From: an uncultured virus (IMG/VR IMGVR_UViG_3300032160_000002) | Lineage: Duplodnaviria; Heunggongvirae; Uroviricota; Caudoviricetes | Strand: one strand, 5' to 3' | DNA length: 20,000 nucleotides | IMG/VR virus record: IMGVR_UViG_3300032160_000002 | Part shown: in pieces, positions 1 to 20,000 of the stretch | How positions within the stretch are numbered: the first letter of the stretch is position 1 | How the letters are laid out: each line of letters opens with the position of its first letter | Made by a program: the position numbers and the translations under genes | Notes under the pieces: model-generated | Told to the model about the DNA's origin: nothing | The model's database searches: none | The model's input: the letters and a program-made list of their open reading frames with translations, nothing else

Positions 1-309
1 CGCTACTACGCGCGCCAACAGGCTCTCGAAGGTCTACGCCGCGGAGATTCGCACGCTCTGGAGGAAGGACTGGAGAAAGGCCGCATCCGCTCGGACGAAC
101 TCACCAGCATTCTCCGCCGATCTTCCGGGAGTCCGCTTTATGATCGCGTGCATGGCTTCAGCTACGACGAAACCCTGCGCGTGTACGAGAAGGCTGTCGA
201 AGACAAGGACGAAGCCGCACAGGAAGAGCTATTGCCCCTCTTGCTCGAAAAGCAGAGCAAGCTGATGAGCCAGGGGAGATACGAAGAGGCCGGAGTGCCA
301 GTGCAATGA
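1..309 (+). CDS. 3' end of an upstream phage gene (partial, helical/charged C-terminus, unknown function)
   Basis: Frame 1 is open from base 1 to TGA at 307-309 (RYYARQQALEGLRRGD...EEAGVPVQ*) with GC3-rich codons; the start lies outside the window. Confidence 0.75.
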   Translation, partial: RYYARQQALEGLRRGDSHALEEGLEKGRIRSDELTSILRRSSGSPLYDRVHGFSYDETLRVYEKAVEDKDEAAQEELLPLLLEKQSKLMSQGRYEEAGVPVQ

Positions 310-313
310 GCAG

Positions 314-514
314 TTACCAATCCACATCCCGAATGTGCACTGGATTGAGATGGAAATGCCAGAGGAGCCAGTTCAGCGTGATGCCGACGGCAAGAGCCAG
401 CGCCGCAGCAAGTACGGCCTTAACAATTTTACCCCGTTGCACTCGATGTGGGTAGCGACGTTCCAATTCGTCAAGTAGGTCAGCCATACAGTCGTATAGA
501 TTAACCCTTTTCAA
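314..514 (-). CDS. small hypothetical membrane protein (66 aa, one TM helix)
   Basis: Fills the gap between two + genes without overlapping them. Charged N-terminus followed by a hydrophobic stretch IVKAVLAAALALAVGITLNWLLW. Start codon uncertain. Confidence 0.55.
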   Translation of the reverse strand: MKRVNLYDCMADLLDELERRYPHRVQRGKIVKAVLAAALALAVGITLNWLLWHFHLNPVHIRDVDW

Positions 515-604
515 AGCTTTTGCAACACCCTTCGCTTCCCCTTAGACCGCGCCTGAGTCTTTGGAAGCCAGTTGTAACCGCCCCGAGCCTTGAGGGCGAT
601 CGCA

Positions 605-1210
605 ATGCCCCGAAAAAAGAAAGCAGCCAAAGCCCGTCGTGGCGGAAATCCCGCCAACCTCGAAAAGTCGCGCGCACAGACTAAAGCCCATCTGCAGCGA
701 GGCCGGCAAAAAGAACGCGAACTGTCGATCCCGGAGATTGAGTATTGCGCCTGGCGGGCGCAGGGAGCAGCCCAATGGGATGCGGCGGAGTTTGCCGGTA
801 TCGCCAAAGGGAACCTTTACCGCCTCGAACAGCGCGAGAGCACACAGAAAACTATCGAGGAGTTCAAAGACAAATTCAAATCCGGCGCGATCGACCGCGT
901 GGAGCAGATGCGGCAAGAGTTCACCGCATTCGTCTTCGGGCAATATCGCTTGCGGTTGCGGAAGATGAAGACTCACTACTTCCGCGGCGATGAGTCGATC
1001 CAGCGCATGATTGAAACCGGCTTCAAGGCTGCCGGGCTGATCCAGTCGCAGAAAACGGTTAACCAGCAGGTCAACAACGACAACCGGAATACCACGAATC
1101 AGCTTTACGCCAAACGGCTCTATCTGCCGGATTGGCGAAGGGAAACCATTGAAGGGCTACAGGCAAAAGAATTACAGGCAGCGAAGGAGCCGGCCAAGCC
1201 CGCGCCCTGA
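605..1210 (+). CDS. terS: putative terminase small subunit / HTH DNA-binding protein (201 aa)
   Basis: Immediately upstream of terL. Basic N-terminus, HTH-like segment AQGAAQWDAAEFAGIAKGNLYRLE, helical middle and Asn/Gln-rich linker. ATG 605 preferred over TTG 590. The call rests on position and architecture. Confidence 0.6.
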   Translation: MPRKKKAAKARRGGNPANLEKSRAQTKAHLQRGRQKERELSIPEIEYCAWRAQGAAQWDAAEFAGIAKGNLYRLEQRESTQKTIEEFKDKFKSGAIDRVEQMRQEFTAFVFGQYRLRLRKMKTHYFRGDESIQRMIETGFKAAGLIQSQKTVNQQVNNDNRNTTNQLYAKRLYLPDWRRETIEGLQAKELQAAKEPAKPAP

Positions 1211-1286
1211 GCCTGCCCGCTGGCTGGTTCCGATCGGCCTGACGCTTTTCTTCCTGCTTTGCCTGATCCCCAACGGCCAAACACAA

Positions 1287-3806
1287 ATGATGACGGATGT
1301 TCAAGTCGAGCCGAAATTCCCGACGCAAGGCAGTTTTACGCCCGCCAGCCAAGCGCAGAAGGACTGGCTGAATTCCCGCGCAGAATTATTGCTCGGCGGC
1401 GGAAGTGTCGGCTCGCTAAAGACCTCGACCATGCTCGTCGATGGCTCCGTCGAATACGACAACTCGAACATGCACACCATCATGTTCCGCAAGACGCTGG
1501 CGGAGCATTCTGAGGCGATCCGGATCTCGCGCGACTGGTTTGCTCAAACCGGAGCGTCCTTCTCCGAAAACGTCCCCCTCGACAACGGGACCGGCACGCC
1601 TAGCTTCAACGGTAACTCCCATATGTGGCGCTGGCCTTGGGGATCAACCTTTCAGTTCGCCTACTGCGCGACCGACAACGACGTTTACGCGCACCAGACC
1701 CAGAGCTACTGCGTGGAAGTCGGCACCCCCGTACTGATGGCCGACGGCACGTATAAAGCGATTGAGTCTATTGCTGTTGGTGACGTGGTGGCGACACTCG
1801 AAGGGCCTCGCCCGGTGACTCGGACACATGGGGTAAGGTGGAAGCCCTGCGTGCGCGCCGATATTCTCTCTGCTGCAGGGCAGCGCGTAATTTCCTCGCA
1901 GGTACATCCGGAGAACCATCGGGTTTTACTGGCTTCGGGGTGGGAGTCCTACGCTTCGCTAAAAGATGCTCGAAGCGCCTCCGCAGTGTCATATGACCAC
2001 AACCTAGCACCTTCGCAGCCTCAAGAGTTGTTCGCCCTTGCAGTGCTTGCTTCACCTGTTCTTCGGTCACTGGAACGATCTGCGCCGAGACCCACTGAAT
2101 GCTATTTACATCACAAAGCTTCCGCACGGTATTCCAACACATTCCTAGACGACGCGCTGCATCTTGGAGCGTCATGTGAGGATCGGCCGCTAACGGTATC
2201 ACGGCGGCAATTAAAGAGGGATCATGAATCTTCGCCTTTTGTAAGTGATGGAAGCCTATATGCTCGCTATGGGTGGGAAACAACCGTAGATTTTCGTCGC
2301 GATTGTCGCTGCGAATCTTGTTTATGTGATGAACAGCCTCCATTCCTGACAGGTACCTCCCAAGGCGTTTCTCGACAACAAGTCGGTGCTGTGGAACGAA
2401 TCCATCCCAGTGCGCTGCTGGATGGTTCGACCGGCGTTCTAGGACGTAGCCAGCAGCATCCATGCGCGTATCCCCATCCTTATACGCATGAACCCCGGCC
2501 TTGGTTGGGCGATGCGACCATTGCGCCATTGCGGCTCTCTCCTGTAGGTGACCGTGCAGTTTGCGACATTACGATTGATGGGCCGAATCACTATATAACA
2601 TCCCCTGCATTAGTCAACCAAAATTCCTGCATCCTCTGGGATGAATCAACCCGCACCGCCAGCGAATTCATGGTGCGCTACCTGCTGACCCGACTGCGAT
2701 CCACTGACCCATCGTTGTTCCTGCGATGCCGTTTGGGAACGAACCCCGGTGGCGAATTCGCGGAATGGCAGATGAAGATGTTTCTGGGCGGAGTCTGCCC
2801 GCACTGCGAACCTCCAAAGCTCTTTCCCGGAAAGATTTACCACGACACGAAGTGGCCGAGCGACGAGCGTAGCCTCGAAGGGATGACCACGCAGTTCATC
2901 TTCTCGAAGGTCACCGATCACAACCTGCTAGGCGAGAAGTACGTGCGCAATGTCCGTATGCAGCACGCAGCGACGGCAGAAGCTTTGCTAGCCGGATGCT
3001 GGAGGGCCTTCGAGGGCCAGTACTACACCATCTGGCATAGACCCACGATGGTCGTGCCGCGCCAGACCATCCGGGATAAATGGTATTGGGAATCTTGGGT
3101 CGGGGCGGACTACGGCTTCGCTGGATCAAAGGCCGTGGCCTACCTGTTCGTTCGCGATCCTAAGACACGGCGTATCTACATCATCGACGAGCACGTGGGC
3201 GAGCATGAAGCTGTCCGCGACTTCGCGCGTAGCGTCTACGAGAAGTTCGCCAAGAAGCGCGACGATCAGGAACAACCCAGGAAACTGCGGATCATGTACC
3301 TCTCACCCGACGCCTGGAACGATCGCGGCGATCAACATACGCTGGCCGGCCAGATGAATGACGTGCTGCAGCCGCATGGCCTCGTTTTCGTCAAGGCGAA
3401 GAATGATCGCGCTGGCGGCGCCATGCTAACTTACGAATTGCTGCGTGACGGCACGGTACTGATCGCGGACAACTGCACTCTGCTTCCCCCGGCCATCGAA
3501 AGCGCCGTACACGATCCGAAACAGCCGGAAGCCATCCTCAACGTTCCCAATAATCCGCACTCGGACGCGCGCGACGCATTCCGCTACGGGACTTACTCCC
3601 ATCACCGCGAGGCCCTAGAACCGCTCGATGTGCGCGTCGCCGAACGAGTGCAGGAAGAGTGGAAGCACGATCCGACCTCAGCCATGTTCCACGCGCAGCA
3701 GATTCGCGACGAAGAAAAGGCCAAAGAAGGCCCGAAAGTCTCCTCTTACGGCGGTGGCAACGCGCGGCGCCGCATTCAGCAGTGGGAGCGCTCGCGCAAG
3801 GGATAA
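1287..3806 (+). CDS. terL: phage terminase large subunit, intein-containing (839 aa precursor, ~534 aa spliced)
   Basis: Walker A-like LLGGGSVGSLKT, Walker B ILWDE, coupling motif LGTNPGG, RuvC-like nuclease motifs VGADYGF, LSPDAW and HSDARDAFRYG. The frame is open from TTG 1149; ATG 1287 is the first Met after the terS stop. Confidence 0.93.
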   Translation: MMTDVQVEPKFPTQGSFTPASQAQKDWLNSRAELLLGGGSVGSLKTSTMLVDGSVEYDNSNMHTIMFRKTLAEHSEAIRISRDWFAQTGASFSENVPLDNGTGTPSFNGNSHMWRWPWGSTFQFAYCATDNDVYAHQTQSYCVEVGTPVLMADGTYKAIESIAVGDVVATLEGPRPVTRTHGVRWKPCVRADILSAAGQRVISSQVHPENHRVLLASGWESYASLKDARSASAVSYDHNLAPSQPQELFALAVLASPVLRSLERSAPRPTECYLHHKASARYSNTFLDDALHLGASCEDRPLTVSRRQLKRDHESSPFVSDGSLYARYGWETTVDFRRDCRCESCLCDEQPPFLTGTSQGVSRQQVGAVERIHPSALLDGSTGVLGRSQQHPCAYPHPYTHEPRPWLGDATIAPLRLSPVGDRAVCDITIDGPNHYITSPALVNQNSCILWDESTRTASEFMVRYLLTRLRSTDPSLFLRCRLGTNPGGEFAEWQMKMFLGGVCPHCEPPKLFPGKIYHDTKWPSDERSLEGMTTQFIFSKVTDHNLLGEKYVRNVRMQHAATAEALLAGCWRAFEGQYYTIWHRPTMVVPRQTIRDKWYWESWVGADYGFAGSKAVAYLFVRDPKTRRIYIIDEHVGEHEAVRDFARSVYEKFAKKRDDQEQPRKLRIMYLSPDAWNDRGDQHTLAGQMNDVLQPHGLVFVKAKNDRAGGAMLTYELLRDGTVLIADNCTLLPPAIESAVHDPKQPEAILNVPNNPHSDARDAFRYGTYSHHREALEPLDVRVAERVQEEWKHDPTSAMFHAQQIRDEEKAKEGPKVSSYGGGNARRRIQQWERSRKG
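1768..2529 (-). CDS. HNH (HNH_3-type) homing endonuclease with two HTH motifs, encoded antisense inside the intein (253 aa)
   Basis: Contains YKDG..GYVLERRSNHPAAHWDGFVPQHRLVVEKRLGRYLSGMEAVHHINKIRSDNRDENLRLF..SEHIGFH, a typical phage HNH signature. HTH-like segments TLQDAARRLGMCWNTVRKLC and TTLEAAKVLGCGHMTLRRRF. AGGAG lies 9 nt upstream of ATG 2529. Confidence 0.88.
   Translation of the reverse strand: MAQWSHRPTKAGVHAYKDGDTRMDAAGYVLERRSNHPAAHWDGFVPQHRLVVEKRLGRYLSGMEAVHHINKIRSDNRDENLRLFPTHSEHIGFHHLQKAKIHDPSLIAAVIPLAADPHMTLQDAARRLGMCWNTVRKLCDVNSIQWVSAQIVPVTEEQVKQALQGRTTLEAAKVLGCGHMTLRRRFEHLLAKRRTPTPKPVKPDGSPDVPARKLRAALQQREYRRARRASTLPHVSESPGEALRVSPPRHQQQ
2539..2543 (-). promoter_or_regulatory. 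Shine-Dalgarno site (AGGAG) for the antisense HNH gene
   Basis: The minus strand reads CAGGAGAGAGCCGCA-ATG; the spacer to ATG 2529 is 9 nt. Confidence 0.7.
2590..2617 (-). promoter_or_regulatory. sigma70-type promoter for the antisense HNH gene
   Basis: Minus strand TTGACT (2617-2612), 16-nt spacer, TATAGT (2595-2590). Each hexamer matches TTGACA/TATAAT at 5/6 positions; the -10 box is ~60 nt upstream of the HNH start. Confidence 0.7.
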
Positions 3807-3814
3807 CGAAACCG

Positions 3815-5377
3815 ATGAAAACTTTCTTCAACCTGGTACGGACCCTCGCAGCGGTGTGCGCTCTCTCGCTTGCAGCCTTGGGACAAGGGGTTACAGTCAC
3901 CGCGACGCTCACCGACGGCCAGGGCATTCCGCAGAAAACATCCTATCTCCACTGGCAATTGTGGAACTGCGGCAACAATGTACCGCAGATCATCGGCCAG
4001 CCCTACGCCATGGTCGCGCAGCAGTTCGACATGCGCGCCAATCCGACCACCGGCGTGATCTCGGGCTCGGTATACGGCAACGACCAGATCGAATGCGGAA
4101 ACGTTTTATCGACGCAGTGGATCGTCACCGAGTTCAAATCGAGCGGCCAGGCCGGAGGACAGCCCCAGTACTACTGCCTGACCAACGGTGAGAGCTTCAA
4201 TCCCGCGACGACTCAGGTCTGCCAGGTCGTGCCTCCGCCTCCGGGCTACATCCTGCTATTCGGCAATCCGATCCAGAGCCAGACTCTCGACCAGCCGCTC
4301 GGAACGGAGATGAACTTCCAAGGGACGATGAATTTCTGTTCCGCGACGGTGCTCTGCGCCGGAGGGGAAGGAGCGTATTCGCTCGAAGTCAATGGCGTTG
4401 GTCTCAGTGGCGGCGACACCGTGAACTTTAACAATTCGCTGCCTGCGGCCGGAGCCAATGGGCTCAACGTAATCTTCCAGACTTCGAAGAGCGGATCCAC
4501 CGACAGCGTCAGCGCGGAACTTATCGGAGATGGGAACGCGGGTCACTTCCTGGACGGACAAGGAGTATTTGCCGCCCCACCGGGTAACGGGCTCCCCAGC
4601 AATCCCCAAACCGGCGACACCCTGCGCTGGAACGTCAACGGAGACAACGCCTGGGATGCGGTGAACTACTCGAATACCCGGATTGTCTCGGTGTTCTTCA
4701 CCGCAGGCTCGAACGATTTCGGAGCGTCCGGCGGGAAGACAACTACCCCCAACGCAACCGGCGGCGTGGCCCAGGTTCCTGCGACCTATACCGACGACTT
4801 TGGGGGAAACCTCTTCGTGAACGGCACTCCCTCGACCAACACGCTCGTCGGAGTCGACTACGAAGCGGGCGCCAACTTAGGCGACTTTGGGATTGGATCC
4901 TTCTACAAATGGAGCTTCCGTTTTGCCGCAGGCTATACCACCAGCGTTCGTTACTGGATGGGCATGGGAGTCTATTTCATCGGCGGGACCGGGGCGAACG
5001 GGACTGCGCTTCTCGGCACCACGGCCTACGCGACCGACACTCCCAACAAATCTACCGTCGGATTCCGCTTTTCCGCCGGAACCGATAGCACATGGCAGGC
5101 CTGTGCCGTCACCGCCGGATCCAGCAGCGGAACGCAAACCTGCACCTCCACTGGAGTTACCCCCGACACGAACCCACACCTGTTTGAGATGACCACCACG
5201 GGAACGGTGGTGACCTATTACATCGACCATGTGCAGGTCGCGACCGTGAGCACGAATGTTCCCTCCGGCCTTCTGGGCGGCAACTCCGCGGCCTTGATGT
5301 TTTGGACCGGAGACAACAAGAACACCAGCAACAATATTTCCGGAACGCACTACTACATGACGCTCTCGCCCAAGTAA
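3815..5377 (+). CDS. signal-peptide-bearing beta-rich protein with C-terminal ConA/lectin-like domain (520 aa); putative virion or surface protein
   Basis: ATG 3815 lies 8 nt after the terL stop. MKTFFNLVRTLAAVCALSLAALGQ is Sec signal-like. The C-terminal PHLFEMTTTGTVVTYYIDHVQVATVSTNVP resembles ConA-like beta-sandwich motifs. The ORF-track start at 3659 overlaps terL and is unlikely. Confidence 0.8.
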   Translation: MKTFFNLVRTLAAVCALSLAALGQGVTVTATLTDGQGIPQKTSYLHWQLWNCGNNVPQIIGQPYAMVAQQFDMRANPTTGVISGSVYGNDQIECGNVLSTQWIVTEFKSSGQAGGQPQYYCLTNGESFNPATTQVCQVVPPPPGYILLFGNPIQSQTLDQPLGTEMNFQGTMNFCSATVLCAGGEGAYSLEVNGVGLSGGDTVNFNNSLPAAGANGLNVIFQTSKSGSTDSVSAELIGDGNAGHFLDGQGVFAAPPGNGLPSNPQTGDTLRWNVNGDNAWDAVNYSNTRIVSVFFTAGSNDFGASGGKTTTPNATGGVAQVPATYTDDFGGNLFVNGTPSTNTLVGVDYEAGANLGDFGIGSFYKWSFRFAAGYTTSVRYWMGMGVYFIGGTGANGTALLGTTAYATDTPNKSTVGFRFSAGTDSTWQACAVTAGSSSGTQTCTSTGVTPDTNPHLFEMTTTGTVVTYYIDHVQVATVSTNVPSGLLGGNSAALMFWTGDNKNTSNNISGTHYYMTLSPK

Positions 5378-5437
5378 TTCGCAGTTCGGAAACACACTCT
5401 GAAATTTTCTTCTTTCGTTTTCTCTGGGAGCTTCCTT

Positions 5438-8400
5438 ATGAGCTTTCGCCGTCGCAATCTGCCTGTTCTTCTCTTTTTTCTCTGCGGTTCGCTCGCCTGG
5501 GGCGCGGATCCTTCGGTGCGCCATGGACTACCAAAAGGGTTGGCTTCGCCCTTCCCTGCCCCGGCGACAGGGGTCCAGCTCTCGAATGGCTTGGTTATTG
5601 ATTCGGGCGGCAACCTGATGATCAACGCAGGCCTCGGCGGTGGCGGCGTAAGCCTCAGCAACGGTCTCTCGCTCGACAGCAGTGGCAACTTGCTAGTCCA
5701 TTGCGTGGTCGGTTGCTCTAGCGGCGGCTCGGGCACCGTGCAGGCGGCTCCGCAGTTCACTGTCGGCTGCTATCCCAACACGCCCTCGGCAAGCGTGATC
5801 GGCGGCTGCACCAATATCCTGAGCGACGGCAACGGAAATTTAATCCTCTCTCCAAGTTCCGGGACCAGTTCGTTCACGGCCCCAGACTACGGAGCTTCGC
5901 CAGTGCTGGGAGCCATCAATGATTTGAGTGCTTCCACGTCCACCACCGACAACTCATTTATTCGTCGAATCAGCGCTGGCACAACCAGCTATCAAAATCC
6001 CTTGCTCGTCGACGTCTTTGGCTATCCGCAATTGCAAGTTGCCAGCCTGCAGGGAGCTTCGCACGTCGGCACGATTCTGGTGGGCGGCTCGATCCCCGTC
6101 AATACGTTTACGCCAGGCTCGTTCTACACCGGCCCTCTCACTACTTCGCAGACGAGCACGATGTGGATTTACTCGAAATCGCGCACGTCCGCACTCACCC
6201 TAATTGCCGATGAGACGAGCGCCAGTTTTGGCTCGATCTTCCGCATGCGCACGTCACAGGCAGCAGCGACCACGTTTAAGGGCTTTGAGCTTTGCACGGG
6301 TATGACCACCTCGCCGACTGGCGATGGAAGCTGCTCCAGCGGAAACATTCAGGCGTATCTCGACGGAGCGGGAAATTACTTTGGAGCAAGTTATACAGGA
6401 CTCAGTTCAGCGTTTTTGCTGTCGAGTACATGCCCCGGATCGAATCCCTCGCCGCTGAGTGGCCTGTCCGGTTTAGCCGTATTTTCTGATTGCAATTTTT
6501 ACAGTTCCAACAATGGGGGCACCTTCTATCAAGTTGTCAACCTCGCTCCCGTTTCGGCCAACACGATTTTCGGGAATCTCACCGGATCATCCGCCGCGCC
6601 ATCGTTTGTCGCTACCCAAGGCACCGATAGCAAGGTTATGACGGCGGGAACAGTCTCCGGCACGTCACAGAGTCTTTGCACGGATGCAAATGGCGGAGCA
6701 ACCACGGTAAGCTGTCCACCGGGCGTGGCTCTCCCGGTGAGCGCGGCGAACGGTGGCACCGGACAGACCACAACCGTTTGGGGCGATCCCCGCAACTCGA
6801 CTTCTCCCGCCATGGCCGCTGGGGCCGACTGGTGCGCTGGGGTGAATTCGCTATGGTCTTCTTCGGTCCATAACATCGATGGGTCGAACGTTGGAACGTG
6901 GACGAGCGGCGGACAATTATTCTGCAATTCCAATCCATTCACAAATGCGCCGAGTGGAGCAATTCTTAGACTCCCATGCGCGACCATCGTCATCTCGGTT
7001 AGTTGGGCCACGGGCGGAGCGCCACACGATACCATCCCTTGCATCGGCAACAACGGCAATGGCGCTTCCTATGCAGGAACCGTCATCCAGCTTTGCTCGG
7101 ACTCCACGGGAAGCACCGGATGCGGCCCGAACGCCTACCCAAGTTTTGAACTCACGGCAACGAATGAGTATCCCGTCGGCGAACCCAATGCGCCAGCCCT
7201 CGTTTGCTATTCGAGCGGCGCAACCTGGGGATCGCACTTCTGTAAGACAGGGTCAACGGTCAGCACCGGGACTGCGACGTTCGCAGCATCGACCAGTGTC
7301 ACGGGAAGCTCTGTCACGTGGACATCGGCCATGGTTGGCGGTTTTGTCACAGACTGCGATTCGACTCTGTCCCCAGCGTGCTCCGCCATCGGCCACATCA
7401 TCGCGGTGCCGAACTCTACTACGCTGACTCTGGACGCAAACTGGACGGGGAGCGCGAATTCGGCGCACGCCTACACGATTTTTGAACCAAACGTCTTTGT
7501 CGCGTATTGCGACGGCTGCAAAGCAGGCTCACTGAATAGTACCGTCTTCGCGCACCACCTCGGCCCAGTGCATATCGATCTGGGCGGAATCGCGAACGCT
7601 ACAGCCTATCTCGACCCAGCGATTTGCCAGGAGCGCTGTCTGGTTGATGGCATTGCCGTGACCCACAACGGCGGCAACCAGACCCACGAGGAAACCAATC
7701 AGGCTTATGCGTGCGGAGTTTGGGATCGCAGTTTCCGGACCGGTGGCGGCTCGGCGCACTGGGGCATGTCCTCGCCCTCGCAATGTTCTGTGGGCACCAA
7801 CGGCGGAGGGACGACCAGCAACGGCTGGATGATCGAGATGTACTCGATTCTCACGCAGTTGACCGGCGGCGGCCCGGAGATTTTTTATGCAGGAACCGTA
7901 ACCGGCGCTTCGGGACACCTGATTCAAATTCCGCTGGCCATCGATGGCATGCAGGGCGCAAATACCTTCCACTGCCCGCACATGGAATTCATCAACGGCG
8001 ACGGAGTCTCGATCGGTGTCACCAATGCGGTGAGCGGCATAAAACTCGAAGGCTGCACCATCGCCAACACCTTCAACGGCGATGTGGTCCACTTCCTGAC
8101 GCCAACCAATGGCACCAGCATCTCGAATACCGTGGAGAATCTGACCTCCGGCAGCGGCGCGAAATCTCTGATCGTGGACGACTCCAACACCGGAACGAAC
8201 GTCACGTCGGCAACCTATATCGCCTACTGGCAACAGACGGGATCGCTGGCGATGCTGGCCTCGATCATCGACAGCGGCCTTACGGCGAGCACCAGCCCGA
8301 TTTGCCCGCATGGAACGAATGGAGCGTTTACGATCACGGGATGCAGCGGCGCAGGTGCGGCTTCGACCGTAATTCCGGTCGCGAAAACCTCCAACTACAC

Positions 8401-9274
8401 GTTGACTTCCGGCGATTTCCAATCGGCCAGTACGACCTCGGTCGAAGCGCTGCAATTTACCATCTCCTCGACTACCTCAGTCACCGCAACCCTTCCATCC
8501 TCGGCTCCGGCTCAGATCAGCAGCCAGAATCCCTGCGTGTGGATTGAGAACTCGATTGCCTCGGCTCCTTGGGTATTGCTGATCAATTCAAACAGCCTCA
8601 CGCTCGACGGCACCGCGTACCCGGTGGCTTCAACCACCGACGTGGGAGTGAGTCCGGGAGAATCCGTGGAAATCTGCTCCAACGGATCCAACTATCTGGT
8701 TGCGGCTGGATCTGTGGCCATCATCCCCATTCAAGTGGGGCGGGGCGGAATCTGGAGTAATGGCGCTCACTTCACCCTTGGGGCTTATGGGGAAAATGGC
8801 ACAGGGGCTTTAGCCATCAATACGATGTACGGTTCGCAGTTGACGCTTTCGCAGCCGATGGCGCTCGGCGATTTCATCGTAAGCGCCACCACCGCAGGAA
8901 CCGGCAGCGTGGTATTTTACGCCTGCGTCTACAACTCTGCGGGAACGACGCTACTCTGGTCTGCCAGTGCTTCCATCGGCACCGGCACCGGACCTTTCAC
9001 CGGCAGCGCCACGCAGACGGTTCTCGCCCGAGGGAATTATCTGGTTACCTACGGCAACACAGGGACGACGGGAGCGGAATATTGGTGGTATGAACCGCCT
9101 CTCTCGGGCATGAGTAGCCTGTTGAACAAACTGAATGCGGTGAGCGGCAGCAATCCGCCGGTCTATTTCACGGCGGCCAACGGGGTGAGCAGCGGCTGCC
9201 CGAGTTCCACAGGAGCACTGTCGGCGGAAAGCGTCGGCACCATCCTGGAGACGATGGTTGGGTTAGGGCCGTAG
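5438..9274 (+). CDS. large Gly/Ser/Thr/Cys-rich tail-fibre/adhesin-like protein with signal peptide (1278 aa)
   Basis: N-terminus MSFRRRNLPVLLFFLCGSLAWGAD; GGAG upstream. Fibre-like motifs LSNGLxxDSxGNL (x2), LPVSAANGGTGQTT and AKTSNYTLTSGD, plus a probable beta-helix segment. The function call is by motif resemblance only. Confidence 0.75.
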   Translation: MSFRRRNLPVLLFFLCGSLAWGADPSVRHGLPKGLASPFPAPATGVQLSNGLVIDSGGNLMINAGLGGGGVSLSNGLSLDSSGNLLVHCVVGCSSGGSGTVQAAPQFTVGCYPNTPSASVIGGCTNILSDGNGNLILSPSSGTSSFTAPDYGASPVLGAINDLSASTSTTDNSFIRRISAGTTSYQNPLLVDVFGYPQLQVASLQGASHVGTILVGGSIPVNTFTPGSFYTGPLTTSQTSTMWIYSKSRTSALTLIADETSASFGSIFRMRTSQAAATTFKGFELCTGMTTSPTGDGSCSSGNIQAYLDGAGNYFGASYTGLSSAFLLSSTCPGSNPSPLSGLSGLAVFSDCNFYSSNNGGTFYQVVNLAPVSANTIFGNLTGSSAAPSFVATQGTDSKVMTAGTVSGTSQSLCTDANGGATTVSCPPGVALPVSAANGGTGQTTTVWGDPRNSTSPAMAAGADWCAGVNSLWSSSVHNIDGSNVGTWTSGGQLFCNSNPFTNAPSGAILRLPCATIVISVSWATGGAPHDTIPCIGNNGNGASYAGTVIQLCSDSTGSTGCGPNAYPSFELTATNEYPVGEPNAPALVCYSSGATWGSHFCKTGSTVSTGTATFAASTSVTGSSVTWTSAMVGGFVTDCDSTLSPACSAIGHIIAVPNSTTLTLDANWTGSANSAHAYTIFEPNVFVAYCDGCKAGSLNSTVFAHHLGPVHIDLGGIANATAYLDPAICQERCLVDGIAVTHNGGNQTHEETNQAYACGVWDRSFRTGGGSAHWGMSSPSQCSVGTNGGGTTSNGWMIEMYSILTQLTGGGPEIFYAGTVTGASGHLIQIPLAIDGMQGANTFHCPHMEFINGDGVSIGVTNAVSGIKLEGCTIANTFNGDVVHFLTPTNGTSISNTVENLTSGSGAKSLIVDDSNTGTNVTSATYIAYWQQTGSLAMLASIIDSGLTASTSPICPHGTNGAFTITGCSGAGAASTVIPVAKTSNYTLTSGDFQSASTTSVEALQFTISSTTSVTATLPSSAPAQISSQNPCVWIENSIASAPWVLLINSNSLTLDGTAYPVASTTDVGVSPGESVEICSNGSNYLVAAGSVAIIPIQVGRGGIWSNGAHFTLGAYGENGTGALAINTMYGSQLTLSQPMALGDFIVSATTAGTGSVVFYACVYNSAGTTLLWSASASIGTGTGPFTGSATQTVLARGNYLVTYGNTGTTGAEYWWYEPPLSGMSSLLNKLNAVSGSNPPVYFTAANGVSSGCPSSTGALSAESVGTILETMVGLGP

Positions 9275-9319
9275 GATTTCTGAGATTCGCTCCCTATCTT
9301 ACATGGGGGAGGGAAAAAG

Positions 9320-9586
9320 TCATTTCGATTTCGGGCCGATGTGCTCGAACGTTAAGGAATCCTGTTTGTCGCCTATGACATCTGCCAGACTCACAGTTTC
9401 CGCCCATGCTTGCGGACCCACTTTTCTTCGGCGCGGTACGGCTCTAGCTTTATCCAGCGAAGCGTCGGCCAACGCATCAACCACTGCACGGCCCTGTTTG
9501 TGACAGCGACATCGGCAACTCTTTGGATCGCAGGGATTCCCATCTCTACGTCCGATCGAACACGGTTCGCAACGCTCTACATCCAC
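9320..9586 (-). CDS. small Cys-rich hypothetical protein (88 aa)
   Basis: GTG 9586 is preceded by AGAGGGG with a 7-nt spacer, and the ORF fills the 343-bp gap between two large + genes. CEPC..C..CRCRCH cluster at the N-terminus. It is the non-overlapping part of ORF 9320..9694. Confidence 0.55.
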   Translation of the reverse strand: MDVERCEPCSIGRRDGNPCDPKSCRCRCHKQGRAVVDALADASLDKARAVPRRRKVGPQAWAETVSLADVIGDKQDSLTFEHIGPKSK

Positions 9587-9617
9587 TGAAAATCCCCTCT
9601 TTCGTTCCCATCCTACA

Positions 9618-12600
9618 ATGAAGCGCCTCCTTTTCCTCTGCTGTTTTGCCTGCCTAACTATTCCTGCGTTCGCGGCGGGAGGAACCTGTCCCACGGGAGC
9701 GAACTACATCGACCTGACTAACCCCTCGAATGGTGGTGGCCTTGGCTCAATTACGCTTTCCACTCTGGGCGAAACGTCTTGCTATTACATCTCCGCGAGC
9801 GGCCTCGATACGAATACCGGCACGGATGAATCTCACCCATGGCTTCATGCGCCCGGCATGGCGAATTGTAGTTCCACTTGTGCCGGAGTCACACCGACTG
9901 CCGGATTAGGCTTCATCTTCCGCGGTGGCGACACTTGGCATCAGCACTCGGGCAGTCCTCTTACCGGCGCGTGGGCGTGGAATTACAGCACAGGCACCAG
10001 CAGCAATCCCATCTATTTCGGCGTTGATTTCACCTGGTTCAGCGGGGGCTCATTCGTGCGCCCCATCTTCAATCAGGACAACCCCCTCAGCACGACCACG
10101 GTTTCCAGTTGCTCGTTCGCGGAAGACGGCAACACATTCCTCACCCTCTCCGGCAGCTGGATCATCGCCGATACGCTGGAATTTACCGGAAATTGTATGT
10201 CCGGCTCTGGCGACAACAGCACCATCGATCCCACGGGCGGCGCCGACATCGTCACCGAACGGCTTTACATTCATGGCTGGACGATGACCTCCGGCGTGGG
10301 CGATGACGGCGGCGTCAAAATCGGCACCAACGCGAACTCCACCGGCAACGTCTCGAACCGGCATCTGTTCGATGTGATCGACGGTTCCGACTCCACTTAC
10401 GGAACGAACTGCAATTCCTCCAGTTGCATCGGGGTCGGCAATTCTCCGCCCACGCACGGCGCAACCGGCTGGGGTTTCGGCGATGCCTACGACGTGGAAT
10501 ATTCCTTCATCCAGCACCTCTCGAATGGTATTCAGGCAGGTGAAGTCTGCAATCTGATTGGCGACACCATGCAGTTTATTTTCGAGCCCTCGTTCGGTGG
10601 ACGGCACGGGAACGTGGTCGAGCACAACTTTGGCGCGGGCTGCACCACGGGACTGATCTACAACAATCTGGTTCTGAACACGAACACCGGGGTGCGCTGG
10701 TGGCTGGAACTGGGCACCGGCTACATCTTCAATAACGTCTCCATCCATAGCGGGCACACCTTCACCGAAGGTACTTGCGGGGCGTGCGATCCCGACGGGC
10801 TGAATCTCTCGGGAACCGGCAGAACCGGATTCCCCGTCGTTCATTACTACCTTTACAACAATACCTTTCAAACGATCTTGTCGCAGGCACAGGCGGAGAG
10901 CAGTACCACGCCCGGCTGGGGATCTGGTTCGACGATCACCTTCGAAAACAATCACATCATGGATTACACCAGTTCGGGAGCCTTCTTTAACTGCCTTGGC
11001 AGCAATAGTTGCTCCGAAACCGACAACGGTGGATCGAAATTTATGACCACCTCGGTCGCGAACACGGACGGCTACGTGCTCGCGAATAACTACGCTCCGA
11101 CGTCTGGCTCCAGTCCAACGGTGGGCACGGGAAATAATGTCACCTCATCGTTTTGCTCAACACTGCCTAATGCCAACGCGATTGCGGCGTGCGAAGGAGC
11201 GACTTCGACGGGAGTGAGCGAGATTAGCGCCTGGGGTGGAAAATCCGCTTCTTATCCGGACATTACGGTCAATGCGAGACCCTCCTCCGGCGCATGGGAT
11301 ACGGGAGCCTACGAGTTCAATGCCGGGGTAAGTTTCACAGCCTCCCCTACCACGCTTCCCGCGCACCACTCCAGCAATATTGCCGTCACGCTCACCGGCA
11401 GTGGAACTTCGTGGACCGGCAGCACTGCATTTTCGATCTCAGGCGTAAGCGGTGCGACGCTAGTCAGCAAGTCGAACTCCTCTGCCACGAGTGAGACGCT
11501 GCAAATTACAACTGGCAGCGGCACAGGCACATTAACGATTACCGACACTACGGATTCAATTTCGACGACGGTTGCGGTAGCGACGGCCACGCTCGGACTT
11601 TCTCCGACAACCGGCGCCACCGGCACGACTCCGACCTTGACCCTGACGGGAACCAATACACTGTGGCTCTCCGAAACTCTGAGTGGCTTGTTTACCGAGA
11701 GCGGCGGATCAGGAGCGAGCCTTTCGGGTTGCTCTGTGACCACAAATACTGCGGCCACTTGCACGCTGACAGTTGGCTCCGCTACGGGCACGCTGACCAT
11801 CACAGACAACAGCACGACCGCGACGGCTAGCTTTACCGCCACTGCGTCCCTCGCTTGCGGTGGCACGGCGAGCGTCGTCCAGCATCTCTACACGACGTCC
11901 TGCGTGGGGAACGGATCGAACACGACTTGCACGGTCACGCCGTCTTCGACGAGCGGAGCGAACCATCTAGGCGGGATCGTTGCGTGGTTTTCCGGTTCGA
12001 GCAGTTCTACATCGAATGGGATTACCTCCGTCAGCGGCAACGTGAATGGGACGACCGGCTGGACAGCGTGCCCCAGTCACTCTTGTTTCGCCTCGGTGGG
12101 AACGATCGCCTCCGGCTGCGCATCCGGCTTCTGCTCACAGGATGTTTATTACAACCCCAACATGACCGGCGGTGACACTTCATTCACGGTGACGCTCGGA
12201 AATCCTCCACCAACTTTCTTCCAAGTCTGGTACGGGGAATGGTCGCTACCGGGGACTGGTGGCGCATTTTACGATACGAGCGGAAGCGGCACGGATGCGA
12301 CGGCCTGCACCAATTGTGCCGGGCAAGCTCTTACGTTGAGTGATAAACAGGACATCATCATCCAGACTTCGAACTCATCGCAGGAATGCACCGCGATCTC
12401 TCCTTCGACCTACTCCAACCCGGTGGATGTGGTTCCGACGACCGAGTATGGTGGGGTAGCAGCGGCGCAAATCGACGTGACTTCGGCGCCGACGACGCCA
12501 ACTTACACCTGCGTTTCTGGCACTGTTCCGGTATCCGGGCTGGCGCTGGCGGAGTGTACCGCTGCGCTCGGTACAACAGTTGTCAATCCTGCCTTCTCGC

Positions 12601-15600
12601 TCACGACAGGAAATTACGTCGGGCCACAATTTGAAATTCTGAGCGATCCAACCCCTGGAGCTACGATCTGCTACACCACGGACGGCTCGACCCCCGCAGC
12701 CTCGACGCCGGGAACCTGCAGCCACGGAACCACCTATACGGTTCCGTTTCTGCTGCCGCAGCCCACGCAGACTGTGCAAGCCCTAGGAACACTAAGTGGA
12801 GACACGAACTCTTCGGTCGTCTCAAGCGGGGCCATCAACATCACCAACGTGGCGCAACTGCCCGCCGTCCAGGTCGATAACAACGAAGCCGTTGACGGCA
12901 CGACCACGCTGACGACTTACGAGTTGAATCTCGGGACGCAGACCTGGACTGTCGGCCCGCCGCCGTCCTGCAGCTTCTCTGTGCCTTATTGGACGGTCGG
13001 AACCCCAACCTTGAGCGGCTTGCAATCGGCAATCAACGATGTGGAAATCTGCCGGACCCATTTCGGCTTCGCCTCGATCCTCGACATTCCTCCCGCACTT
13101 TATACCGGAGCGGCCGGGATCTACATCCCGCAATCCAGCTCCTCGCTCGCCACGCAGTTCAACATCCTGCGATCGACGCAAGATTCCAATCTGCCGAATG
13201 GAACCACCGTTTGCTCCCACGGCATTCAGGACAATCTGGCCACCTCGACCGATCCGGGAATCGACAATCCCGACTGTGCTGGGGATGTGATGACCTACCA
13301 GCTTGGAACTACCGTCACCTCGATTTCGGCGGGAGCTTTCACGCTAGCGAATGGCACCGCGACCAACACATCGAATTACGACGACGTGCAGTATATGTGG
13401 ACCCTCGAAGGATCCGGAACTACGCCGACCGCCATGCGCTTTTGCTCCCCTGTTGGCGGTGGTAGTAGTTCCTCGTTGGTTCCCGCATGCACCAGCTCCA
13501 CGCTGGCGCCGGATCATTGGCTGATCGAAGACGGCGAGTTTCGCATTCAGGCGGGAGACACAACCGGATCGGATATCGTTGACATGGCGGGAAGCGGGAG
13601 CGAAACGGCTACCAGCCAATATCCCACCCACATCCACTTCCGCAAGGACTGGGCGCATGGCGATTGGACAAGCCTGGTCGCCGGTGCAAATTCCGTCTCC
13701 GATGGTTTCAATCTGATCTGTCAATACTGTTCCATTGTGGACTCGCAGGTGAGCGAGGCGCTCCGGCCCGGCGCCGAAGGTCACGCCTTTATCTTTCAAG
13801 GAGACACCGCGAAGTTCAATCACAACTGGTTCGAGGGCCAATCCATCGGCATGATCACCGGAGGAAACTGCTCTCCATGGCCGGTGAGCGGCTACATTCC
13901 CTTTCAGGACGTTGAAATCCGGCGCAACCGGTTTACCTTCCCGTGGTCGTGGCTCGGAGTCGGAACCGTTCCGGGCGGCAACACGAACTGGGGCGGTTCT
14001 GGGATCGCCCGCAAAAATGCCGGACCGGAACTGAAATCCGGGCAACGGGATCTGATCACCGGCAACATCAGCGAAAACATTGATACCTCGGGCGGCCAGG
14101 GCGGGGTTACCGACGACTTCAAAACGGCGAACGATTCTTGCGGATTTGGAACCAACTATCAGAACATCCTCACCGACGTGACGGATGTCTCGAACATCCG
14201 GCGCAACGGCCTGGAAACGTTTGAACTCGTTCGCAACCCCGGAACTGTCGGCGGAGTGGATCAGGGGACGCGCCGGGTCAGCATGAGCAATGATTTCTGG
14301 TACAACATTTCGGAAACGAATTTCGGCGGGAGCGAGAATCAGGGCTTCCAGATTCAGGCATCCGGGTGGGCATGGCAGGGAACACTCACAGAGAATGCCA
14401 ATGGGTCGGCCACCTTTGTCGCGAATTGCTCCGTCGATCGAGGCACCTGTATTGGGCAGATCGCCTCCGTCACTATCAGTGGATGCTCTGGAGCTGGAAG
14501 TTGGTCAGCTTCCGCTCCAAATCTTACTGGCGGGACGAAAGCAACTGGAAGCTACAACGCTTCCTGTGTAGCAACCATCAGTAATCCGGGATCTGGATAT
14601 ACGTCCGCTCCGACAATTTCTCCTTCCACTGGTAGTGGAACAGCTACCATTAACGCCTCTTCGACCACGCCTCCTACGGGCTTTACCGTCCTCGACATTC
14701 CTCCGGGCGACATTGCCGGAGTCTACGGCTGCTCTGTCGTTACCTCGTTCAACCAGCCGACGACTTCCTATAGTTCAGGGTTTTTGCCTTCCGGGATCGG
14801 CCCTGTCGTCTTACCGGGCGTAAATCCACTGAGTCTGACCACAACCTATGCGTGGCCGACTTCCACGACGCCCAGCGGATCGTCGGACACGGCGGGATAT
14901 TGCAAGATCACAAACATGCAGAGTTTCCCGCAAGCGTTGACGGTTGTCCACAGCACCCTCGTTTCCAACGCTGCGCAGGCAGTCGCACCCTCTAACGGTT
15001 TCGGGAACTTCGTAACCAACGGGCCGAACTTCCAGCAGAACGGCCTGTGGCGCGATAGCATCATTCTTGGTGGAGGACTGCAGAATAGCAGCGGGATTGG
15101 CTCCGGGACGCCGGTCGAGAAATTCAATTGGGATATTACCACTCTCTCAATGGATCACTTGGTCTGGCCGACGATCACAGCCTCAACCATGACCGAGTAT
15201 GGGAACAATCCCGCCTATCCCGACTCGGCCGGCTGTACTGGAGCGGGTTGCCATCCCCCGACCACGATGTACTACCCGGCCACGCCGTATTGCACGGGCT
15301 CAAGTCCCACGTCTGCCTGTGTGGGATTCATCGGAGCTATGAGCGCGAGTTCGATGCCTTTGGTGCTGCCCGACTATCACAACTTTGCACTCATCGCAGG
15401 AAGCTCGTTCAAGGCCGGCGGATCGGAGCAAGCGTCGGACGGGACGGATATGGGCGTGAATATGTCCGCCATCGATGCGGCGCAGACCACGAATCAATAT
15501 GCCGCGGCGGGATTTTTCCCGGACACGCTCGGCACCTTTAGCTGCACACCCGCAACCATCCCCGCGAACCATTCCGGCACTATCGCCTTAACTTGCACGG

Positions 15601-16142
15601 GCGTATTCACCACATGGACGAGCGGCACGGTATTCTCCGCGTCCGGCTGCGCCTTCGTCAGTTCGTCCAATACTTCCGCGACACAAGAAACGGTCAACAT
15701 CTCGACCACTTCCGCCGGAACCTGCACCATTACCGACACCACAGATTCCGTCACGGCACCGATCACAGTCGGCACGGCAGGGTTGACCATTTCGCCTACG
15801 ACGGGCGCGACCAGCACCACTCCGACCGAAACCTTGACCTGCACCGGATCGCCCGCCCCTTGCCTGTGGCTCTCCGAGACTCTGAGCGGATTGTTTACGG
15901 TGAGCGGCGGATCGGGAGCCAGCCTTTCGGGTTGCTCCGTGACGACGAATACTGCGGCGACCTGCACCCTCGGGACCGGCACACTCCCCGGAACATTGAC
16001 GCTTGAGGATCAGAGCACGACCGCGACCGCGAACTTTACAGTAACTGGAACTCCGACGAGCCAGCAATTTCGCGTAGGTTGCCCCGTGGGAACCACCTGC
16101 CCGACGGGACACTTCAAGATCACCGGGGGAGTGATCCAGTGA
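9618..16142 (+). CDS. giant secreted-type multidomain protein (2174 aa): two putative parallel beta-helix regions, Ig-like repeats, chitobiase/Fn3-like domain
   Basis: Signal peptide MKRLLFLCCFACLTIPAFAA. YYISASGLDTNTGTDESHPW and FIFRGGDTW resemble the start of pectin-lyase-fold domains, closed by RPSSGAWDTGAYEF. PAFSLTTGNY..SDPTPGATICYTTDGSTP is CHB_HEX_C/Fn3-associated-like. The second region ends NFALIAGSSFKAGG..SDGTDMGVN. An Ig-like block is duplicated. Confidence 0.85.
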   Translation: MKRLLFLCCFACLTIPAFAAGGTCPTGANYIDLTNPSNGGGLGSITLSTLGETSCYYISASGLDTNTGTDESHPWLHAPGMANCSSTCAGVTPTAGLGFIFRGGDTWHQHSGSPLTGAWAWNYSTGTSSNPIYFGVDFTWFSGGSFVRPIFNQDNPLSTTTVSSCSFAEDGNTFLTLSGSWIIADTLEFTGNCMSGSGDNSTIDPTGGADIVTERLYIHGWTMTSGVGDDGGVKIGTNANSTGNVSNRHLFDVIDGSDSTYGTNCNSSSCIGVGNSPPTHGATGWGFGDAYDVEYSFIQHLSNGIQAGEVCNLIGDTMQFIFEPSFGGRHGNVVEHNFGAGCTTGLIYNNLVLNTNTGVRWWLELGTGYIFNNVSIHSGHTFTEGTCGACDPDGLNLSGTGRTGFPVVHYYLYNNTFQTILSQAQAESSTTPGWGSGSTITFENNHIMDYTSSGAFFNCLGSNSCSETDNGGSKFMTTSVANTDGYVLANNYAPTSGSSPTVGTGNNVTSSFCSTLPNANAIAACEGATSTGVSEISAWGGKSASYPDITVNARPSSGAWDTGAYEFNAGVSFTASPTTLPAHHSSNIAVTLTGSGTSWTGSTAFSISGVSGATLVSKSNSSATSETLQITTGSGTGTLTITDTTDSISTTVAVATATLGLSPTTGATGTTPTLTLTGTNTLWLSETLSGLFTESGGSGASLSGCSVTTNTAATCTLTVGSATGTLTITDNSTTATASFTATASLACGGTASVVQHLYTTSCVGNGSNTTCTVTPSSTSGANHLGGIVAWFSGSSSSTSNGITSVSGNVNGTTGWTACPSHSCFASVGTIASGCASGFCSQDVYYNPNMTGGDTSFTVTLGNPPPTFFQVWYGEWSLPGTGGAFYDTSGSGTDATACTNCAGQALTLSDKQDIIIQTSNSSQECTAISPSTYSNPVDVVPTTEYGGVAAAQIDVTSAPTTPTYTCVSGTVPVSGLALAECTAALGTTVVNPAFSLTTGNYVGPQFEILSDPTPGATICYTTDGSTPAASTPGTCSHGTTYTVPFLLPQPTQTVQALGTLSGDTNSSVVSSGAINITNVAQLPAVQVDNNEAVDGTTTLTTYELNLGTQTWTVGPPPSCSFSVPYWTVGTPTLSGLQSAINDVEICRTHFGFASILDIPPALYTGAAGIYIPQSSSSLATQFNILRSTQDSNLPNGTTVCSHGIQDNLATSTDPGIDNPDCAGDVMTYQLGTTVTSISAGAFTLANGTATNTSNYDDVQYMWTLEGSGTTPTAMRFCSPVGGGSSSSLVPACTSSTLAPDHWLIEDGEFRIQAGDTTGSDIVDMAGSGSETATSQYPTHIHFRKDWAHGDWTSLVAGANSVSDGFNLICQYCSIVDSQVSEALRPGAEGHAFIFQGDTAKFNHNWFEGQSIGMITGGNCSPWPVSGYIPFQDVEIRRNRFTFPWSWLGVGTVPGGNTNWGGSGIARKNAGPELKSGQRDLITGNISENIDTSGGQGGVTDDFKTANDSCGFGTNYQNILTDVTDVSNIRRNGLETFELVRNPGTVGGVDQGTRRVSMSNDFWYNISETNFGGSENQGFQIQASGWAWQGTLTENANGSATFVANCSVDRGTCIGQIASVTISGCSGAGSWSASAPNLTGGTKATGSYNASCVATISNPGSGYTSAPTISPSTGSGTATINASSTTPPTGFTVLDIPPGDIAGVYGCSVVTSFNQPTTSYSSGFLPSGIGPVVLPGVNPLSLTTTYAWPTSTTPSGSSDTAGYCKITNMQSFPQALTVVHSTLVSNAAQAVAPSNGFGNFVTNGPNFQQNGLWRDSIILGGGLQNSSGIGSGTPVEKFNWDITTLSMDHLVWPTITASTMTEYGNNPAYPDSAGCTGAGCHPPTTMYYPATPYCTGSSPTSACVGFIGAMSASSMPLVLPDYHNFALIAGSSFKAGGSEQASDGTDMGVNMSAIDAAQTTNQYAAAGFFPDTLGTFSCTPATIPANHSGTIALTCTGVFTTWTSGTVFSASGCAFVSSSNTSATQETVNISTTSAGTCTITDTTDSVTAPITVGTAGLTISPTTGATSTTPTETLTCTGSPAPCLWLSETLSGLFTVSGGSGASLSGCSVTTNTAATCTLGTGTLPGTLTLEDQSTTATANFTVTGTPTSQQFRVGCPVGTTCPTGHFKITGGVIQ
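11334..11845 (+). repeat. internal repeat copy 1 (~170 aa, tandem Ig-like pair)
   Basis: FTASPTTLPAHHS...LWLSETLSGLFTESGGSGASLSGCSVTTNTAATCTL...STTATASFT; homologous to 15537-16045. Boundaries approximate. Confidence 0.85.
15537..16045 (+). repeat. internal repeat copy 2 (~170 aa, tandem Ig-like pair)
   Basis: FSCTPATIPANHS...LWLSETLSGLFTVSGGSGASLSGCSVTTNTAATCTL...STTATANFT; the core from 15864 matches the core from 11661 at 35/36 aa. Confidence 0.85.
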
Positions 16143-16145
16143 GTT

Positions 16146-16595
16146 ATGGTGATTGATCTAAGCACTCTCTCCGCCAAGAAAGCGCTGGCGGCGAAGTATG
16201 CGGCAAAACACGGGCTGGACGCGGTTCTTGTGTGCGCCGTCTGTGAACAGGAAAGCGATTGGAACACCTTTGCCACACGCTTCGAGCCCGCTTTTGAAGC
16301 CCGCTATATCAAGCCTGCAGTTCCCTCAGCTCCCACCACGCTCGAACTCACGAAAGCAATGTCATTCGGTCTCATGCAGATGATGGGCGAGGTTGCGGTC
16401 GAGTTCGGATGGAAGGGGCGCTTTCTGACGGAGCTGTGCGATCCCGACATTGGCGTGGATTTCGGCTGCGCAAAATTACGAAGCTGTCTCGATCGCGCCG
16501 GCGAGGATGAAACGAAAGCACTCTTGTTCTACAACGGCGGCGGCAACACGCTCTATCCCGCACAGGTGCTCGCGCGCAAAGCGAAGTACGAATGA
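16146..16595 (+). CDS. SLT-family lytic transglycosylase (lysozyme-like fold), probable endolysin
   Basis: Catalytic motif I LVCAVCEQES, motif II SFGLMQ, CDPDIGVDFG and motif III ALLFYNGG..Y; followed by small membrane proteins. Confidence 0.88.
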   Translation: MVIDLSTLSAKKALAAKYAAKHGLDAVLVCAVCEQESDWNTFATRFEPAFEARYIKPAVPSAPTTLELTKAMSFGLMQMMGEVAVEFGWKGRFLTELCDPDIGVDFGCAKLRSCLDRAGEDETKALLFYNGGGNTLYPAQVLARKAKYE

Positions 16596-16643
16596 AAATC
16601 TCGGGGTTCTGGCAGTAGGTAGAAAAGGAAAAACACAATCAAC

Positions 16644-16844
16644 ATGAAACTCTCTTGGAACCTTCTCTTTCAGGGCGCGGCCTTGCTTGTGCAGTACGGC
16701 AATCAGGCAACCAGCATCATTCCGCCGAAGTATCAGCCCGCAATCGCACTCGCAGTCGGGCTCGCGCAAGGCCTCGTCGCGTGGCGCGCCCACTACGTGA
16801 ACCCGGATGGAACGCCAGCGTCGACGGCTTACGTGAAGAAATAA
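16644..16844 (+). CDS. small membrane-associated protein, holin-like (66 aa)
   Basis: Two moderately hydrophobic segments and a C-terminal NPDGTP..KK tail, directly after the endolysin; AAGGA upstream. Confidence 0.6.
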   Translation: MKLSWNLLFQGAALLVQYGNQATSIIPPKYQPAIALAVGLAQGLVAWRAHYVNPDGTPASTAYVKK

Positions 16845-16847
16845 GCC

Positions 16848-17021
16848 ATGACCGCCGCACTCTGTCCCTACTGCTCCCACCCGTCTCACGGAACCCAGCA
16901 GTGCAGCTTCCCCACCGGAGTTGCCAGCGTCTGCCGATGCAATGGGAAACCGGGCTTCTGGCGCAGGTTTTTCGACGCGCTGGGAAATGCGATCGGACAA
17001 GCGAAGTTTGGCGGCGACTAA
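16848..17021 (+). CDS. small Cys/His-rich protein (57 aa), not in the ORF track
   Basis: MTAALCPYCSHPSHGTQQCSFPTGVASVCRCNGKPGFWRRFFDALGNAIGQAKFGGD*. Starts 3 nt after the previous stop, and its TAA abuts ATG 17022. Confidence 0.7.
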   Translation: MTAALCPYCSHPSHGTQQCSFPTGVASVCRCNGKPGFWRRFFDALGNAIGQAKFGGD

Positions 17022-17348
17022 ATGAACCCTTTCGACGGGCTTGCGCACTACCTGCTCGGCCGACTGGAGCAGAAGATCATTCAGGGCTGGGCGCGCTTTC
17101 TGTTTCAGATGGCGTTTTCGGCTTTCGTCTCGTTCTGCTTCGTCTGCGGGTCGGTCATGGTCTCGACGAAATCCGTCATTACCGGTGTGGGCTCCGGCCT
17201 GGTGATCGTTGCCATCGTGCTCACCGTATTTTTCCGCACTTCCAAATTAACCGCCGGGATGATCGCCGTGCTGCCCTCTGCTGAGGCTGCCCAAGAGATC
17301 GTCACGGGAATTCAAACGATTACCAAACCTGAGGAGAAAACCAAATGA
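17022..17348 (+). CDS. two-TM membrane protein, holin candidate (108 aa)
   Basis: TM segments FLFQMAFSAFVSFCFVCGSVMV and VITGVGSGLVIVAIVLTVFF with a charged C-terminus; ATGA overlap with the next gene. Confidence 0.65.
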   Translation: MNPFDGLAHYLLGRLEQKIIQGWARFLFQMAFSAFVSFCFVCGSVMVSTKSVITGVGSGLVIVAIVLTVFFRTSKLTAGMIAVLPSAEAAQEIVTGIQTITKPEEKTK

Positions 17349-17665
17349 GCTTCAAAGGTCTTATCACCAAAGCCGTCGCCGACGAACAGAAGATCAAAGC
17401 CGACATTGCGAAAGCTGCGTCAGCAGTGGACGGCGTCGTTGTCAAACTGGAAGCCGATGCACCGGAAATCGAAGCCGTCGCCAACGTCGCACTGCCTGGC
17501 GTCGGGAACTTCGTTCCGCTCGGCCTCACTCTGCTAGAAGGCGTCGCGGATATTCTCGACAAAGGGGATGCCGTGGCAGAGAAGAACCTGACCGATGCTG
17601 GCCTTGACTCTTCCCTGCTCGCCTCAGTGAAGGCCGAGCTCGCGAACATCAAGAAGTTAGTGTGA
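17345..17665 (+). CDS. hypothetical helical protein in the lysis cluster (106 aa)
   Basis: GAGGAG RBS upstream, ATGA and GTGA overlaps with neighbours, Ala/Val/Asp-rich amphipathic sequence. Confidence 0.8.
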   Translation: MSFKGLITKAVADEQKIKADIAKAASAVDGVVVKLEADAPEIEAVANVALPGVGNFVPLGLTLLEGVADILDKGDAVAEKNLTDAGLDSSLLASVKAELANIKKLV

Positions 17666-17862
17666 GTCTCAGCCACTGCACCGATTGCGGCTCCTGGGGA
17701 CATCGTGCTAACAGTGCGCGCTGTCCCTACCGAGCTGTATTACGAAGGCAAGATCCGTTTGGATTGAATCCGCCAAGGCCACAGGAAGCGGACTCGCGCA
17801 TTGTGGATCCGGCGATAAGAGACGCGACGGCGAGTACGGTGTTTCTGCCGGGGCTGCGCTAA
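17662..17862 (+). CDS. small protein with CCHC zinc-knuckle-like motif (66 aa)
   Basis: GTGA coupling to the previous gene; motif CTDCGSWGHRANSARC. Confidence 0.55.
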   Translation: MSLSHCTDCGSWGHRANSARCPYRAVLRRQDPFGLNPPRPQEADSRIVDPAIRDATASTVFLPGLR

Positions 17863-18248
17863 CTCGCCTCTCTCAGCCGTCTCGGCGGAGGAAGAATCTC
17901 CGGCTCCGGCAGAGCATTCTCAAACTCCATCTCGGAGATTTTCCCTTCCCGCTCGATGATCAGTTCAAACATTTCCTGAAAGGCTGCATGTACCTCGGGC
18001 CGCTGTGTCCCGGTGAGTTTACTGATCATCTCAAACGCCGCGAAGTTGAAGAAGTCTGGTTCCGGTGGGCCCGGGCGGATCGCAAGCACCATGGTGCAAG
18101 AGGGGCAAATGTAGATCACGGGCGCGGAAGCTTTGCGTCGTGGCTTCATTCCCGCCGTCTGGCAGAACATGAAAACCGCGAGAGCCTTATCACTGACTTG
18201 GATCTCAGCCCCACAGCGGCGGCAGGTGGTACGTTCTCTGGCAGGCAT
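17859..18248 (-). CDS. putative Zn-binding hypothetical protein (129 aa)
   Basis: CRRC and CPSC pairs with an acidic C-terminus. ATG 18248 is preceded by AAAGGGG; convergent 4-bp overlap with the 66-aa gene. Confidence 0.7.
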   Translation of the reverse strand: MPARERTTCRRCGAEIQVSDKALAVFMFCQTAGMKPRRKASAPVIYICPSCTMVLAIRPGPPEPDFFNFAAFEMISKLTGTQRPEVHAAFQEMFELIIEREGKISEMEFENALPEPEILPPPRRLREAS

Positions 18249-18269
18249 TCTGTTATCCCCTTTGCCGCA

Positions 18270-18289
18270 TGCTAGCACGGTGCTAGCAC
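18270..18289. promoter_or_regulatory. tandem palindromic operator-like site (TGCTAGCA x2, 11-bp period)
   Basis: TGCTAGCA at 18270-18277 and 18281-18288, in the divergent intergenic region. Confidence 0.5.
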
Positions 18290-18422
18290 TCGATTGACGG
18301 GCTTTTCCTGATCGAGTGGCCGGACTCAGACTCGTTAACCCTCAGCTTCGATTTGAGCTTTGGTTACTTCGGTTCCTAGGAAGGGAGCCGGGGGGCGGGC
18401 TAGGATTTCAGGCGGAGGATTT

Positions 18423-18704
18423 ATGGAAGGAACTTCTTTTATCGGCCATCTCCGCGAGATCCGCTCGAATCTGCGTGACTCTATCCGGTCTATCGGGCAA
18501 TTCGAGACGAAACTTGTCGGCCCGCGGCCCTCAGAAGGGAACGCGCCGAAGGAAGCCTGTGAATCGGTAGCAACTCTACTGGGTGAAATCGGCGTTCTTA
18601 GTTCTCAACTCATGAAAGCACTCGCTCACCAGCACGAAATTATAGGTGACTTCACGCCGACCCAAGCCGGGATCGCCGACGCATCACTCGCACGCTACGC
18701 CTAA
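18423..18704 (+). CDS. hypothetical coiled-coil protein (93 aa)
   Basis: GGAGG at 18414-18418 upstream of ATG 18423; TAATG overlap with the next gene. Confidence 0.7.
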   Translation: MEGTSFIGHLREIRSNLRDSIRSIGQFETKLVGPRPSEGNAPKEACESVATLLGEIGVLSSQLMKALAHQHEIIGDFTPTQAGIADASLARYA

Positions 18705-19114
18705 TGCCCACCGCTGCCGCCAAAGAGACCGCTGTCGTCACCAAAGTCGAGCTCTCAGAGATCGCAAAATTGGAGACTGACTACGCGAAAGCGAAAAGGA
18801 AAGTCATTGACACCGAGAAGGATCTCAAGTTCCACCGCATCCAACTCGCGGAAAAAGTCCTTGGGGTGAAATCGCAAGACGAGTTGAAAGCGCTCTCACC
18901 GGCGGAAGTACAGAAGCGCATGGAGAAGCGGTTCGACGCGGGCGATTGGAAGGCGGAGCGCGGTGCGCCGGAATTCCAGTTTGTGAAATCGTCTTCTGGA
19001 AGCTATCCCGCCTGGGCGAAACTCTTCGTCCAGGAGCTCGGGGAAACCGCGGCCGCCCGAATTAAAGCTGAAACTGACGTGACCTACTCGTACTGTGTTG
19101 AAGTGACTTTGTGA
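18704..19114 (+). CDS. hypothetical phage protein (136 aa, N-terminal coiled coil)
   Basis: Translationally coupled start, typical codon usage, Lys/Glu-rich; no family recognised. Confidence 0.8.
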   Translation: MPTAAAKETAVVTKVELSEIAKLETDYAKAKRKVIDTEKDLKFHRIQLAEKVLGVKSQDELKALSPAEVQKRMEKRFDAGDWKAERGAPEFQFVKSSSGSYPAWAKLFVQELGETAAARIKAETDVTYSYCVEVTL

Positions 19115-19188
19115 ACTACGACGCCATCGCGGTTGTGATCTTCCTGCTCCTGATCCTCTCCACTCTTCGTCCCACTCCTCGCAGTTAG
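19111..19188 (+). CDS. putative 25-aa single-TM micropeptide
   Basis: GTGA overlap with the previous stop; MNYDAIAVVIFLLLILSTLRPTPRS*. Confidence 0.45.
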   Translation: MNYDAIAVVIFLLLILSTLRPTPRS

Positions 19189-19291
19189 TTTTTTCTCGCC
19201 TCCCGCTTTCCTGCTCTGTCCCAAAATCCACTCAGGTTGGCAGTCGGTTTGCATTCGCCGTTTCGACAGGCGGGGGTTGCTGCTCTGGTTT

Positions 19292-19485
19292 TTCTGCTGC
19301 GGTGTTTAGTAAGTAGGCGCGCGGTTTTGGCGCGCGACCGATTGCCCTTTCTGCTATGTAGTTTCTGCTTCTGGTTTTTTCTTCTGCTTCTGTGGTAGTA
19401 GATTCTTCTGCTTCTGCTTCTATTAGTAGCTCCTGAAATCAGCACAAGGTTTTTCTGCTGCTGCTGGGGTTTCGCCTTTTCTGCT
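19292..19485. repeat. cluster of 8 TTCTGCT heptamers in a T-rich, strand-skewed, probably non-coding region
   Basis: TTCTGCT starts at 19292, 19349, 19363, 19382, 19406, 19412, 19453 and 19479. Confidence 0.7.
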
Positions 19486-19529
19486 GCAACGCGCTGCGCA
19501 AGTTTCGCCTTTTTCCACAAAATTAGGGC

Positions 19530-19558
19530 TTGACGACGTATTATGTTCGTATTACATT
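19530..19558 (+). promoter_or_regulatory. sigma70-type promoter
   Basis: TTGACG (19530-19535), 17-nt spacer, TACATT (19553-19558), in a locally AT-rich context just before ATG 19561/19567. Confidence 0.55.
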
Positions 19559-19566
19559 TCATGGGC

Positions 19567-19893
19567 ATGAGCCTCGGACGCAAGCGCACCTGCCCAATCT
19601 GTCACACCAAATTCAATCCAGTCGTCGAGTGGCAAGTCTGCGATACCCGCAGATGCACGAATGTTCTCAACGTGCGCCGATGCCGGGCGAGAAAACGGGC
19701 CGGTGGTGGTGACGATGGAGGGGGGCCGCACGGCAGACGCTCTCAGCTTGGGCTCTTTCCCAAACCACCGAAAGCGGCGAAGCGCACCCCTGTCCCGGCG
19801 CCTACGCTGTTCGATGACGACGGGCCAAGTGGACTCCACGCCACGGTGGCCGTCGGGTTTGACCAGGACGGTGTACCTGTTATCGGACATTGA
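19567..19893 (+). CDS. small C4 zinc-finger protein (108 aa)
   Basis: RTCPICHTKFNP...QVCDTRRC....VRRCRARKR: CxxC..CxxxC followed by a basic helix, as in small phage DNA-binding proteins. Start uncertain (19543/19561/19567). Confidence 0.65.
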   Translation: MSLGRKRTCPICHTKFNPVVEWQVCDTRRCTNVLNVRRCRARKRAGGGDDGGGPHGRRSQLGLFPKPPKAAKRTPVPAPTLFDDDGPSGLHATVAVGFDQDGVPVIGH

Positions 19894-20000
19894 CTCCGTC
19901 GACCGCCTGAACACTGCTCGAAACTCAGCCAAGATGGCTGCCCGCGCCGGGGCATAGCCGAAGGGTTCTGTGGTGCGCGCCCCCCCAGTTCCCCTTTTCT

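Follow-up and report, generated by a model that had tools for sequence, protein, structure and literature searches.

The terL gene of an uncultured Caudoviricetes virus is interrupted by an intein that holds a separate gene for an HNH_3 homing endonuclease on its opposite strand. A promoter-like motif and a Shine-Dalgarno (SD) sequence both lie within the last 32 codons of this intein, directly upstream of the nuclease gene. The same anatomy recurs in related inteins, its geometry is fixed family-wide, and the codons that form the -10 box carry a synonymous-site bias. From these comparisons we consider it probable that the intein contains a portable, -10-driven internal promoter together with a Shine-Dalgarno site. 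The window, meaning the whole stretch of DNA analyzed, is 20,000 nucleotides of IMG/VR record IMGVR_UViG_3300032160_000002.

The intein occupies positions 1710–2624 of the plus strand (305 aa), maintains the terL frame, starts at Cys1 (CVEVGTPVLMADG), and ends in ...ALVNQN, followed by Ser+1. The N-extein (1287–1709, plus strand, 141 aa, ending ...AHQTQSY) is defined by the ORF and by a homologue alignment that runs up to this point. The C-extein (2625–3806, plus strand) begins S-C-I-L-W-D-E, which we take to be the Walker B-like hhhhDE motif of terminases. TerL homologues without the intein are 85–89% identical. P0121 (532 aa, 89% identical to terL) and P0122 lack exactly the intein's 305 residues, and at the junction QTQSY is followed directly by TCILWDE. 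An AF2 model of the intein is confident at residues 1–95 and 250–305 (block pLDDT 88–98), and a Foldseek search with this model gave 18 PDB matches at E <= 0.001; those listed are all inteins or Hint-domain proteins, PI-SceI, gp41-1, and MchDnaB-1 among them. All 25 aligned family members share C1 and N305, and each of the 75 unique members listed has Ser, Thr, or Cys at the +1 codon. The block B His (H70) is likewise invariant in the family alignment, where the Thr three residues earlier is unconserved; the penultimate residue, Q in the window, is K, R, Q, or S in the family and never His. Some inteins lack the block B Thr or the penultimate His. The model and its structural matches support a Hint fold, and protein splicing would be expected, the host gene being essential and the frame open. 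Intein residues 126–248 (2085–2453, plus strand) are the reverse complement of the HNH gene body, and this sense-frame filler is predicted to be unfolded, with pLDDT below 50 in the AF2 model.

The antisense ORF (1768–2529, minus strand) is nested entirely within the intein and encodes a protein of 253 aa with HNH and HTH domains. Pfam assigns HNH_3 (PF13392, E = 2e-8, 34.1 bits against a cutoff of 24.8) and HTH_23 (31.6 bits), PHROG HNH families match with E down to 2e-18, and the protein has 128 homologues. Its AF2 model has a mean pLDDT of 85.8. In the HNH core, H67 is invariant and H68, N76, N80, and H90 are at least 90% conserved among 50 sequences; all are present in the window protein. 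As a lone query, this protein returned no related loci in genome or viral contigs, and P0002 as query returned only distant free-standing HNH genes (L001–L004). Among isolated phages, tblastn of the HNH protein matched 44 records, all with query coverage below 80%, and tblastn of the intein gave three, covering 13–22% of the query in other genes; no cultured phage with this element was found in these searches. A terminator search 3' of the HNH stop returned a weak hairpin at 1983–1971, inside the ORF, and the 20-kb window has 15 terminator-like sites versus 19.9 in shuffles. Homing by the element is putative and indirectly indicated: terL genes that are 25–47% identical carry it at one and the same site, and close intein-less alleles exist.

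A sequence-only reading of this DNA had claimed that the minus strand carries TTGACT-N16-TATAGT (2617–2590) and AGGAG-N9-ATG (2543–2527), and both can be read directly from the letters. The -35-like TTGACT (2612–2617, minus strand), 8 nt from the intein/extein junction, is the complement of ttA GTC AAc, which encodes Leu-Val-Asn in block G. A spacer of 16 nt (2611–2596) separates it from the -10 box TATAGT (2590–2595, minus strand), the complement of cAC TAT Ata, encoding His-Tyr-Ile in block F. In the terL frame of the plus strand, 2589–2618 reads CAC TAT ATA ACA TCC CCT GCA TTA GTC AAC (H-Y-I-T-S-P-A-L-V-N). The Shine-Dalgarno AGGAG (2539–2543, minus strand) lies 9 nt before the HNH ATG (2529–2527) and is the complement of (t)CT CCT, Ser-Pro, within CTC TCT CCT (L-S-P) at 2535–2543 of the plus strand. 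The promoter overlies blocks F and G as had been proposed, but the RBS does not: its L-S-P codons are just N-terminal of the block F core. The motif codons had also been described as uncommon in the flanking exteins, which the counts bear out, as TAT is used for 1/19 Tyr, ATA for 0/17 Ile, ACA for 1/33 Thr, and TTA for 1/37 Leu in the window's terL exteins. Their AT-richness is in part a general property of the mobile intein, with 54% of two-fold codons in the splicing domains ending in T, and so is not specific to the hexamers.

Taken by itself, the window motif is not beyond chance. TTGACT-16-TATAGT makes 10 of 12 matches to the sigma-70 hexamers, with a spacer inside the 16–18 nt range. A pattern scan of both strands of the 20-kb window found five sites of at least 9/12, against a shuffle mean of 7.1; that at 2617–2590 is the sole 10/12 site, and no other minus-strand site of at least 9/12 lies between 2530 and 6000. 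The expected number of sites of at least 10/12 in a given 100-nt stretch of one strand is 0.0021, and 150 Markov-1 simulations of 20 kb gave a mean of 0.84 such sites, with at least one in 57%. When synonymous codons were resampled with the amino acids fixed, a site of at least 10/12 arose in 3.5% of draws under terL-extein usage, in 23% under the usage of terL plus three neighbouring ORFs, and in 35% under uniform usage. The motif alone proves little because the residues N-H-Y-I...L-V-N largely force it (3.5–35%). As judged from the aligned sequences, the excess over chance comes from the family comparison, and from the -10 only.

The family set comprises 75 unique related intein DNAs, gathered in an intein locus search with a three-member alignment (A3), the 25-member alignment being too diverse. 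An antisense HNH-profile match is present inside the intein in 72 of the 75 (truncated in L204), and the remaining three are mini-inteins without an HNH. The strand and frame relation of HNH to intein is identical in 24/24 loci checked, and the HNH stop lies within the intein in 45/45 checked. For counting, one representative was taken per HNH-bearing cluster, giving 52 clusters at <=80% nucleotide identity. At the -10 place, which is fixed at 35 or 38 nt from the intein end, 41/52 clusters have TAnnnT and 44/52 make at least five of six matches to TATAAT, use of this promoter type by the hosts being an assumption. The family form of the box is TATART, and where the Ile codon is ATC, TGn often precedes the box. 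The idea that members without TGn compensate with a better -35 was rejected (mean 3.7 versus 4.0 matches, p = 0.50).

A synonymous bias is seen at the third base of the Tyr/Phe codon, which supplies the A at -10 position 2. This base is T in 42/52 clusters (TAT 40, TTT 2, TAC 8, TTC 2). As background, 14 further columns of two-fold, Y-ending codons in these sequences have T at 273/509 (0.536); a binomial test that treats clusters as independent gives p = 4.2e-5, and 6.4e-5 when the window is left out. The neighbouring Asn and His codons are T-ending at 0.54 and 0.47, and other Tyr columns at 0.50–0.63; a small Asp column (n = 17) reaches the same T-richness at 0.82. Among representatives with an extein GC3 of at least 0.70, 21/25 still use TAT. 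At the adjacent Ile codon (position -14), ATT occurs in 3/49, versus 46/121 in four other Ile columns (Fisher p = 1.1e-5). The three HNH-less mini-inteins all have a C-ending Tyr/Phe codon (T-ending 0/3, Fisher p = 0.011), as do 10/52 clusters with an intact HNH. Clustering at 0.72 (48 clusters, p = 2.9e-5) or at 0.68 (30 clusters, p = 3.7e-3) preserves the bias, which is gone at 0.64 (10 clusters, p = 0.33).

In 50/52 clusters the first plausible HNH start follows the -10 by 10 nt or more, the distance being exactly 61 nt in 23; in the two exceptions, L016 and L192, the -10 is also absent. SD-like runs of 4 nt or more stand before the HNH start in 31/52 clusters. Across the family, the -35 shows no conservation beyond TTNAYN, which the residues (V/I)-N force. 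The conservation of synonymous positions in related inteins, which the sequence-only reading had named as a check, is found at the -10 (42/52 T against 0.536, p about 4e-5) but not at the -35. Its core claim, that the element bears its own expression signals within splicing-block codons, is supported by the place and T bias of the -10, the SD in 31/52, and the lack of bias in the three mini-inteins; the -35 is a weaker part of it.

RNA-library data touch the nuclease gene. Four RNA-library contigs are 100% identical to the window (1790–1975, 1895–2061, 1930–2087, and 2243–2442), and all lie within the HNH ORF, their overall span of 1790–2442 falling outside the 2530–2617 promoter region. The missing cover of the exteins and of 2443–2624 carries no information. 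They offer weak support for HNH expression, coming from four runs of one study that give no strand, ends, or level and in which DNA carry-over is possible. The window's leader of ~54 nt folds more weakly than shuffles (z = +2.1).

These observations can be brought together in a model in which the terL intein is a composite mobile element, its nuclease a separate opposite-strand HNH_3 gene between the splicing halves and its sense frame kept open as unfolded filler. Overlaps of long plus-strand ORFs aside, all window ORFs of at least 200 aa are on the plus strand, and the HNH gene would therefore need its own promoter. To travel with the element, such a promoter must lie inside the intein, where nothing but the 32 codons of the C-terminal splicing segment precedes the HNH start. 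This segment would be dual-coded at three places, with His-Tyr-Ile giving the -10, Val-Asn the -35-like TTGAC, and Ser-Pro the AGGAG. A housekeeping sigma-70-type polymerase would initiate near 2583 on the minus strand, ~7 nt past the -10, and produce an HNH mRNA with the ~54-nt leader, independently of terL transcription. That transcription starts there, when it does so, and whether terL is affected are steps that we infer. A stronger version of this model, in which the C-terminal splicing motifs have themselves been shaped as a host-independent cassette, with an (extended) -10 in block F (N-H-Y-I), an SD in Ser-Pro, and the HNH N-terminus overlapping intein beta-strands, strikes us as decidedly doubtful. 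In block F, H-N-F is more usual than N-H-Y-I.

The main challenge to an internal promoter is that the box is a by-product, the conserved block F/G residues (N-H-Y-I and V/I-N) and an AT-leaning codon usage yielding functionless TATART and TTNAYN strings on the antisense strand. We regard this as unlikely, even if it would account for the sites of at least 10/12 in 23–35% of resamplings under non-extein usage, for the 54% T-ending two-fold codons throughout the splicing domains, for the unconserved -35, and for the loss of signal at the coarsest clustering. A by-product should not single out the Tyr/Phe site (T in 42/52) from its Asn and His neighbours and from other Tyr columns, nor deplete ATT at the next codon; T-ending codons at 0/3 in the mini-inteins and HNH starts consistently downstream of the box also argue against it.

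If the HNH gene were instead transcribed from outside the intein, whether from an antisense promoter within or past the C-extein or from one specific to the phage, the box would have some other nucleic-acid role. The sole start candidate of L016, which is upstream of the box, and the 10/52 clusters that keep the HNH without a box fit this reading. It is nonetheless improbable, as the terL hosts are only 25–47% identical to each other, so that an extein promoter would not travel, and the window scan from 2530 to 6000 revealed no competing minus-strand site of at least 9/12. A constraint on the sense strand, such as a slow TAT/ATA pair that aids folding of the C-terminal splicing domain and makes the antisense gene irrelevant, seems to us very improbable. 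Nothing speaks for it directly; TAT and ATA are rare in the window exteins, but the bias persists in AT-rich members where TAT is common enough not to be rare and is absent in the three mini-inteins, which must still splice. The internal promoter remains the probable reading.

If it is true, promoter and RBS laid over splicing-motif codons would amount to a compact three-way dual coding and would explain how the element can move among unrelated phages and still depend on nothing but itself. Changing TAT to TAC, one synonymous substitution, should then silence the nuclease and leave the intein protein untouched. The early expression of the nuclease and the dampening of terL by the antisense RNA that the sequence-only reading had suggested would be conjectural additions. 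Under the stronger and decidedly doubtful version of the model, the box is only 8–35 nt from the extein junction, so that a nuclease sitting on what is left of its target, one half, might shut down the promoter of its own gene, as I-TevI does; convergent transcription through terL could in addition delay or lower terminase synthesis. For annotation, the locus carries a warning that a long 'terL' ORF may conceal a second gene and a regulatory site.

Nucleases encoded antisense to inteins have precedents. Antisense LAGLIDADG ORFs were described in Synechocystis DnaX and a Chloroflexus SpoVR-like protein (Gorbalenya 1998 and Gogarten 2002, via bioRxiv 10.1101/2025.01.02.630785), and actinophage inteins carry antisense LAGLIDADG and VSR-like ORFs (Gosselin, Arsenault and Gogarten, bioRxiv 10.1101/2025.01.02.630785). 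The window element agrees with the non-canonical intein definition in having an antisense endonuclease ORF between splicing blocks and an open sense frame. As in the inteins of Gosselin et al., the opposite-strand endonuclease lies between splicing blocks, the open sense frame is non-folding, the terminase large subunit is among the host genes, and continuing mobility is evidenced. The nuclease type differs, being HNH_3 plus HTH here, whereas the HNH enzymes in that text are in-frame only (its supplementary tables might add types). Among the published antisense examples that we found, which are LAGLIDADG or VSR-like, an antisense homing endonuclease of HNH type in an intein is absent. The text of that survey contains the word 'promoter' 0 times and does not address how antisense intein nucleases are expressed, the question to which our model would speak.

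Three further systems resemble the element in part. The nuclease shares with I-HmuI (PDB 1u3e) an HNH core followed by helical DNA-binding modules; the resemblance is weak, as Foldseek found no significant match of the HNH model to solved structures, with I-HmuI at rank 3 (E = 0.32), and in a search of PDB sequences with the HNH profile I-HmuI reached E = 0.057. The ShiLan-type insertion in a phage methylase (Arsenault et al. 2025, PMC11855218) likewise has an HNH homing gene in another frame of an in-frame insertion that serves as host-frame filler. That element, as described there, is on the same strand, lacks splicing domains and a detectable RBS, and is proposed to use leaderless translation, in contrast to the antisense gene, true intein, SD, and promoter-like box found here. 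Intron-borne phage homing nucleases are also nested in a self-splicing element with their own promoter and RBS, which uncouples their expression from the host gene. Their promoters are phage middle or late promoters on the same strand in non-coding intron RNA, whereas the candidate promoter of the terL intein is on the opposite strand, laid over the codons for catalytic splicing motifs.

The long plus-strand ORF encodes the terminase large subunit (TerL), with 72 homologues at E ≤ 0.001 that are mostly 500–560 residues long. Its closest homologues, the database proteins P0121 (89% identical) and P0122, lack exactly 305 residues: QTQSY continues directly into TCILWDE in both, versus QTQSY, the 305-residue insert, and SCILWDE in the window. 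The insert (1710–2624, plus strand) begins with Cys, ends with Asn, and is followed by Ser. ILWDE is the Walker B-like motif of the terminase; in the window and all 75 unique members of the intein family, the start of the C-extein immediately precedes an hhhh(D/E)E motif that we take to be Walker B, with a GxxGxxKT-like motif ~95 residues upstream. In the AF2 model of the intein, residues 1–95 and 250–305 are confident and residues 126–248 have pLDDT below 50. Foldseek returned 18 PDB matches at E ≤ 0.001, and the matches listed are inteins such as PI-SceI, gp41-1, and MchDnaB-1.

The unfolded middle of the intein is the reverse complement of a 253-residue ORF (2529–1768, minus strand) that matches Pfam HNH_3 (E = 2e-8, above the cutoff) and HTH_23, as well as PHROG HNH families with E down to 2e-18. 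This ORF has 128 homologues, and its model has a mean pLDDT of 85.8. The stretch 2457–2529 (plus; 2529–2457, minus) is true two-strand coding of the splicing domain and the HNH N-terminus: intein residues 250–273, confidently modelled β-strands that include the family-conserved HPYT.E.R, overlap the first ~24 HNH codons, and the conserved HNH motif YK(D/G)G is the complement of the intein HPY. At the other end, the last ~60 HNH codons (1768–1994) run antisense through the N-terminal splicing domain. Close homologues (P0002, 217 residues) cover only ~77% of the HNH ORF, and a helix at HNH residues 211–230 is modelled at pLDDT ~88 despite these shorter proteins.

All window ORFs of at least 200 residues lie on the plus strand, save opposite-strand overlaps of long plus-strand ORFs; the HNH gene thus cannot rely on transcription of its neighbours. 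Just upstream of terL, a 201-residue ORF (605–1210, plus) occupies the position of the small terminase subunit, and no Pfam or PHROG match was found for it. Two very long Gly/Ser/Thr-rich ORFs of 1278 and 2174 residues (5438–9274 and 9618–16142, plus) follow the packaging genes and probably encode virion fibre or tail proteins. Between two plus-strand ORFs, at 5300–5500, GC falls to 0.45–0.48 and AT skew is strongly negative, and this segment may be an intergenic control region. A 149-residue ORF (16146–16595, plus) matches PHROG lytic tail protein, endolysin, and transglycosylase families (E = 1.7e-8).

The sequence-only reading had proposed that the HNH gene carries its own promoter and ribosome-binding site, written into splicing codons uncommon in the terL exteins, and the elements are present as described. 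The minus strand has TTGACT (2617–2612), 16 nt, and TATAGT (2595–2590), then AGGAG (2543–2539), 9 nt, and ATG (2529–2527). In the terL frame, plus-strand positions 2589–2618 encode H-Y-I-T-S-P-A-L-V-N and 2535–2543 encode L-S-P. The codons that this reading singled out are rare in the exteins (TAT in 1 of 19 Tyr, ATA in 0 of 17 Ile, ACA in 1 of 33 Thr, and TTA in 1 of 37 Leu codons).

By itself, the promoter motif in the window is not more than chance. Composition predicts about one site with at least 10 of 12 matches per 20 kb: 150 Markov-1 simulations gave a mean of 0.84, and 57% contained at least one. A pattern scan of both strands of the whole window found five sites with at least 9 of 12 matches (mean 7.1 in shuffles), among which TTGACT-16-TATAGT is the sole 10-of-12 site. 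For one given 100-nt stretch of a single strand, the expected number of sites with at least 10 matches is 0.0021. Most of both hexamers is pre-encoded by residues N-H-Y-I and V-N, leaving Tyr TAT, which sets position 2 of the -10, and Val GTC, which supplies the G of TTG, as the main free codon choices. When the 32 C-terminal intein residues were held fixed and synonymous codons redrawn, a site with at least 10 matches arose in 3.5% of redraws under terL-extein codon usage, in 23% under that of terL and three neighbouring ORFs, and in 35% under uniform usage. The predicted HNH leader in the window has less structure than its shuffled versions do (z = +2.1).

Related loci were gathered from viral, genome, and metagenome collections by searches with intein alignments, and 292 sequences (291 loci and the window) were scanned by script, giving 127 complete inteins of the family, 75 with unique DNA. 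An antisense HNH-profile match lies inside the intein in 72 of the 75; one of these, L204 (185 residues), is truncated, with a remnant of HNH left and TATAAT retained. The other three (L033, L169, and L246) are mini-inteins of 147–151 residues that occupy the same position in terL and have lost HNH. In 24/24 loci checked, the two strands share one frame relation, and in 45/45 checked, the HNH ORF terminates within the intein. Single-linkage clustering of 174 aligned nt at 80% identity yielded 56 clusters, of which 52 carry HNH; the remaining four are the three minis and L204.

One representative of each HNH-bearing cluster (n = 52) was used for the -10 counts. The complement of His-Tyr/Phe-Ile reads TAnnnT in 41, at least five of six bases match TATAAT in 44, TGn precedes the box in 24, and its distance to the intein end is always 35 or 38 nt. 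Within the box, synonymous choice matters only at the third base of Tyr/Phe, which is T in 42/52 (TAT 40, TTT 2, TAC 8, TTC 2), against a T-ending background of 273/509 (0.536) at 14 further two-fold Y-ending columns in these sequences (flanking Asn 0.54, flanking His 0.47, other Tyr columns 0.50–0.63). The binomial test, which treats clusters as independent, gives p = 4.2e-5, or 6.4e-5 without the window. TAT is used in 21 of the 25 representatives with extein GC3 of at least 0.70. At the Ile codon that follows Tyr in block F (position -14), ATC and ATA are common family-wide and ATT is nearly absent (3/49 versus 46/121 at four further Ile columns; p = 1.1e-5). The HNH-less mini-inteins have a C-ending Tyr/Phe codon in 3/3 (Fisher p = 0.011); they probably represent only two independent HNH losses. 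Contrary observations are that 10/52 clusters are C-ending yet keep HNH intact, and that a small Asp column (n = 17) is just as rich in T (0.82). The Tyr/Phe bias persists when the clustering threshold is 0.72 (p = 2.9e-5, 48 clusters) or 0.68 (p = 3.7e-3, 30 clusters), and p is 0.33 at 0.64, where the family collapses to 10 clusters.

This comparison of synonymous positions among related inteins had been proposed in the sequence-only reading, and it gives partial support, at the -10 box. No -35 conservation was found across the 52 clusters, where the homologous hexamer is TTNAYN because (V/I)-Asn forces it, nor were better -35 boxes found in members lacking TGn (p = 0.50); TTGACT of the window is among the better ones in the family. 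Family-wide, any real promoter would depend on the -10.

Measured from the 3′ end of the -10, the distance to the first plausible start of HNH is 61 nt in 23 clusters, the window included, and otherwise 58–67 nt in four, 49 in seven, 46 in one, 34 in eight, 31 in two, 28 in two, 10 in three, 4 in one (L192), and -11 in one (L016). The HNH starts of L192 and L016 are incompatible with a -10 box, and both members also lack the box. In L027, L035, and L085, the HNH ATG lies only 10 nt past a -10-like box, a spacing that suggests mRNAs with almost no leader; the longer N-termini of their HNH proteins share a P.HPLG motif with database protein P0005. Ahead of the HNH start, 31/52 clusters have a Shine–Dalgarno-like run of 4 nt or more, 4 have a 3-nt GGA, and 17 have neither. 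Across the 15 members with the exact window geometry, GTgATATA.TG, an AGG-rich run, and the ATG persist in the consensus, and most of the remaining third positions vary. One contig with 100% identity to the window came from each of four metatranscriptome runs of one study (1790–1975, 1895–2061, 1930–2087, and 2243–2442); all lie inside the HNH ORF and are unstranded and without ends. They are a weak hint of HNH transcription, with DNA carry-over possible.

Taken together, the sequence-only interpretation is supported in part: its best reading, moderately probable, is a portable, -10-centred promoter and a Shine–Dalgarno sequence written into the C-terminal splicing codons. The -35 is without support, as are the suggested early expression of the nuclease and the suggested dampening of terL. 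No isolated phage carrying the intein/HNH element was found in the phage collection. In the accessible portion of a recent survey, the published antisense homing endonucleases of inteins are of two nuclease types: LAGLIDADG, for example in Synechocystis DnaX, and VSR-like, listed alongside LAGLIDADG for actinophages; HNH is given there only as in-frame (bioRxiv 10.1101/2025.01.02.630785). The word 'promoter' occurs 0 times in its main text, and a literature search on antisense or opposite-strand inteins found neither an antisense HNH intein nor a promoter inside intein codons. A hidden HNH insertion described in PMC11855218 differs in lying on the same strand and in having no ribosome-binding site. 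The nearest functional analogues are the T4 intron endonucleases, which are expressed from promoters of their own within the intron, with autorepression by I-TevI (PMC2988022). The present element is an HNH-type form of the known, rare antisense-nuclease inteins and shows evidence of dual-coded expression signals.
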